Shown here one piece after another: positions 1 to 64,000 of a DNA stretch of 64,000 bases. The notes beneath the pieces were generated by a model that was given only the letters and a program-made list of their open reading frames with translations, had not been told where the DNA came from and made no database searches. Both the position numbers and the translations under genes were made by a program. The stretch's first letter is position 1; the number at the start of each line of letters is the position of its first letter. Source of the DNA: Betaproteobacteria bacterium (GTDB lineage: Bacteria > Pseudomonadota > Gammaproteobacteria > Burkholderiales > Ga0077523); contig JANXYG010000125.1 of NCBI GenBank assembly GCA_025350245.1, positions 90-64,089 on the forward strand, written 5' to 3'.

Positions 1-113
1 CACTCTCGTATAACTTTTTCGGCAATCCCGAATACCCCCAAGAACTGGAAAATCCCGCTACGGTTGCCCGCAGCTTCGTTTCCCTACTCCCGAAAGTACG
101 CAGTCCTGCTTCG

Positions 114-155
114 GAGTGCCCACACCTATCAGCTGTTCGAAATGTTAAAGAGCGC
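114..155 (-). promoter_or_regulatory. rRNA-operon leader antitermination elements (boxA-like and boxC-like); operon reads leftward out of the window
   Basis: The minus strand reads GCGCTCTTTAACATT, then 17 nt, then GTGTGGGCACTCCGAAG. The E. coli rrn leader as I recall it is TGCTCTTTAACAA ... GTGTGGGCACTCGAAG. It lies just downstream of a strong promoter. Confidence 0.65.
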
Positions 156-178
156 TGCCGCATCGGCAAGGAGCGCGG

Positions 179-206
179 ATTATACGTAGCGGGATTACGC
201 CGTCAA
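179..206 (-). promoter_or_regulatory. strong sigma-70 promoter of rrn P1 type
   Basis: The minus strand has TTGACG (201-206), a 16-nt spacer, TATAAT (179-184), then the GC-rich discriminator CCGCGC. An A/T-rich UP-like stretch (AAAGTATTTT) lies upstream. Confidence 0.6.
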
Positions 207-292
207 GTGCTGCGCGAAAATACTTTGCTGCAAGGCACTCGGTAGGCCTTGGAGCAGCCCGCCGGCAGGGGAGTTGGTTGAGTGTGCATACG

Positions 293-1504
293 CTACGACT
301 GCCGCAAAGTGACGGTCGCTCGCGCGAATCTGCGTTTCCCGACCTGAAGCACGACCGTCCGTCCCGTGCCGATCGAAGCGTGGCGCTCCGAAACCTTCTC
401 GCCGTCGACCCTCACTCCACCCTGAGCCATCATGCGCAACGCATCCGAGGTGCTTGCGACGAGTTGGGTTGCCTTCAGCAACTGCGCCAGTGGAATGCCG
501 CCGACGCCCGAATCGACGGAGAACGCGGGCATGTCCTCGGGTGTGTCGCCGCGGCTGAATCGCGCCTCGAAGTCCGCAATCGCGCGGGTGGCGGCGTCCG
601 GGCCATGGAAGCGGTCGACGATCTCGCTCGCGAACGCGACCTTCACGTCCTTCGGGTTGGCACCGTCCGCGACCGCGCGCCTGCTGGCGCGCACCGTTTC
701 CAGCGACTCGAACGACAACAGCTCGATGTAGCGCCACATCAGGTCGTCGGATATCGACATGAGCTTGCCGAAGATCTCGTTCGGTGCCTCCTGGATACCG
801 ACATAGTTACCAAGGGACTTGGACATCTTGTTGACCCCGTCCAGGCCTTCGAGCAGCGGCATCATCAGCACACACTGCGGCGCTTGGCCATGCTGCTTCT
901 GCAATTCCCGCCCCACCAGCAGGTTGAATTTCTGGTCGGTACCGCCGAGTTCGACATCCGCCCGCATCGCGACCGAGTCGTATCCCTGTACCAGCGGATA
1001 CAGGAACTCGTGGATCGCGATCGGCCGGTTCTCACGATAGCGTTTGCCGAAGTCATCGCGCTCGAGCATGCGCGCCACGGTATGCGACGCCGCCAACCGG
1101 ATCATGTCCGCGGCGGTTGCCGTCCCCATCCACGTCGAGTTGAAGCACACCTCGGTGCGTTCCGGATCGAGGATCTTGAAGACCTGTTCGGCGTATGACC
1201 GGGCGTTGACCGCGATCTGCTCGGGCGTCAATGGTGGTCGGGTGGCGTTCTTTCCGGTGGGGTCGCCGATCAATCCGGTGAAATCGCCGATCAGGAACAA
1301 TACATGGTGTCCGAGCTCCTGGAACTGGCGCAGCGTGTTGATCAGTACCGTGTGGCCCAGATGCAGGTCTGGTGCTGTCGGGTCGAATCCGGCCTTGATG
1401 CGCAACGGGCGGCCCGAGCAAAGTTTGTCGGTCATCTCCGACTCCACCAGCAGTTCTGTGCAGCCGCGTTTAAGGATCACGAGCTGTTCTTCGACAGGAA
1501 GCAT
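293..1504 (-). CDS. tyrS: tyrosyl-tRNA synthetase
   Basis: Class I aaRS signatures are present (DLHLGHTV as the HIGH type, KMSKSLGN), with a C-terminal S4-like tail. The start is trimmed to ATG 1504 (MLPVEEQL), giving about 403 aa. Confidence 0.9.
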
Positions 1505-1644
1505 ATTTGGCCGGGTTGGAATGAGTATGGATTGGTGCGCTGCGGCGCATATCGCCACTGTCCGGGATACCCGCGTATCGGGCCGAGCCAGAAGCCACTG
1601 TTTCTGTTAACATTTACATCCCGATATTAACAGTGACCTGCGGC

Positions 1645-2979
1645 ATGCACTCGCCCGTCGAACCCTCGGAGCCTAGCGGCGAACGGCATTTCATGGTGCC
1701 GATGCGCCCGTCGAGACCAAACCCCTGGCTGTTTGTCGGTGCTCTGTTCGGTATGGGCGCGGTCGTCGGCGCCTTCGCTGTCGCCCCATCCACGGTTACC
1801 GAGCAGGTCGCCCAGCGCAGCGTGACGGCTTCAGTCATCGTTACGCCGCAGACTGTTGCGGCAGCAGTGTCCGACGCAACATTCTGGCGAGAAGATCGGG
1901 TTCTTCGGGGCGACACGCTCGCCGCCATTCTCGCGCGGCTCGATGTGGATGAGGCTCGCGCCAAGGCGTTTGCTGCCGCCCATGGCGCGTCGTTGGGTCG
2001 GCGCCAATTGCTGCCGGGGCGTACGGTCAAGGCGCGGATCGACCGTGACGGGCAATTATCCGAACTCCGGGTCATGGGCAACACCGAGTGGACGGTATTC
2101 ACCGAAGATGGCGCGGCATTCACGAGCACCCGGCAACCGGTCACGGTCGAACGCCGTACGCTCATGAAGTCCGGGATGATCGAGACCTCGTTGTTCGCGG
2201 CGATGGATGCGGCCGGATTGCCGGATACCAGCGCCGTACAACTGGCGGATATCTTCGGCGGCGAGATCGACTTCCATCGCGACCTGCGTCGCGGCGATCG
2301 CTTTTCGGTGATCTACGAATCGCCCACGGGTGCCGACGGCGAGGTCGTGGGCCCTGGACGTATCCTGGCGGCCGAGTTCGTGAACCAGGGCAGAGTTCAC
2401 CAGGCGCTCTACTTCGACGACCCCTCCGGACACGGGAGTTACTTCACGCCCGACGGACACAACCTGCGCCGCTCGTTCTTGCGTTCGCCACTCGAATTTT
2501 CCCGCGTCACGTCGGGATTCAGCACAGCCCGCCTGCACCCCGTTCTCGGCACGTGGATCGCACACAAGGGGATCGACTATGGCGCCCCTACCGGTACGCG
2601 CATTCGTAGCGCCGCGGACGGCATCGTCGAGTTCGCGGGCCGCAAGAACGGCTACGGCAATGTCATCGTGATCAGGCACGGTGGCAACATTGAAACCCTC
2701 TATGGCCACATGGCTGGTTTTGCCCCGGGCCTTCGCATCGGCATTCATGTGGAGCAAGGGGATCCGATCGGGTACGTTGGCATGTCCGGCATGGCCACCG
2801 GCCCCCACCTGCACTACGAGTTCCATGTGAATGGCGCCTACGTCGACCCGCTCCGGCATGTCGCGGCGGCCACGCCGCCGATAGGCGTCCAGTTGCGACC
2901 CGTGTTCGCTCGAAGCACCGACCCGTTGCTCGCCGACCTTCATCGACTGCGGAACACCCGCCTGGCAGTGCTCGAATAG
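1645..2979 (+). CDS. M23/LytM-family murein endopeptidase, membrane anchored
   Basis: C-terminal catalytic motifs are HKGIDYGAPTGT and GPHLHYEFHVNG, and there is an N-terminal hydrophobic anchor. The start is ambiguous (GTG 1633, ATG 1645, 1693 or 1702). Confidence 0.85.
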   Translation: MHSPVEPSEPSGERHFMVPMRPSRPNPWLFVGALFGMGAVVGAFAVAPSTVTEQVAQRSVTASVIVTPQTVAAAVSDATFWREDRVLRGDTLAAILARLDVDEARAKAFAAAHGASLGRRQLLPGRTVKARIDRDGQLSELRVMGNTEWTVFTEDGAAFTSTRQPVTVERRTLMKSGMIETSLFAAMDAAGLPDTSAVQLADIFGGEIDFHRDLRRGDRFSVIYESPTGADGEVVGPGRILAAEFVNQGRVHQALYFDDPSGHGSYFTPDGHNLRRSFLRSPLEFSRVTSGFSTARLHPVLGTWIAHKGIDYGAPTGTRIRSAADGIVEFAGRKNGYGNVIVIRHGGNIETLYGHMAGFAPGLRIGIHVEQGDPIGYVGMSGMATGPHLHYEFHVNGAYVDPLRHVAAATPPIGVQLRPVFARSTDPLLADLHRLRNTRLAVLE

Positions 2980-3020
2980 TGCCATTGGTTCGACGCGGGC
3001 CCGCCAACGCGGCGCCTGTC

Positions 3021-4127
3021 ATGTCGACAGGGGCTCCGCGGTTTTATGCAGGCCTGATGTCGGGTACCAGTGTCGATGGCGTGGACGCGGCCCTCTGCGA
3101 ATGGCCGGACCACGGCAGGCTCAGCCTGATCGGCACGCACTACCAGCCGTTTTCGGATGGCCTTCGCGAACGCCTGCTGACATTGTGCGCGCCCAGCCAC
3201 AATGAACTTGAGGTCGCCGGTGCCTGCGGGCGCGAAATAGCGAGCGAGTATGCGAATGCGACGGCGGCGCTGCTCACCGCAGCCCGGGTAGGGCCGGACG
3301 CGGTTCGGGCGATCGGGTGCCACGGGCAGACCGTCCGGCATCGTCCGGAAGCCGGCTTCTCGATTCAGGTTGTCAATCCGGCTCTGCTGGCCGAACTCGC
3401 GGGCATCGACGTCATCGCCGATTTCAGGAATCGCGACCTGGCCGCAGGCGGCCAGGGAGCGCCGCTCGTGCCGGCTTTTCACGCGGCAGCCTTCGGTCGC
3501 ACCGGGAAGCATCGTGTGGTGGTCAACATCGGCGGCTTCGCCAACATCACCGACCTGCCGTCTGCTGGCGTCGTCCGCGGCTTCGACACCGGGCCGGGAA
3601 ACGCGCTGCTCGACCTGTGGATACATCGTCACCGGGGCGCGCGGTACGACGACAAGGGCGCGTTGGCCGCCTCGGGCACCCTGTTGCCGCGACTACTCGA
3701 GCGGTTGCTTGCCGATCCCTATTTCTCTCTCGCTCCGCCGAAAAGCACGGGACGGGAGTATTTCAACGGCGGCTGGCTAGATCGGCATCTCCTGGGAGAG
3801 GAAGCCCCAGCCGACGTACAAACCACGCTGGCAGCGTTGACGACGGAGACCATCGCCCGCTCGATAGACACATACTGCCCGGGGGCGCAGGAGATCCTGG
3901 TCTGTGGCGGCGGCGTCCGCAACGACGACTTGATGCAACGCCTGTGTGCACGGCTCGCGCCTGTTGGCGTCGATAGCACCGCCGCGTGCGGAATCGATCC
4001 CGATTGGGTCGAAGCCGTTGCCTTCGCGTGGCTGGCGCGCCAGTGGGTCCTGCGGTTACCTGGAAATGTCGCCGAGGTCACCGGCGCCAAAGGACCGCGG
4101 GTACTGGGCGCTTGCTACCCGGCTTAG
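3021..4127 (+). CDS. anmK: anhydro-N-acetylmuramic acid kinase
   Basis: It has the N-terminal YAGLMSGTSVDGVD signature and is about 368 aa. ATG 3021 is preferred over GTG 2979. Confidence 0.85.
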   Translation: MSTGAPRFYAGLMSGTSVDGVDAALCEWPDHGRLSLIGTHYQPFSDGLRERLLTLCAPSHNELEVAGACGREIASEYANATAALLTAARVGPDAVRAIGCHGQTVRHRPEAGFSIQVVNPALLAELAGIDVIADFRNRDLAAGGQGAPLVPAFHAAAFGRTGKHRVVVNIGGFANITDLPSAGVVRGFDTGPGNALLDLWIHRHRGARYDDKGALAASGTLLPRLLERLLADPYFSLAPPKSTGREYFNGGWLDRHLLGEEAPADVQTTLAALTTETIARSIDTYCPGAQEILVCGGGVRNDDLMQRLCARLAPVGVDSTAACGIDPDWVEAVAFAWLARQWVLRLPGNVAEVTGAKGPRVLGACYPA

Positions 4128-4146
4128 GTATCCTGGCGGCGAACTG

Positions 4147-4497
4147 CTAGGCCGAGAACGAGGAGCCGCACCCGCAGGTGGAAGTGGCATTGGGATTCTT
4201 GATGACGAACTGAGCGCCTTCGACGCTTTCCTGGTAATCGATCTCGGCGCCGATCAGGTATTGGTAACTCATCGGGTCGACCAGCAGCGTGACGCCGTTT
4301 TTCTCCATCGCGGTATCGTCCTGCTGAACCTCGTCTTCGAACGTGAAGCCGTACTGGAAGCCGGAACACCCGCCACCAGTGACGAACACGCGAAGTTTCA
4401 ACTCGGGGTTTCCTTCCTCATCGATCAACTGTCTTACCTTGCCCGCGGCATTGTCGGTAAACAGGATCGGGGTAGGCCGTTCAGCGACTGCGTTCAT
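4147..4497 (-). CDS. erpA: A-type iron-sulfur cluster insertion protein
   Basis: This is a 116-aa IscA/HesB-type protein ending in the cysteine ligand motif CGCGSSF. Confidence 0.9.
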
Positions 4498-4552
4498 ACG
4501 GTTCTCCTCGAATACTTCAGTGGCGCATTATGTTGGGGCAGTACGCCCGGGG

Positions 4553-4963
4553 TCAATCGCTGGCGACTGCGGCCTTCAGCGCGAGCACGTTGCCCAGTCC
4601 GGCCGGCTCACGATGCACCAGACGGCCCTGAACCACTGCGCCGAGGTGTATTTCGAGGCTCCGATAATAAACATCCCCGGTAACCCTGGCCTTGGCCTGC
4701 AACTCGACGTATTCACCCGCATGAACGGCACCGAGGACGGTACCGTTGAGAACGGCATGTGACACCCGGATCTCGCCCTCGATGCAAGCCAGCTCCGACA
4801 GCACGAGAGTTCCCGCCTGGTCTCCCGTGGCGGTGACATTGCCTTTGACGACGCCGTCGACCCGGAGCCCACCGGTAAAGCCGACGTCGCCTTCAACCAC
4901 CGCACCCACCCCGATAAGACTGTCGATCCTGCCTGAAGGCTTGGGCACCTTGTTTCCGAACAT
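4553..4963 (-). CDS. bactofilin (polymer-forming cytoskeletal protein)
   Basis: The 136-aa product has repeated beta-helix-type G/V turns (IGVGAVVEGDVGFTGGLRVDGVVKGNV, GEIRV, GDVYY). Confidence 0.75.
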   Translation of the reverse strand: MFGNKVPKPSGRIDSLIGVGAVVEGDVGFTGGLRVDGVVKGNVTATGDQAGTLVLSELACIEGEIRVSHAVLNGTVLGAVHAGEYVELQAKARVTGDVYYRSLEIHLGAVVQGRLVHREPAGLGNVLALKAAVASD

Positions 4964-4981
4964 TGCCGCCTCCCCCGCCGG

Positions 4982-5716
4982 TCAGAAGTTGAAGGTCCGC
5001 GAAGACCTCGCGGAGGAAACGCCCTGCTCCATGACCAACACCTCGACCCGCTTGACGACAGCACCAGAGGGAATCCGGAAACCACCTTCGACCCGCTGGA
5101 AGAACCGGAACTCCAGGGCAAGCCGGGCCGGATTTTCGCCCGGTGGCGGCACCGGCACCCTCTTCCGGACACCATCTTGCTCCACCTCCACCGTGAGCTG
5201 CAATCGCCCCTTGAAATCGTGCCCCCTTTCACGCGGCTGAACCACCAGCAGGCGAAACCGCTCGTCGCCATCCAGCAAGCCTGGCTCCATCTCGAACCGG
5301 TTCACGGTAACGCCACCGTCGCCCGGATGCGGTGCCATCGACTGAAAGAACGCAAGATCTTCGCGCAGCAAAGCATTCTCCGCGGCAATGGCGCGCCCTT
5401 GCCGGGCGACGCTGTCGTGGGTGGCGGCTTCGATCTGGATTTGCCGCTCGCCGCCGGCCACGGTTTCCCGCAACCGCCGGTTTTCTTCATCGAGCACCTC
5501 GATACGCGCGCGAAGCCGCTGCGATTCCGTGATCGCTTCAGTTTCGCCGGCCGCGCCGGTCTCGGTGTGGCGCAGTGCCCATGCCGCCAGCGATAACGCC
5601 AGGACCAGGATTGCCGCAGCCATGAGCAGCCAGTACCAGGGAAGCTGAATACGAACGGCAACCCTCGGCGCCGAGATGCCGAAACGGCGGCGCATCGCCC
5701 GCAGGACTGTCGTCAC
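4982..5716 (-). CDS. hypothetical bitopic membrane protein with coiled-coil-like segment
   Basis: The 244-aa product has a TM segment ([24 protein letters not shown]) followed by an Arg/Glu-rich helical region. Its GTG start overlaps the argC stop (GTGA). The family was not recognised. Confidence 0.55.
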
Positions 5717-6741
5717 GGCGAGAGTGGCACCTGATCCAGCCCGGTGGCTTCCGGCAGACCGAACATGATATTCATGTTCTGGACGGCCTGTCCGGCCGCC
5801 CCCTTGACCAGATTGTCGATGACCGACAGGACCACGACGACATCCCCGCCACCCGGTCGGTGCACGGCGAGGCGGCAGATGTTCGCGCCCCGGACCGAAC
5901 GTGTTTCCGGGTGACTGCCCGGCGGCATCACATCGACGAACGGTTCAGCGGCATAGCGCGCCTCGAACAACGCCTGCAAGTCGGTGCTGCGTGTCAGCCG
6001 GGCGTAGAGCGTGGCGTGGATTCCGCGAATCATGGGTACCAGATGCGGGGTGAACGTGAGCCCCACCGGGCCACCGGCAGCAACCCCGAGACCCTGGCGA
6101 ATCTCCGGCAGATGGCGATGGCCTGATACACCGTAAGCCTTGAAGCTGTCGGCCGCTTCGGCCAGCAGGACGCTCAGCTCCGCCTTGCGCCCGGCACCGC
6201 TGACGCCGGATTTCGCGTCCGCGATGAGAGAGCCGAGTTCCACGTGGCCACCTTCCAGCAGTGGCAAGAAACCGAGCTGTACGGCGGTCGGGTAACAACC
6301 GGGATTGGCGACGATCCGGGCAGCGCGAATGCGTTCACGGTTGACTTCCGGCAATCCGTACACGGCGGTATCCAGCAGATCGGGGCACGCATGCGGCATG
6401 CCGTACCAGCGCTCCCACTCCGAGTGATCACGCAAGCGAAAATCGGCGGCCAGATCGATGATACGCACCCCGCGCTCCAGGAGCTCACGCGCCTGGGTCA
6501 TCGCGATGCCATTGGGTGTGGCGAAGAACACCAGATCGCAACCGCTCAGTCCGGCGTCGGCCGGATCGCAGAACCGCAGACCGATGCGCCCGCGAAGACT
6601 GGGAAACAGTTCTGCGACAGCCGTCCCGGCTTCGCCTCGCGACGTGATGGCTGCCAGCTCCACGCCCGGATGGCGGCAGAGAATCCGTAGCAATTCGACC
6701 CCGGTGTAGCCCGTTCCGCCGACAATTCCGACCGATATCAT
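5713..6741 (-). CDS. argC: N-acetyl-gamma-glutamyl-phosphate reductase
   Basis: It has the [17 protein letters not shown]-binding N-terminus and the catalytic Cys region ANPGCYPT. The start is trimmed to ATG 6741 (MISVGIVGG). Confidence 0.9.
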
Positions 6742-6790
6742 GCCCGACTCCCGATCTGCATACTGTCTGTCCGGTCGTTGAAGAAGAACC

Positions 6791-6821
6791 AAAAAAAAGC
6801 CGCCCAAAGGCGGCCTTTTTT
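6791..6821. terminator. bidirectional intrinsic terminator downstream of rpsI
   Basis: The hairpin GCCGCC-CAAA-GGCGGC is flanked by A8 on the left and a T-run on the right. Confidence 0.8.
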
Positions 6822-6835
6822 CCGATACCGGCCCT

Positions 6836-7228
6836 CTATCGCTTCGAGAACTGCTTCCGGCGGCGTGCCTTGTGAAAACCCACCTTCTTGCGCTCGACTT
6901 CACGTGCGTCCCGGGTGATGAGTCCGGCCTTGCGCAACGTCGGCTTCAGCGACTCATCATAATTCACCAACGCGCGGGCAATGCCATGGCGAACAGCCCC
7001 GGCCTGCCCGGACTCGCCACCGCCGGTCACGTTGACCATGATGTCGAAGGTGGTGGAGTGCCCCGTCAATTCGAGTGCCTGCCGAACTACCATCCGACCG
7101 GTTTCGCGCGAGAAAAACACGTCGACCGGCTTGCCGTTGACTTGAAACCCGCCATTGCCGGGCTTCATGAACACGCGGGCAACCGCGCTTTTGCGTCGGC
7201 CGGTACCGTAATTATATTGGACTGCCAT
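6836..7228 (-). CDS. rpsI: 30S ribosomal protein S9
   Basis: The 130-aa product runs [20 protein letters not shown] ... [11 protein letters not shown]. Confidence 0.95.
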
Positions 7229-7242
7229 GAGTCGATGGCCTT

Positions 7243-7671
7243 TCAGATGGACAGCGGTTGCGGCTGTTGCGCTGCGTGGGGGTGTTCCGCGCCAGCGTAA
7301 ACCTTGAGTTTCTTCAACATCGCATAGCCCAGCGGGCCCTTCGGCAGCATTCCCTTCACGGCGATCTCGAATGCCCGGCCGGGAAAACGCGCATGCATTT
7401 TTTCATAGGTCATCGAAGAAATGCCGCCCGGGTAGCCACTGTGCCGGTAGTAGGTTTTCTGCTGCGCCTTGTTGCCGGTCACGCGCAACTTGTCGACATT
7501 GACCACGACGATGAAATCGCCGGTATCGACGTGCGGCGTGAAAATCGGCTTGTGCTTGCCACGAAGGCGAAGCGCAACCTCGGTGGCAATGCGGCCAAGT
7601 ACCCGGTCGGACGCATCGACGAGGTACCAGGCCCGGGTGATCTCAAGCGGCTTGGCGGAAAAAGTCTTCAT
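7243..7671 (-). CDS. rplM: 50S ribosomal protein L13
   Basis: The product is 142 aa from ATG 7671 ([20 protein letters not shown]). The longer ORF extension lacks support. Confidence 0.95.
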
Positions 7672-7850
7672 GATGGTACGGTTGTAAAACCGCAAGTGAG
7701 TTCGAGAAAGCCGTAAATGGTAGGTGAAACCAGAAGCCGATGTCAAACCCAATGATCTTCGCTGCCTGAAGTTCTTTACCGGCCAGGGCTTCAGAGGCTA
7801 CCCTAGCTGTCCTTCAGCAGGCACGCAACGCCTGCGTGTTTCCGATTCCA

Positions 7851-9023
7851 ATGCGCAAGCTCTGGTTGATCTTTGCTCAGACGGTCACTGTGTCGCTCGG
7901 CGTTGTCTTCGTCGTCTCCACCCTGCGGCCGGATCTACTGTCCTTTACAGGACGGACCGGGAACACCGTGACGGTCCGCGAAGTGTCGCGGGCAACCCTG
8001 GTGGCCCCGCATATCGATGGCATCACTTCCTTTAGTGTCGCGTCACGGAAGGCGATGGCGTCGGTGGTCAATATCTTCACCAGCGGCGAGATCCGGACGC
8101 CGAAGATCCCCTTCAGGTCCGATCCCCTGTTCCGGCGCTTCTTCGGCGAACAGCCCGACGGTGAACCCCAGCGCACATCCAGCCTGGGGTCCGGCGTCAT
8201 CGTCGGCGCGGAAGGCTTCATCGTCACCAATCATCACGTGATCGAGAACGCCGATCAGATCGAGGTATCGATTGCTGACGGACGCCAGTTACGAGCGAAG
8301 GTGGTCGGGACCGACCCCGACACCGACATCGCGGTGCTCAAGGTGGATGCCCACGACCTGCCGGCGATCACTTTCAGCCGGCCGGACAGCCTCACGGTCG
8401 GTGACGTCGTGCTGGCGATCGGCAACCCATTCGGCGTTGGCCAGACGGTGACGATGGGGATCGTCAGTGCGCTGGGGCGCAGCCACCTGAACATCAACAC
8501 GTTCGAGAATTTCATCCAGACCGACGCGGCCATCAACCCCGGCAACTCGGGGGGGGCGCTGGTCGACTCCAATGGCAATCTGGTGGGCATCAATAGCGCC
8601 ATCTTTTCCCCGTCTGGTGGCAGCCTGGGCATCGGCTTCGCGATTCCGGTGAGCATTTCCCGTCAGGTACTCGACCAGATCATCGCCACCGGGTCGGTCA
8701 CCCGTGGCTGGATCGGGGTCGAGGTACAGGACCTGACGCCCGACCTGGCCGACTCCTTCAAGCTGCCCGACACCAAGGGAACGCTCATTGCCGATGTGCA
8801 GCGGAACTCCCCGGCGGACCATGGGGGCATCAGGATTGGCGACATCCTGGTCGGGGTCGACAACCAGTCAGTGGCCGACTCGTCGTCGATGCTGAACCTG
8901 ATCGCGGCCCTTCAGCCAGGCAAACCTGCGTCGCTGACGATGATCCGGGGCGGCAAACGTATCGAGGTGCGAGTGAACGTAGGCAAGCGCCCACGCTTGC
9001 CCAGGCGCGAAGCCAACGAGTGA
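7851..9023 (+). CDS. DegS/AlgW-type HtrA serine protease (one PDZ domain)
   Basis: It has the catalytic Ser motif GNSGGAL, a His region TNHHV and an Asp region DIAVLK. It also has an N-terminal TM anchor and a single C-terminal PDZ. ATG 7851 is preferred over GTG 7836. Confidence 0.85.
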   Translation: MRKLWLIFAQTVTVSLGVVFVVSTLRPDLLSFTGRTGNTVTVREVSRATLVAPHIDGITSFSVASRKAMASVVNIFTSGEIRTPKIPFRSDPLFRRFFGEQPDGEPQRTSSLGSGVIVGAEGFIVTNHHVIENADQIEVSIADGRQLRAKVVGTDPDTDIAVLKVDAHDLPAITFSRPDSLTVGDVVLAIGNPFGVGQTVTMGIVSALGRSHLNINTFENFIQTDAAINPGNSGGALVDSNGNLVGINSAIFSPSGGSLGIGFAIPVSISRQVLDQIIATGSVTRGWIGVEVQDLTPDLADSFKLPDTKGTLIADVQRNSPADHGGIRIGDILVGVDNQSVADSSSMLNLIAALQPGKPASLTMIRGGKRIEVRVNVGKRPRLPRREANE

Positions 9024-9064
9024 TGGCATGGTCGAGCGATCGGCGCCAACCGCCAGGACGAGAG

Positions 9065-9090
9065 GCCTGACCAGGGGCCCCTGGTCAGGC
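9065..9090. terminator. perfect 26-nt palindrome between convergent genes (possible hairpin terminator, no U-tract)
   Basis: The palindrome GCCTGACCAGGGG/CCCCTGGTCAGGC covers the tatC stop codon (9085-9087). Confidence 0.35.
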
Positions 9091-9831
9091 TTCCGAACTC
9101 GCCGAGGACTGGTCCGGTTTCCGTTTGCTGATCATGGCCGCGACGATGATGCCGCTTTCGTACAACACCAGAATCGGCACCGCCAGCATCACCTGCGAAA
9201 GCACGTCCGGCGGGGTCACCACCGCCGCCACGATGAACGCACCGACAATCACGTAGGGTCGTATCTCGCGCAGTTTCGCTACCGTCACGAAGCCCATGCG
9301 CACCAGCAGGATCACCACGATCGGCACTTCGAACGTCACGCCGAAGGCGAGAAACATCCCGATCACGAAGTTGAAGTAGTTCTCGATGTCGGGAGCAACC
9401 GTGATGCTCGCCGGCGCGATGCTGTAGATGAACTTGAACACGACGCCGAACACAAAAAAGTAGCAGAACCCGACACCGGCAAAGAACAGCAGCGTGCTCG
9501 CGGCTACCAACGGTAGGATGAACCGCTTTTCGTGCAGGTACAGGCCGGGTGCGACGAACGCCCACACCTGGTAAAGCAGGTACGGCAGCGCGATCGCAAC
9601 CGCCGCGAGCATCGCGACCTTTACCGGGATCAGGAACGGCGTCGTCACGCCGGTCGCCAGCATCCGCGTGCCCTCCGGCAGTGCGCGCATCATCGGGTGG
9701 GCGAACAGATCGAACAGGTTCGAGGCCCATGGAAACAGGCAGACGAAGATGATGATCACGACGACCAGCATCCTCACCAGGCGGTCGCGCAGTTCGACCA
9801 GATGGGAGAGGAACGAGTCTGGTTCGCTCAT
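9085..9831 (-). CDS. tatC: twin-arginine translocase subunit TatC
   Basis: The 248-aa polytopic protein has the N-terminus SFLSHLVELRDRL typical of TatC and follows tatA-tatB. Confidence 0.9.
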   Translation of the reverse strand: MSEPDSFLSHLVELRDRLVRMLVVVIIIFVCLFPWASNLFDLFAHPMMRALPEGTRMLATGVTTPFLIPVKVAMLAAVAIALPYLLYQVWAFVAPGLYLHEKRFILPLVAASTLLFFAGVGFCYFFVFGVVFKFIYSIAPASITVAPDIENYFNFVIGMFLAFGVTFEVPIVVILLVRMGFVTVAKLREIRPYVIVGAFIVAAVVTPPDVLSQVMLAVPILVLYESGIIVAAMISKRKPDQSSASSEA

Positions 9832-9876
9832 GCGGAGATTCGGCGGACGTTCAGCGCAGCGCGCGGCCGAGGCCGC

Positions 9877-10356
9877 TCAGACAACGTGCGGCACCGCGGT
9901 CTCTCGACCCGCAGCCGCCACCGGATCGCCGGCATTGGCGAGGCCCAGCTCGAGTTGCGGGGACGGCTCCACAGCGTCGGTCTCGACGAGAGCAGGAGAT
10001 TCCGCCGCGGTGGCACTTTCTGCAGCGGCCCCGGTAGAACCGAAGTGCACCATCGGGTTCGACAGGCGATTGAACTCATCTTCGGTCTTGTGGATTTCGT
10101 CCCTGATATCGCTGGTGTGGGTGTTCATTGCCTGCTGCATCGAGCTGGCGGCATCCTGGACCGAGTTCTTGAGGTCGCGCAACTCGGAAGCATCCATTTC
10201 ACGATTGATGTCGGCCTTGACGTCGTTCACGTAGCGCTGCATGCGCCCGAACAGGAGCCCGGCGGTTCGTGCCACCTTGGGCAGGCGTTCAGGCCCGATC
10301 ACGACGAGCGCAACCACGCCGATCACGACCATCTCGGAGAAACCGATATCGAACAC
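9877..10356 (-). CDS. tatB: twin-arginine translocase subunit TatB
   Basis: A GTG start at 10356 gives the canonical N-terminus (M)FDIGFSEMVVIGVVALVVIGPERLPK. The longer ORF extension was rejected. Confidence 0.85.
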   Translation of the reverse strand: MFDIGFSEMVVIGVVALVVIGPERLPKVARTAGLLFGRMQRYVNDVKADINREMDASELRDLKNSVQDAASSMQQAMNTHTSDIRDEIHKTEDEFNRLSNPMVHFGSTGAAAESATAAESPALVETDAVEPSPQLELGLANAGDPVAAAGRETAVPHVV

Positions 10357-10387
10357 GGTGATCAGCGCTGCGACGGGGATCGAGGCG

Positions 10388-10606
10388 TCAGGACTTGGCC
10401 TTGTCCTTGACTTCGGCGTCGATGGTCTGCCCGCCAGCGACCGCCTCGAGCTTGCCGGCCGCCGTTTCATCCGTCTTGATGCCGTCCTTGAAGCCTTTGA
10501 CTGCCCCGCCGAGGTCCTGCCCGATGTTCCGCAGTTTCTTGGTACCGAAGATCATGACCACCACCAGCAATACGATCAGCCAGTGCCAGATGCTGAAGCT
10601 ACCCAT
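10388..10606 (-). CDS. tatA: twin-arginine translocase subunit TatA
   Basis: The 72-aa product begins [29 protein letters not shown]. Confidence 0.9.
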
Positions 10607-10638
10607 GTTTTGTTCTCCTGAAATGTTGCAAGAGCGCC

Positions 10639-10998
10639 CTACTCGGGGCGCGCGATCATGCCCGGCAACGGACTTTGCCCACCGAGCACGTGAACATGCA
10701 GATGATGAACGTCCTGCCTCCCGATGCGCCCGGTGTTGCAGATCACGCGAAAGCCGTCGACCGATCCTTCACGCGCCGCCAGCGAGCCCACGATGCCCAT
10801 GAGCCGCCCCATCAACTGCTCGTGCCGCGGCTCAAGACCCGCCATCGACGGGATGTGCAGCTTCGGGATCACCAGAAAGTGGACCGGCGCCAGCGGATTG
10901 ATGTCGTGAAACGCCAACAGGTCATCATCCTCGTGCACCTTCCGGCTCGGAATCTCTCCTGTGACAATGCGGCAGAATATGCAGTTCTCGGCATTCAT
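10639..10998 (-). CDS. HIT-family (HinT-like) nucleotide hydrolase
   Basis: It has the histidine-triad motif HVHVHVLGG and an N-terminal CIFCRI. The start is ATG 10998. Confidence 0.8.
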
Positions 10999-11021
10999 GT
11001 GAATCGATGACAACAGCTGCA

Positions 11022-11375
11022 CTACGGGCGGACGCCGACTCGGGAAGCCTTCTCGTCATGGCCGGAGAGCCCTTCGCGCCGGCTCAGTTCCGCGAGCACG
11101 TCCTCGGGACGCAGCCCGAGGTGAACCAGCATGACCACACAATGAAACCAGAGGTCGGCGGTTTCCCTCACCGTCTGGAGTTTATCACCACCCTTGGCGG
11201 CCAGAATGGTCTCGGTGGCTTCCTCGCCGATCTTCTTGAGGATCGCGTCGGCACCCCTGGCAAACAACATGGCCGTATACGAACTGGAAGGGTCTGCGGC
11301 CTTCCGCGCTTCGAGGGTATCGGCCAGCCGGGCGAGTATCGCCATGGCCTGTTCCGCGGGAGCGTCGGGAGCCAT
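11022..11375 (-). CDS. hisE: phosphoribosyl-ATP pyrophosphatase
   Basis: The 117-aa product has [11 protein letters not shown] and [10 protein letters not shown] regions and sits at the last position of the his operon. Confidence 0.85.
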
Positions 11376-11377
11376 GC

Positions 11378-11764
11378 TCAGCGGGAATAAAGCAGTTCCG
11401 GATCAATCACGACCGGATCGGTCACATGCCATTCACCGTCTTCGAGACACCGGAAGAAGCAGCTTTCCCGCCCGGTATGGCAGGCAATGCCACCGCCCTG
11501 CTCGATCGAGAGCAGAACCACGTCGCCATCGCAATCGAGCCGGATCTCGCGCACCCGCTGCACGTTGCCCGATTCTTCGCCCTTGTGCCAAAGACGGCCG
11601 CGCGACCGCGACCAGTAATGTGCCTCGCCGGTTGCCACGGTACGCTCGAGGGCTTCGACGTTCATGAAGGCGAACATCAGCACCCGGCCGGAACCGGCAT
11701 CTTGCGCAATCGTCGCAACCAGCCCGTCGGCAGACCAGCGGATCGCATCGATCCAGCCACTCAC
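11378..11764 (-). CDS. hisI: phosphoribosyl-AMP cyclohydrolase
   Basis: The 128-aa product has [19 protein letters not shown] and DCDGD motifs. Confidence 0.9.
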
Positions 11765-12531
11765 AGCCGGACCTCGACGCGATGCTCGGCGAGATAGCGC
11801 TTGGCCTCTCCCACCGTGTGTTCTCCATAGTGGAAGATGCTCGCGGCGAGGACTGCGTCGGCCAGACCGAGGCGGACGCCGTCCACGAGGTGCTGCAGGT
11901 TACCGACGCCGCCGCTCGCGATCACGGGAATCTCGAGCGCGCTCGAATAGGCCCGCGTCAACTCCAGATCGAAACCTTCGCGGGTTCCGTCACGATCCAT
12001 GCTGGTCAGCAGGATTTCGCCCGCGCCCGCGGCCTGCATCCGCACGCCCCATTCGATCGCATCGAGTCCGGTCGCCTTGCGGCCGCCGTGCGTATGGACC
12101 TCCCATGCGGGAGGTGATGCGCCGGGAACGCGCTTGGCATCCACCGCCACCACGATGCACTGGGAACCGAAGTGCGCGGCGGCCTCCTCGACCAACGCGG
12201 GATTCTGGACGGCGGCGGTATTGATACTGACCTTGTCGGCGCCGGCATTGAGCAATCGCCGGATATCGGCCACCGACCGCACACCGCCACCCACCGTGAG
12301 CGGTATGAAGACCTGCGACGCAACCGCTTCGACGACCTGGATCATGGTCTCACGTCCATCCGAACTGGCCGTGATGTCGAGAAAGGTCAGCTCATCGGCA
12401 CCCTGGTCGTCGTAGCGACGCGCGATCTCGACCGGGTCGCCGGCATCGCGCAACCCGCCGAAGTTGATCCCCTTCACCACCCGCCCGTTGGTGACATCGA
12501 GGCAGGGAATGATGCGTGTGGCGAGGCCCAT
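11761..12531 (-). CDS. hisF: imidazole glycerol phosphate synthase cyclase subunit
   Basis: The 256-aa product has RIIPCLDV and [12 protein letters not shown] motifs. Confidence 0.95.
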
Positions 12532-12570
12532 GAAAGATGCCGGTGCCGCTGGCTCAGCGCCCGCCGGGCC

Positions 12571-12858
12571 GAACGAAGGTGTACTCGGAAGCGAAGGGGC
12601 CGCATCCGCAGGGTTCCCCGAGGATGCTGCGCCCCCTCAAGGGGGAAGGCGAAGCGCAGCGCAGCCTGGGGGTGGACGTCACCTCGGGCAACATCGGCCG
12701 GGTTCCCCGAGGCATGCAGCGCCCCCTCGAGGGGGAAGGCACAGCGCAGCGATGCTGAACGAAGGGAACCGCTGAAGCGAAGGGGCAGCGCCCACAGGAT
12801 CCCCCGCGGACGCTACGCCCCCTTGGGGGGAAGGCGCAGCACAGCGCAGCCTGGGGGG
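12571..12858. repeat. three tandem copies (one 5' and 3' truncated) of a ~100-nt G5/C5-rich intergenic repeat, inside the his operon
   Basis: Units lie at 12571-12672, 12700-12752 (partial) and 12757-12858. The core is GGTTCCCCGAGG..GCGCCCCCTNNAGGGGGAAGGCGNAGCGCAGCGCAGCCTGGGGG. The same unit recurs at 41857, 51714 (reverse) and 61011. Confidence 0.85.
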
Positions 12859-12872
12859 AGAGCAGTTTCATT

Positions 12873-13619
12873 TCAACCGGCGGGGCGGAGCTGGTCGGCG
12901 AGTTGCTGGGCGGCACGGAGGTCGAGAGTGCCCTCGTACAGGGCACGACCGGAGATGGCGCCGGTAACGCCTTCGGGTTCGATTTCGCACAGACGCCGCA
13001 CATCGTCCAGATTGGTGACACCACCGCTGGCGATCACCGGCACCGACAGCACTTTCGCGAGTGCGAGAGTAGCGTCGATATTGACCCCGGAGAGCATGCC
13101 ATCGCGCCCGATGTCGGTATGGATGATCGCCTCGACCCCGTAGTCCTGGAACTTGAGCGCAAGATCGAGGACATCGTGGCCGGTCATCTTGGACCACCCG
13201 TCGACGGCAACCTTGCCGTCACGCGCGTCGAGGCCGACCATGATGTGACCGGGAAAGGCATAGCAGGCATCGTGCAGGAATCCGGGGGTGGTGACCGCCG
13301 CGGTACCGATGATCACGTAGGAGATGCCGTCGTCCAGGTAGCGTTCGATGGTGCCGAGATCGCGGATGCCGCCACCGAGCTGCACCGGAATCCGCTCGCC
13401 CAGGGCACGGATGATGGCCTTGACTGCCGGTTCATTGCGGGGTCTTCCGGCAAACGCCCCGTTCAGGTCGACCAGATGCAGACGTCGCGCGCCCTGTTCC
13501 AGCCAGTGCGCAGCCATCGCGCCGGGGTCTTCCGAAAACACGGTCGCCTGATCCATGGCGCCTTGCTTGAGACGGACGCAGTGGCCGTCTTTGAGGTCGA
13601 TCGCGGGAATGATGAGCAT
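12873..13619 (-). CDS. hisA: ProFAR isomerase
   Basis: The 248-aa product begins [17 protein letters not shown]. Confidence 0.95.
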
Positions 13620-13686
13620 GTTGGCAGCGACGGCCCGGCATACGCTGTGGCGCCACCGGGCGGAAGATAGGCAGAATCCAGAATCG

Positions 13687-14379
13687 TTACTTGCTGGGCA
13701 TTGCGTTCAAGCCGGTGACAACCGCCTCGTCCGGTGCGGCGAACTGAGCGTTCCAGTTCACGAAATTAGCCAGCAGCCCAAGTCCGGCTGCGTGACTCTT
13801 CTCCGGGTGAAACTGTACCGCGAACAGACCGGCCTTGGCCACTGCGCTGGTGAAGTCGAACGGATAGGCCGTGCTCCCGGCGGTGATGGTGGCATCGGCA
13901 GGTTCCACGTAATAGCTGTGCACGAAGTAGAAACGCGACTCCGACGGGATGCCGCGCCAGAGCGGATGTGCCAGGACCTGCCGCACGCGGTTCCAGCCCA
14001 TGTGAGGCACCTTCAGCTTGCGCCCGTCGGCATCGCGCAGACCCGTGGCCGGAAACCGGCGCACCCGCCCGGCGAGGATGCCCAGGCCCGGGGTATCGCC
14101 TTCCTCGCTGCGCTCGAACAGCATCTGCAGGCCGATACAGATGCCCAGGAACGGCTTGGCGCACGCAGCCTCGATCACTGCGCCGCGCAAGCCACGCGCA
14201 TCGAGTTCACGCATGCAGTCGGGCATCGCGCCCTGACCTGGAAACACGACGCGATCGGCCGCGGCCACGCGCGCCGGATCGCTGGTGACCTCGACCTGGG
14301 CACCCGGCGCCACGTGCTCGATCGCCTTGGCGACCGATCGCAGATTGCCCATCCCGTAATCGACTACCGCAATGTGCAT
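13687..14379 (-). CDS. hisH: imidazole glycerol phosphate synthase glutaminase subunit
   Basis: It has the class I amidotransferase motif [14 protein letters not shown] and the catalytic Cys region GICIGLQ. ATG 14379 is preferred over TTG 14385. Confidence 0.9.
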
Positions 14380-14392
14380 CGGCAAGGTCCGG

Positions 14393-15007
14393 TCAGAGCA
14401 CGCCTTTGGTGGACGGCGTCACACCCTGCGCACGCGGGTCAAACTCGACAGCCATGCGCAAGGCTCGCCCGAACGCCTTGAACGCCGTCTCGGCCTGGTG
14501 GTGGGCGTTCTGCCCCTTCAGGCAATCGATGTGCAGCGTTACCAGGGCGTGATTCACGAAGCCCTGAAAGAATTCGTGCACCAGTTCGGTCTCCAGCCCG
14601 CCGATCATGGCGCGGGTGAAGGCGATGTCGAGCTCGAGGCCAGGACGCCCCGACAGGTCGATGACGACGCGCGCCAGCGCCTCGTCGAGCGGCACGTAGG
14701 CATGCCCGTAGCGCCGGATACCCTTGCGGTCGCCGATGGCGCGCAGAAATGCCTGGCCGAGCGTGATGCCGACATCTTCCACCGTGTGATGACCGTCGAT
14801 GTGCAGGTCGCCGGACGCCTCGATCTCGAGGTCGAACAAGCCGTGGCGGGCAATCTGGTCGAGCATGTGATCGAAGAATCCGATCCCGGTTGCCAACCTG
14901 GAGACGCCGGTCCCGTCGAGATCCAGGCGAACGCGGATCTGTGTCTCCAGGGTCGTACGGCTCGCCTCGCCGATCCGGTTCGTGCCTGGCACCACGTTGT
15001 CGTTCAT
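14393..15007 (-). CDS. hisB: imidazoleglycerol-phosphate dehydratase
   Basis: It has the metal-binding motifs [15 protein letters not shown] and [12 protein letters not shown]. Confidence 0.9.
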
Positions 15008-15025
15008 CGTATCGAGAAGTTCAGG

Positions 15026-16147
15026 CTAGGAGGCGACGATGGTTTCGAGTGCGCCGAGAAACTGCTGGTTCTCCGCCGGCGTACCCACAGTCACCCGCAG
15101 GCAGTCGGCAAGCAGCGGATGGCCAGCGGAGAGGTCCTTGATGAGTATCCGCCGGGCCTTCAGCGCGTCGTACACCCGCGTTGCCCCGGGGATGCGGAAC
15201 AGCAGGAAGTTGGCAGCACTCGGAAACACCGTCACCCCGGGAACCGCAGACAAGGCACCTGCCAGCGCGTCGCGCGCCTGCAGGATGGCTCGGGCCTGGC
15301 CCTTGAGCACGTCGGCATGGGCCAGCACCACTTCCGCCGCGAGCTGGGTAAGCACGTTGATGTTGTAGGGCATCCGCACCTTGTCGAGCTGGTCGAGCCA
15401 CTGCGCCCGGCCCATCAGGAAACCGAGCCGGAGCCCGGCCAGACCCAGTTTCGACAGCGTGCGCATCACGACGAGATTCGGCAGGCGTTCCAGGTCACCG
15501 ATGAAGCTCTCGCCCGCGAAGACGTGATAGGCCTCATCCAGCACGACGAGCCCCGGAGCGGCAGCGACGATGCGCTCGATCACCGACCGGTCGAACAGGT
15601 TGCCGGTCGGGTTGTTCGGGTAGGCGATGAACATCAACGCCGGCTGATGTTCACGGATCGCCGCCATCAGGGCGGCCTCGTCGAGAGAAAAATCCGGTTC
15701 GAGCGGGACGCCGACGAATGTGGCGCCAGCGAACATGGCAAGCAACCGGAACATCACGAACGATGGCTCGACCCCGACAATGACGCTGCCGGGCCGCGCG
15801 ACCGCCAGCGCCAGCAACTGGATGATCTCGTCGGAACCATTGCCGAGGAGCAGGCCGATGCCGGCGGGCACCTGCATGGTCGCGCGCAGTTGCCGCTTCA
15901 GGCCCGGGGCCGTCGGATCCGGGTAGCGGTTGACCGGGGCCATCGCGACGGCCCTGGCGATCTCATCGCGCACCACCTGAGGCAGCGAATAGGGATTCTC
16001 CATCGCATCCAGCTTCACCATGCCGGTGGCGTCGGCCACGGCGTAAGCCGACAGCGCCAGCACTTCAGGCCGCAGCACGGTCTCGGGCGCCGGCGCGCGG
16101 ATTGGAGTGAGATCGTGCACTTGGGCGGGCTTCATGGCCAACGGCAT
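15026..16147 (-). CDS. hisC: histidinol-phosphate aminotransferase
   Basis: This is a 373-aa class II aminotransferase with the PLP-Lys region MRTLSKLGLAGLRLGF. Confidence 0.9.
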   Translation of the reverse strand: MPLAMKPAQVHDLTPIRAPAPETVLRPEVLALSAYAVADATGMVKLDAMENPYSLPQVVRDEIARAVAMAPVNRYPDPTAPGLKRQLRATMQVPAGIGLLLGNGSDEIIQLLALAVARPGSVIVGVEPSFVMFRLLAMFAGATFVGVPLEPDFSLDEAALMAAIREHQPALMFIAYPNNPTGNLFDRSVIERIVAAAPGLVVLDEAYHVFAGESFIGDLERLPNLVVMRTLSKLGLAGLRLGFLMGRAQWLDQLDKVRMPYNINVLTQLAAEVVLAHADVLKGQARAILQARDALAGALSAVPGVTVFPSAANFLLFRIPGATRVYDALKARRILIKDLSAGHPLLADCLRVTVGTPAENQQFLGALETIVAS

Positions 16148-17446
16148 TCAGGCGTGGATGCGATAGCGCGCGGCAGCGGCATGGGCGGGAAGGCCTTCAC
16201 CGTCGGCGAGTTCGCCGGCGATGCGGCCGAGCGTGGCGGCGCCCGCCCTGGACGTCTGGATCAGGCTCGACCGCTTCTGGAAATCGTACACCCCGAGCGG
16301 TGACGAGAAACGCGCGGTGCGCGCGGTGGGCAGTACGTGATTCGGACCGGCGCAATAATCGCCCAGGGCCTCGGAAGCGTAGCGCCCCATGAAAATGGCG
16401 CCGGCATGGCGCAGCTGGCCCAACAATGCCTGCGGGTCGGCGACCGACAGCTCGAGATGCTCGGGGGCGATGCGATTGGCGATGGCGCAGGCCTCGGCGA
16501 GATCGCGCACCAGCACCAGCGCGCCACGATCCTCGATCGAGCGCTCGATCACCGCGCGTCGCGGCATGTCATGCAGGAGCCGCTGCATGCTGGCGACGAC
16601 GGCATCGATAAATGCGGCGTCCGGGCACAACAGGATCGCCTGCGCCATCTCGTCGTGTTCGGCTTGCGAGAACAGGTCCATCGCGACCCAGTCGGGCGGC
16701 GTCTGGCCGTCGCACAGCACCAGGATCTCGGACGGACCGGCGACCATGTCGATGCCGACGACGCCGAATACCCTGCGCTTGGCGGCGGCGACGTACGCAT
16801 TGCCCGGGCCGACGATCTTGTCCACCGCCGGGATCGTGGCCGTGCCGTAGGCGAGCGCACCGACTGCCTGGGCGCCGCCAACCGCGAATATACGGTCCAC
16901 CCCGGCCACCGCCGCCGCCGCGAGGACCAGCGGATTGCGCTCGCCACCCGGGGTGGGCACGACCATGACGATCTCGCCGACGCCGGCAACCTTTGCCGGC
17001 AGGGTGTTCATCAGCACGGTGGAGGGATACGCCGCCTTGCCCCCGGGAACGTAGACGCCGACCCGGTCGAGCGCGGTGACCTGCTGGCCGAGCGTCGTGC
17101 CGTCGGCCTCGGTGTACTGCCACGATGTGATCGACTGATGCTCGTGATACCGGCGGATGCGCTGGGCAGCCTGCTCCAGCGCGTCGCGACGAGTTGGCGA
17201 CAACGCGGACAAGGCCCGGTGACAAGCGTCGAGGGTGATCTCGAGATCCGCCACGGTGCCGACATCGACATGGTCGAAGCGGCGCGAGTAGTCGAGCACG
17301 GCGGGATCACCGCGTTGGCGCACGTCGTCGAGAATCTCGCGGACCGTGGCATCGATCGAGGCGTCCTGCGTATTCTCGAAGGCGAGCAGGCTGCCGAGCC
17401 TGCGCTCGAAGTCGGGCTGCCGCGAATCGAGGCGGGTGACCTTCAT
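16148..17446 (-). CDS. hisD: histidinol dehydrogenase
   Basis: The product is 432 aa from ATG 17446 (MKVTRLDS), with FSQAEHDE and GPNHVLPT motifs. An ATGA overlaps the hisG stop. The 557-aa ORF in the track is an artefactual extension. Confidence 0.9.
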
Positions 17447-18102
17447 CGACGTGCATGCCCCTGCTCTGCCGCGACCGCGAATGCATCGATGACCGGCTGC
17501 AGCGCGCGGCGCTTGAGCTTGAGCGCCGCCTGATTCACCACCAGCCGCGCCGAGATGGGTGCAATCTCCTCGACCGCGACCAGCTGGTTGGCACGCAGGG
17601 TGTTGCCGCTGGAAACCACGTCGACGATCGCGTCCGCCAGGCCCACCAATGGCGCCAGCTCCATCGATCCGTAAAGCTTGATCAGGTCGATATGCACGCC
17701 CTTGGCCGCGAAATGCTCGCGCGCCGTCTTGAGGTACTTGGTTGCGACGCGAAGGCGCGCGCCCTGCCGGACCGCCAGCGCGTAGTCGAAGTCCGCGCGC
17801 ACCGCGACCATCATGCGGCATCTGGCGATCTGCAGGTCGAGCGGCTGGTACAGCCCGGCGCCGCCATGCTCGAGCAGGATATCCTTGCCGGCGATGCCCA
17901 GGTCGGCCGCGCCATACTGGACGTAGGTCGGCACATCCGAAGCTCGCACGATCACGATGCGGACGTCAGCCCGGTTGGTGGCGAGGATGAGCTTGCGCGA
18001 GGTCTCCGGGTCGTCGGTGGCGACGATACCCGCGGCCGCGAGCAGCGGTACCGTTTCCTCGAAGATTCGCCCCTTGGAGAGCGCGATGGTGATGCCGCTC
18101 AT
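17443..18102 (-). CDS. hisG: ATP phosphoribosyltransferase, short form
   Basis: The product is 219 aa from ATG 18102 ([16 protein letters not shown]). The length implies the HisZ-dependent short form, and no hisZ is in the window. Confidence 0.85.
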
Positions 18103-18106
18103 GAGG

Positions 18107-19640
<1,534 letters not shown>

Positions 19641-19689
19641 GTATTCCTGGGGTGGCGGTACCGGGCGACCGCCAGCAAGCTGGCGCCGG

Positions 19690-20445
19690 TCAGTGGCGGA
19701 GCTTGTAACCGCTCCGGATCATTTGCAGAGCCACCAATGATAAGGCAGCGAAGCAGGCGACCACAACGCCGAGACTCACGACCGGCGCTACATCCGACTC
19801 GCCGAAGAAGCCGAAGCGGAACCCGTCGATCATGTAGAAGAACGGGTTCAGGTGCGATACCGCCTGCCAGAACGGCGGCAACGAATGGATCGAATAGAAC
19901 ACCCCCGACAGGAACGTCAGGGGCACGATGACAAAATTCTGGAAACCGGCGAGCTGGTCGAATTTCTCCGCCCAGATACCGGCGATCAACCCCATGGAGC
20001 CCAGGATGGCGCCGCCGAACAGCGCGAATGCGAGCGCCCACAAAGGATGCAGCACCGGCAGGGCAACGGTCACGAAATTGATGCAGTACACCCCGAACCC
20101 GACCGCCAGACCTCGCACCACGGCCGCCACCACGTACGCCCAGTAGAACTCCCCGTGCGACAAGGGCGGCAGCAGGATGAAGATGATGTTGCCGGTGATC
20201 TTCGACTGGATGAGGCTCGACGACGAGTTGGCGAAGGCGTTCTGCAACAGGGACATCATCGCCAGGCCGGGAATCAGGAACGCCGTGTAAGGCACACCCG
20301 GATAGACCTGCACCCGGTCCTCCAGCACGTGCGAGAACACCAGCAGGTAGAGCAGCGCCGTCAGGATCGGCGCCCCGATGGTCTGGAACGCCACTTTCCA
20401 GAAACGCAGCAGTTCCTTGTACAGCAGCGTGCGGAAGCCGGTCAT
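19690..20445 (-). CDS. ABC-2 type transporter permease
   Basis: This 251-aa six-TM protein is translationally coupled to the upstream ATPase. Confidence 0.8.
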   Translation of the reverse strand: MTGFRTLLYKELLRFWKVAFQTIGAPILTALLYLLVFSHVLEDRVQVYPGVPYTAFLIPGLAMMSLLQNAFANSSSSLIQSKITGNIIFILLPPLSHGEFYWAYVVAAVVRGLAVGFGVYCINFVTVALPVLHPLWALAFALFGGAILGSMGLIAGIWAEKFDQLAGFQNFVIVPLTFLSGVFYSIHSLPPFWQAVSHLNPFFYMIDGFRFGFFGESDVAPVVSLGVVVACFAALSLVALQMIRSGYKLRH

Positions 20446-21341
20446 CCGCCACCTACGATGCTGACGAACGCCTCTTCGAGATCCGGCTGCTGCAATTGCA
20501 GTTCGACCACTTCGATACCGTCATCGCGCAACGCCAGCAATACCTCGGTGATCTGGGCATGGCGATGGATCGCCAGGACCCACTCGGCGCCGTCCTGCCG
20601 GACCAGCATCGGCAGCAGCGCGTGGGGAAGGCGATCCGGCGACAGGCGCAGGCGCAAGTGCGTGCCCGACACGCCCGCGAGCAGGTTGCGCGTGGTATCG
20701 AGCGCCACGACGCGGCCCTGCTTGAGCATGGCCACCCGGTTGCACAACGTTTCCGCTTCCTGAAGATAGTGGGTTGTCAGCACGATGGTGTGACCGTCGC
20801 GGTTGAGCCGGCGGACGAAATCCCACAGCCCCTGCCGCAATTCCACGTCCACACCGGCGGTCGGCTCATCGAGAATGATGACCGGCGGCCGGTGCACCAG
20901 CGCCTGCGCCACCAGCACCCGGCGCTTCATACCGCCCGAAAGCGAGCGCATGTTGGTGTCGGCTTTTGCGCCCAGATCGAGATTGTCGATGATCTCGTCG
21001 ATCCAGGCATCGTTGCGGCGCAGGCCGAAGTAGCCCGACTGGATACGCAGCGTCTCGCGTACGGTGAAAAACGGGTCGAACACCAGCTCCTGCGGCACGA
21101 CCCCGAGGGAACGGCGCGCTTCGCGATAATCGACGGTCACGTCGTACCCCATGACCCGCGCCTCGCCGTCATCCGCCCGCGACAGACCGGCCAGAATGCT
21201 GATGAGAGTGGTCTTGCCGGCACCGTTCGGGCCGAGCAAGGCGAAGAATTCGCCTTCGGCGATCGCCAGGTCGACCCGATCGAGGGCTTGCAGGGTACCG
21301 AAGCGCTTGGTCACGCCGCGCACTTCGATCGCGAGTTTCAT
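20442..21341 (-). CDS. ABC transporter ATP-binding protein
   Basis: It has Walker [10 protein letters not shown], signature LSGGMKRR and Walker B ILDEPT. The start is trimmed to ATG 21341 (MKLAIEVRG). Confidence 0.9.
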   Translation of the reverse strand: MKLAIEVRGVTKRFGTLQALDRVDLAIAEGEFFALLGPNGAGKTTLISILAGLSRADDGEARVMGYDVTVDYREARRSLGVVPQELVFDPFFTVRETLRIQSGYFGLRRNDAWIDEIIDNLDLGAKADTNMRSLSGGMKRRVLVAQALVHRPPVIILDEPTAGVDVELRQGLWDFVRRLNRDGHTIVLTTHYLQEAETLCNRVAMLKQGRVVALDTTRNLLAGVSGTHLRLRLSPDRLPHALLPMLVRQDGAEWVLAIHRHAQITEVLLALRDDGIEVVELQLQQPDLEEAFVSIVGGG

Positions 21342-21622
21342 GCCGGAAACCGGAGCATCTCCGTCACCCCGTAGAGACGCGCAAGCTTGAGCAGGGGCGC
21401 GACCGGGGCCGTGAAACGCAACTCCCGGCCGGCGCTGCGCGCTGCGCGAATCCACGCGAGCAGCAGCGCGATGGCGGAAGAATCGACCGCCTCGACGCCG
21501 CTCAGGTCGATCACGACCGCCGCCACGTCGAACAACGCGATGCCGGCCGGCAGCAGTGCCTCGACGGTATCGAAGCTGACCTCCCCCTCGAGACGCAGGT
21601 GTTCGCCAGCCCTGCGAATCAT
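21338..21622 (-). CDS. mlaB: STAS-domain protein, MlaB position
   Basis: This 94-aa STAS-like protein directly follows mlaC and has an ATGA overlap downstream. Confidence 0.7.
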   Translation of the reverse strand: MIRRAGEHLRLEGEVSFDTVEALLPAGIALFDVAAVVIDLSGVEAVDSSAIALLLAWIRAARSAGRELRFTAPVAPLLKLARLYGVTEMLRFPA

Positions 21623-22266
21623 TTGCGAGCCTGGCCCACCGGCTTGCTGTTGCGCGCCTGCAGACTGCGAATCAAGGCGTCGAGTCCGCCTTGCTGGATC
21701 TGCGCGCCGAAGTCGTTGCGATAGGTCGTGACCAGGCTCACGCCATCGACCGCGATGTTGTAGACCTTCCAGCCCTCGGGCGACGCGCCCATCGAGTAGT
21801 CGACGCCGACCGGCGGCGCGCCGCCCGGCAGCAGGATCTGCGATTTCACGGTCACGTCGTCTTCGCCGCCCGCCAGTTTGAGCGGCTTCACGTCGACCTT
21901 GATCTGGCGGTAGGCCGTGTAGGCGGTTGCGTAGGATCGAACCAGCAGCGTCTGGAACTCATGCACCAGGGCTTTCTGTTGTTCCGGGGTGGCCTCGCGC
22001 CAACTGCGACCGACCGCGAGCTTGGTCATGCGCGCGAAGTCGAAGTGCGGAACGATCTTTTCTTCGATCAGGCCGACGACGCGAGCCGGGTTGCCGGCCT
22101 TGAGGTCCTTGTCCTCCTGGAGCAACCGCATCACGTCGTCGGTGGTGGTGCGCACCAGCACATCGGGCGCGGGATTGTCGGCGATCGCCGCCAGCGGCAG
22201 GCACAAAGCCAGAAAGAGCAGGGCCCGCGCGCGGCAGGAGTCGAGACGTTTCATCGGATTCGGCAT
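21619..22266 (-). CDS. mlaC: phospholipid-binding periplasmic protein MlaC (Ttg2D family)
   Basis: It has a signal peptide (ALLFLALCLPLAAIA), a length of 215 aa, and sits in mla operon context. Confidence 0.8.
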   Translation of the reverse strand: MPNPMKRLDSCRARALLFLALCLPLAAIADNPAPDVLVRTTTDDVMRLLQEDKDLKAGNPARVVGLIEEKIVPHFDFARMTKLAVGRSWREATPEQQKALVHEFQTLLVRSYATAYTAYRQIKVDVKPLKLAGGEDDVTVKSQILLPGGAPPVGVDYSMGASPEGWKVYNIAVDGVSLVTTYRNDFGAQIQQGGLDALIRSLQARNSKPVGQARK

Positions 22267-22399
22267 TGGGCGACCTTTCGGAACGGGGAGGATTGCTGCC
22301 TCAAGGGGCGATCGAAGAGTGGTGAGCAGACAATACCAAGTGGTGGGATCGGGGGGCGCAGCGAACGGCGCGAGCTTGTCCTGGCGAGTACCCTCATCG

Positions 22400-22888
22400 T
22401 CACTTCCCGGCCGGCGCCTTCTCGGCGGTGGGCCCCTCGGAGGCCTTGCCGTACAGGAAGCGTCCGATCATGCGCTCCAGCACCATCGCCGATTGCGTCA
22501 TGGTCAGGCGATCGCCCTCCTTGAGCAGCTTGTCGTCGCCGCCACCGTCCAGCCCGACGTACTGCTCGCCGAGCAGACCCGAAGTGAGAATCGACGCCGT
22601 CGTATCGACCGGAAACTCGAATTGCCGGTCGAGCCGCAACGTGACGCGTGCCACGAACTTCTTGTTGTCGAACGCGATCGCGTCGACGCGGCCAACGACG
22701 ACGCCGGCACTTTTGACCGGTGCCCGCGGCTTGAGACCGCCGATGTTCTCGAACTCGGCCGTGACCCGATAGCCGTCGCTCGCACTCACGGTGGTCGCGT
22801 TGCCGACCTTCAGCGCCAGCACCAGCAAGGCGACCAGGCCACTCGTCACGAAGATGCCGACCCACAGGTCGGCGGTGGTTCTCTTCAT
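22400..22888 (-). CDS. mlaD: MCE-domain protein MlaD
   Basis: It has an N-terminal TM (LWVGIFVTSGLVALLVLAL) followed by an MCE domain. Confidence 0.85.
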   Translation of the reverse strand: MKRTTADLWVGIFVTSGLVALLVLALKVGNATTVSASDGYRVTAEFENIGGLKPRAPVKSAGVVVGRVDAIAFDNKKFVARVTLRLDRQFEFPVDTTASILTSGLLGEQYVGLDGGGDDKLLKEGDRLTMTQSAMVLERMIGRFLYGKASEGPTAEKAPAGK

Positions 22889-22891
22889 CTG

Positions 22892-23686
22892 TCAGACCCC
22901 AGTGAACATGAATGCCGTGAGCACGAAATCGAGCGCGAGAATCGCCAGCGCCGACGTCACCACGGTCCGGGTGACCGCATAGGACACGCCCTCTGCGGTG
23001 GGCGGCGCGTCGTAACCCTCGAACAGGGCGATCAGGGTAACAGCCACGCCGAAGACGGCGCTCTTGATCAGGCCGTTCACGACATCGTCCCGGAAATCCA
23101 CATTGCCCTGCATCTGCGACCAGAACGCGCCGGCATCGACGCCGATCAACACGACCCCGATCAGGTAGCCCCCGAACACACCGAACGCGCTGAAGATGGC
23201 GGCCAGCAAGGGCATCGAGATCGCACCGCCCCAGAACACCGGGGCCAGCACCCTGGCGAAGGGGTCCACCGCCATCATCTCCATCGCCGACAACTGTTCG
23301 GTCGACTTCATGATGCCCACCCGCGCCGTGATCGCGGACCCGGCCCGGCTGGCGAACAGCAATGCCGCGACGACCGGCCCCAGTTCGCGCACCAGCGACA
23401 GGGCAACCAGGGTGCCAAGCGCTTCGGCCGAGCCATAGCGCTTGAGCGTCTCGTAACCTTGCAAACCCAGGACCAGCCCGACGAACAGGCCCGACACGAT
23501 GATGATGATCAGCGACAGCACACCGGTGAAATGGATCTGGTCGAGCAGCAGGCGGGGACGGCGCCAGGTTTCGCCGGATCGGCGCAGGATGGTGCCGGAG
23601 AAACGCGTCGCGCAGCCGAGTTTCCAGATGCCGCCGATCACGCGCGAGCCGACGTGGCGCAGCCCGGCGTCGAGCGCGCCGATCAT
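22892..23686 (-). CDS. mlaE: phospholipid ABC transporter permease MlaE
   Basis: This 264-aa polytopic permease lies between mlaF and mlaD. Confidence 0.85.
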
Positions 23687-24531
23687 GGCCGGGGCCCCAG
23701 GCCCAGGTCGGCCGCATACGCGCCTTCGCCATAGTGGAACCGGACCGGACCATCCGACTCGCCATGCACGAACTGATGCACCTGCGGATCGGTGGAATTG
23801 CGAATCTGGTCGGGGGTGCCGTCGGCGATCACACGGCCGGCGGCGATGATATAGACGTGGTCGACAATGCGAAACGACGCCTCGACATCGTGCGTGACCA
23901 GCACCGACGCGGCGCCGAGAGCATCGTTCAGTTCCCGTATCAGGTCGGCGATGATGCGCAGCGATATCGGGTCGAGGCCGGTGAACGGCTCGTCGTACAG
24001 CATGAGCATCGGATCGATGGCGATGGCGCGGGCGAGCGCGACCCGCCGCGCCATGCCGCCCGACAGCGACGCCGGCATCAGCGCGGACGCACCGCGCAAT
24101 CCGACCGCCTGCAGCTTCATCAGGACCAGGTCCCGGATCAGCGATTCGGGCAGTCGCGTGTGTTCTCTGAGGGGAAATGCCACGTTCTCGTAGACCGACA
24201 GATCGGTGAACAGTGCCCCGAACTGGAACATCATGCCCATGCGCCGGCGCATCTGGTAGAGATCGCCGTGGCCGAGCGCCGCGACATCGCGGCCATTCAC
24301 GCTCACCTGCCCGGCGCTTGCCTTGATCTGGCCGCCGATGAGACGCAGGATCGTGGTCTTGCCGCAGCCGCTGCCGCCCATCACCGCCACGACCTTGCCG
24401 CGGGGGATGTGCAGACTGATTCCGCTCAGGACGGCACGCGAGTCGTAACCGAACGCGACCTGGTCGAGTGTGACGATGGATTCGGAAGCCACGGAATGTT
24501 CAAGAGACACGGAACCCGATTGTAAGTGCAT
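23683..24531 (-). CDS. mlaF: phospholipid ABC transporter ATP-binding protein MlaF
   Basis: It has Walker [10 protein letters not shown], signature LSGGMARR and Walker [12 protein letters not shown]. The start is trimmed to ATG 24531, and the 510-aa ORF is an extension. Confidence 0.85.
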
Positions 24532-24666
24532 TGCGGGCGGCGCCACCAAGTTGCTCCCGGTTCGAGGCCTGCGAGCTGCCAGTCCTTGTCGGCGCCGGCG
24601 GATTCGGCTAGGTTCCGCAGCGTGTTCCGACCCGCGATCCGCGTTTTCCCCGGGTTCCGCCAATCC

Positions 24667-25422
24667 ATGCTGCCGGTGTCCGCTCCAGCCCTGACCTGCG
24701 AGGCCGTGTCGAAGCGGTTCGGTGCTGCGCACGCGCTCGATGCCATCGACCTGCAGGTCAGGAGTGGGGAATGCTTCGGGCTCGTGGGCATGAATGGCGC
24801 CGGCAAGACCACGCTGATACGGTGTCTGCTCGACGCCAACCGGGCCGATGCAGGCAGCATCACCATTTTCGGCACCGACAGCCGCCAGACCGCCGCCCGC
24901 AGCCAACTTGCCTTCCTGCCGGAGCGGTTCAGTGCGCCGTACTACGCCACCGGCGCGGATTTCCTGCGGCTCATGGCGCACCTGTACCGCCATCCCTGGT
25001 CGGCAGCCGAAGCGAGCCACCAGGTCAGCTTGCTCGATCTCGACCCCGCGGTCCTCGGGCGCCCGGTCCGCGGGCTGTCCAAGGGCATGACGCAGAAGCT
25101 CGGCCTGGCCGCCTGCCTGCTGGCCGGGCGGCCCCTGCTGGTGCTGGACGAGCCTACCAGCGGACTCGATCCGGCGGCGCGGGCACGGCTGAAAGCGGCC
25201 CTGCGCGAACGCCATCGCGGCGGCAGCACCGTATTCTTCACCTCACATGCGCTCGCCGACGTTGACGAAATGTGCGATCGGCTGGCCGTGCTGCACCAGG
25301 GTCGGCTGCGGTTCGTCGGCACGCCGGCACAGTTGCGCGAATGCCATGCCGCGCCCACGCTCGAGCAGGCATTCCTCGATTGCATCGCTGTTGCCGCGGC
25401 GCCGGGCCTCGCCACGGGTTGA
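24667..25422 (+). CDS. ABC-2-type (DrrA/CcmA-like) ATP-binding protein without an adjacent permease
   Basis: It has Walker A GMNGAGKTT, signature LSKGMTQK and Walker B LVLDEPTSGLDP. The start is ATG 24667 (MLPVSAPALTCEAVSKRFG). Confidence 0.85.
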   Translation: MLPVSAPALTCEAVSKRFGAAHALDAIDLQVRSGECFGLVGMNGAGKTTLIRCLLDANRADAGSITIFGTDSRQTAARSQLAFLPERFSAPYYATGADFLRLMAHLYRHPWSAAEASHQVSLLDLDPAVLGRPVRGLSKGMTQKLGLAACLLAGRPLLVLDEPTSGLDPAARARLKAALRERHRGGSTVFFTSHALADVDEMCDRLAVLHQGRLRFVGTPAQLRECHAAPTLEQAFLDCIAVAAAPGLATG

Positions 25423-25452
25423 GGCGCACCGTCCGCGATCGGCCGTTATCCT

Positions 25453-25467
25453 TGGGCACTGCTTTGC
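25453..25467 (+). promoter_or_regulatory. weak sigma-54 (-24/-12)-like element upstream of the response-regulator gene
   Basis: TGGGCACTGCTTTGC has GG-N10-GC spacing and a good -12 TTTGC, but an imperfect -24. It lies about 65 nt upstream of GTG 25530. Chance matches are common at this G+C. Confidence 0.25.
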
Positions 25468-25529
25468 CAGGCCCCATCTGGCAGAATGCGCTCGGCTCAC
25501 CTCGACGATAGAAACGCACGCTGCCCCAA

Positions 25530-26999
25530 GTGAACGCCACGGCTCCCGACAGCCAGCCAGCCCGACCCGATCTGCTGATCGTCGACGACGACCCGCTCAT
25601 CACCGATACGCTCGACTTCTTGCTCGGGCGCGATTTCAACGTCTACGCCGCCGAATCACGCCCCCAGGCGCGCAGCCTGCTCGCCCAACTTGGCCGGGTT
25701 CCCGGGCTGGCACTCGTGGATCTGGGCCTGCCACCATTGCCGCATCGCCCCGACGAGGGGTTCCGGCTGATCTCGGAACTGCTGGCCGCGGCCCCGGCGA
25801 TCAAGATCATCGTGCTCTCCGGGCAGAACGACGACGCCAATGGCCGCCATGCCCGGGCGCTCGGCGCTTTCGAATTCGTGGCCAAGCCATGCGATCCGGA
25901 AACGCTGAAAACGCTGCTGCTGCGTGCCCGCGAAGTGTCCTGCGCCGAGCGCACGGCCGCGGCGGCCGGCGACCGCATCATCGGGACCAGTTTCGCCATC
26001 GCCAAGCTGCGCCAGCAGATTGCCCAGTACGCCGCGTCGCCATTCCCGGTCCTGATCGAAGGTGAATCCGGCAGCGGCAAGGAGCGGGTGGCGCAGGCAC
26101 TGCACGATGGCAGCCCGCGCGCGGCACGCCCCTACCTCGCGCTCAATTGCGCGGCAATTGCCCCCGGCCTGGTCGAACCGACGCTGTTCGGCTACGCCAA
26201 AGGCGCGTTCACCGGTGCCGGCACGGCGCGCGCGGGCTACTTCGAGGATGCGCGCGATGGCACGCTGTTCCTGGACGAGATCGGTGAATTGCCGCTCGAG
26301 CTGCAGTCGAAACTGCTGCGTGTGCTCGAGAATGGCGAATTCCAGCGCGTGGGTGAAACCCAGACCCGCAACAGCAATGCGCGGGTGATCGCCGCCACCA
26401 ATCGAGACCTGCGGCAGGAGATCCGCGGCGGCAGGTTTCGCGTCGACCTGTTTCACCGGCTGTCCGTGTTCTCTATCCTGGCCCCGCCCTTGCGCGATCT
26501 GGGCGAAGACCGGGAACGACTTCTGGAGCACTTCACGCACCGGTACGCCGCGCAGGGCGGTGTCGCGCCGTTCCGGCTCGACGCCGATGCGCGTGCCTTG
26601 TGGATGGCGTATCCGTTTCCCGGCAACGTGCGCGAACTGCGCAACATCGTGATCCGGCTGGTCACCAAGCACCCGGGAACAACGGTGGACCGATTGCTGC
26701 TCGCCACCGAACTCGATAGCGATGGCGGCGCATTCCGAAGCACCGCATCGCCCGATGCCATGTTCGAACCCACCCAGGCCGATGCGCGGCGCATTCTCGA
26801 ACAGCGTCGAACCCTGGACCTCGACGCCGAGCTGCGCCAATGGGAACGCTGTTTCGTCGAGGCGGCACTGGATCTTTCGCAAGGCAATCTGAGCCAGGCA
26901 GCGCGGATTCTGGGCATGCATCGCACCACGCTCTACAGCCGCATGCAGAGCTATCGGACGGAAGCGGTCGCAGCCGGATCACCGCGACCGGCTCTCTGA
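25530..26999 (+). CDS. sigma-54-dependent response regulator (NtrC/PilR class)
   Basis: It has a receiver domain (LLIVDDD, VDLGLPP, AKP). It also has an AAA+ sigma-54 interaction domain ([14 protein letters not shown]) and a C-terminal Fis-type HTH ([20 protein letters not shown]). Confidence 0.9.
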
Positions 27000-27039
27000 C
27001 CCGTTCCCGATAGCTCACAACCGAAGGCCCCCCCGACCC

Positions 27040-28563
27040 ATGTACTACGCCTTCTACGGACTGAAGCTGCCACCATTCCGTATCACGCCGGACACCGAGT
27101 TCTTCTTCGATGGTGCCAATCGCGGCGCGGTGCTGGAGGCGCTGACCTACGCCATCATCTCCGGCGAGGGGATCGTCAAGGTAACCGGCGAGGTCGGCAG
27201 CGGCAAGACCATGCTTTGCCGGGTCTTGCAGCAGCGGCTGGCGCCGACCGTGGACATCGTCTATCTCGCCAATCCGAACGTGCCCCCCGAACAAATCCTG
27301 CATGCGATCGCGTTCGAGCTGCAGTTGCCGGTCGGACGCGAGGCGTCCCGCCTCGAGGTGATGCATGCCCTGCAGGCGTATCTGGTGGAACGGCATGCGC
27401 AACGCCGGCAAGTGGTGGTGTTCGTCGAAGAATCCCAGGGAATGCCGATCGCCACCCTGGAGGAGATCCGCCTGTTGTCCAACCTCGAAACCGACCGGCA
27501 CAAACTGCTGCAGCTGGTGCTGTTCGGCCAGCCCGAACTGGACGAGAACCTGCGCCAGAACCACATCCGCCAACTGCGGGAACGCATCACCCACAGCTTC
27601 TACCTGTCGCCATTGTCGGCGGCGGAGATCGAAGACTATCTTCGCTTCCGCCTGCAGGCGGCCGGCTATCGTGGTCCCGACCTGTTCTCGCGCCGGGTGA
27701 TCCAGTTCATCGCGCGGGCCAGCGCCGGCCTCACTCGAAGGGTCAACATCATCGCCGACAAGGCGCTGCTGGCGGCCTACGCCGGCAACACACACACAGT
27801 CACACTCGCGCACGTCAGGCAGGCCGTCGATGACAGCGAATTCAGCCGCGGGCAGTCGCCGCGCCGGCGGCGAGCATGGTTGCCATGGGCCGCGGGTATC
27901 GCCTGCACCGCGATCCTGGTCAGTGGTGCCGCCTGGTGGCGGTGGTCGGCGAATGCCGCTCCCGTGAGTGGCTCGCGGCTCGATCCGACGGCGGCGATCA
28001 CAACGCCTGCCCAGGCAGGCGTTGCGGAACCTCCCTCGCAATCGCAGCCCGTGCCCGCCCGGCCTACTCCGGTGTCGGTTGACCCGCGGCCACCGGGCCC
28101 GGAAGACGTCGATCTCGCCGGCCCGCAGCGCCTGCATATTTCAGCAAACATCAGCGCGCCTCCCACGGTGCCGACAGCAAGGGGCGACGCGGCATCCGCA
28201 ACGGGTGACGCCGGCCAGACGCTGCTCGAGCGCCGCCTCGCCGCGATGCCAGCCTGGCTGCGCGCCCAGCCGGAAGACGCTTACACGGTCCAGCTCATCG
28301 GGGCCAGCGACGCAAAATACCTCAAGCAATATTTGAAGACACTCTCGAAGTCTATTGATACGGATAATGTTTTTGTGTACCGTACCAGAGCAAATCTGAA
28401 GCCCTTCATGACCGTGGTGTATCGGACGTATCCATCCTTACGATCCGCCAGGGATGCCATCGACCAGTTTCCTTCGGATTTGCAGCGATTCCGCCCCTAT
28501 GAGCGGACCATCCGCGGCCTGCGTGCCGAAGTGATGGCGGGGGTCGGCGCCGCCGACCCGTGA
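27040..28563 (+). CDS. ExeA/MshM-like AAA+ ATPase fused to a periplasmic SPOR-like domain
   Basis: It has the N-terminal YYAFYGLKLPPF motif and Walker A GEVGSGKT. A TM segment (AWLPWAAGIACTAILVSGAAWW) and a Pro-rich linker follow. The C-terminal region YTVQLIGASD...VVYRTYPSLRSARDAI is SPOR-like. Confidence 0.8.
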   Translation: MYYAFYGLKLPPFRITPDTEFFFDGANRGAVLEALTYAIISGEGIVKVTGEVGSGKTMLCRVLQQRLAPTVDIVYLANPNVPPEQILHAIAFELQLPVGREASRLEVMHALQAYLVERHAQRRQVVVFVEESQGMPIATLEEIRLLSNLETDRHKLLQLVLFGQPELDENLRQNHIRQLRERITHSFYLSPLSAAEIEDYLRFRLQAAGYRGPDLFSRRVIQFIARASAGLTRRVNIIADKALLAAYAGNTHTVTLAHVRQAVDDSEFSRGQSPRRRRAWLPWAAGIACTAILVSGAAWWRWSANAAPVSGSRLDPTAAITTPAQAGVAEPPSQSQPVPARPTPVSVDPRPPGPEDVDLAGPQRLHISANISAPPTVPTARGDAASATGDAGQTLLERRLAAMPAWLRAQPEDAYTVQLIGASDAKYLKQYLKTLSKSIDTDNVFVYRTRANLKPFMTVVYRTYPSLRSARDAIDQFPSDLQRFRPYERTIRGLRAEVMAGVGAADP

Positions 28564-28633
28564 TCGTGGTGGGGCGACGTCACCGTCGGCGTCACGCAAC
28601 CAGGGAAGTCATAGCATTGGGCCGAAGGCAGCG

Positions 28634-30430
28634 ATGATGACCGGGTCGGAACCTTGGCTTCGCGGCAGGGCCGTGACCGCCGGCAGCGTGTTCGTGCTGG
28701 CGCTGGCGAGCACGTTGTCTGCGTGCGTCTACCGCGCGCCGTCGATCCCGGTTTCCGACGCCCATCTCGGGATGGAACGGATGGCGCCGACGACGCCGGG
28801 CGACATCCCTGCCGCCGTATCGGTGCCGTCGCCGCCACCGCCGCGACCGCAGCAGAAACTGCCCACCTACAGCGTGGTCGTGAATGAAGTCCCGGTGAAG
28901 GAACTGTTGTTCGCCCTGTCTCGCGACACCCGGCAGAACATCGACATCAACCCTGCATTGCAGGGACTGGTCAGCCTCAACGCCATCGACGAAACCCTGC
29001 CGGCGATTCTCGACCGGATCGCGCGCCAGACCAACCTGCGCTGGCGCCAGGACGGACGCGTCATCTACGTGTCGCCCGACACGCCGCACGTGCGCACCTA
29101 CAAGGTCAACTACGTGAACGTCAGCCGCGAGACCGATTCGACGGTATCGGTCTCCGGACAGATCGGCACGGTCGGCGGTACCGGCGGCGGAGCCGGTGGT
29201 GGTGGCGGCGGTTCGAACTCGTCCAGTACGACCGTCAACACCAAATCCAAGAACGATTTCTGGAAGACGCTCGAAGACAACGTCAAGAGCATCCTCGCGG
29301 CCACCCGCGCCCAGACGCTGTCGTCTGACGAGCGGGCTGCCCGGGCCGAAGGCATCCGGGCCCGGCGGGAGGAGCGGATCGCGCAGGCGGAAGCCGTCGC
29401 GCGCGCGGGGCAGAACGCGAAAGACCTGTTCAATAGTGCCTTCGACGGACAGACCGCGGCGGCGATCCCCGGCGACGTCACCAACGAGGTCGCGGTGAAT
29501 GCGGTCGCCGGGACCGTGACGATCCTCGCCACCGACAAGCAGCACACCCTGGTCCAGCAGTACCTCGATGCCGTGTCGGCCGCCACCCAGCGCCAAGTGC
29601 TGATCGAGGCCACGATCGTCGAGGTCGAGCTGTCGCGTGCCTATCAGGCCGGCATCGATTGGGGGCGCGTCGCGAGCAGCCCCGGGGCCGGCATCAGCTT
29701 CGGCCAGAACCTGCTCGGCGCGACGCTGAGCGCCGCCCCGAACGTGAGCTTGAGCTATGGGTCGATCACGCCTGGAAACCTGTTCGCGACCATCAAGCTG
29801 CTCGAGACGTTCGGCAACGCGCGGGTCCTCTCGAGCCCCAAGGTCATGGCGCTGAACAATCAGACGGCGATCCTCAAGGTAGTTCGCAACGTCGTCTATT
29901 TCACCATCCAGCAGCAGATCAGCCAGAGCACCGTACTCGGCGGCACCGGCCTTCAGGCCACCACCACCACCGCCCGCACCGTGCCGCTCGGTCTGGTCAT
30001 GAGCCTGACGCCGCAGATCAACGAGAACGGTCAGGTAACGCTCAATGTCAGGCCGACGGTCACCAGTCAGGTCGGGGAAACGCTCGATCCGAATCCGGCC
30101 CTGGCGGTCACCAACCCACCCCTGAAGAACGCGATCCCGATCGTCGAGATCCGCGAAATCGAGTCGGTTCTGCAACTACAGAGCGGGCAGACCGCGATTC
30201 TCGGCGGCCTCATCAAGGACGAGATCCGGCGCAAGCGATCGCAGGTTCCCGGGGTCGGCAACACCGCTGTCGGTGACCTGTTCGCCCTACGCGACGAACA
30301 GGCGATCAAGACCGAACTCGTGATCTTCCTGCGCCCGACGATCGTCACCAACCCTTCGCTCGACGCCGAAGAACTCCGGTTCCTGCGCCCTTTGCTGCCC
30401 AACCCCGGACAGCCGGGCCCGGCGCGCTGA
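28634..30430 (+). CDS. lipoprotein secretin (MshL/GspD/PilQ superfamily)
   Basis: It has a lipobox (LALASTLSAC) and a C-terminal secretin core (LQSGQTAILGGLIKDE, VPGVGNTAVGDLFA, ELVIFLRPTIV). Confidence 0.85.
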   Translation: MMTGSEPWLRGRAVTAGSVFVLALASTLSACVYRAPSIPVSDAHLGMERMAPTTPGDIPAAVSVPSPPPPRPQQKLPTYSVVVNEVPVKELLFALSRDTRQNIDINPALQGLVSLNAIDETLPAILDRIARQTNLRWRQDGRVIYVSPDTPHVRTYKVNYVNVSRETDSTVSVSGQIGTVGGTGGGAGGGGGGSNSSSTTVNTKSKNDFWKTLEDNVKSILAATRAQTLSSDERAARAEGIRARREERIAQAEAVARAGQNAKDLFNSAFDGQTAAAIPGDVTNEVAVNAVAGTVTILATDKQHTLVQQYLDAVSAATQRQVLIEATIVEVELSRAYQAGIDWGRVASSPGAGISFGQNLLGATLSAAPNVSLSYGSITPGNLFATIKLLETFGNARVLSSPKVMALNNQTAILKVVRNVVYFTIQQQISQSTVLGGTGLQATTTTARTVPLGLVMSLTPQINENGQVTLNVRPTVTSQVGETLDPNPALAVTNPPLKNAIPIVEIREIESVLQLQSGQTAILGGLIKDEIRRKRSQVPGVGNTAVGDLFALRDEQAIKTELVIFLRPTIVTNPSLDAEELRFLRPLLPNPGQPGPAR

Positions 30431-30433
30431 CCC

Positions 30434-31954
30434 ATGAGTCTGCTGCTGCAGGCTTTGCAGAAAGCGGCCCGCAACCGCGAGCAGGCCAGTGCCGCATCGC
30501 CCGAAGCAAGCACCGAGCCGATCGCGGACAACCGGTCGATGCTCGACCTCGAGCCGGGCGAGTTCGACCCCAACCGCAGCATCGGCCGGGATCCCTCGGG
30601 TTCCGACCCGGAGACCGCCGCGACGCCCGCGGCAACGCCGCCTCTCGCATTGGAAACGCCCGCGTTCACAACCGCCGCCAGGGCAACGCCGCGTCCCACT
30701 TTTGTCGATGGCATGGACGAACCGACGCCGCGGCAGGCGGCGATCCTGATGCGTGCCGCCGCGACGGCGAAAGAACCGCGTTTCAACGCGATCGACTGGG
30801 CTCGCGACCATCCGGTCTATCTGTTCGCCGCGGCAGCGTGCGTTTTTCTGGCCGGTTACGGCGGCTACGTCTACCTCGCCATCACCCAACCCGGCCTGCT
30901 GTCGGGCGGCGGATTCAACCAGCAGGCGCCGGCGGCGCCGGTCGGCCCGCTTTCGGCCGCACCGCGCCCGCCCGGTGCGGCCACGAACGGCGCCGGGGCA
31001 ACGACCCCGTCGCAAACCGCACCCTCGCTGTTGCCGGCTGTCACCGGGACACCAACGGTCGCGCCCGGGCTGGGCCAGGCCGGCACCCCGCCCCAGGGTG
31101 GAACGACCGCGCAGCCGGCGCCGGCATTGCCGGCGCCGCGACCCGGCACCACTGCCGGCCAGACCAATACCGTTCAAGGTGCCGGCGCATCGGCGCCAGC
31201 CATCCCGCAACCGCCACCGCAGGTCGAACCGGTTCGACCGATCGCGGTTGCCGAATCACCGGCACCGATCGCGGCGCGATCCGGTTCCGCTCTCCGCGCC
31301 AGCCGCAGGCCGGCAGCGGAAGTTAACGGCAACATCCCCACGAACAAGCTGGAAGTACGCGCCAGCGGCAGTGCAGCCGCGATCACCGCTCAGTTGAACG
31401 AGGCCTATGCGGCATCCCGGAAGGGTGAAGCGCACGCCGCCGGGGATATCTATGAACGGGTACTGGCGAGCGATGCGCGCAATGTCGACGCGATGCTGGG
31501 CCTCGCCGCGCTCGCCTGGCAGGGCGGCAGAACCGAGCAGGCCAGCGACCTGTACTACCGAATCCTGCAATCCGAGCCGCAGAACGCCGCCGCGCAAGCC
31601 GGCCTGATCGGACTGGTGGGCCGGGTCGATCCGCTCGCGAGCGAAACCCGCCTGAAGCAACTCATCGCCCGCGAACCGGCCGGCTCACTTTATTTCGCTC
31701 TCGGCAATCTCTACACGTCGCAAGGCCAGTGGGCGGCCGGCCAGCGCGCCTATTTCCAGGCGGTGGAAGCCGATTCGGGCAATCCGGACTATGTGTTCAA
31801 CCTGGCCGTTGCCCTGGAACACATCGGGCAGCAGAAACCTGCGCTGGCCAACTACCGCAAGGCGCTGGACCTGTCGTTCGCCCGCGGCGGCGGTGGATTC
31901 GACCAGCAGCAGGTGATCGCCCGCATCGGCCAACTGTCGCTCGCCGTAGAATGA
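30434..31954 (+). CDS. bitopic TPR protein with GspB/MshN-like N-terminus
   Basis: It begins MSLLLQALQKAARNREQ and has a single TM (VYLFAAAACVFLAGYGGYVYLAI). A long Pro/Ala-rich spacer leads to C-terminal TPR repeats. Confidence 0.7.
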   Translation: MSLLLQALQKAARNREQASAASPEASTEPIADNRSMLDLEPGEFDPNRSIGRDPSGSDPETAATPAATPPLALETPAFTTAARATPRPTFVDGMDEPTPRQAAILMRAAATAKEPRFNAIDWARDHPVYLFAAAACVFLAGYGGYVYLAITQPGLLSGGGFNQQAPAAPVGPLSAAPRPPGAATNGAGATTPSQTAPSLLPAVTGTPTVAPGLGQAGTPPQGGTTAQPAPALPAPRPGTTAGQTNTVQGAGASAPAIPQPPPQVEPVRPIAVAESPAPIAARSGSALRASRRPAAEVNGNIPTNKLEVRASGSAAAITAQLNEAYAASRKGEAHAAGDIYERVLASDARNVDAMLGLAALAWQGGRTEQASDLYYRILQSEPQNAAAQAGLIGLVGRVDPLASETRLKQLIAREPAGSLYFALGNLYTSQGQWAAGQRAYFQAVEADSGNPDYVFNLAVALEHIGQQKPALANYRKALDLSFARGGGGFDQQQVIARIGQLSLAVE

Positions 31955-33708
31955 TCGATATGGCCATCTCCGTCGCACCAACGCCCAAGCCTCCGGTACC
32001 GGACCCGCCGCGCCGCAAGATGCGGCTTGGCGAGTTGCTGGTGCAGCAGGGACTGGTCACGCCCGACCAGTTGCGCATCGCGCTCACCGAGCAAAAATCG
32101 CAGCGCATGCCGATCGGGCGGCTGCTGGTGCGCCTGGGATTCGTCACCGAGGCGGTGATCCGCGATCTCATGGCGCGCGCCATCGGCCAGGAAGCCATCG
32201 ACCTCTCGCAGGTCGTGGTCGACGCCGACGCGCTCAAGTTCGTGCCGCAGGAATTTGCCCGGCGCCAGCGGATGCTGCCGATCGCCTTCGAGACCAACGA
32301 GCGCGTGCTCACGGTCGCCACCACCGAGATGTTCAACGTGGTGGCGGTGGACCAGTTGCGCGCCGCGCTGCCATCGAACGTGCAACTGCGCACCGTGCTC
32401 GCCGGGGAAGCCCAGCTCGAGGACTTCATCGATCAGTTCTACGGCTTCGAGCTGTCGGTCGACGGCATCCTGCGGGAGATCGAGACCGGCGAGATCGACT
32501 GGCAGAGTCTCCAGTCCGGCGGCGACGAATACACCCAGCCGATCGTGCGGCTGGTCAATGCGCTGATGATCGACGCCGTGAAGCGCGGCGCCTCGGACAT
32601 CCACTTCGAGCCCGAACTCGCCTTCCTGCGCATTCGCTACCGCATCGACGGCGTCCTCGAGCAGGTCCGAAGCCTGCACAAGAACTACTGGCCCGGCATT
32701 GCCGTGCGGCTCAAGGTCGTGAGCGGCATGAACATCGCCGAGACCCGGGCACCGCAGGATGGCCGCATCTCGCTCAACCTGAACGGTCGGCCGGTCGATT
32801 TCCGGGTGTCGTGCCATCCGACCATCTACGGCGAGAACATCGTCCTGCGCATCCTCGACCGCCAGAAGGCGATCATCAGCCTGGATCAGATGCGCCTGCC
32901 CAAACCGGTGCTGGCGAAGCTCAACCTGATGCTGGCGCGGCCCGAGGGCATCCTCGTGATCACTGGCCCTACCGGCAGCGGCAAGACCACGACGCTCTAC
33001 TCGCTGCTGTCGCAAGTAAACGTCGAAGGGGTCAACATCATGACCCTCGAAGATCCGGTCGAGTATCCGGTCGCGCTGATCCGGCAGACCTCGGTGGGCG
33101 ACGCGGTCAAGCTCGATTTCGCCAACGGCATCCGCTCGATCATGCGCCAGGACCCGGACATCATCCTGGTGGGCGAAGTGCGCGACCGCGAGACCGCCGA
33201 GATGGCATTCCGGGCGGCGATGACCGGTCACCAGGTGTTCACCACGCTGCACACCAATTCGGCGCTGGGCGCATTTCCGCGACTGCTCGACATCGGCATC
33301 CTGCCCGACATCATCGCCGGCAACGTCATCGGGATCATCGCCCAGCGGCTGGTGCGCACGCTGTGCCGTCATTGCAAGATCGAATACCGACCGTCGCTCG
33401 AGGAAAAACACATTCTCGGGCTGCCCCCGGAAAGCCCGGCCACCGTGTTCCGGCATCATGACGGCGGCTGCCAGCACTGCAACGCCCGCGGCTTCAAGGG
33501 GCGGATGGCGATCCTCGAGATCCTGCACATGGACGCCGATCTCGACGAACTCGTGGCGCGCCGCGCGACCGCGCGGGAACTGCGACGCGCCGCCGACGAA
33601 CGCGGCTTCCGTTCGCTGGCCGACGAGGGCGTGGCGCGCGTGCTCGAGGGCGCCACCAGCATCGCCGAGGTGTCGCGATCGGTCGACCTCACGGCACGGG
33701 TACTCTAG
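31951..33708 (+). CDS. MshE-type type IV filament assembly ATPase (GspE/PilB family)
   Basis: It has Walker A GPTGSGKTT, the tetracysteine CRHC...CQHC and an N-terminal MshEN-type tandem motif. An ATGA overlap joins it to the upstream gene at 31951. Confidence 0.9.
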   Translation: MIDMAISVAPTPKPPVPDPPRRKMRLGELLVQQGLVTPDQLRIALTEQKSQRMPIGRLLVRLGFVTEAVIRDLMARAIGQEAIDLSQVVVDADALKFVPQEFARRQRMLPIAFETNERVLTVATTEMFNVVAVDQLRAALPSNVQLRTVLAGEAQLEDFIDQFYGFELSVDGILREIETGEIDWQSLQSGGDEYTQPIVRLVNALMIDAVKRGASDIHFEPELAFLRIRYRIDGVLEQVRSLHKNYWPGIAVRLKVVSGMNIAETRAPQDGRISLNLNGRPVDFRVSCHPTIYGENIVLRILDRQKAIISLDQMRLPKPVLAKLNLMLARPEGILVITGPTGSGKTTTLYSLLSQVNVEGVNIMTLEDPVEYPVALIRQTSVGDAVKLDFANGIRSIMRQDPDIILVGEVRDRETAEMAFRAAMTGHQVFTTLHTNSALGAFPRLLDIGILPDIIAGNVIGIIAQRLVRTLCRHCKIEYRPSLEEKHILGLPPESPATVFRHHDGGCQHCNARGFKGRMAILEILHMDADLDELVARRATARELRRAADERGFRSLADEGVARVLEGATSIAEVSRSVDLTARVL

Positions 33709-33750
33709 CGCCGCGCCCATGGGGCCAGCCCTCACGGACCCCTATTCCCG

Positions 33751-34953
33751 ATGCCGTCCTTCCAGTACAAGGCAGTCGACCCTGCCGGACTGTCCTCCCG
33801 GGGCAAACTCGAAGCATCCAACGAGGTCGACCTCGAGTTGCGCCTCAAGCGCATGGGCCTCGATCTCATCACGGTTCGCCAGACCCGCTCGGGCGGCGGT
33901 AGCGCCACCGCCAACATCAACCGCAAGGATCTGATCAATCTCTGCTTCGACCTCGAGCAGATGACCGGTGCCGGCATTTCACTGCTCGATGGCCTGCGCG
34001 ATCTGCGCGACAGCGTCGGCGGGAGCGGGATGAAGGCGGTGCTCACGGCACTGGTCGAAGACATCGAGGGCGGCCGCATGCTGTCGCAGGCCATGGGTCA
34101 GCACCCCAAGGTGTTCAACGGCGTATTCGTGAGCCTGGTGGCGGCAGGCGAGCAGTCGGGCCAGCTGACCGAGATTTTCCGCAGCCTGTCCGAGTCGCTG
34201 CGCTGGCAGGACGAACTCGCGGCGCAGACCAAGAAGGTGCTCATCTATCCGGCGATCCTGACGTTCCAGCTGATCGCGGTGACCGTTTTCCTGCTCGTCT
34301 ACCTGGTACCCCAGGTGGTGAGCGTGCTCAAGACCATGCAGGTGGACCTGCCGATACAGACAGTCGTGCTGATCGGGGTGTCCGGTTTCGTGGTCCGCTT
34401 CTGGTGGCTGGTCATCGGCCTGCCGGTACTGACGGTGGTCGGGGGCATCGTACTGTTCAGGTCGAGCGACAAGGCGCGCTTCGAGTTCGACCGCCTCAAG
34501 CTGCGCCTGCCGGTCATCGGTCCGGTGTTCCAGAAGATCATCCTGGCACGCTTCGCGAGCTTCTTCGCGCTGATGTACCGGTCGGGCATCACCGTGCTCG
34601 ACGCCATGCGAACCAGCCAGAACATCGCCGGCAACCTCGTCATCGCCGATGCCCTGCAGCGGGCGACCGTGCGGGTCAATGCCGGAGAGCCGCTGTCCGA
34701 AGCGATTGCCGGCACCGGGATGTTTCCGTCGCTGGTGATCCGGATGCTGCGGGTGGGCGAAGCCACCGGCGCGCTCGATACCGCCCTGCTGAACGTCAAC
34801 TACTTCTACACCCGTGACGTAAAGGATTCGGTGGAGGGCGCGCTCAAGCTGATCGAACCGATCCTGACCCTGTTGATGGGCGGTCTGCTCGCGCTCATCC
34901 TGTTCTCGGTCCTCACGCCGATCTACGACATGATCGGCAAGATGAAGTTTTGA
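33751..34953 (+). CDS. GspF/PilC/MshG-family inner-membrane platform protein
   Basis: The 400-aa product starts with the typical MPSFQYKAVDPAG. It has a duplicated cytoplasmic domain and three-TM architecture. Confidence 0.85.
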   Translation: MPSFQYKAVDPAGLSSRGKLEASNEVDLELRLKRMGLDLITVRQTRSGGGSATANINRKDLINLCFDLEQMTGAGISLLDGLRDLRDSVGGSGMKAVLTALVEDIEGGRMLSQAMGQHPKVFNGVFVSLVAAGEQSGQLTEIFRSLSESLRWQDELAAQTKKVLIYPAILTFQLIAVTVFLLVYLVPQVVSVLKTMQVDLPIQTVVLIGVSGFVVRFWWLVIGLPVLTVVGGIVLFRSSDKARFEFDRLKLRLPVIGPVFQKIILARFASFFALMYRSGITVLDAMRTSQNIAGNLVIADALQRATVRVNAGEPLSEAIAGTGMFPSLVIRMLRVGEATGALDTALLNVNYFYTRDVKDSVEGALKLIEPILTLLMGGLLALILFSVLTPIYDMIGKMKF

Positions 34954-34955
34954 CG

Positions 34956-36533
34956 ATGGCGAACCGGCTACTGGTCTGCATATCGGCACACGGGGTTTCG
35001 GTCGCGCGCTGGAACGGGAAGCTCTTCGCCACCACCCGTTTCGACAACGACGACGCGGGACTGGACGGCTTCACGCGGTATCTCAAAGCCGGCCGCTCGG
35101 CACCGGTGCATGTCATGGTCGACAGCACCGACGAGGATTACCGGGTCGAGACGCTGCCGCACACCGGGGGCCGTGACCGTCGCGAGCTGGTCCAGCGCAA
35201 GCTGAAGCAGATCTATCGAACCACCCCCTATTTCGCGGCGGTGGCGCAGCCGGTCGCCAAACCGCAGAACCGGCTCAAGGGCGCCCGGCGCGAAGACCGC
35301 TTCCTGTTCGCGGCCCTGACCGAGGCCGACCTGCTCGCGCCCTGGATCAACGCGATCACCGCCCGCGCTCTGCCAGTCGCCGGCGTGTTTCCGCTGCCCG
35401 CCGTCACCGCGGCGGTGGTGCCGCGGCTGAAGCTGAAGAGCGAGAATCTGCTGGTGATCTCGAAGGATGTCGCCGGCTTTCGGCAGACCTTCTTCAAGGA
35501 CGGCCGTTTCCGTCTCACCCGCCTGACCCAGGCGCGCGGCGGCGGCGACCGCACCATCGACTGGTCGTTCGCGGACGAAGTCCGGAACACCCGGCTGTAT
35601 CTCGACGCGCTCGGCGTCACTCTCGCCGACAACCTGGTCGATGTGCTCATTCTCGACCACGACAACTCCCTGGCGAGCCTGCACCAGGCGCTCGAGCACA
35701 AGCGCGGCAACCTGCAGTGTCAGCGCCTCGCCCGCGAAGAGCTGATACTGAAACTGAAGGTGCCCGATGCGGCCATCGCGGCGACCCCCGATGCCCTGCA
35801 TCTGCAGCTCCTGGGCAGCTACACCCCGGTCGAGAACCTGGCACCGGCCGCGTTGCTCGAGCCATACCGCCTGTTTCGCGCGCGCCGCTGGCTGTTTGCG
35901 GCTACGGCCGCGGTTGTCGCCATCGGCGGCATCTGGTTCGGCATCGACCTGCAACGCGTCCAGTCCATCGACGACGAATCGCGTCGGTTCTCGACCGACG
36001 CGGCGCGCTTCGAAGCGCAATATCGCGAACTGACACGCCAGTTCCCGCAGGCGCCGGCGAGTTCTGCAACGCTCAAGCTCACCGTCGAGGTGGCGGCGCG
36101 CATCCGTGACAACGTCCGGACCCCGGAGACCCTGTTCGCGGTGGTGAGCGACGCCCTGGCATCGTCGCCGACCGTCGCGGTGACCAGCCTCGCCTGGAAG
36201 TACGGCAAGTATCCCGATGCCGCAACGGCGTTCGCGCCGGCCTCGATCACCGGGACCGCCACCGATCGCGAGTGGCGCCAGGTCGGTCTGATGGTCGGCG
36301 AGATCACCCCGTTCGCCGGCGACTATCGCTCCGCCATTTCCAGCATCCGCGACTTCGCCCAGCGGCTGCGACAAAGTCCCCTCGTGGCCGACGTGAGGAT
36401 CATCAAGCTGCCGCTCGACGCCAGCTCGCGGCAGAGTCTGACCGGGAGCACGGCGACCGCGACCGAACAGCGACGCAGCGCGCTGTTCGAGATCGCCATC
36501 ACCTACAAGCCGCAACCGGGGCTGCCCGCATGA
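34956..36533 (+). CDS. bitopic assembly protein with GspL / PilM-PilN-fusion (MshI-like) architecture
   Basis: The 525-aa product has a ~310-aa cytoplasmic domain, one TM (WLFAATAAVVAIGGIWFGIDL) and a ~190-aa periplasmic domain. The call is by position and topology only. Confidence 0.5.
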   Translation: MANRLLVCISAHGVSVARWNGKLFATTRFDNDDAGLDGFTRYLKAGRSAPVHVMVDSTDEDYRVETLPHTGGRDRRELVQRKLKQIYRTTPYFAAVAQPVAKPQNRLKGARREDRFLFAALTEADLLAPWINAITARALPVAGVFPLPAVTAAVVPRLKLKSENLLVISKDVAGFRQTFFKDGRFRLTRLTQARGGGDRTIDWSFADEVRNTRLYLDALGVTLADNLVDVLILDHDNSLASLHQALEHKRGNLQCQRLAREELILKLKVPDAAIAATPDALHLQLLGSYTPVENLAPAALLEPYRLFRARRWLFAATAAVVAIGGIWFGIDLQRVQSIDDESRRFSTDAARFEAQYRELTRQFPQAPASSATLKLTVEVAARIRDNVRTPETLFAVVSDALASSPTVAVTSLAWKYGKYPDAATAFAPASITGTATDREWRQVGLMVGEITPFAGDYRSAISSIRDFAQRLRQSPLVADVRIIKLPLDASSRQSLTGSTATATEQRRSALFEIAITYKPQPGLPA

Positions 36534-37150
36534 AGACCGGCCCGCAAAACGTGTGGTCGCTGGTGGGGCCGGCGCTGGTCCTGGTCATTGCCGCCGCGCT
36601 CACGCTGATGGCGATTTGGTACGCCGAAGGGCTGGTCGCAAACCGCCAGCAGTTGCGCGACACCGCCCAGCGACAACGCGTCGATGCGGATAAGAAGCAC
36701 GCCAATGCCGGCGCCGAGAAGAAACTCATAACGGACTATCTCGCCCCGTACTCGGCGTTGCAGGACGCCGGGTTCGTCGGTGGCGAGCAACGCATCGACT
36801 GGGTCGACAGCCTGCGTACCGCCAACCGCGCGGCCGGCCTGTTCGGGGTCAACTACGATATCGGCCAGCAGGAAGCCTATCCGCTGGCGAGGGATCTGGG
36901 CGCCGGCGATCTGCCGCTCAAGCAGTCACCGATGAAGCTCACCCTGCCGCTGCTCCACGAGGGCGACCTGATGGCGTTCTTCCGCAGCCTTGCCGCGCAG
37001 CGCGCCGGCCTGTTCATGCTCAACGGCTGCAACCTGAGGCGCACCGGCATCGTCCCGCCCAGCGGAACCCAGGCAAACCTCACCGCCGAGTGCGAGGTCG
37101 CCTGGATCACCGTCGACGATACCCAGGCGAAAGCGGGACAACGGCCATGA
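36530..37150 (+). CDS. bitopic protein in the PilO/GspM/MshJ slot
   Basis: The 206-aa product has ATGA coupling at both ends. It has an N-terminal TM (LVGPALVLVIAAALTLMAIW) and a periplasmic domain. No family motif was recognised. Confidence 0.5.
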   Translation: MKTGPQNVWSLVGPALVLVIAAALTLMAIWYAEGLVANRQQLRDTAQRQRVDADKKHANAGAEKKLITDYLAPYSALQDAGFVGGEQRIDWVDSLRTANRAAGLFGVNYDIGQQEAYPLARDLGAGDLPLKQSPMKLTLPLLHEGDLMAFFRSLAAQRAGLFMLNGCNLRRTGIVPPSGTQANLTAECEVAWITVDDTQAKAGQRP

Positions 37151-37809
37151 CGATCAGGATGCCGGCCGTGCCGGCGCTGCTGCTGGTTCTGCTGTCGGGG
37201 TCCACACTCGCCGAAGACCCCCTCGGGCGTCTGTTCTTCACGCCGGCCCAGCGCGTAGAACTCGACCGCGAACGCGCCGCCGCGGCCACCAACGCGTCGC
37301 GACCGGCGGCGGTGCAGGCCCAGCCGAAGGCACCCCCACCGAAGATGGTGACCCTGAACGGTATCGTGCGCCGCAGCGACGGCGAAACCACGGTGTGGGT
37401 GAACAACAAGCCTCTGCACGAGCGCTTCGGCGATGCCGAGATCGATGCCGGGTCCATCGCCCGCGAGGGCGTCGGCATCAATCTCCCGGCTTCGGGCAAA
37501 CAGGTGCGCCTCAAGGTCGGACAGACGGTCGATGCCACCAGTGGCAGGGTGGCGGAAAGCTATGACCACCGGGCGCCGCAACCGCCGTCGACCAGGGACG
37601 CCGAAACCGCGGCGCAGGAGGCGAAAGCCGTCGCCGCCGACACGACCGCCAGGGCCGAAACCGATGCCAGGCGGCGTGAAGCCATCCGCAGCCGGCGTGA
37701 ACGCCAGCGCGCCGAGCCCCAGGTTCTCTTCGAGACCGAACCACCGGCGGGGGCCCCCGCGCCTGGCACCACCACCGTCACCACCATCACGAATGACGCG
37801 GCACGCTGA
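37147..37809 (+). CDS. secreted periplasmic protein in the PilP/MshK slot
   Basis: The 220-aa product has a signal peptide (MPAVPALLLVLLSGSTLA). It has a beta-rich core (LNGIVRRSDGETTVWVNNK) and an Arg/Glu-rich tail. Confidence 0.45.
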   Translation: MTIRMPAVPALLLVLLSGSTLAEDPLGRLFFTPAQRVELDRERAAAATNASRPAAVQAQPKAPPPKMVTLNGIVRRSDGETTVWVNNKPLHERFGDAEIDAGSIAREGVGINLPASGKQVRLKVGQTVDATSGRVAESYDHRAPQPPSTRDAETAAQEAKAVAADTTARAETDARRREAIRSRRERQRAEPQVLFETEPPAGAPAPGTTTVTTITNDAAR

Positions 37810-39256
37810 CGGGTTTCCCGCACGCGAGCGCGGCGTCGTCGTGCTGCTGATGCTGGTGCTGGGGGCGCTCGTGGGCGTGCTGTTCTTCACCGGGGTCCTC
37901 GGCGGCGGACCCACCACCAGCGAGCGCGATCTCATCACGCGCGCCGCACTCGCCAAGGCGAAGACCGCACTGATCGACTATGCGGTCACCTATATGGACA
38001 CGCATCCCAACATGCCGCCCGGCTTCCTGCCTTGCCCCGAAATCGACGGCAGCCTGCGTGAAGGATCGCCGGCCCTGGGCGGCTGCAACAACGTCGGCGA
38101 GAACGCGATCGGGCGCCTGCCCTGGTACACGCTCGGCATCGAACCGTTGCGGGACGGCTACGGCGAATGTCTCTGGTACGCCGTATCAGGCAACTACAAG
38201 AACGACCCCGCGCCGTTGCTGCTCAACTGGAACTCCAACGGGACCCTGCGCGCCTTCCTCGCGGTCCCGGTAGGCGGAACCCCGCCCCCGCTCGACAACA
38301 ACGTGCTGCAACGCGCCGTCGCCGTGATCATCGCGCCCGGACCGGCGCTTGGTACCCAGACACGTAACATGGCGACCGTGAATCCAGCGCCAGATCTGTG
38401 TCGCGGCAACCGCATCGCGGCGAACTATCTGGAAACCAGCAACAGCGTCAACAATGCGGCCATGGCGACGATCGGCGAGGCCAGCTTCATTTCCGGCGTG
38501 CCGACCGCGGCCTTCAACGACCGGCTTATCACCATCACCGCGGGCGAGATCTGGGCGGCGATCCTGCGGCGGCCGGATTTCCAGGCCCGGCTGCGGCTTC
38601 TCACCCAGAGGGTGGCCGAGTGCATCGCGTATTACCCGCAGACCGGCGCCACCGGCAATGCCAACGATCGCCGGCTGCCCTGGGCATCGAACCCCGGTTA
38701 CTTCGATCGCGAGCCGATCTACTACAGCGATGACCTCTCGCGCACGCTGGCGGGCCGGGCGCCGTACTCGGTCAGTGTTTCGAACGTGGACATCGGCCGC
38801 ACCACGTGGGGTACCAGCACGACCCTGCTGGGTGAAAACGGTGTCGCCAGCGGCAAGTGCCCCACGGGTGCCGCGGGCTGGAACACGATGATCAACAACT
38901 GGTGGAATCACTGGCGCGATCATGTGTTCTACGCGGTGAGCCGCAACTTCGCACCGAACGGACAGGCGTCCAACACCGGGTGTTCGCCGAGCACCAACTG
39001 CATCACCGTCGACGGCGTCGGACCGTACGCGGGCGTGGTGATGTTCGCCGGGGAGATCCTGCCGGCAGTGACGCCGAACCAGACCCGGTTCTCGGATTCA
39101 TTGAAGTTCAACTTCGCGTCCTATCTTGAGGCGCGCAACAAGAGCGCCAATGCCGCCGGCAACAACGACTACCAGACGTCGGCGACCGCGGCGCCGCCGT
39201 TCAACGACATTCTCTACTGCATTAACGTGACGCTGGCGGTAGCTGCGTGCCCATGA
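37793..39256 (+). CDS. large (487 aa) pilin-like protein with non-canonical N-terminus (GspK/PilX-like)
   Basis: The N-terminus RERGVVVLLMLVLGALVGVLF has a hydrophobic helix but no Phe+1/Glu+5. Several motifs are shared with the downstream prepilin (LPCP, YAVSG). Confidence 0.55.
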   Translation: MTRHADGFPARERGVVVLLMLVLGALVGVLFFTGVLGGGPTTSERDLITRAALAKAKTALIDYAVTYMDTHPNMPPGFLPCPEIDGSLREGSPALGGCNNVGENAIGRLPWYTLGIEPLRDGYGECLWYAVSGNYKNDPAPLLLNWNSNGTLRAFLAVPVGGTPPPLDNNVLQRAVAVIIAPGPALGTQTRNMATVNPAPDLCRGNRIAANYLETSNSVNNAAMATIGEASFISGVPTAAFNDRLITITAGEIWAAILRRPDFQARLRLLTQRVAECIAYYPQTGATGNANDRRLPWASNPGYFDREPIYYSDDLSRTLAGRAPYSVSVSNVDIGRTTWGTSTTLLGENGVASGKCPTGAAGWNTMINNWWNHWRDHVFYAVSRNFAPNGQASNTGCSPSTNCITVDGVGPYAGVVMFAGEILPAVTPNQTRFSDSLKFNFASYLEARNKSANAAGNNDYQTSATAAPPFNDILYCINVTLAVAACP

Positions 39257-40029
39257 TGGTCTCGCGGCGCCGGCGCGATGCCGGCTTTTCCCTGATCGAG
39301 CTGGCCATCGGCCTGGTGATCGTCGCGACCCTGTTGTCGAGTCTGCTGGTACCCCTGGTCACGCAGCTCGACCAGAAGCGCACCGCCGAAACCCAGCGCC
39401 TGCTGGAGCAGGCACGCGAAGCGCTGATCGGCTTCGCCGCGGCCAACAACCGCCTGCCCTGCCCGGCGACCGACGCGCCCGGCGCCACCGGCAACGAGAG
39501 CTTTGCCGCCGGGGGCTCCGCCACCACTGGCGCATGCTTGGCGGCGACCGGCCCCCTGCCCGGGGTAACGCTGGGCCTGTCGCCGCTGGATGCGCAGGGA
39601 TTCTATGTCGATGCCTTCGCCAGCGACCGCAATCGCATTCGCTACGCGGTGTCCGGCCAGATGGTGAACGGCGTCACCAACCCCTTCACCCGCATCAACG
39701 GGATGAAGAACGCGACGATGACTGCCATTGCAGCATCCAGCAGCCTGCTGTTCGTGTGCAGCGCGACGCCGGCGGCATCGAACTGCGGCACGGCGACCGC
39801 GCTCGCCAACGGCACCGCCATCGCGGTCGTCTTCTCGCCCGGAAAGAACGCGATCCTCAATGCGCCCAGCGCCGACGAGCTGGAGAACACCGACACCGAC
39901 AACGTGTTCGTGAGCCGGCCCTATTCCGACCGGACCGGAGGGGCGAGCACCGTGTTCGACGATCAGATGCTCTGGTTGTCACCGGCGCCGCTGTTCAGCC
40001 GCCTGCTCAGCGCCGGCGCGCTCCCCTGA
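39253..40029 (+). CDS. prepilin-type protein (minor pilin/pseudopilin)
   Basis: It has the class III signal RRRRDAG|FSLIELAIGLVIVATLL. An ATGA overlap joins it to the upstream gene (ATG 39253). Confidence 0.85.
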   Translation: MMVSRRRRDAGFSLIELAIGLVIVATLLSSLLVPLVTQLDQKRTAETQRLLEQAREALIGFAAANNRLPCPATDAPGATGNESFAAGGSATTGACLAATGPLPGVTLGLSPLDAQGFYVDAFASDRNRIRYAVSGQMVNGVTNPFTRINGMKNATMTAIAASSSLLFVCSATPAASNCGTATALANGTAIAVVFSPGKNAILNAPSADELENTDTDNVFVSRPYSDRTGGASTVFDDQMLWLSPAPLFSRLLSAGALP

Positions 40030-40116
40030 AAGGGACCCCTCCGCTCATCGAGTCCCTTCGTTCAGCGCCCCCAGCCTGAGGTCCTGCTGGTGGTGGGTCA
40101 AGGCGGCCGCGGTTGT

Positions 40117-41844
40117 TCACGCGGCATCGGAAATCGCGGGCGCAAGGGTCCCGGGGCGCAAGGTGAAACAGACCTCACCGGCAAGGTTCGATGACAGTTC
40201 CAGCACGTAGCCCAGTTCGGCGGCGTGACGCGCGCTCTGGTACAACCCGACCCCCAAACCATCGTCCGATGCTACCGGCGCCCGGAACAGCTCGCGCGCC
40301 AGAGACGCCGAAATGGCCTCGCCGCCATCGGTGATCGAAAATCCGACACCTTCGCCATCGTGAAGCCAGGCCGCACGCACCGACGCGGTCTCGCCGCGAC
40401 GACGTTTCGCCAACGCATTCTGGAGCAGGTTGTCGGCGACGCTGTCGAACAGGTCGCCAGGGACCAGGGCCACCGCCTGAACCTCGCCGATGCCATCGAA
40501 CTCGACACCCTCGTGGGCGTATTGCTGGGCGAGCGCCCGCCACCAGTCGGCCGCGTTCACCATGCCGACCGGCCCGGAACGGTGGGCATCGAGCTTGTCG
40601 AGCGTACTCTGGAGCCGCTGGACGATCTGCGGCAATTGCCGCCGGATGAGTCGCAGCAATGCATCGGCGTCATCGCTACTGCTGTTCGCCGCCGCGGCAC
40701 AAAGCGAGCGCAACGATTGCAACAGGTTCTTGACGTCGTGCGTGAGGCGCGATCCGGTTTCGTAGATCGCCTGCAGATAGTCGGTCTGGCGCTGCGCCTG
40801 TTCGCGTACCTTCGCGTCGTGGTAGTCGCCGAGCAGGCGCGCCAGCAGACGCATGTGCAGCAGCAGCGCCGGTGTCGGCCGCCAGCGCGTGTAGAGGCGC
40901 AGATCCAGCCCGCCGAACGCGAAATGCGTGTCGAACGGCGAGACGATCCCGACCAGCCCCTCGCGGTTCGCAGCCGACCATTCGACCCCCACGAGCCATG
41001 GCAGCTCGAGCATGTCGCGCACTGCCCGCGCCACGAACTGGTACGGGTCGGCCTCGCGCTCGGCGAGGTTGGCCAGCCGGTGCATCCAGCGCTCGAACGG
41101 CATGCCAAGGCTGAGAAAGTAGCGCGACAACACCTGTCCGATGCCGGCAAAACCGCCACGCGGGTCCCAGAGCCACGACAGGATGAGCATGATGGCAGCG
41201 ATCGCCGTCACGGTCTTCACCAGCGCGACGGGATAGTCGTTGTGCGTCACCTGCTGCACGAACACCGTGCCCAGCACCAGCACCACCGCCAGCAGGAACA
41301 GCAGCACGCTGTAGACCAGATCGATGGCGTAGCGGGGCTGCGCGTGCCGCTCGCTCGTGCCCAGAAACGGGATCACGATCAGCGGCAACAGCAGACCATG
41401 CCGCAGAACCACCAGCGCCGCACTGGCAACCGACGCCTTGCCGAACAGCCCGGGGACGACCCAGGCGAGCAGTGCGGCGAGGAGATAAAGCGCAGCGAGC
41501 AACGATGCCATGCGCTCTCGCCGCGGGCCCAGCGCCGGCACGTTGCCCCCGATCAGCGAGAACAGCACCGCGAGCCAGAGGCCGAGCAGCCACCAACTGC
41601 TCCACCACACCAGCACGGCGCTCCCGGCAACCACCAGCAACGCTCGACGGGGCACCAGTTGCTGCGCGCCCTGCCACACCGGTTGCCAGAGCAGGAACAG
41701 GCCGAAGTGCGCAAGCAGCAAGGCCCGGGACGCGCCACTGCCGAGATCCAGCAGCAGCGCAAGATGCAGGGCGAGCAGCATGAGCCCGAGCGTGACGTTC
41801 TGCCGCGCCCACAGCGAGCGCGGGCGGATCGCGGGCGGGGTCAT
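40117..41844 (-). CDS. multi-TM sensor histidine kinase (PilS-like topology)
   Basis: It has roughly 9-10 N-terminal TM helices, an H-box SRLTHDVKNLLQSL, an N-box DNLLQNALAK and G-boxes ITDGGEAI / GLGVGLY. The start is trimmed to ATG 41844 because the ORF extension is repeat DNA. Confidence 0.85.
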   Translation of the reverse strand: MTPPAIRPRSLWARQNVTLGLMLLALHLALLLDLGSGASRALLLAHFGLFLLWQPVWQGAQQLVPRRALLVVAGSAVLVWWSSWWLLGLWLAVLFSLIGGNVPALGPRRERMASLLAALYLLAALLAWVVPGLFGKASVASAALVVLRHGLLLPLIVIPFLGTSERHAQPRYAIDLVYSVLLFLLAVVLVLGTVFVQQVTHNDYPVALVKTVTAIAAIMLILSWLWDPRGGFAGIGQVLSRYFLSLGMPFERWMHRLANLAEREADPYQFVARAVRDMLELPWLVGVEWSAANREGLVGIVSPFDTHFAFGGLDLRLYTRWRPTPALLLHMRLLARLLGDYHDAKVREQAQRQTDYLQAIYETGSRLTHDVKNLLQSLRSLCAAAANSSSDDADALLRLIRRQLPQIVQRLQSTLDKLDAHRSGPVGMVNAADWWRALAQQYAHEGVEFDGIGEVQAVALVPGDLFDSVADNLLQNALAKRRRGETASVRAAWLHDGEGVGFSITDGGEAISASLARELFRAPVASDDGLGVGLYQSARHAAELGYVLELSSNLAGEVCFTLRPGTLAPAISDAA

Positions 41845-41856
41845 GTCAGTGCCCGC

Positions 41857-41930
41857 CGGGGCCGTCCCAAGGACACCGCCCCCCTGGAGGAAGGCGAAGC
41901 GCAGCGCAGCCTGGGGGCGGGCGTCACCTC
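41857..41930. repeat. 3' two-thirds of the ~100-nt repeat unit
   Basis: GGGGCCGTCCCAAGGACACCGCCCCCCTGGAGGAAGGCGAAGCGCAGCGCAGCCTGGGGGCGGGCGTCACC aligns to the units at 12571 and 61067. Confidence 0.8.
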
Positions 41931-42017
41931 CATACACCGGTAGGAGCGACCGCGCGCGTTGTGTAGCATCACGGCCTCGTCATCCCGGCCCGCGCCTTGC
42001 CCTCTCCGGCATTCTCG

Positions 42018-42785
42018 ATGAACAGCATCCGCAACGTCGCGGCGTTCGCCGTGCTCGAGGCCAGACGCACGCGGCTGCCCCTGATCGTGGCCGGCATCGG
42101 CGTCCTCGCGCTGGCGGCGAGCGGGTTCGTGCGCTCGCTCGCGATCACCGAATCGGTGCGGGTGCAGACCGGTTTTCTCGCCGCAATGCTGCGCATGATC
42201 GCCATGTTCCTGCTCTGTCTGCATGTCCCCGGCAGCATGCTGCGCGAGGCCCACGACAAGGGAACGGAACTGCTGCTTTCGGTGGACATCAGCCGGTTCG
42301 AATATCTCGCCGGCAAGGCGCTCGGATACAGCCTGGTGGCGACCGGTGTATGCGTCGCTCTCGCCGTGCCGGTGATGCTGGTGGCACCGCCAGTGTCGGC
42401 GCTCGCATGGACGATATCGCTCGTGCTCGAGTCATGGATCATCGTGGCGGCGAGCCTGTTCTGCGTGATTACGTTCAATCAGCTGATCCTCGCGGCGAGC
42501 ATCGTCTTCGCATTCTATCTGCTGGCCCGCGCCATGACCGCGATCGTCCTGGTGGCCGGGGCCGACATGTTGCAGGACGGGAGCTGGTCCCACGCCGCGA
42601 TGACCGCGATCGTGAAGCTGGTCGCGCTGGCGCTGCCGCCCCTGGACGCCTTCACCCGGTCCGCCTGGCTGATGGACGCGGCAGCGGGCTGGGATCGGTT
42701 GCCGATACTCGCGGCGCAGACCGGTCTGTACGTCGTGCTGCTACTCGCGGCCGCCTGCGTGGACCTCTATCGCCGCAATGGCTAG
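42018..42785 (+). CDS. ABC-2 family permease (NosY-like)
   Basis: This six-TM protein has the ABC-2 hallmark after TM1 (REAHDKGTELLLSVDISRFEYLAGKALG). ATG 42018 is preferred over TTG 41997. Confidence 0.7.
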   Translation: MNSIRNVAAFAVLEARRTRLPLIVAGIGVLALAASGFVRSLAITESVRVQTGFLAAMLRMIAMFLLCLHVPGSMLREAHDKGTELLLSVDISRFEYLAGKALGYSLVATGVCVALAVPVMLVAPPVSALAWTISLVLESWIIVAASLFCVITFNQLILAASIVFAFYLLARAMTAIVLVAGADMLQDGSWSHAAMTAIVKLVALALPPLDAFTRSAWLMDAAAGWDRLPILAAQTGLYVVLLLAAACVDLYRRNG

Positions 42786-43527
42786 CAGCCTGCTGCCGTT
42801 CCGTGACGAACGACCGATTGCCGCGGTGCCGCGCGCGCTGCTGGTGGTGTTTGCCCTGGCGCTGGGCGCCCAGGTGGCGTGGCGGGCGATGCAGCCAGCG
42901 CCTACGGCAGCAGCCGATCAGCTCACGATGCCTCCATCGAGCGCGGCGCTGCGGGTACTGGCGATCGGCGACCCGATCGCCCTGGGACAGTTGCTGACGT
43001 TGCGCCTGCAGGCGTTCGACAACCAGCCGGGAATCAGCGTCCCGTTCGCGGCGCTGGACTACAACCAGGTCGAGGCGTGGCTCGCCGCGATCCTCGATCT
43101 CGATCCGCGCACGGGCTATCCGCTGCTGATGGCGGCGCAACTCTATGGGCAGGTGTTCGGGCACCCGGACAAACAGCGGCAGATGTCGGAGTTCGTGCTG
43201 CGGCAGTTCCTGCACGACCCCGATCGTCGCTGGCAGCCGCTCGCGCATGTCGCCGTGATGGCCAAGCACCGGCTGCACGATCTGCCGCTGGCTCTGCGCT
43301 ACGCCAAGGCACTCGAGCAACACGCGCGCGGCCCCGGCGTGCCTGGCTGGGCACGGCAGATGCACATCTTCCTGCTCGAGGATCTGGGCGAGGTCAAGAC
43401 CGCCAAAGTGCTGCTCGGCGGCCTGCTCGCGAGCGGAGCGATCACCGACGAGCATGAGGCCAGGTTCCTCACGGCGCGTCTGCAAGCGCTGGAAAACGCC
43501 GAGAACTCGACAGCCCCGCCGAGATGA
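42778..43527 (+). CDS. hypothetical bitopic protein coupled to the ABC-2 permease
   Basis: The 249-aa product overlaps the upstream gene by 8 nt. It has an N-terminal TM (ALLVVFALALGAQVAW) and a helical periplasmic domain. The family was not recognised. Confidence 0.5.
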   Translation: MASSLLPFRDERPIAAVPRALLVVFALALGAQVAWRAMQPAPTAAADQLTMPPSSAALRVLAIGDPIALGQLLTLRLQAFDNQPGISVPFAALDYNQVEAWLAAILDLDPRTGYPLLMAAQLYGQVFGHPDKQRQMSEFVLRQFLHDPDRRWQPLAHVAVMAKHRLHDLPLALRYAKALEQHARGPGVPGWARQMHIFLLEDLGEVKTAKVLLGGLLASGAITDEHEARFLTARLQALENAENSTAPPR

Positions 43528-43597
43528 CGACGGTTTGCCGCCTACGGCCCGCGACGCAACCCCATGAAACGACGGCGTTCCTCGATCGGCGGATGCG

Positions 43598-43613
43598 TGG
43601 CATGCATCTCGCA
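43598..43613 (+). promoter_or_regulatory. sigma-54 (-24/-12) type promoter candidate for the distal pilin gene
   Basis: TGGCAT-GCATC-TCGCA has exact GG-N10-GC spacing. It lies 47 nt upstream of GTG 43660. A sigma-54 activator is encoded in the locus. Confidence 0.4.
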
Positions 43614-43659
43614 CCATACGAGGTTCGCCGATGTGCATTGGCGCCTATCGGAGATCAAC

Positions 43660-44346
43660 GTGAATTCAAGACGCAACCAGGGCTTCACCCTGATCGAGAT
43701 CGCGATCGTGCTCGTGATCATCGGCCTGCTGCTCGGCGGCATCCTCAAGGGCCAGGAACTGATCACCAGTGCCCGCGTCCGCAATCTCATCTCGCAACAG
43801 GACGGCGTCAAGGCCGCGTTCTACGGCTTCCAGGACCGGTTCCGCGGCCTGCCCGGCGACTATAACCTGGCCACGACGAATATCCAGGGGACGACGGCGA
43901 ACGGGAATGGCGACGGTCAGATCGTGACGGCCACCGGCGGCGGCGGCACCGTAGAGCCGAATCTGGTTTGGGAACATCTCTCCAAGGCGGGTTTCGTGAA
44001 TGGCAATTACACCTACGCGGCGACGGCTTCGGCGCAGACCACACCCAACAATCCCTATGGGCAACAGGTGCAGCTCATCTGGGATGCCAGCTATGCGGTC
44101 CTGACCGGCGCGCCGCAGAACCCACGCCACAATCTCAAGACCGGTAACCAGATCCCGGTCGAGATCATCGCAGAGGTCGATCGCAAGGTGGACGACGGCC
44201 TGCCGGCTTCCGGCTCGTTCGTGTTCTCCGATTTCGCTGGAATCCAAGCGGCGTTGACCGGCTGTGCCAACATCGGTGCAACCACATCGAACTGGATCCT
44301 GGTCACCGGCGCCCAACAGAACTGCGGCGGCACCAGCCTGTTCTGA
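43660..44346 (+). CDS. type IV pilin-like protein (major subunit candidate)
   Basis: It has the class III signal SRRNQG|FTLIEIAIVLVIIGLLLGG and a GGAG 6 nt before GTG 43660. A C-terminal Cys pair (GCANIG...QQNCGG) is present, and an intrinsic terminator follows. Confidence 0.85.
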   Translation: MNSRRNQGFTLIEIAIVLVIIGLLLGGILKGQELITSARVRNLISQQDGVKAAFYGFQDRFRGLPGDYNLATTNIQGTTANGNGDGQIVTATGGGGTVEPNLVWEHLSKAGFVNGNYTYAATASAQTTPNNPYGQQVQLIWDASYAVLTGAPQNPRHNLKTGNQIPVEIIAEVDRKVDDGLPASGSFVFSDFAGIQAALTGCANIGATTSNWILVTGAQQNCGGTSLF

Positions 44347-44370
44347 TTTCACGACCTGGGTAGCAGTTCT

Positions 44371-44408
44371 CGGCGGCGAACCGGCTTCGGTTCGCCGCCG
44401 TCGTTTTG
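44371..44408 (+). terminator. intrinsic terminator after the pilin gene
   Basis: A 13-bp stem CGGCGGCGAACCG / CGGTTCGCCGCCG with loop GCTT is followed by TCGTTTTG. Confidence 0.75.
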
Positions 44409-44413
44409 CCGAC

Positions 44414-46387
44414 TCACCCCTGCAGCAGTTTGATCTCGGCGGCCGCCAGGTCGGTCTCGCGACCCCGCAGCACGATGACATCGCCCTGTTCCAGTCGCGC
44501 GTCATCGCTAGGGGCCTGACCGCGCACGTTGTGACGACGGATCGCCGTGATCTCGGCGTGGATAGCCCCGAAGTCCAGTTCGCGCAGGCTCCGGCCGATG
44601 GCATTCGCGCCCTCTGGCAACAAGACCGAATGCAACCGGATCGGTTCGACGCCATCCTCGGCCGGGTTGGAGGCGTCGGTGATGCCACGAAAGAAACCGC
44701 GAAACAGGCTGTAGCGCTGCTCCCGGGTTTCGCGGATGCGGCGCAGGACCCGCGGCAGCGGCGTCCCGAGCAGCATCAACGCGTGCGAGGCGAGCATGAG
44801 GCTGCCCTCCATGACCTCGGCCACCACTTCGGCCGCACCGGCCTGCTTGAGACGGTCGATGTCGACATCATCGAGCGTGCGCACGATCACCGCCATGCCC
44901 GGGCGGATCTCGCGCACCACCCCGAGGATCCGCAGCGCCGAAGCGGTATCGGCATACGACACGACCACGGCCTTGGCGCGCATCAGGCCGGCCGCCACCA
45001 ACACCTCACGCCGGGCCGCGTCGCCGAACACCACCTGCTCGCCGGCGATCGCCGCCTCCCTGACCCGAACCGGATCGACATCGAGCGCGATGAACGGAAT
45101 CGATTCGGCCTCGAGGATGCGCGCGAGATTCTGGCCGCTACGCCCGTACCCGCAGATGATCACGTGGTCGGCGGCGCCCATCGTCTGGACGGCGATGTTG
45201 TGCAACGCCATGGCGCGCCGCATCCATTCGGAGCGCACCAGCTTGCGCACCACGCGCTCCGACTGCTGCACCAGCAGCGGCGACATCAGCATCGACAGCA
45301 CCAGGGCCGCGAGCGTGATCTGCAGCAGGTCATGCCGCACGATGCCGAGCTGACCGGTGAGCGACAGCAGGACGAAACCGAACTCGCCGGCACCCGCCAG
45401 CGACAACGCCGTGCGTAGCGCCGTGCCCGCGTCGGCGCGGAACAGACGCCCGAGGCCGAAGACGATGGCGGCCTTGAGCAGCAGCATCGCCAGCAGGATG
45501 GACACGACCGCGCCCGCATTCGCCAGCACCACGGAGCCGTCGAGCTGCATGCCGACGGTGATGAAGAACAGACCCAGCAGCACGTCGCGGAACGGCTTGA
45601 TGTCCTCCTCGACCTGATAGCGGTACTCGGTTTCGGAGATCAGCATGCCGGCGATGAAAGCGCCCAGCGCGAGCGATAGTCCGGCGAACTCGGTGATCGC
45701 CGCCAGCAGCAACGTGATCAAGAGCACGTTGAGCACGAACAGCTCGGACGACTTCTGCGCCGCCACGAGATGGAACCAGGGGCGCATCAAGCGCTGACCG
45801 AGTCCGAGCAGCAGCGCCAGCACCACGGCCGCCTTGAGGCCGGCAAAACCGAGTTCGCGCAGGATGTCGGGGGTCGGCGCGGCCAGCGTCGGCAGCAGGA
45901 TCAGCAGCGGCACCACAGCCAGATCCTGAAACAGCAGCACGCCCATGATGCTGCGGCCGTGCGGCGCATTGAGCTGGAGCTGTTCCGCCAGCATCTTGCC
46001 GAGAATCGCGGTGGACGACATCGCGATCGCGCCACCCAGGGCGACGCCGCCCTTGGCGCCGAGACCGAGCCACCACGCGCAGGCGGCGACAATCAGCAAC
46101 GTGCTCAGCACCTGCGCGGCGCCGAGCCCGAACACCAGGCGCCGCATCGTCAGCAGCTTGGGCAGGCTGAACTCGAGTCCGATCGAGAACATGAGGAACA
46201 CGACCCCGAACTCGCCGAGTTCACGAGTGCCGGCACCGTCGTCGACCCAGCCGAGCGCATTCGGTCCGATGGCGATGCCGACCGCCAGATAGCCGACCAG
46301 CGGCGGCAACCGCAGGCGTCGGCACAGCGCGACCACCACCACCGCCGCAGCCAGGAGAATCAATACCAGCGTGAGCGTGTGATGCAT
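44414..46387 (-). CDS. CPA2-family monovalent cation:proton antiporter with RCK domains (KefB/YbaL-like)
   Basis: It has about 12 TM segments, then TrkA-N (HVIICGYGRSG) and TrkA-C domains. The start is ATG 46387. Confidence 0.85.
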   Translation of the reverse strand: MHHTLTLVLILLAAAVVVVALCRRLRLPPLVGYLAVGIAIGPNALGWVDDGAGTRELGEFGVVFLMFSIGLEFSLPKLLTMRRLVFGLGAAQVLSTLLIVAACAWWLGLGAKGGVALGGAIAMSSTAILGKMLAEQLQLNAPHGRSIMGVLLFQDLAVVPLLILLPTLAAPTPDILRELGFAGLKAAVVLALLLGLGQRLMRPWFHLVAAQKSSELFVLNVLLITLLLAAITEFAGLSLALGAFIAGMLISETEYRYQVEEDIKPFRDVLLGLFFITVGMQLDGSVVLANAGAVVSILLAMLLLKAAIVFGLGRLFRADAGTALRTALSLAGAGEFGFVLLSLTGQLGIVRHDLLQITLAALVLSMLMSPLLVQQSERVVRKLVRSEWMRRAMALHNIAVQTMGAADHVIICGYGRSGQNLARILEAESIPFIALDVDPVRVREAAIAGEQVVFGDAARREVLVAAGLMRAKAVVVSYADTASALRILGVVREIRPGMAVIVRTLDDVDIDRLKQAGAAEVVAEVMEGSLMLASHALMLLGTPLPRVLRRIRETREQRYSLFRGFFRGITDASNPAEDGVEPIRLHSVLLPEGANAIGRSLRELDFGAIHAEITAIRRHNVRGQAPSDDARLEQGDVIVLRGRETDLAAAEIKLLQG

Positions 46388-46491
46388 CTTCGGGCGAACT
46401 TGCGAGAGCCACGATCGAGGGAGCGTTCGAATGTAGCACACGGTCCGCGGCAGTCACGGTGGCGGGATGCCCCTGCGCTATACTCGAAAAC

Positions 46492-47503
46492 ATGCACGCG
46501 GAACCGGAGATCGCTCGCGCAAACAGCCTTGGCAAGCTCACCCCCAGCGCCGCGATTTCGGTCGGGCGGCGGGTGCTCGACATCGAATCGCGCGCCGTCG
46601 CGATGCTGTCGCAACGGCTCGACCACAGCTTCGCCCGTGCGCTCGAGCTGCTGCTGGCATGCCGTGGCCGCGTGGTGGTGAGCGGCATCGGCAAGTCCGG
46701 CCATATCGCGGGCAAGATCGCCTCCACCCTCGCCAGCACCGGGACCCCGGCGTTCTTCATGCATCCCGCCGAGGCCAGTCACGGCGACCTCGGCATGATC
46801 ACTGCCGACGACGTGATGATCGCCCTCTCCAACTCCGGCGAAAGCAGCGAACTGCTCACCATCGTGCCGCTGGTGCGGCGGCGCGGCGGTGATCGCCATG
46901 ACCGGCAATGCCGGGTCGACCCTCGCGCGCGCGGCCGATGTTCACCTCGATGCCGGCGTGAGCGAGGAAGCCTGTCCGCTGGGTCTCGCCCCCACCGCCA
47001 GTACCACGGCGGCACTGGCGCTCGGCGATGCGCTCGCGGTCGCCGCGCTGGAGGCGCGCGGCTTCGGTGCTGAGGATTTTGCGCGCTCTCACCCCGGTGG
47101 AAACCTGGGCCGCAAACTGCTGACCCACGTCAGCGACGTCATGCGCGTGGGTGCCGCGATCCCGCAGGTGCGGGTCGATACCCCGGTCAGCGATGCCCTG
47201 GTCGAAATCTCCTGCAAAGGGCTGGGCATGAGTGCCGTATCGAGCGCGAGCGGCGTGCTGGCCGGCGTGCTTACCGACGGCGATCTGCGCCGCGCCATCG
47301 GCCGCAACGTCGACTTGCGCACGGCCGTGGTCGCCGACATCATGTCCTGCAATCCACGCACCATCGGTCCGGGCCGGCTTGCGGTCGAGGCGGTCGCGGA
47401 AATGGAACGTCATCGCATCAACGGGCTGCTGGTGGTCGATGCCGCGGGCGCTGTGGTCGGCGCGCTCAACATGCACGACCTGTTCGGCGCCAAGGTGATC
47501 TGA
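46492..47503 (+). pseudogene. kdsD: arabinose-5-phosphate isomerase KdsD, interrupted by a +1 frame change near 46876-46890
   Basis: The SIS domain (VVSGIGKSGHIAGKIASTLASTGTPAFFMHPAEASHGDLG) is in one frame. The continuation (VIAMTGN...ACPLGLAPTASTTA..., two CBS domains) is in the next frame. The junction lies in the run GCGGCGGCGCGGCGG. Confidence 0.8.
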
Positions 47504-47561
47504 TGACGCCCCCCCCCAATGGGTGGCCAGCGCCCTTGGGAACGGCTTGGCGGGCGGTGCG

Positions 47562-48113
47562 ATGACCGATCAAGGTCACGAAGCGCGCATCGAGTCGGCA
47601 CTGGCCAAGGCGCGGCGGGTGCGCATCGCGGTCTTCGACATCGACGGCGTGATGACCGATGGCACGCTGTTTCTCGATGATCAGGGCAACGAGAGCAAGG
47701 GCTTCAACTCGCTCGACGGCCACGGCCTGCGCATGCTCGCCCACACCGGCATCACGCTCGCCATCATCACCGGCCGCCGGTCGCGCTGTGTCGAATTGCG
47801 GGCCATGAATCTCGGCATCGCGCACGTGCACCAGGGCGTGGACGACAAGCTCGCGAGCTTCGACGAACTGCTGGGCCCGCTTGGTCTCGAGCGCGCCGAC
47901 GCCGCCTACATGGGCGACGACGTGGTCGATCTGCCGGTGATGCGCCGCTGCGGGCTTGCCGTGTCGGTGCCAGCCGCGCCGGAAATCGTGCGCCGGCATG
48001 CCGACATCGTCACCACGCGCAGCGCCGGACACGGCGCCGTGCGTGAGGCCTGCGAGTTCATCATGGCGGCGCAGGGCTCCCTCGACACCGAGCTCGAGCG
48101 CTACCTCCGATGA
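47562..48113 (+). CDS. kdsC: KDO 8-phosphate phosphatase
   Basis: It has the HAD motifs FDIDGVMTDG and GDDVVDLPVM. The start is ATG 47562. Confidence 0.9.
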   Translation: MTDQGHEARIESALAKARRVRIAVFDIDGVMTDGTLFLDDQGNESKGFNSLDGHGLRMLAHTGITLAIITGRRSRCVELRAMNLGIAHVHQGVDDKLASFDELLGPLGLERADAAYMGDDVVDLPVMRRCGLAVSVPAAPEIVRRHADIVTTRSAGHGAVREACEFIMAAQGSLDTELERYLR

Positions 48114-48724
48114 CGGACCGGCTGTTCAAGTGGTATCCGGTGCTGTTCCTGCTGGCACTCGCCGCGCTGACCCTCTGGCTCGACCAGAAGGTCCAGCCGC
48201 CGCAACCGGCACGCGACGGCAGCGCCCGGCACGACCCCGACTTCTACATCGACGACTTCGTGGCCCAGCGCATGAATCCGGATGGCACCCGCCGCTATGC
48301 CCTGAAGGGGCGCAAGCTGGTGCACTACCCGGACGACAGCAGCACCCAGGTGCAGACGCCGTCCTTCACCCACTTCGAAGCCGGTGCCGCGCCGGTGCTG
48401 GTCACCGCCAATCGCGCAGTCGTGTCGCGCAATGGCGAGAACGTCTATTTCGTCGGCGACGTGCACATCGATCGCGCCGCCTTCGCCGACCAGCAGGCGC
48501 TGGCCCTGCGCACCGAGCTGCTGCATGTGATTCCCGATCGCGACCTGGCCAAGACCGACAAGGCCGTGTTCATGACCCACGGCACCTCGACCGTGCGTTC
48601 GGAGGGCATGGAGTTCGACAACCGCGCCCGAACAGTGAAGCTTCTTTCGAAGGTCAAGGTGAACTATGCGTCCCCCGTCCGCTATGCATCCCCCGTCCGT
48701 CTGCCCACCACCCGCCGCAAATAG
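48110..48724 (+). CDS. lptC: LPS export protein LptC
   Basis: The 204-aa product has an N-terminal TM anchor (VLFLLALAALTLWL). It sits between kdsC and lptA with an ATGA overlap. Confidence 0.8.
   Translation: MTDRLFKWYPVLFLLALAALTLWLDQKVQPPQPARDGSARHDPDFYIDDFVAQRMNPDGTRRYALKGRKLVHYPDDSSTQVQTPSFTHFEAGAAPVLVTANRAVVSRNGENVYFVGDVHIDRAAFADQQALALRTELLHVIPDRDLAKTDKAVFMTHGTSTVRSEGMEFDNRARTVKLLSKVKVNYASPVRYASPVRLPTTRRK
48664..48699. repeat. 18-bp tandem duplication at the lptC/lptA junction
   Basis: CTATGCGTCCCCCGTCCG is followed by CTATGCATCCCCCGTCCG (one mismatch). The duplication encodes YASPVR twice in LptC and supplies two in-frame ATGs for lptA. Confidence 0.9.
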
Positions 48725-49337
48725 TCGGCGCGTGCTCGTGCTGTGCACGCTGCTCCTTTTCGGCGCGGGCGCTGCCCACGCCGAAAAGGGCGACCGCGAC
48801 AAGCCGGTGCAGATCGAGTCCGACCGCATGCTGATCGACGACGGGCGCAAGGAGTCGGTGTTCGAGGGCAACGTCGTGCTGACCCAGGGCACACTGCAGT
48901 TGCGGGGCGATCGTGTCGTCGTCCGCCAGGATGCCGAAGGCTTCCAGTACGGGACCGCTTATGGCAAACCAGCCACCTTCCGCCAGAAGCGCGAGGGCTA
49001 CGACGAGTACATCGAGGGCTTCGCCGACCGGCTCGAATACGACGGCCGCAAGGACCTGTTGCAGATGTTCGCCCTGGCCCGCATCACCAAGGGCACCGAC
49101 GAGGTGAGGGGTGACTACATCTCGTACAACGCGAAAACCGAGTTCTTCCAGGTGGTAGGCGGGGGCAAGCCCGCGGCGACCAGCGGCAACCCCGAAGGCC
49201 GGGTGCGCGCCATCATCCAGCCCAAGCCGAAACCGGGAGCCCCCGGCACGGCCACCGACCCGAATCCCGCCGGCCGGCCGGGCGCGAGCCTTACGCTGAA
49301 ACCGGCGCCTGCCATCGACCGCGTGCCGGACCGATGA
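48666..49337 (+). CDS. lptA: LPS transport periplasmic protein LptA
   Basis: It has a signal peptide ([16 protein letters not shown]) and an OstA-like domain ([14 protein letters not shown]). The alternative start is ATG 48684. Confidence 0.85.
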
Positions 49338-50104
49338 AGGCACCGGCGGACCAAGCCTCGGCCACGCGGCTGGCGCTGCCATCGAGCGAACTGCGGGCGA
49401 TGGGCCTCAAGAAACGCTACAAGGCGCGTACCGTGGTCAAGGATGTATCGCTCGACGTGAAGAGCGGCGAGGTGGTCGGCCTGCTCGGCCCGAACGGTGC
49501 CGGCAAGACCACCTGTTTCTACATGATCGTGGGCCTGGTGCCGGTGGACGACGGTGAAATCTTCCTCGACGCCGAGAATCTGTCGTCGATGCCGATCCAC
49601 AAACGCGCCCGCCGCGGCTTGGCCTACCTGCCGCAGGAGCCCTCGATCTTCCGCAAGCTGACCGTGGCCGAGAACGTGCGCGCGGTGCTGGAACTGAACG
49701 GCCTCAAGGAATCCGAAATCGCGACGAAACTGGATGCATTGCTGGTCGATCTGCACGTCGCGCATCTCAAGAACAGCCCCGCCATCAGCCTGTCCGGCGG
49801 GGAGCGGCGCCGGGTCGAGATCGCGCGGGCACTGGCGGGCGATCCGCGCTTCATCCTGCTCGACGAGCCGTTTGCCGGTGTCGACCCGATCGCCGTCATC
49901 GAGATCCAGCGGATCATTCGTTTTCTCAAGGAGCGGGGCATCGGCGTGTTGATCACCGACCACAATGTGAGAGAGACGCTCGGCATTTGCGACCGGGCCT
50001 ACATCATCAACGATGGGTCGGTACTTGCCTGCGGCCATCCAGAGGAAATTGTCTATAATGAAGCGGTGCGAAAAGTCTATCTCGGCGAGAATTTCCGCCT
50101 GTGA
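49334..50104 (+). CDS. lptB: LPS export ABC ATPase LptB
   Basis: It has Walker [10 protein letters not shown], signature LSGGERRR and Walker [13 protein letters not shown]. Confidence 0.9.
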
Positions 50105-50210
50105 TTTCCGGTCTGCGATGCTGGTCGCGCCGGCCGTTGCCGGTAGTGTTCCCCGCAGTGCCTGACATCTCGTTCGTCACCGGCTCGATCGGGTCCTCGC
50201 AGCAATTCCC

Positions 50211-51713
50211 ATGAAGCATTCCCTGCAGCTCAAGCTGTCGCAGCACCTCACGCTGACCCCGCAGTTGCAGCAGTCGATCCGGCTGCTGCAGCTATCGACG
50301 CTCGAACTCAATCAGGAGATCGAAGGCTTCCTGCAGGAAAATCCGCTGCTCGAGCGCGATGAAGAGGAAGGCGAGGAAACCCCGGCGGTGACCGGCACGC
50401 TGGCCGCCGACGCCGCACCGGAAGTCGTCGCCGACACCACTCCCGGCGCCAACGAAGCGCCCCCGGACGATCGCGACCCCCCACCCGAAGGCGCCGAGGC
50501 ACCCGAAGCCGCCGAGGTTCCCGATCGCGAAGTGTCCGACGATGCCGACTGGCTCGACGATGGCAGCTACGGCAGCGGCACCGGTGGCACCGATGGCGAA
50601 GACGGCGACTATCCCCAGCTTCCGGCAAGCAGCCCGAACCTGCGCGAACACCTGATGTGGCAGCTCAACATGCTCGGCCTGCCGCACCAGGACAAGCAGA
50701 TGGTCGCGATCCTCATCGATTCGCTCGATGACGACGGTTACATGAAGACCGACCTGGCGGAGCTCGCGGCGCTGCTACCGGAGGAGATCGATTGCGGCGA
50801 GGACGACCTGCTGGTCGCACTGCGCCACCTGCAGCAGATGGAACCACCCGGCATCGCGGCCAGAAATCTCGCCGAATGCCTCCAGCTCCAGCTCGAGGCA
50901 ATGCCGCCGTCGACGCCCTATCGCGCCGAAGGTATCACCGTGGTCAAGCTGCATCTCGACGCGCTGGCCGGGCGCGACTATATCCGTCTGAAAAAAGTCC
51001 TGCGCTGCAACGACAATATCCTGCGCGAAGTGCAGAAGCTCATCATCGGCCTCAATCCGCGGCCGGGCAGCGCTTTCTCGACCGAAGAGCCGCGCTATGT
51101 CGTACCCGATGTCGCGGTACGCAAGACCAAGGGCATGTGGGTGGTTTCGCTCAATCCCGACGCCATGCCCAAGCTGCGCATCAACCGCATGTACGCCGAC
51201 ATCCTGTCGCGCAACCGCGACGCCAGTTTCCAGCAGTTGTCCGGCCAGTTGCAGGAGGCCAAGTGGCTGATCAAGAACGTGCAGCAGCGGTTCGACACCA
51301 TCCTCCGGGTGTCGCAGTGCATCGTCAATCGGCAGCGGCACTTCTTCGAGCACGGCGAGGTTGCCATGCGCCCGCTGGTGCTGCGGGAGATCGCCGAAAT
51401 CCTCGGCTTGCACGAGTCGACGGTGTCACGCGTCACCACCCAGAAGTTCATGCTCACGCCGCGCGGCATCTTCGAACTCAAGTACTTCTTCGGCAGTCAT
51501 GTCACCACCGAAACCGGCGGTGCCTGCTCGGCGACGGCGATCCGCGCCCTGATCCGCCAGCTGGTGGGCGGGGAAGACACCAAGCGGCCGCTGTCCGACA
51601 GCCAGATCGCCGACATTCTCGGCAAGCAAGGCATCGTCGTGGCGCGGCGGACCATCGCCAAGTACCGCGAGTCGCTGCAAATCCTGCCGATCAACCTTCG
51701 AAAATCAATCTAG
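50211..51713 (+). CDS. rpoN: RNA polymerase sigma-54 factor
   Basis: It has the N-terminal Gln/Leu-rich region I, an acidic region II and the C-terminal RpoN box ARRTIAKYR. Confidence 0.95.
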   Translation: MKHSLQLKLSQHLTLTPQLQQSIRLLQLSTLELNQEIEGFLQENPLLERDEEEGEETPAVTGTLAADAAPEVVADTTPGANEAPPDDRDPPPEGAEAPEAAEVPDREVSDDADWLDDGSYGSGTGGTDGEDGDYPQLPASSPNLREHLMWQLNMLGLPHQDKQMVAILIDSLDDDGYMKTDLAELAALLPEEIDCGEDDLLVALRHLQQMEPPGIAARNLAECLQLQLEAMPPSTPYRAEGITVVKLHLDALAGRDYIRLKKVLRCNDNILREVQKLIIGLNPRPGSAFSTEEPRYVVPDVAVRKTKGMWVVSLNPDAMPKLRINRMYADILSRNRDASFQQLSGQLQEAKWLIKNVQQRFDTILRVSQCIVNRQRHFFEHGEVAMRPLVLREIAEILGLHESTVSRVTTQKFMLTPRGIFELKYFFGSHVTTETGGACSATAIRALIRQLVGGEDTKRPLSDSQIADILGKQGIVVARRTIAKYRESLQILPINLRKSI

Positions 51714-51741
51714 GGTGACGTCCCCCCCAAGGCTGCGCTGC
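51714..51741. repeat. 28-nt terminal fragment of the ~100-nt repeat (inverted orientation)
   Basis: The reverse complement GCAGCGCAGCCTTGGGGGGGACGTCACC matches GCAGCGCAGCCTGGGGGTGGACGTCACC at 12659-12686. Confidence 0.7.
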
Positions 51742-51749
51742 AATCCTTC

Positions 51750-52235
51750 ATGAGTCTTCTTTCCCGCCTCTTGCCGCTCGCGCATGTGCTCGTCGACCTC
51801 GACGTCACCAGCAAGAAACGCGTGTTCGAGCATGCGGGCCAGCTATTCGAGAACACGCTGGGTCTGTCGCGCAGCCAGGTCTACGACAGCCTGTTCGCGC
51901 GTGAACGGCTCGGCTCCACCGGGCTGGGCCACGGCATCGCGGTGCCGCATGGCCGCATCAAGGGGCTCAAGGAGGCTGCCGGGGCTTTCGTGCGCACGCG
52001 CGCCCCGATCCCGTTCGAAGCACCGGATGGAAACCCGGTCGGCCTCATCTTCGTGCTGCTGGTCCCCGAGAAAGCAACCGACGCGCACCTCCAGATCCTG
52101 TCGGAACTGGCCGAGATGTTCAGCGACCGTGACCTGCGCGGACGGCTGCAACTGGCGGATGACGCCGCCGCGGTCCAGCAACTCATCGTGCGCTGGGAAC
52201 CCCATGCCCCAGATCAGCGTCGCGCGGCTGTTTGA
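51750..52235 (+). CDS. ptsN: PTS EIIA-Ntr nitrogen regulatory protein
   Basis: The 161-aa product has the active-site His region GLGHGIAVPHGRIKG. Confidence 0.9.
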   Translation: MSLLSRLLPLAHVLVDLDVTSKKRVFEHAGQLFENTLGLSRSQVYDSLFARERLGSTGLGHGIAVPHGRIKGLKEAAGAFVRTRAPIPFEAPDGNPVGLIFVLLVPEKATDAHLQILSELAEMFSDRDLRGRLQLADDAAAVQQLIVRWEPHAPDQRRAAV

Positions 52236-53151
52236 CGACAATCGAGCGGAGCTTGGGCTCGCCTGGGTTCAGGGCGATCGCGAGACCTGTCCGATGCTCG
52301 ATTCGTCGCTCATCCAGAACTCCAGCAAGGGCCTGACCGGGCACCTGAATTTCATCCACCCGAGCTGGATACAGATCTTCAGCCACACCGAAGCCAGTTA
52401 CCTGCAGAGCCTGGGCGAAGATGCCCGCCGCAAGGTGCTCGAAGATGTCGCCGCGAGCGGAATGGCATGCCTGATCCTGAGCGACGGCGAACATCCGCCC
52501 GAAGTCCTGGCGAGCCTGAGCGGTTCGCTGAACGTACCGATGCTGTCCACATCGCTGCCGAGCCTGCAGGTGATCTGGGTGCTGCGCACCTACCTCGGTC
52601 GCGTTCTCGCCGAGTTCGTCACGCGCCATGGTGTTCTGCTCGATGTGCTCGGGATGGGCGTCTTGCTCACCGGTGACAGCGGCGTTGGCAAGAGCGAGCT
52701 GGCGCTGGAACTCATCACGCGCGGCAGCGGGCTGGTGGCCGACGACGTGGTCGATCTCTACCACATCGCCCCGCAGACGCTCGAAGGCCGTTGCCCCGAG
52801 ATGCTCAAGGACTTCCTCGAGGTGCGCGGCCTGGGCATACTCAACATCCGCACCATCTTCGGCGAAACCGCGGTGCGCACGCGCAAGAACCTCAAGCTGC
52901 TGGTGCAACTGGAGCGGCCCGTGGGCGGCAACATCCCGGGGCTCGAGCGCCTGCCGCTCAACGCGAGCACCGAAGACATCATGGGGGTGTCGATCCGCAA
53001 GGTGCAGTTGCCGGTGGCCGCCGGTCGCAATCTTGCTGTGCTGGTCGAAGCGGCGGTGCGCAATTACGTGCTGCAGTTGCGCGGCATCGACAGCACCCAG
53101 GATTTCATCCTGCGCCAGGAAAAACAGCTCGGCAACAAGGAAAACCGCTGA
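52204..53151 (+). CDS. hprK: HPr kinase/phosphorylase
   Basis: It has the P-loop GDSGVGKSE and the [11 protein letters not shown] motif. ATG 52204 overlaps the ptsN end by 32 nt. Confidence 0.9.
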
Positions 53152-53174
53152 CAACGCCGTCGGCGACCGGACCG

Positions 53175-54026
53175 ATGCAACTGGTGCTCATCAGCGGTCT
53201 GTCAGGCTCAGGCAAGAGCATCGCGCTCGACGTTCTCGAGGACAGCGGCTACTACGTCGTCGACAATCTGCCGGTTAAACTCTTGCCGGCATTGCTCGAT
53301 GCGCTGGCAGGCGCCGCCTATGGTCGCGTCGCCGTCAGCGTCGACGTGCGCAGCGGCGGCGGCCTGCAGGAGGTTCCGCGCATTCGCGAGGCGCTGCGGG
53401 GCCGCGACCTCGACGTGCGGGTGCTGTTCCTCGACGCCAAGACCGACACGCTGGTCAAGCGCTACTCGGAGACCAGGCGGCGACATCCGCTGGCCGACGG
53501 CAGCAACACCCTGCCCGAATGCATCGAGCGCGAACGCGAACTGCTCGCGACCATCAACTCGATCGGTCACCGCATCGACACCAGCGATCTCGCCGCCAAC
53601 ACGCTGCGAGCCTGGGTCAAGGAATTCATCGACGTCCGGCCCGACGCCGGGCTGACATTGCTGTTCCAGTCGTTCGGCTTCAAGCATGGCATTCCGCTCG
53701 ACGCCGATTTCGTGTTCGATGTGCGCTGCCTGCCCAACCCGCACTACGACCAGCGGCTGCGGCCCAGGACCGGACGCGACCCGGAAGTTGCCGGCTTCAT
53801 CGAGGCGGTGCCGGAGGCCATGCAGATGCTGGCCGACATTCGCGGCTACATCGAGCGCTGGCTGCCCTGCTTCGTGCGCGACAACCGCAGCTACCTGACG
53901 GTGGCCGTCGGCTGCACCGGCGGAAGACACCGGTCGGTCTACTTCGTCGAATCGCTCGCGCGCCATTTCCATGGCGGTCACTCGGTGATCAAACGGCATC
54001 GTGAACTTTCGGCGGTGGAGGCATGA
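53175..54026 (+). CDS. rapZ: RNase adapter protein RapZ (YhbJ)
   Basis: It has [23 protein letters not shown] and [10 protein letters not shown]. The start is ATG 53175. Confidence 0.9.
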
Positions 54027-54658
54027 CCACGACCACGCGACCGAAGCAGGTCATCCTGGCGCTCACCGGCGCCTCCGGCATGCCCTACGGCATCCGCCTG
54101 CTCGAATGCCTGATCCGCAGCGGCACGAAGGTGTGGCTCATCTACTCGCAGGTGGCGCAGATCGTCGCGCGCGAGGAGATGGACCTCAAACTGCCATCGC
54201 AACCGCGCGAAGCCCAGCGCCACTTCGCCGCACTCTACGGCGCGAACGAGGGCCAGCTCGACGTGTTCGGTCGTGAAGACTGGTATGCGCCACCGGCTTC
54301 CGGCTCCAGCCCGGCGGACGCGATGATCATCTGTCCGTGCTCGATGGGCACGCTGGCGTCGATCGCGGCCGGCCTCGCGCAATCGCTGATCGAGCGCGCC
54401 GCCGACGTTGCGCTCAAGGAAGGCCGCAAGCTGGTGCTGGTGCCGCGCGAGACGCCGTTCAGCGCCATCCATCTCGACAACATGCAGCGCCTGCAACGTG
54501 CCGGTGCCGTCATTCTCCCGGCCAATCCCGGTTTCTATCATCGGCCGCAAAGCGTCGCCGACCTGGTCGATTTCGTCGTGGCTCGCGTCCTCGACCAGAT
54601 CGGCATCGACAACGACCTGGTGGCCCGCTGGGGCGCCCCGGTGCCGGCGCGCGAATAG
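54023..54658 (+). CDS. ubiX: flavin prenyltransferase UbiX
   Basis: The 211-aa flavoprotein contains [15 protein letters not shown]. Confidence 0.85.
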
Positions 54659-54666
54659 ACCCCGCC

Positions 54667-55237
54667 ATGGCCAACGATCACAACCTGCGCATTCCGGTGT
54701 TCCCACTCGACACGGTGCTGTTTCCGGGCGGCGTGCTGCCGCTCAAGATCTTCGAGCAGCGCTACCTCGACATGACCAAGGCGTGCGTGCGCGACGGCAC
54801 GCCGTTCGGCGTGTGTCTGATCAACGACGGGCAGGAAGTGGGGCCGGCCTTTCCCGCCGAGGTGGGCTGCATCGCCCGTATCGAACAATGGGACATGCCG
54901 CAACTGGGCATCTTCAATCTGGTCACCCGGGGCCAGCAACGCTTCCGGCTGCTGAACACCGGGACCGAGGCCAACGGCCTGCTGGTCGGTGAAGTCGTGC
55001 CGATGGAGGCCGAGCCGCGCGTCGCGGTCGATGCCCGCCACGAACGCTGTGTCGACATCCTGCGCCAGCTGGTGGAGCGCTTCGGCGCCGAGCATTTTCC
55101 CGAACCGCACGATTTCGCCGATGCCTCGTGGGTCGGCTACCGGCTGGCCGAGATCCTCCCGATCGACCGCTTCGAGAAGCAGCGCATGCTGGTGGGCAAC
55201 GACGCCATCGCCCGCCTCGACCGCGTGCAGCACCTGC

Positions 55238-55251
<14 letters not shown>
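54667..55251 (+). CDS. LON substrate-binding (LonN) domain protein
   Basis: The 194-aa product has IPVFPLDTVLFPGGVLPLKIFEQRYLDM, typical of the Lon N-terminal domain. Confidence 0.8.
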
Positions 55252-56304
<1,053 letters not shown>

Positions 56305-56311
<7 letters not shown>

Positions 56312-56472
56312 CCCATCGTGTCCGGTTCACCCTTGAAAGGGCCGGCCAGATCGGCACCCGGCAGCTCGACAGGTACCCGTTTCGCCACTGCTTCCAGCCG
56401 CGGCGGCCGGGGGTAATCCCGGACGGATTCCTGCCCGGGCGCGGGCGCAATGGCGAACGAGGGGCGGGTCAT
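56305..56472 (-). pseudogene. possible N-terminal remnant of a DUF427-family gene
   Basis: The short ORF contains ESVRDYPRPPRLE, which I recall as the DUF427 N-terminal signature (ESVWDYPRPP). It stops after ~55 aa, where mutY begins. Confidence 0.3.
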
Positions 56473-56489
56473 CGGCGCGGCGGGCAATC

Positions 56490-56563
56490 TGGAGCGGGTG
56501 AAGGGAATCGAACCCTCGTATGCAGCTTGGGAAGCTGCCGTTCTGCCATTGAACTACACCCGC
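56490..56563 (-). tRNA. tRNA-Gly (anticodon CCC)
   Basis: The reverse complement GCGGGTGTAGTTCAATGGCAGAACGGCAGCTTCCCAAGCTGCATACGAGGGTTCGATTCCCTTCACCCGCTCCA folds as a cloverleaf. It has a 7-bp acceptor stem, anticodon loop TTCCCAA, a TTCGATT T-loop and an encoded CCA. Confidence 0.93.
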
Positions 56564-56877
56564 GATGCGGCGAATTCTACGATGATTCCTGCGCGGTGGG
56601 GATGAGCGGCTCGGGGTGCCGGCAAACACGGCTCGTTACCGCATTGCGATCTCCGCGTCATGCGCTGCCGGGAGACCTGACTCCACCTCAGGTCCCGCGG
56701 GCTGCGCCGCCCCGCGGCTGCTCAGAACAACCGGTCTTTCTCCATCGCAGCCACCGGCACGTCCACCGACTGATCGATGGTCGCGGACAAGGTGATCCGG
56801 TAGGCCTTGCGGAACCGCCGGACCGCCGCTATGTTCGAAGTTGCGAAGTTCAATGCACAGGAACGGGTGACAAAACC

Positions 56878-57885
56878 ATGATCAAGGCAATCTCCAGTCG
56901 TATCGCGATCGCGCTGTTCGCGGTCGTCATCGGTTTCGCGATGACCGTCGGCGATGCCGACGCGCGTCTCGGCGGTGGCCGCAGCTTCGGCAAGCAATCG
57001 GGCAACGTCATGCGGCGCGAGGCGCCCGCCCAGCCGGGCGTTCCGGCGCAGAAGCAGAACAACGCGAACCCCGCGCCCGTGCAGCAGCCACCCGTGGCCG
57101 CGCCGCAGCCCCAGCGCAATCGATGGCTGGGCCCGATCGCCGGCATTGCCGCCGGCCTGGGCATCGCCGCCCTGATGTCGCATTTCGGCTTCGGCGGTGC
57201 GATGGGCGAGATGATGGGCTCGCTGCTGCTGATCGGCGGGCTCCTGATTGCCGGAATATTCGTCTTTCGTCTGCTGCGCCGTTCGGCCCCGTCTTCCGCT
57301 CCGCAACCCGCGTATTCCGGTGCGGACACCACGTCCGCCAATGCCTATCGATTCGATGTCCAGCAGCCGGCCGCGGCGGCGTTGCCGGCCACCACCGGCC
57401 CGGTGAGCGTCACCGGCGAGCCGTTGCGTCCGCTCGGCGCGCCCGCCACGACAACCATCGACACCGGCCCGGCATCGACCGCCACATGGTCGGTCCCGGC
57501 GGACTTCGATGTCGACGCCTTCATTCGCAGCGCCAAAGTGTACTTCGTGCGCCTGCAGGCCGCCTGGGACGCCAGCGATCAGGCCGATATCCGCGAGTTC
57601 ACCACGCCCGAGATGTTCGCCGAGATCAAGCTCGACATCGCCGAGCGCGGCGCGCACGCCACCCACACCGATGTCGTGGAGATCGAAGCCGCCCTCCTGG
57701 GCCTCGAAGACGACGGCTTCAATGCGCTCGCGAGCGTGCGCTTCCACGGCCTGATCCGCGAATCGCGCGACGCACCGGCGGCACCGTTCGTCGAAGTCTG
57801 GAACCTGGTGAAACCCGTGGCGGGCAAGCAGGGGTGGCTGCTGGCCGGCATTCAGCAGGAGAAGCCCGCTACGGTTGTGCCCTGA
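56878..57885 (+). CDS. Tim44-like domain membrane protein
   Basis: It has an N-terminal signal/TM, a Gln/Pro-rich linker and a TM pair. The C-terminal Tim44-like domain contains FDVDAFIRSAKVYFVRLQAAWD. The start is ATG 56878. Confidence 0.75.
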   Translation: MIKAISSRIAIALFAVVIGFAMTVGDADARLGGGRSFGKQSGNVMRREAPAQPGVPAQKQNNANPAPVQQPPVAAPQPQRNRWLGPIAGIAAGLGIAALMSHFGFGGAMGEMMGSLLLIGGLLIAGIFVFRLLRRSAPSSAPQPAYSGADTTSANAYRFDVQQPAAAALPATTGPVSVTGEPLRPLGAPATTTIDTGPASTATWSVPADFDVDAFIRSAKVYFVRLQAAWDASDQADIREFTTPEMFAEIKLDIAERGAHATHTDVVEIEAALLGLEDDGFNALASVRFHGLIRESRDAPAAPFVEVWNLVKPVAGKQGWLLAGIQQEKPATVVP

Positions 57886-58990
57886 ACGGCAATACGGTAT
57901 CGAGCGAGCAGTGATCGGTCGCCTTGCCGGGTGGCCGGGTCAGCACCGCCGCCGGCTTGCCGCCGGCGAGCGAACCCGGGTCGAGTAGCCCCAGCAGGCT
58001 CTGGCTGACGACCAACTGGTCCAGCGTCGCGTGGCAACCGTGGCGCGCGGCGGCGCGGCGATCCACTTCCACCACTGCCATCGCGCTGGCAGGCGGTTTG
58101 CCGTCGTCGATCTCGGGAAACAGGTTGCGAACGGTCGCCGGATCGATCGGACCCGCCGGGTCGCTGCCGTCTGACCGCGCCGGAAACCGGCGGCGCACCT
58201 CCTGCTCGAGATCCCGGTTCCAGTCGCCCACGATCAGGAAGGCATTGCCGGCATTCGCCTGCCCTTCGATCCATTGCTCCAGCGGCGACGCCTGCTGCTG
58301 CAGCACCGGACACGCCGCATTGCGGGGGTTGTCGAGACGCCCGCCGGGACAGCCGGATTTGAGGTGCACGTTCAGCAATGCGATGTTGCCACCATTCACC
58401 CGCAGGACCAGTTCGAGCCCGCGCCGCACGCGATGCCCGACGCGCGGTTCGTCTTCCAGGCTCAGGGCGCGGATTTCGCGGCATCGCGGTTGCAGACCGG
58501 CGGCTTCGCGAACCGCGAAGCCGATGTTCTGCGCGTCTTCGCGCGTGGTGAAGCAGGCGACCCGAAAGCCCTGCGGCAACACCGCCTGCAACGCTGCAGG
58601 GCCCCGCACTTCCTGAACCGCCAGCAGGTCGAGCCCGCGGGCCGCCATGTCCGCCAGGGCGGCCCGCAGCGGGCCCAGTTTCAGCGCTTCGTAGTCGGCG
58701 GCGGAGAAGATGCGATCGCGCCGATACACATCGCACATCGGCAGCCCGGGCCCGGGCTTCTCGTTCGGCCAGTTGCGCGCCTCACAGGTCTGCCAGAACC
58801 CCGCCGCGTCCAGTTCGCGCGGGTCCGCGAGCCACTCCAGGTTCCACGACGACAGGCGCAGCGGCCCCGCCCACGCCCCGCCATGCACCGCGTCCCGACC
58901 CGTAGTCCGCAGGTCGTCGCGGGTGGCCGAGGTCGCACACGACATCGACAGGAACAGCAGGGCCGTCAAGGTGGGCCGGCGGAATCTCAT
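57869..58990 (-). CDS. secreted endonuclease/exonuclease/phosphatase (EEP) fold protein
   Basis: It has a signal peptide (LTALLFLSMSCATSA), an N-terminal SWNLEWL and a C-terminal TDHCSL. The start ATG 58990 forms an ATGA with the upstream gene. Confidence 0.75.
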   Translation of the reverse strand: MRFRRPTLTALLFLSMSCATSATRDDLRTTGRDAVHGGAWAGPLRLSSWNLEWLADPRELDAAGFWQTCEARNWPNEKPGPGLPMCDVYRRDRIFSAADYEALKLGPLRAALADMAARGLDLLAVQEVRGPAALQAVLPQGFRVACFTTREDAQNIGFAVREAAGLQPRCREIRALSLEDEPRVGHRVRRGLELVLRVNGGNIALLNVHLKSGCPGGRLDNPRNAACPVLQQQASPLEQWIEGQANAGNAFLIVGDWNRDLEQEVRRRFPARSDGSDPAGPIDPATVRNLFPEIDDGKPPASAMAVVEVDRRAAARHGCHATLDQLVVSQSLLGLLDPGSLAGGKPAAVLTRPPGKATDHCSLDTVLPFRAQP

Positions 58991-60024
58991 GCGCCTCTTT
59001 CGGGGGCGATCAGGCCGCGACCTTCCTGGACCGCATGGCAGGCGACCAGGACGTCGGCGGTCGCCGGCAGCAGCGCCGGCTGCTCGTTGCGGCAACGCTC
59101 GTTCGCCAGCGGGCAGCGCGGATGAAAGGTGCATCCGCTCGGCGGCGACAGGGGATTCGGCACCTCGCCGGGGATCGCCGGCCGTGCGATGCCGGCCATC
59201 GACAGGTCGGGGATCGCGTCGAGCAGCAGCCGGGTGTAGGGATGTCGCGGACGGTTCAGCACGTCGTCGCGCGGACCCAGCTCCACCACCCGGCCGAGGT
59301 ACATGACGCCGACCCGGTCGGCGACATGGTCGACCACCGCCAGGTTGTGCGAAATGAACAGATAGGTGAGCCCCAGCCGCGCCTGGAGATCGCGCATCAG
59401 GTTGAGCACCTGCGCCTGCACCGACACGTCCAGGGCCGAGGTCGGCTCGTCGCAAACCAGGAATTCCGGATTCGACGACAGCGCCCGCGCCACCGAGATC
59501 CGTTGCCGCTGCCCGCCGGAGAACTCGTGCGGATAGCGCGCGGCGTCGCGGGCGGACAACCCCACCTGCTCCAGCAGTTCGCCCACCCGCGACCGCTCGG
59601 CCACCCGATCCGGCACCAGGCCGTGCACCCGCAGCGGCTCGCCCACGATCGCACCCACACGCCAACGTGGATTGAGGCTCGCATACGGGTCCTGGAAGAT
59701 CATCTGCATGCGCTGGCGCTGCCGGCCGGCAGCGCCGGATCCACCGCTGTCGGCGGCGATCACCGCCCGCCCGTCGAACAACACGCGGCCGCGGGTCGGC
59801 ACGTACAGACCGACCGCCAGGCGCGCGAGCGTGGATTTGCCGCAACCGGATTCGCCGACCAGCGCCAGCGTTTCACCGCGCCGGATCTGCAGCGAGACGT
59901 CGTCCACCGCCACCAGCCGCTGCCGTGGTGCCCGCGAGAGCAGTCGATCGATCCACGGCGGCGACACGTCGAAGTCGCGACCGACCTGCTCAAGCGCCAG
60001 CAACGGCGGATCAGGATGCGTCAT
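58987..60024 (-). CDS. peptide/nickel-type ABC ATP-binding protein (DppF-like)
   Basis: It has Walker A GESGCGKST, signature FSGGQRQR and the C-terminal oligopeptide-type extension with CTFHPRCP. The start is ATG 60024. Confidence 0.85.
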   Translation of the reverse strand: MTHPDPPLLALEQVGRDFDVSPPWIDRLLSRAPRQRLVAVDDVSLQIRRGETLALVGESGCGKSTLARLAVGLYVPTRGRVLFDGRAVIAADSGGSGAAGRQRQRMQMIFQDPYASLNPRWRVGAIVGEPLRVHGLVPDRVAERSRVGELLEQVGLSARDAARYPHEFSGGQRQRISVARALSSNPEFLVCDEPTSALDVSVQAQVLNLMRDLQARLGLTYLFISHNLAVVDHVADRVGVMYLGRVVELGPRDDVLNRPRHPYTRLLLDAIPDLSMAGIARPAIPGEVPNPLSPPSGCTFHPRCPLANERCRNEQPALLPATADVLVACHAVQEGRGLIAPERGA

Positions 60025-61000
60025 CGGGATAGAGCCAGCACGACACCTCGCTGCCATCGGCCGGTGTCGGTTGCGGACGCTCGCGCAGGCAGCGATCGAG
60101 ACGACGTTCGCAGCGCGGATGAAACGCGCACCCGCCCGGGATGGCATCGAGCCGCGGCATCGCGCCGTCGATCTGCGTCAGCCGTGTCGCCAGCGAGCCT
60201 CGCTTCGGGATCGCGCCCATGAGCCCGGTGGTGTAGGGATGGCGAGGCCGCTGAATCACATCGCGTACCAGACCGATCTCGGCCACCCGCCCGGCGTACA
60301 ACACGGCAACGCGGTCGGCCATGGCGGCGATCACGCCCATGTCGTGGGTGATCAGCATGACGCCCATGCCGCGATCGCGCACCAGGCGCGCCAGCAGCTC
60401 GATGATCTGCGCCTGCGTCGACACATCCAGCGCGGTCGTGGGTTCGTCGGCGATCAGCAGTGCCGGCTCAGCGCACAGGGCCAAGGCAATCACGACCCGC
60501 TGCCGCATGCCGCCCGACAACTGGTGTGGGTACTGGTCGAACCGCTGCGCCGGCGCCGGGATGCCGACCTCGCGCAGCAACGCGACCGCGCGCTCGCGCG
60601 CCTCGTTGGCCGTGACCTGGAGGTGCGTGCGTATCGTCTCCGTGATCTGGGCACCGACCGTGAACAGCGGGTCGAGCGCGGTCAGCGGATCCTGGAAGAT
60701 CGCCCCGATGCGCCGGCCCCGGATCGCACGCAGTTGCGCCGCCGCCAGGTTGTCGATGCGTCCGCCCTGGAGATGAATCTCACCAGCGGCGATGCGCCCC
60801 GGCGGTTGCAGCAGCCCGAGCACCGCCATGCCGGTCAGCGACTTGCCGGCACCGGATTCGCCGACCACGCCGAGCACCTCGCCCGGTGCGATCCGCAGCG
60901 ACACATCGTCGATTGCAACCAGCACGCCGCGCCGCGTCGGAAACTCGACGCGCAGATGGCGGACGTCGAGCAGCGGTCCGGTCGCGGGCGATCCCGTCAT
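60011..61000 (-). CDS. peptide/nickel-type ABC ATP-binding protein (DppD-like)
   Basis: It has Walker A GESGAGKS, signature LSGGMRQR and a C-terminal CAFHPRC. The start is trimmed to ATG 61000 because the ORF extension is repeat DNA. Confidence 0.85.
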   Translation of the reverse strand: MTGSPATGPLLDVRHLRVEFPTRRGVLVAIDDVSLRIAPGEVLGVVGESGAGKSLTGMAVLGLLQPPGRIAAGEIHLQGGRIDNLAAAQLRAIRGRRIGAIFQDPLTALDPLFTVGAQITETIRTHLQVTANEARERAVALLREVGIPAPAQRFDQYPHQLSGGMRQRVVIALALCAEPALLIADEPTTALDVSTQAQIIELLARLVRDRGMGVMLITHDMGVIAAMADRVAVLYAGRVAEIGLVRDVIQRPRHPYTTGLMGAIPKRGSLATRLTQIDGAMPRLDAIPGGCAFHPRCERRLDRCLRERPQPTPADGSEVSCWLYPDDAS

Positions 61001-61010
61001 TGCAGTGCGC

Positions 61011-61172
61011 GCCGGGCCGCCAGCCCCCTTCGGCGAAGGCGGAGCCCAGCGTAGCCTGGGGGTGCGGAACGAAAGGACCTTCGAAGCGGAGGGGCCCCGT
61101 CCACAGGGTTCCCCGAGGAACGGGGCGCCCCCTCCTGAGGGGGAAGGCGGAGCGCAGCGCAGCCTGGGGGTG
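61011..61172. repeat. one and a half tandem copies of the ~100-nt repeat, inside the peptide ABC operon
   Basis: A partial unit lies at 61011-61065 and a full unit at 61067-61172. The full unit is about 85 percent identical by eye to 12571-12672. Confidence 0.85.
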
Positions 61173-61178
61173 GGCATC

Positions 61179-62093
61179 TCATCGCAGTCGGGGATTCAGC
61201 GCGTCGCGCAGCCAGTCGCCGAGCAGGTTCACCGACAGCGCCAGCAGGACCAGGGCGGCGCCGGGAAACAGGCTCATCCACCAGTCGCCGGAAAACAGGA
61301 AATCGTTGCCGATGCGGATCAGCGTGCCGAGTGACGGCGTCGTGACCGGCATGCCGACCCCGAGGAACGACAGGGTCGCCTCGGTGATGATGGCGGTGGC
61401 GAGATGGATGGTGCCGATCACCAGCACCGGGCCGGTGACGTTGGGCAACAGGTGCCGGAACATGATGCCGCCCGCCCCGCGCCCGATCAGTTGCGCCGCC
61501 TGCACGTATTCCTTGCGACGCTCGACCAGGGTCGAGCCGCGCACGGTGCGAGCGTACTGGACCCATCCCGAAAGACCGATCGACAGCACCAGCACCCAGA
61601 GCGCGAGTGTGGAATGCATCTCGCCGGACAATGCGACCCGCGCGATGCCATCGACCAGCAGCGCGATGAGGATCGCCGGAAACGACAATTGCACGTCGGC
61701 GACGCGCATCACGATCGCGTCCACGGCACCGCCCACATAGCCCGACACCAGCCCCACCGTGACGCCGATCACCATCGACAACAGCACCGAGGCGATGCCG
61801 ACCAGCAACGAGATGCGGGCGCCGTAGAGAATGCCCGACAGCACGTCGCGCCCCTGATCGTCGGTGCCGAGCGGATAGCTCGCCTTGCCCTCGGCCAACC
61901 ACGCCGGCGGCGATAGCGCATCGAGCAGGTCGAGCGACGCGAGATCGAAGGGATCGTGGGGCGCGAGCCAGGGCGCGAATGCCGCGGCGCCGATGCACAC
62001 GAACGCCACGATGGCAGCGACGATGGCGACCGGCGATTGGCGCAGGCTCCAGCCGAGATCCGAGTTCCAGAGGCGCGCGGCGACTTGCAGCAC
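61179..62093 (-). CDS. peptide/nickel-type ABC permease (DppC-like)
   Basis: The 304-aa product has the N-terminal LAPHDPFDL motif and the LGTDDQGRDVLSGILYGARISL region typical of DppC/OppC. It starts with GTG. Confidence 0.85.
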   Translation of the reverse strand: MLQVAARLWNSDLGWSLRQSPVAIVAAIVAFVCIGAAAFAPWLAPHDPFDLASLDLLDALSPPAWLAEGKASYPLGTDDQGRDVLSGILYGARISLLVGIASVLLSMVIGVTVGLVSGYVGGAVDAIVMRVADVQLSFPAILIALLVDGIARVALSGEMHSTLALWVLVLSIGLSGWVQYARTVRGSTLVERRKEYVQAAQLIGRGAGGIMFRHLLPNVTGPVLVIGTIHLATAIITEATLSFLGVGMPVTTPSLGTLIRIGNDFLFSGDWWMSLFPGAALVLLALSVNLLGDWLRDALNPRLR

Positions 62094-62209
62094 GCGCGAC
62101 TACGCCCCGAGGCGGATGGCGCGCGCGCCGCGCGCCACTGCACGACATCGCGCCCCGCCGCCGACCGCCGCCGGGCGGCTGGCAACCGCTGGCATCGGGA
62201 TGAGCCGCA

Positions 62210-63790
62210 TCACTTCACCGTCACCCAGCGCAGGTAGTTGAAGCTGTTGGCGAGCTGGACCACGTCGACGGTCTTGCGCAGCCCCCACGTGAGCATCTGC
62301 TGGTGCAGCGGAATGTGCCCGATGTCGTCCTGGTGCAGCTTGAAGGCCTCGGCGATCATGGCGTTGCGCCGGGTCTGGTCGACCTCGGAGGCGATCTGCC
62401 GGGTCAGCGCGTCGAGCTTGGGGTTGGAATAGGCACCGAGGTTGGACTGCCCCTGACCGCCTTCGCCGGGCGTGGCCATCAGCGCGAACAGCGCGTTGTG
62501 GCTGTCCAGGCTCGCCGGGGTCCAGCCGAACAGGTAAAACGACGCGTCGCGCTTGATCACCTTGGGAAAGAACAACGCTTTCGGCTCGGCCACCAGGTTC
62601 ACCTTGACGCCCACCTTCGCGAGCATCGATGCGACCGCCTGGCAGATCTCGGCATCGTTCACGTAGCGGTCGTTCGGGCAGTTCATGCCGACCTCGAAGC
62701 CCGCGGGATAACCGGCCTCGGCCAGCAGCTTCTTCGCGGCTTCCGCATCGTGTGGCAGGCGCTTGTTCAGTTCGGGCGCGAAGCCGCGGATCGTCGGCGC
62801 GACCATCAGGCCGCTCGGGGTCGACGCATTGCGCATGATGCGGCTGCGGATCGCCTCGATATCGATGGCCTGGTAGAAGGCCTGGCGCACGCGCCGGTCC
62901 TTGAACGGGTTGCGCCCCTTGATGTTCGAGTACAGCAACTCGTCGCGCTTCTGGTCCATGCCGAGAAAGATGGTGCGCATTTCGGGACCTTGGATGACCT
63001 TCAGGTTGGCCGCCGCCTGCACCCTCGGTACGTCCTGCAGCGGCACCGGGTTCATCATGTCGATCTCGCCGGAGATGAGCGCCGCCACCCGCGTGGCGTC
63101 GTTGGCGATCGGCGTGAACACCGCCTCGGTCACGTTGTGCTCGGCCTTGCCCCACCAGTCGGGATTGGGCACCAGCACCGTCTTGACACCGGGCTCGCGC
63201 GACTTGAGCGCGAACGGCCCGGTACCGTTGGCGTGGTTGCTGGCGTAGTTCTCGGTGCCCTTGCGCACGTCCACCGGCCGCAGCGTGTTGTTCTTCTCGC
63301 ACCACGACTTCGACAGGATGTACCAGTTGCTGATCGCCTGCGGCAGGATCGGATATGGGTCGGTGGTGATGATGTCGATGGTGGTCGCGTCGATCTTGCG
63401 GATCTCGCGAATCGGCGCGAGATACAGCTTGACGTCGGAGCCGTCGCCCCTGGCGCGCTCATACGAAAAGATCACGTCGTCGGCGGTGAACGGGCTGCCG
63501 TCGTGGAACTTCACGCCCTTGCGCAGGTTGAAGCGCCACACGGTGGGTGCCGTCTGCTTCCAGTCGGTGGCCAGCGCGGGCGCGGTCTCGAGCCCCTTGC
63601 CAAAGCCGGTGAGCCCTTCGTAGACGTTGCCCATGAAACCCAGCAGCAACGACTCGTTGAGCATGTAGGGATCCATCGACATCACGTCGCCCTGGTCGGC
63701 GAAGCGGAAGGTCGCGGCGTGCGCGCCCACGCTCGCGGCCAGCACGCACGCCGCGACAATCAACGCGCCGCGACGGATCGCCGGCTTCAA
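62210..63790 (-). CDS. family-5 (peptide/nickel) ABC substrate-binding protein
   Basis: The 526-aa product has a signal peptide (ALIVAACVLAASVGAHA). Its TTG start overlaps the upstream stop (TTGA). Confidence 0.85.
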   Translation of the reverse strand: MKPAIRRGALIVAACVLAASVGAHAATFRFADQGDVMSMDPYMLNESLLLGFMGNVYEGLTGFGKGLETAPALATDWKQTAPTVWRFNLRKGVKFHDGSPFTADDVIFSYERARGDGSDVKLYLAPIREIRKIDATTIDIITTDPYPILPQAISNWYILSKSWCEKNNTLRPVDVRKGTENYASNHANGTGPFALKSREPGVKTVLVPNPDWWGKAEHNVTEAVFTPIANDATRVAALISGEIDMMNPVPLQDVPRVQAAANLKVIQGPEMRTIFLGMDQKRDELLYSNIKGRNPFKDRRVRQAFYQAIDIEAIRSRIMRNASTPSGLMVAPTIRGFAPELNKRLPHDAEAAKKLLAEAGYPAGFEVGMNCPNDRYVNDAEICQAVASMLAKVGVKVNLVAEPKALFFPKVIKRDASFYLFGWTPASLDSHNALFALMATPGEGGQGQSNLGAYSNPKLDALTRQIASEVDQTRRNAMIAEAFKLHQDDIGHIPLHQQMLTWGLRKTVDVVQLANSFNYLRWVTVK

Positions 63791-64000
63791 GCGACACTCC
63801 GCTCGACGCGCGTGGTCGTGGCCCTGGTCGTGGCCGTGCCCCGCAACGGCATGGCGGCTTCGGCGAGCGCCGCAAGATAGCCGGCGCCCAGCGGGATGAC
63901 ATCGTCGTTGAAGTCGTAGTGCGGGTTGTGCAGCAGGCAGCCGCCCGCGCCGCCACCCTGGCCGAGAAACACGTAGGCCCCGGGCTTCACCTCGAGGAAA
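63787..64000 (-). CDS. M20-family amidohydrolase, C-terminal end only (gene runs past the window edge)
   Basis: The translation HNPHYDFNDDVIPLGAGYLAALAE resembles the C-terminus of M20D amidohydrolases/hippurate hydrolases. The gene is truncated by the window. Confidence 0.55.
   Translation of the reverse strand, partial: FLEVKPGAYVFLGQGGGAGGCLLHNPHYDFNDDVIPLGAGYLAALAEAAMPLRGTATTRATTTRVERSVA

What the first reader, a model, noticed from the sequence alone, without database searches (positions are those of the whole stretch)
46861..46900. kdsD reading frame is broken by a +1 shift in a G/C-rich run
The SIS-domain half (46492 onward: ...GIGKSGHIAGKIASTLASTGTPAFFMHPAEASHGDLG...SGESSELLTIVPLVRRRGG) runs into nonsense (DRHDRQC...). 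The expected continuation (VIAMTGNAGSTLARAADVHL...ACPLGLAPTASTTA...SHPGG..., two CBS domains) is in the +1 frame starting near 46889. The two ORFs in the track (46459-47073 and 46889-47503) overlap by 185 nt.

One inserted base, or two deleted bases, within CGGCGGCGCGGCGGTG (46876-46891) explains the pattern. KdsD supplies arabinose-5-phosphate for KDO/LPS synthesis. A true pseudogene would therefore need a GutQ-like paralogue. Otherwise this is a sequencing or assembly error, or less likely a split or recoded enzyme.
Basis: seen in the sequence. Interest (0 to 1): 0.45.

Follow-up and report, generated by a model that had tools for sequence, protein, structure and literature searches.

The report
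kdsD broken by 5-base deletion
The only gene in this draft environmental genome for the first step of making the outer-membrane sugar Kdo is split by a five-base deletion in a short repeat, but every other public assembly of the same bacterium has the gene whole, so this is most likely a flaw or one-off variant of this assembly and is ordinary.

Summary
kdsD (window 46492-47503) changes reading frame inside the G/C run at 46876-46891, giving two ORFs that overlap by 185 nt.

The lesion is not one inserted or two deleted bases. The window lacks exactly five bases, one unit of a GCGGC repeat (3.2 copies when intact, 2.2 here). It also carries a C>T change 4 nt upstream of the repeat, at 46874.

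Eighteen independently assembled contigs of the same species cover the site, at 97.3-99.8% identity. Seven of them are strain-identical. All carry the intact 338-aa gene and lack the C>T change. Outside the joint the two halves match the intact protein residue for residue, apart from that change (Ala128Val).

The 95.8%-complete genome has no second arabinose-5-phosphate isomerase. kdsA, kdsB, kdsC and lptC are intact.

The closest records point to the glacier-fed-stream MAG project. Its pipeline merges MEGAHIT contigs with Flye after six PCR cycles, which is a plausible source of such an error.

My odds:
- artefact or non-representative variant: about 0.7
- real, very recent knockout: about 0.2
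- recoding or a working split enzyme: under 0.05

This scan noted broken A5P-isomerase genes before on other DNA (one judged real decay, two judged artefacts), but not this one.

The parts
46492..46887 (+). kdsD 5' part in its original frame (codons 1-132: N-terminal region and first two thirds of the SIS domain, including the equivalents of E. coli K59, H88 and E111)
   Evidence: Identical to residues 1-132 of intact P0001 except A128V. NF008141 positions 14-122 and PF01380 positions 2-81. Aligned without gaps to 2XHZ.
46874..46874 (+). C>T substitution (GCG Ala128 to GTG Val), seen only in this contig, 4 nt upstream of the repeat
   Evidence: All 18 conspecific contigs read GCG. In L018, L019 and L140 it is the only mismatch. 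In L017 it is one of only 2 mismatches in 4.5 kb. Val occurs at this position in other species of the genus.
46878..46888 (+). Site of the 5-nt deletion. GCGGC repeat with 2.2 units here against 3.2 units in intact alleles. The exact deleted unit cannot be placed within the repeat.
   Evidence: Single 5-nt gap against G001, against L017-L030 and against L138-L141. Period-5 run computed.
46888..47073 (+). Out-of-frame tail of the upstream ORF (61 nonsense codons, GDRHDRQC..., then TGA)
   Evidence: No family match beyond residue 133 of the ORF.
46880..47503 (+). kdsD 3' part in the shifted frame (codons 132-338: last SIS strands with the equivalent of E152, then the CBS pair; stop at 47501-47503). 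Possible internal starts are GTG 46889 and ATG 46898.
   Evidence: Identical to residues 132-338 of P0001. NF008141 positions 126-328 and PF00571. The NCBI-derived 201-aa fragment P0128 starts at ATG 46898 and comes from a 66,674-nt contig, the length of this window's contig C43.
47523..48113 (+). kdsC (Kdo-8-phosphate phosphatase), intact, next gene in the operon. Conspecific gene calls start at 47562.
   Evidence: NF007019 1.4e-54, TIGR01670 above cut-off. Identical 183-aa product in 10 other contigs.
48110..48724 (+). lptC, intact. lptA, lptB, rpoN and ptsN follow, as in conspecific contigs.
   Evidence: TIGR04409 1.4e-47. Gene order in L020-L028.

Best explanation
This is the ordinary kdsD gene (arabinose-5-phosphate isomerase, SIS domain plus CBS pair) at the head of the kdsD-kdsC-lptC-lptA-lptB-rpoN cluster. 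In this one contig it has lost one 5-nt unit of a short GCGGC tandem repeat, which shifts the frame in the middle of the SIS domain. Loss of a repeat unit is the signature of strand slippage. I infer that the slippage, or an equivalent consensus error, happened outside the living population's main lineage: during library PCR, during contig merging or consensus building in the MAG pipeline, or in a rare DNA molecule. The bacterium most likely carries the intact 338-aa gene seen in every other assembly of it. Shown here: the 5-nt deletion, that only this contig has it, the lack of a paralogue, and the intact rest of the pathway. Inferred: that the deletion is an artefact or a non-representative variant.
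For: (1) Eighteen contigs from independent assemblies cover the site at 97.3-99.8% identity. They come from Logan assemblies of at least 8 SRA runs and from ENA assemblies made with two naming schemes. All have the 5-nt-longer intact allele.
(2) Seven of these are strain-identical. L018, L019 and L140 differ from the window only by the deletion and the SNP 4 nt upstream of the repeat. L017 has one further mismatch in 4.5 kb. Two differences clustered in a G/C-rich repeat, in otherwise identical DNA, are typical of a local error.
(3) Neither half shows further decay: the match to P0001 is 100% apart from A128V.
(4) kdsD is single-copy. The only other SIS hits in the genome are GlmS and a GmhA-like ORF, and the CBS hits lie in a 153-aa ORF and a 495-aa open frame with no SIS match.
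(5) kdsA, kdsB, kdsC and lptC are intact.
(6) A single API is essential in P. aeruginosa. The E. coli kdsD gutQ double mutant is non-viable (PMC10448790).
(7) The nearest public MAGs are glacier-fed-stream MAGs. That project used 6 PCR cycles and an iterative MEGAHIT plus Flye assembly (PMC12684718). Plain MEGAHIT (k141) and Logan assemblies give the intact gene.
Against: Short-read assemblers rarely invent 5-nt deletions. No k-mer of 19 nt or more at the site is repeated elsewhere in the genome, so a graph short-cut is not explained. The rest of the window (41.9-57.5 kb) shows no other suspicious indel, so this is not a generally error-ridden assembly. That the MAG comes from the Flye-merging pipeline is an inference from its neighbours. 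Records of the window's own genome are withheld from the look-ups, so other copies of the broken allele could be hidden (notes).
Confidence: 0.7

Rival explanations
1. A real, very recent loss-of-function mutation. Replication slippage in the GCGGC repeat deleted one unit in the strain that dominated the MAG's sample. Those cells live with little or no Kdo, or obtain arabinose-5-phosphate from an unrecognised enzyme.
For: The lesion is a classic in-vivo slippage product. The window's haplotype has the perfect repeat, whereas some conspecifics have an imperfect one reading CGT. The accompanying SNP gives Val, a residue used at this position by other species of the genus, so it looks like a real polymorphism. 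kdsD loss is tolerated in some bacteria: a spontaneous kdsD frameshift arose in F. tularensis, which has a single API (PMC5362203; PMC10448790). The same genome holds other broken genes (scan notes).
Against: No other assembly of the strain or species has it: 0 of 18 contigs. There is no paralogue or CBS-fused substitute. There is no secondary decay in kdsD or in kdsA, kdsB, kdsC or lptC. A knockout of the sole API should be strongly counter-selected in a free-living Gram-negative bacterium.
Confidence: 0.22
2. The gene still works despite the shift. Either ribosomes change frame at the G/C run (+1 or -2), or the two pieces (residues 1-132 plus a junk tail, and a fragment restarted at GTG 46889 or ATG 46898) assemble into an active split enzyme.
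For: Both halves are perfectly preserved. GGTGATC at 46888-46894 is complementary to the 3' end of 16S rRNA and lies 3 nt before ATG 46898 (read from the sequence; the complementarity is from my own knowledge). A gene caller did call the 201-aa piece.
Against: The site is not conserved: conspecific and congeneric genes are uninterrupted, so any recoding signal would be days old in evolutionary terms. There is no slippery heptamer, no homopolymer and no stop-codon-stimulated shift site. The putative ribosome-binding sequence is simply the Gly-Val-Ile codons, present in the intact alleles too. The cut lies inside the SIS fold and separates the equivalents of K59, H88 and E111 from E152 (residue roles are from my memory of the E. 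coli KdsD literature). The upstream piece also drags 61 nonsense residues.
Confidence: 0.03
3. A phase-variable on/off switch of LPS core synthesis, worked by gain and loss of GCGGC units.
For: The frame change is caused by a change in the copy number of a 5-nt repeat, as in known contingency loci.
Against: There are only 3.2 units, far fewer than in known pentanucleotide contingency loci (my knowledge). Eighteen of 18 other contigs have the same 'on' length and none has 4 units. Other species of the genus do not keep the repeat.
Confidence: 0.03

Closest known systems
KdsD (YrbH) arabinose-5-phosphate isomerase of E. coli, at the head of the yrbG-kdsD-kdsC-lptC-lptA-lptB locus (SIS-domain structure 2XHZ)
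   Same: Same domain order (SIS plus two CBS). Gapless alignment to 2XHZ over residues 24-192 of the intact allele (E 1.3e-58). Same neighbours kdsC, lptC, lptA, lptB and rpoN. Best NCBIfam model for both halves.
   Different: In this contig the ORF is interrupted in the SIS domain by a 5-nt deletion. The upstream neighbour is a KefB/KefC-type K+ efflux gene on the other strand. Neither half reaches the KdsD equivalog cut-off of 505 bits on its own (147 and 227 bits). No intact protein was scored against that model here.
Spontaneous kdsD frameshift in Francisella tularensis Schu S4 CipR (PMC5362203)
   Same: A small indel frameshifts the only API gene of a Gram-negative bacterium.
   Different: That case was a 1-nt insertion in a laboratory-passaged isolate, confirmed by resequencing, with measured LPS and growth phenotypes. 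Here the lesion is known from one MAG contig only.
GutQ / KpsF paralogues (E. coli, B. pseudomallei, N. meningitidis)
   Same: Same family (TIGR00393). They would be the expected back-up if kdsD were truly dead.
   Different: No such paralogue was found in this genome. The assembly is 95.8% complete, so absence is not proven.

Membership tests
KdsD/KpsF/GutQ arabinose-5-phosphate isomerase (TIGR00393; NF008141) | N-terminal SIS (sugar isomerase) domain | tested here: met
   PF01380 positions 2-81 lie in the upstream frame and positions 83-131 in the downstream frame. Together they make one full SIS domain, split by the frame change.
KdsD/KpsF/GutQ arabinose-5-phosphate isomerase (TIGR00393; NF008141) | C-terminal CBS pair | tested here: met
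   The PF00571 hit and NF008141/TIGR00393 coverage run to the last profile positions. PDB CBS-domain structures 3K2V, 3FNA and 4O9K match residues 188-337 of the intact allele.
KdsD/KpsF/GutQ arabinose-5-phosphate isomerase (TIGR00393; NF008141) | Whole-protein score above the curated cut-off from one uninterrupted ORF | tested here: not met
   In the window the two pieces score 109 and 208 bits against TIGR00393 (cut-off 203.7), and 147 and 227 bits against NF008141 (cut-off 505). The gene is interrupted. The intact conspecific allele P0001 is one 338-aa ORF.
KdsD/KpsF/GutQ arabinose-5-phosphate isomerase (TIGR00393; NF008141) | Active-site residues equivalent to E. coli K59, H88, E111 and E152 | tested here: met
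   From the gapless alignment to 2XHZ (offset 9), the equivalents are K68, H97, E120 and E161, and all are present. The first three fall in the upstream piece and E161 in the downstream piece. The residue roles are recalled from the E. coli KdsD literature and were not tested here.
KdsD/KpsF/GutQ arabinose-5-phosphate isomerase (TIGR00393; NF008141) | Kdo/LPS-transport operon context (this distinguishes KdsD from GutQ and KpsF) | tested here: met
   kdsC and lptC lie directly downstream. lptA, lptB, rpoN and ptsN follow in conspecific contigs.
KdsD/KpsF/GutQ arabinose-5-phosphate isomerase (TIGR00393; NF008141) | A5P isomerase activity | not testable with these tools
   Needs an enzyme assay, or complementation of an E. 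coli kdsD gutQ double mutant.
Programmed ribosomal frameshift / recoded gene | The frameshift site is conserved among orthologues and has a recognisable shift signal | tested here: not met
   All 18 conspecific contigs and 10 of the 11 genus-relative loci have a single open ORF here. For the eleventh, L012, the check picked another frame, so its gene was not read. No slippery heptamer or homopolymer is present at 46860-46900.
Phase-variable contingency locus (simple-sequence repeat switch) | A long repeat tract whose unit number varies among strains or samples | tested here: not met
   The tract has only 3.2 units. All 18 other contigs have the same tract length, and in several the repeat is imperfect.

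The most novel reading that the evidence does not exclude
The deletion is real and dominant in the sampled population. A free-living glacier-stream betaproteobacterium would then have knocked out its only arabinose-5-phosphate isomerase by repeat slippage. It would survive either without Kdo or through an unrecognised route to arabinose-5-phosphate, possibly switching the gene back on by regaining the repeat unit.
Probability: 0.07. Interest if true: 0.5.

Novelty: not a real feature. Interest (0 to 1): 0.1.

Why it matters
If it is an artefact, the main value is practical. The deposited MAG mis-annotates an essential LPS gene as fragments (a 201-aa piece is in the public protein collection). 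Metabolic reconstructions from this MAG would wrongly score Kdo synthesis as incomplete. It also flags that MAGs from pipelines that merge contigs with a long-read assembler may carry sporadic multi-base indels in G/C-rich repeats. Only if the reads confirmed the deletion as the majority allele would it become biologically interesting: loss of the sole A5P isomerase in a free-living Gram-negative bacterium.

Tried and rejected
- JGI metagenome pattern scans. Both found nothing. The first pattern wrongly demanded the window's GTG codon. The corrected second pattern also gave no hit, so JGI contigs add nothing.
- Exact look-ups of the two broken products. Neither is on record, but the window's own records are withheld from these tools, so this is not evidence of absence.
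- Search for a replacement enzyme. There is no second SIS-CBS protein, no SIS-only API candidate beyond GlmS and a GmhA-like ORF, and no CBS-fused aldolase of the kind this scan noted elsewhere. The C64 hit is a stand-alone 153-aa CBS pair.
- Graph short-cut as the cause. No k-mer of 19 nt or more from the site recurs in the genome.
- Genome-wide frameshift rate. I ran tblastn with ORFs from 400 kb of relative G007 against the genome. Most candidates were antisense or alternative-frame noise of a 65.5% G+C genome. Only one other convincing broken gene emerged among roughly 180 orthologous ORFs. The assembly is therefore not riddled with errors, and the test cannot decide between artefact and mutation.
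- A single complex event (quasi-palindrome or template switch) to explain both the SNP and the deletion. Inspection showed no convincing template.

Full report
OBSERVATION

The + strand carries two ORFs, 46459-47073 and 46889-47503. They lie in different frames and overlap by 185 nt.
- The first ORF matches the KdsD equivalog model NF008141 over positions 14-122 and the SIS domain over positions 2-81.
- The second matches NF008141 positions 126-328, SIS positions 83-131 and a CBS domain.

EXACT LESION

The closest species-level relative held (G001, 84% nt identity) aligns across the site with a single clean 5-nt gap in the window. Ten of eleven genus-relative loci show one uninterrupted ORF reading ...IVPL[A/V][R/K]RRGA[A/K/R][V/L]I..TG... 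For the eleventh, L012, the longest-ORF check picked another frame, so its gene was not read.

A protein search with the downstream half found P0001. This is a 338-aa protein, 100% identical to the query, heading a 90% cluster of 11 members:
- nine members are intact 338-aa proteins;
- one is a 301-aa protein that begins at an internal Met;
- one is a 201-aa fragment from an NCBI contig of 66,674 nt. That is exactly the length of contig C43, which holds this window. The public record of this MAG therefore carries the same break.

Contigs encoding P0001 were fetched (L017-L019, Logan assemblies of three SRA runs). They are 99.7-99.8% identical to the window over 2.1-4.5 kb. L018 and L019 differ from the window only by a 5-nt gap and one mismatch at 46874. 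L017 has one further mismatch, at 49339.

The intact allele reads CTG GCG CGG CGG CGC GGC GCG GCG GTG ATC. The window reads CTGGTGCGGCGGCGCGGCGGTGATC. The intact allele holds 3.2 units of GCGGC and the window holds 2.2 units, at 46878-46888. The upstream frame equals P0001 residues 1-132 (with A128V). The downstream frame equals residues 132-338, so five bases are read in both frames.

HOW WIDESPREAD

I fetched contigs for three further cluster members and for the identical downstream KdsC protein. In all, 18 distinct contigs cover the site:
- L017-L030 and L138-L141;
- 97.3-99.8% identical to the window;
- from Logan assemblies of at least eight SRA runs and from ENA assemblies named k141_... 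and BUSI22-1_...

Every one has the intact length and GCG at codon 128. Seven are strain-identical (at least 99.67%). None has the deletion.

Across window 41.9-57.5 kb there are only two other kinds of indel against these contigs. One set is intergenic, at 41.86-41.92 kb. The other is an in-frame 18-nt duplication at 48668 that is polymorphic. The contig is otherwise clean.

IS THERE A BACK-UP?

The genome has 156 contigs and is 95.8% complete.
- The KpsF/GutQ model hits only the two kdsD halves plus two CBS-only regions.
- One CBS-only region is a stand-alone 153-aa CBS-pair protein. The other lies in a 495-aa open frame that has no SIS match.
- SIS-domain hits are GlmS, the kdsD halves and one short GmhA-like ORF.
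- P0001 finds nothing else.
- kdsA and kdsB are full-length and open. waaA runs off a contig edge. kdsC and lptC are intact.

So there is no visible substitute, and no decay in the rest of the pathway.

WHAT THE LITERATURE SAYS

- E. coli tolerates loss of kdsD only because of gutQ.
- P. aeruginosa, with a single API, needs it for growth. F. tularensis, also with a single API, does not.
- In B. pseudomallei a kdsD kpsF double mutant could not be made (PMC10448790).
- A spontaneous kdsD frameshift arose in a laboratory-passaged F. tularensis strain. Inactivating kdsD in that species causes growth and LPS defects (PMC5362203).

A real knockout is thus possible but costly.

LIKELY ORIGIN

The nearest MAG in the species collection is a 'GFS' (glacier-fed stream) betaproteobacterial MAG. 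Another NCBI MAG contig is 99.9% identical to the window, and some ENA assemblies bear the name of a glacier-stream study. The Vanishing Glaciers MAG project reports about 50 ng of input DNA, six PCR cycles, Illumina NovaSeq sequencing and an iterative assembly 'using MEGAHIT and Flye' (PMC12684718).

If this MAG comes from that pipeline (an inference), then merging short-read contigs with a long-read assembler's consensus step could remove a repeat unit and add a nearby substitution. Polymerase slippage in library PCR could also remove a unit. Plain MEGAHIT and Logan assemblies give the intact gene.

WEIGHING

For an artefact or non-representative variant:
- only this contig has the lesion (0 of 18 others);
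- the two differences cluster in otherwise near-identical DNA;
- there is no secondary decay;
- the gene is single-copy and normally indispensable;
- the rest of the pathway is intact.

For a real mutation:
- the lesion is a textbook slippage product in a perfect repeat;
- Val128 is an acceptable residue in the genus;
- short-read assemblers rarely create 5-nt deletions, and no repeated k-mer explains one;
- the genome has other broken genes (scan notes).

A sample of 400 kb of ORFs from relative G007 found only one other convincing frameshifted gene among about 180 orthologues. The assembly is therefore neither very dirty nor perfectly clean.

My odds are artefact or one-off variant about 0.7, and a real recent knockout about 0.2.

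Recoding and a working split enzyme are each very unlikely. The break is not conserved, and there is no slippery site or homopolymer. The downstream start context is simply the Gly-Val-Ile-Ala-Met codons, also present in intact alleles. The cut separates the equivalents of catalytic K59, H88 and E111 from E152 (residue roles from memory). Phase variation is unlikely with 3.2 units and no length variation in 18 contigs.

NOT DONE

Two JGI pattern scans found nothing. Look-ups for the broken products are uninformative, because the window's own records are withheld from those tools.

VERDICT

The gene is an ordinary kdsD, and the break is private to this MAG contig. It is most probably not a biological feature of the organism. 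Interest is low.

Noticed in passing
window 48668-48685 (lptC/lptA overlap): The 18-nt tandem duplication noted earlier by the scan is polymorphic within the species. ENA contig L022 (99.1% identical) lacks it, while the other conspecific contigs aligned across it (L017, L020, L024) showed no gap there. It is in frame and looks like a real slippage polymorphism.
   Followed up: partly
L144 2320-3521 (G000:C92:37819-39020): An OYE-family alkene / N-ethylmaleimide reductase gene is split. Against a 92%-identical ENA contig (L145, intact 353-aa P0131) the MAG lacks 7 nt (a frameshift). About 50 nt further on it lacks 12 nt, which removes four residues just ahead of the MHAGR motif. The ENA contig also carries a second pirin gene upstream that the alignment did not find in the MAG. 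This is either a decaying pseudogene or another clustered assembly lesion.
   Followed up: partly
L021 6250-6355, L027 6337-6442, L028 6560-6749 (between kdsC and lptC; window about 48110): In some conspecific strains kdsC and lptC do not overlap but are separated by a spacer of about 106 nt (L021, L027) or about 190 nt (L028). The L028 spacer is 83% similar to window 12586-12757 on the opposite strand. This suggests a small dispersed repeat element that is present or absent at this junction.
   Followed up: no
window 46665-46770 (5' third of kdsD): Four Logan contigs from different runs all begin inside the 5' third of kdsD, at window 46665, 46712, 46770 and 46770. Another NCBI MAG contig begins at 47316. 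This hints at a recurrent assembly break, from strain variation or a coverage dip, just upstream of the G/C-rich site.
   Followed up: no
L003 1420-1881, minus strand (G000:C64): A stand-alone 153-aa CBS-pair protein gave the third-best hit to the KpsF/GutQ model. It has no catalytic domain attached.
   Followed up: yes
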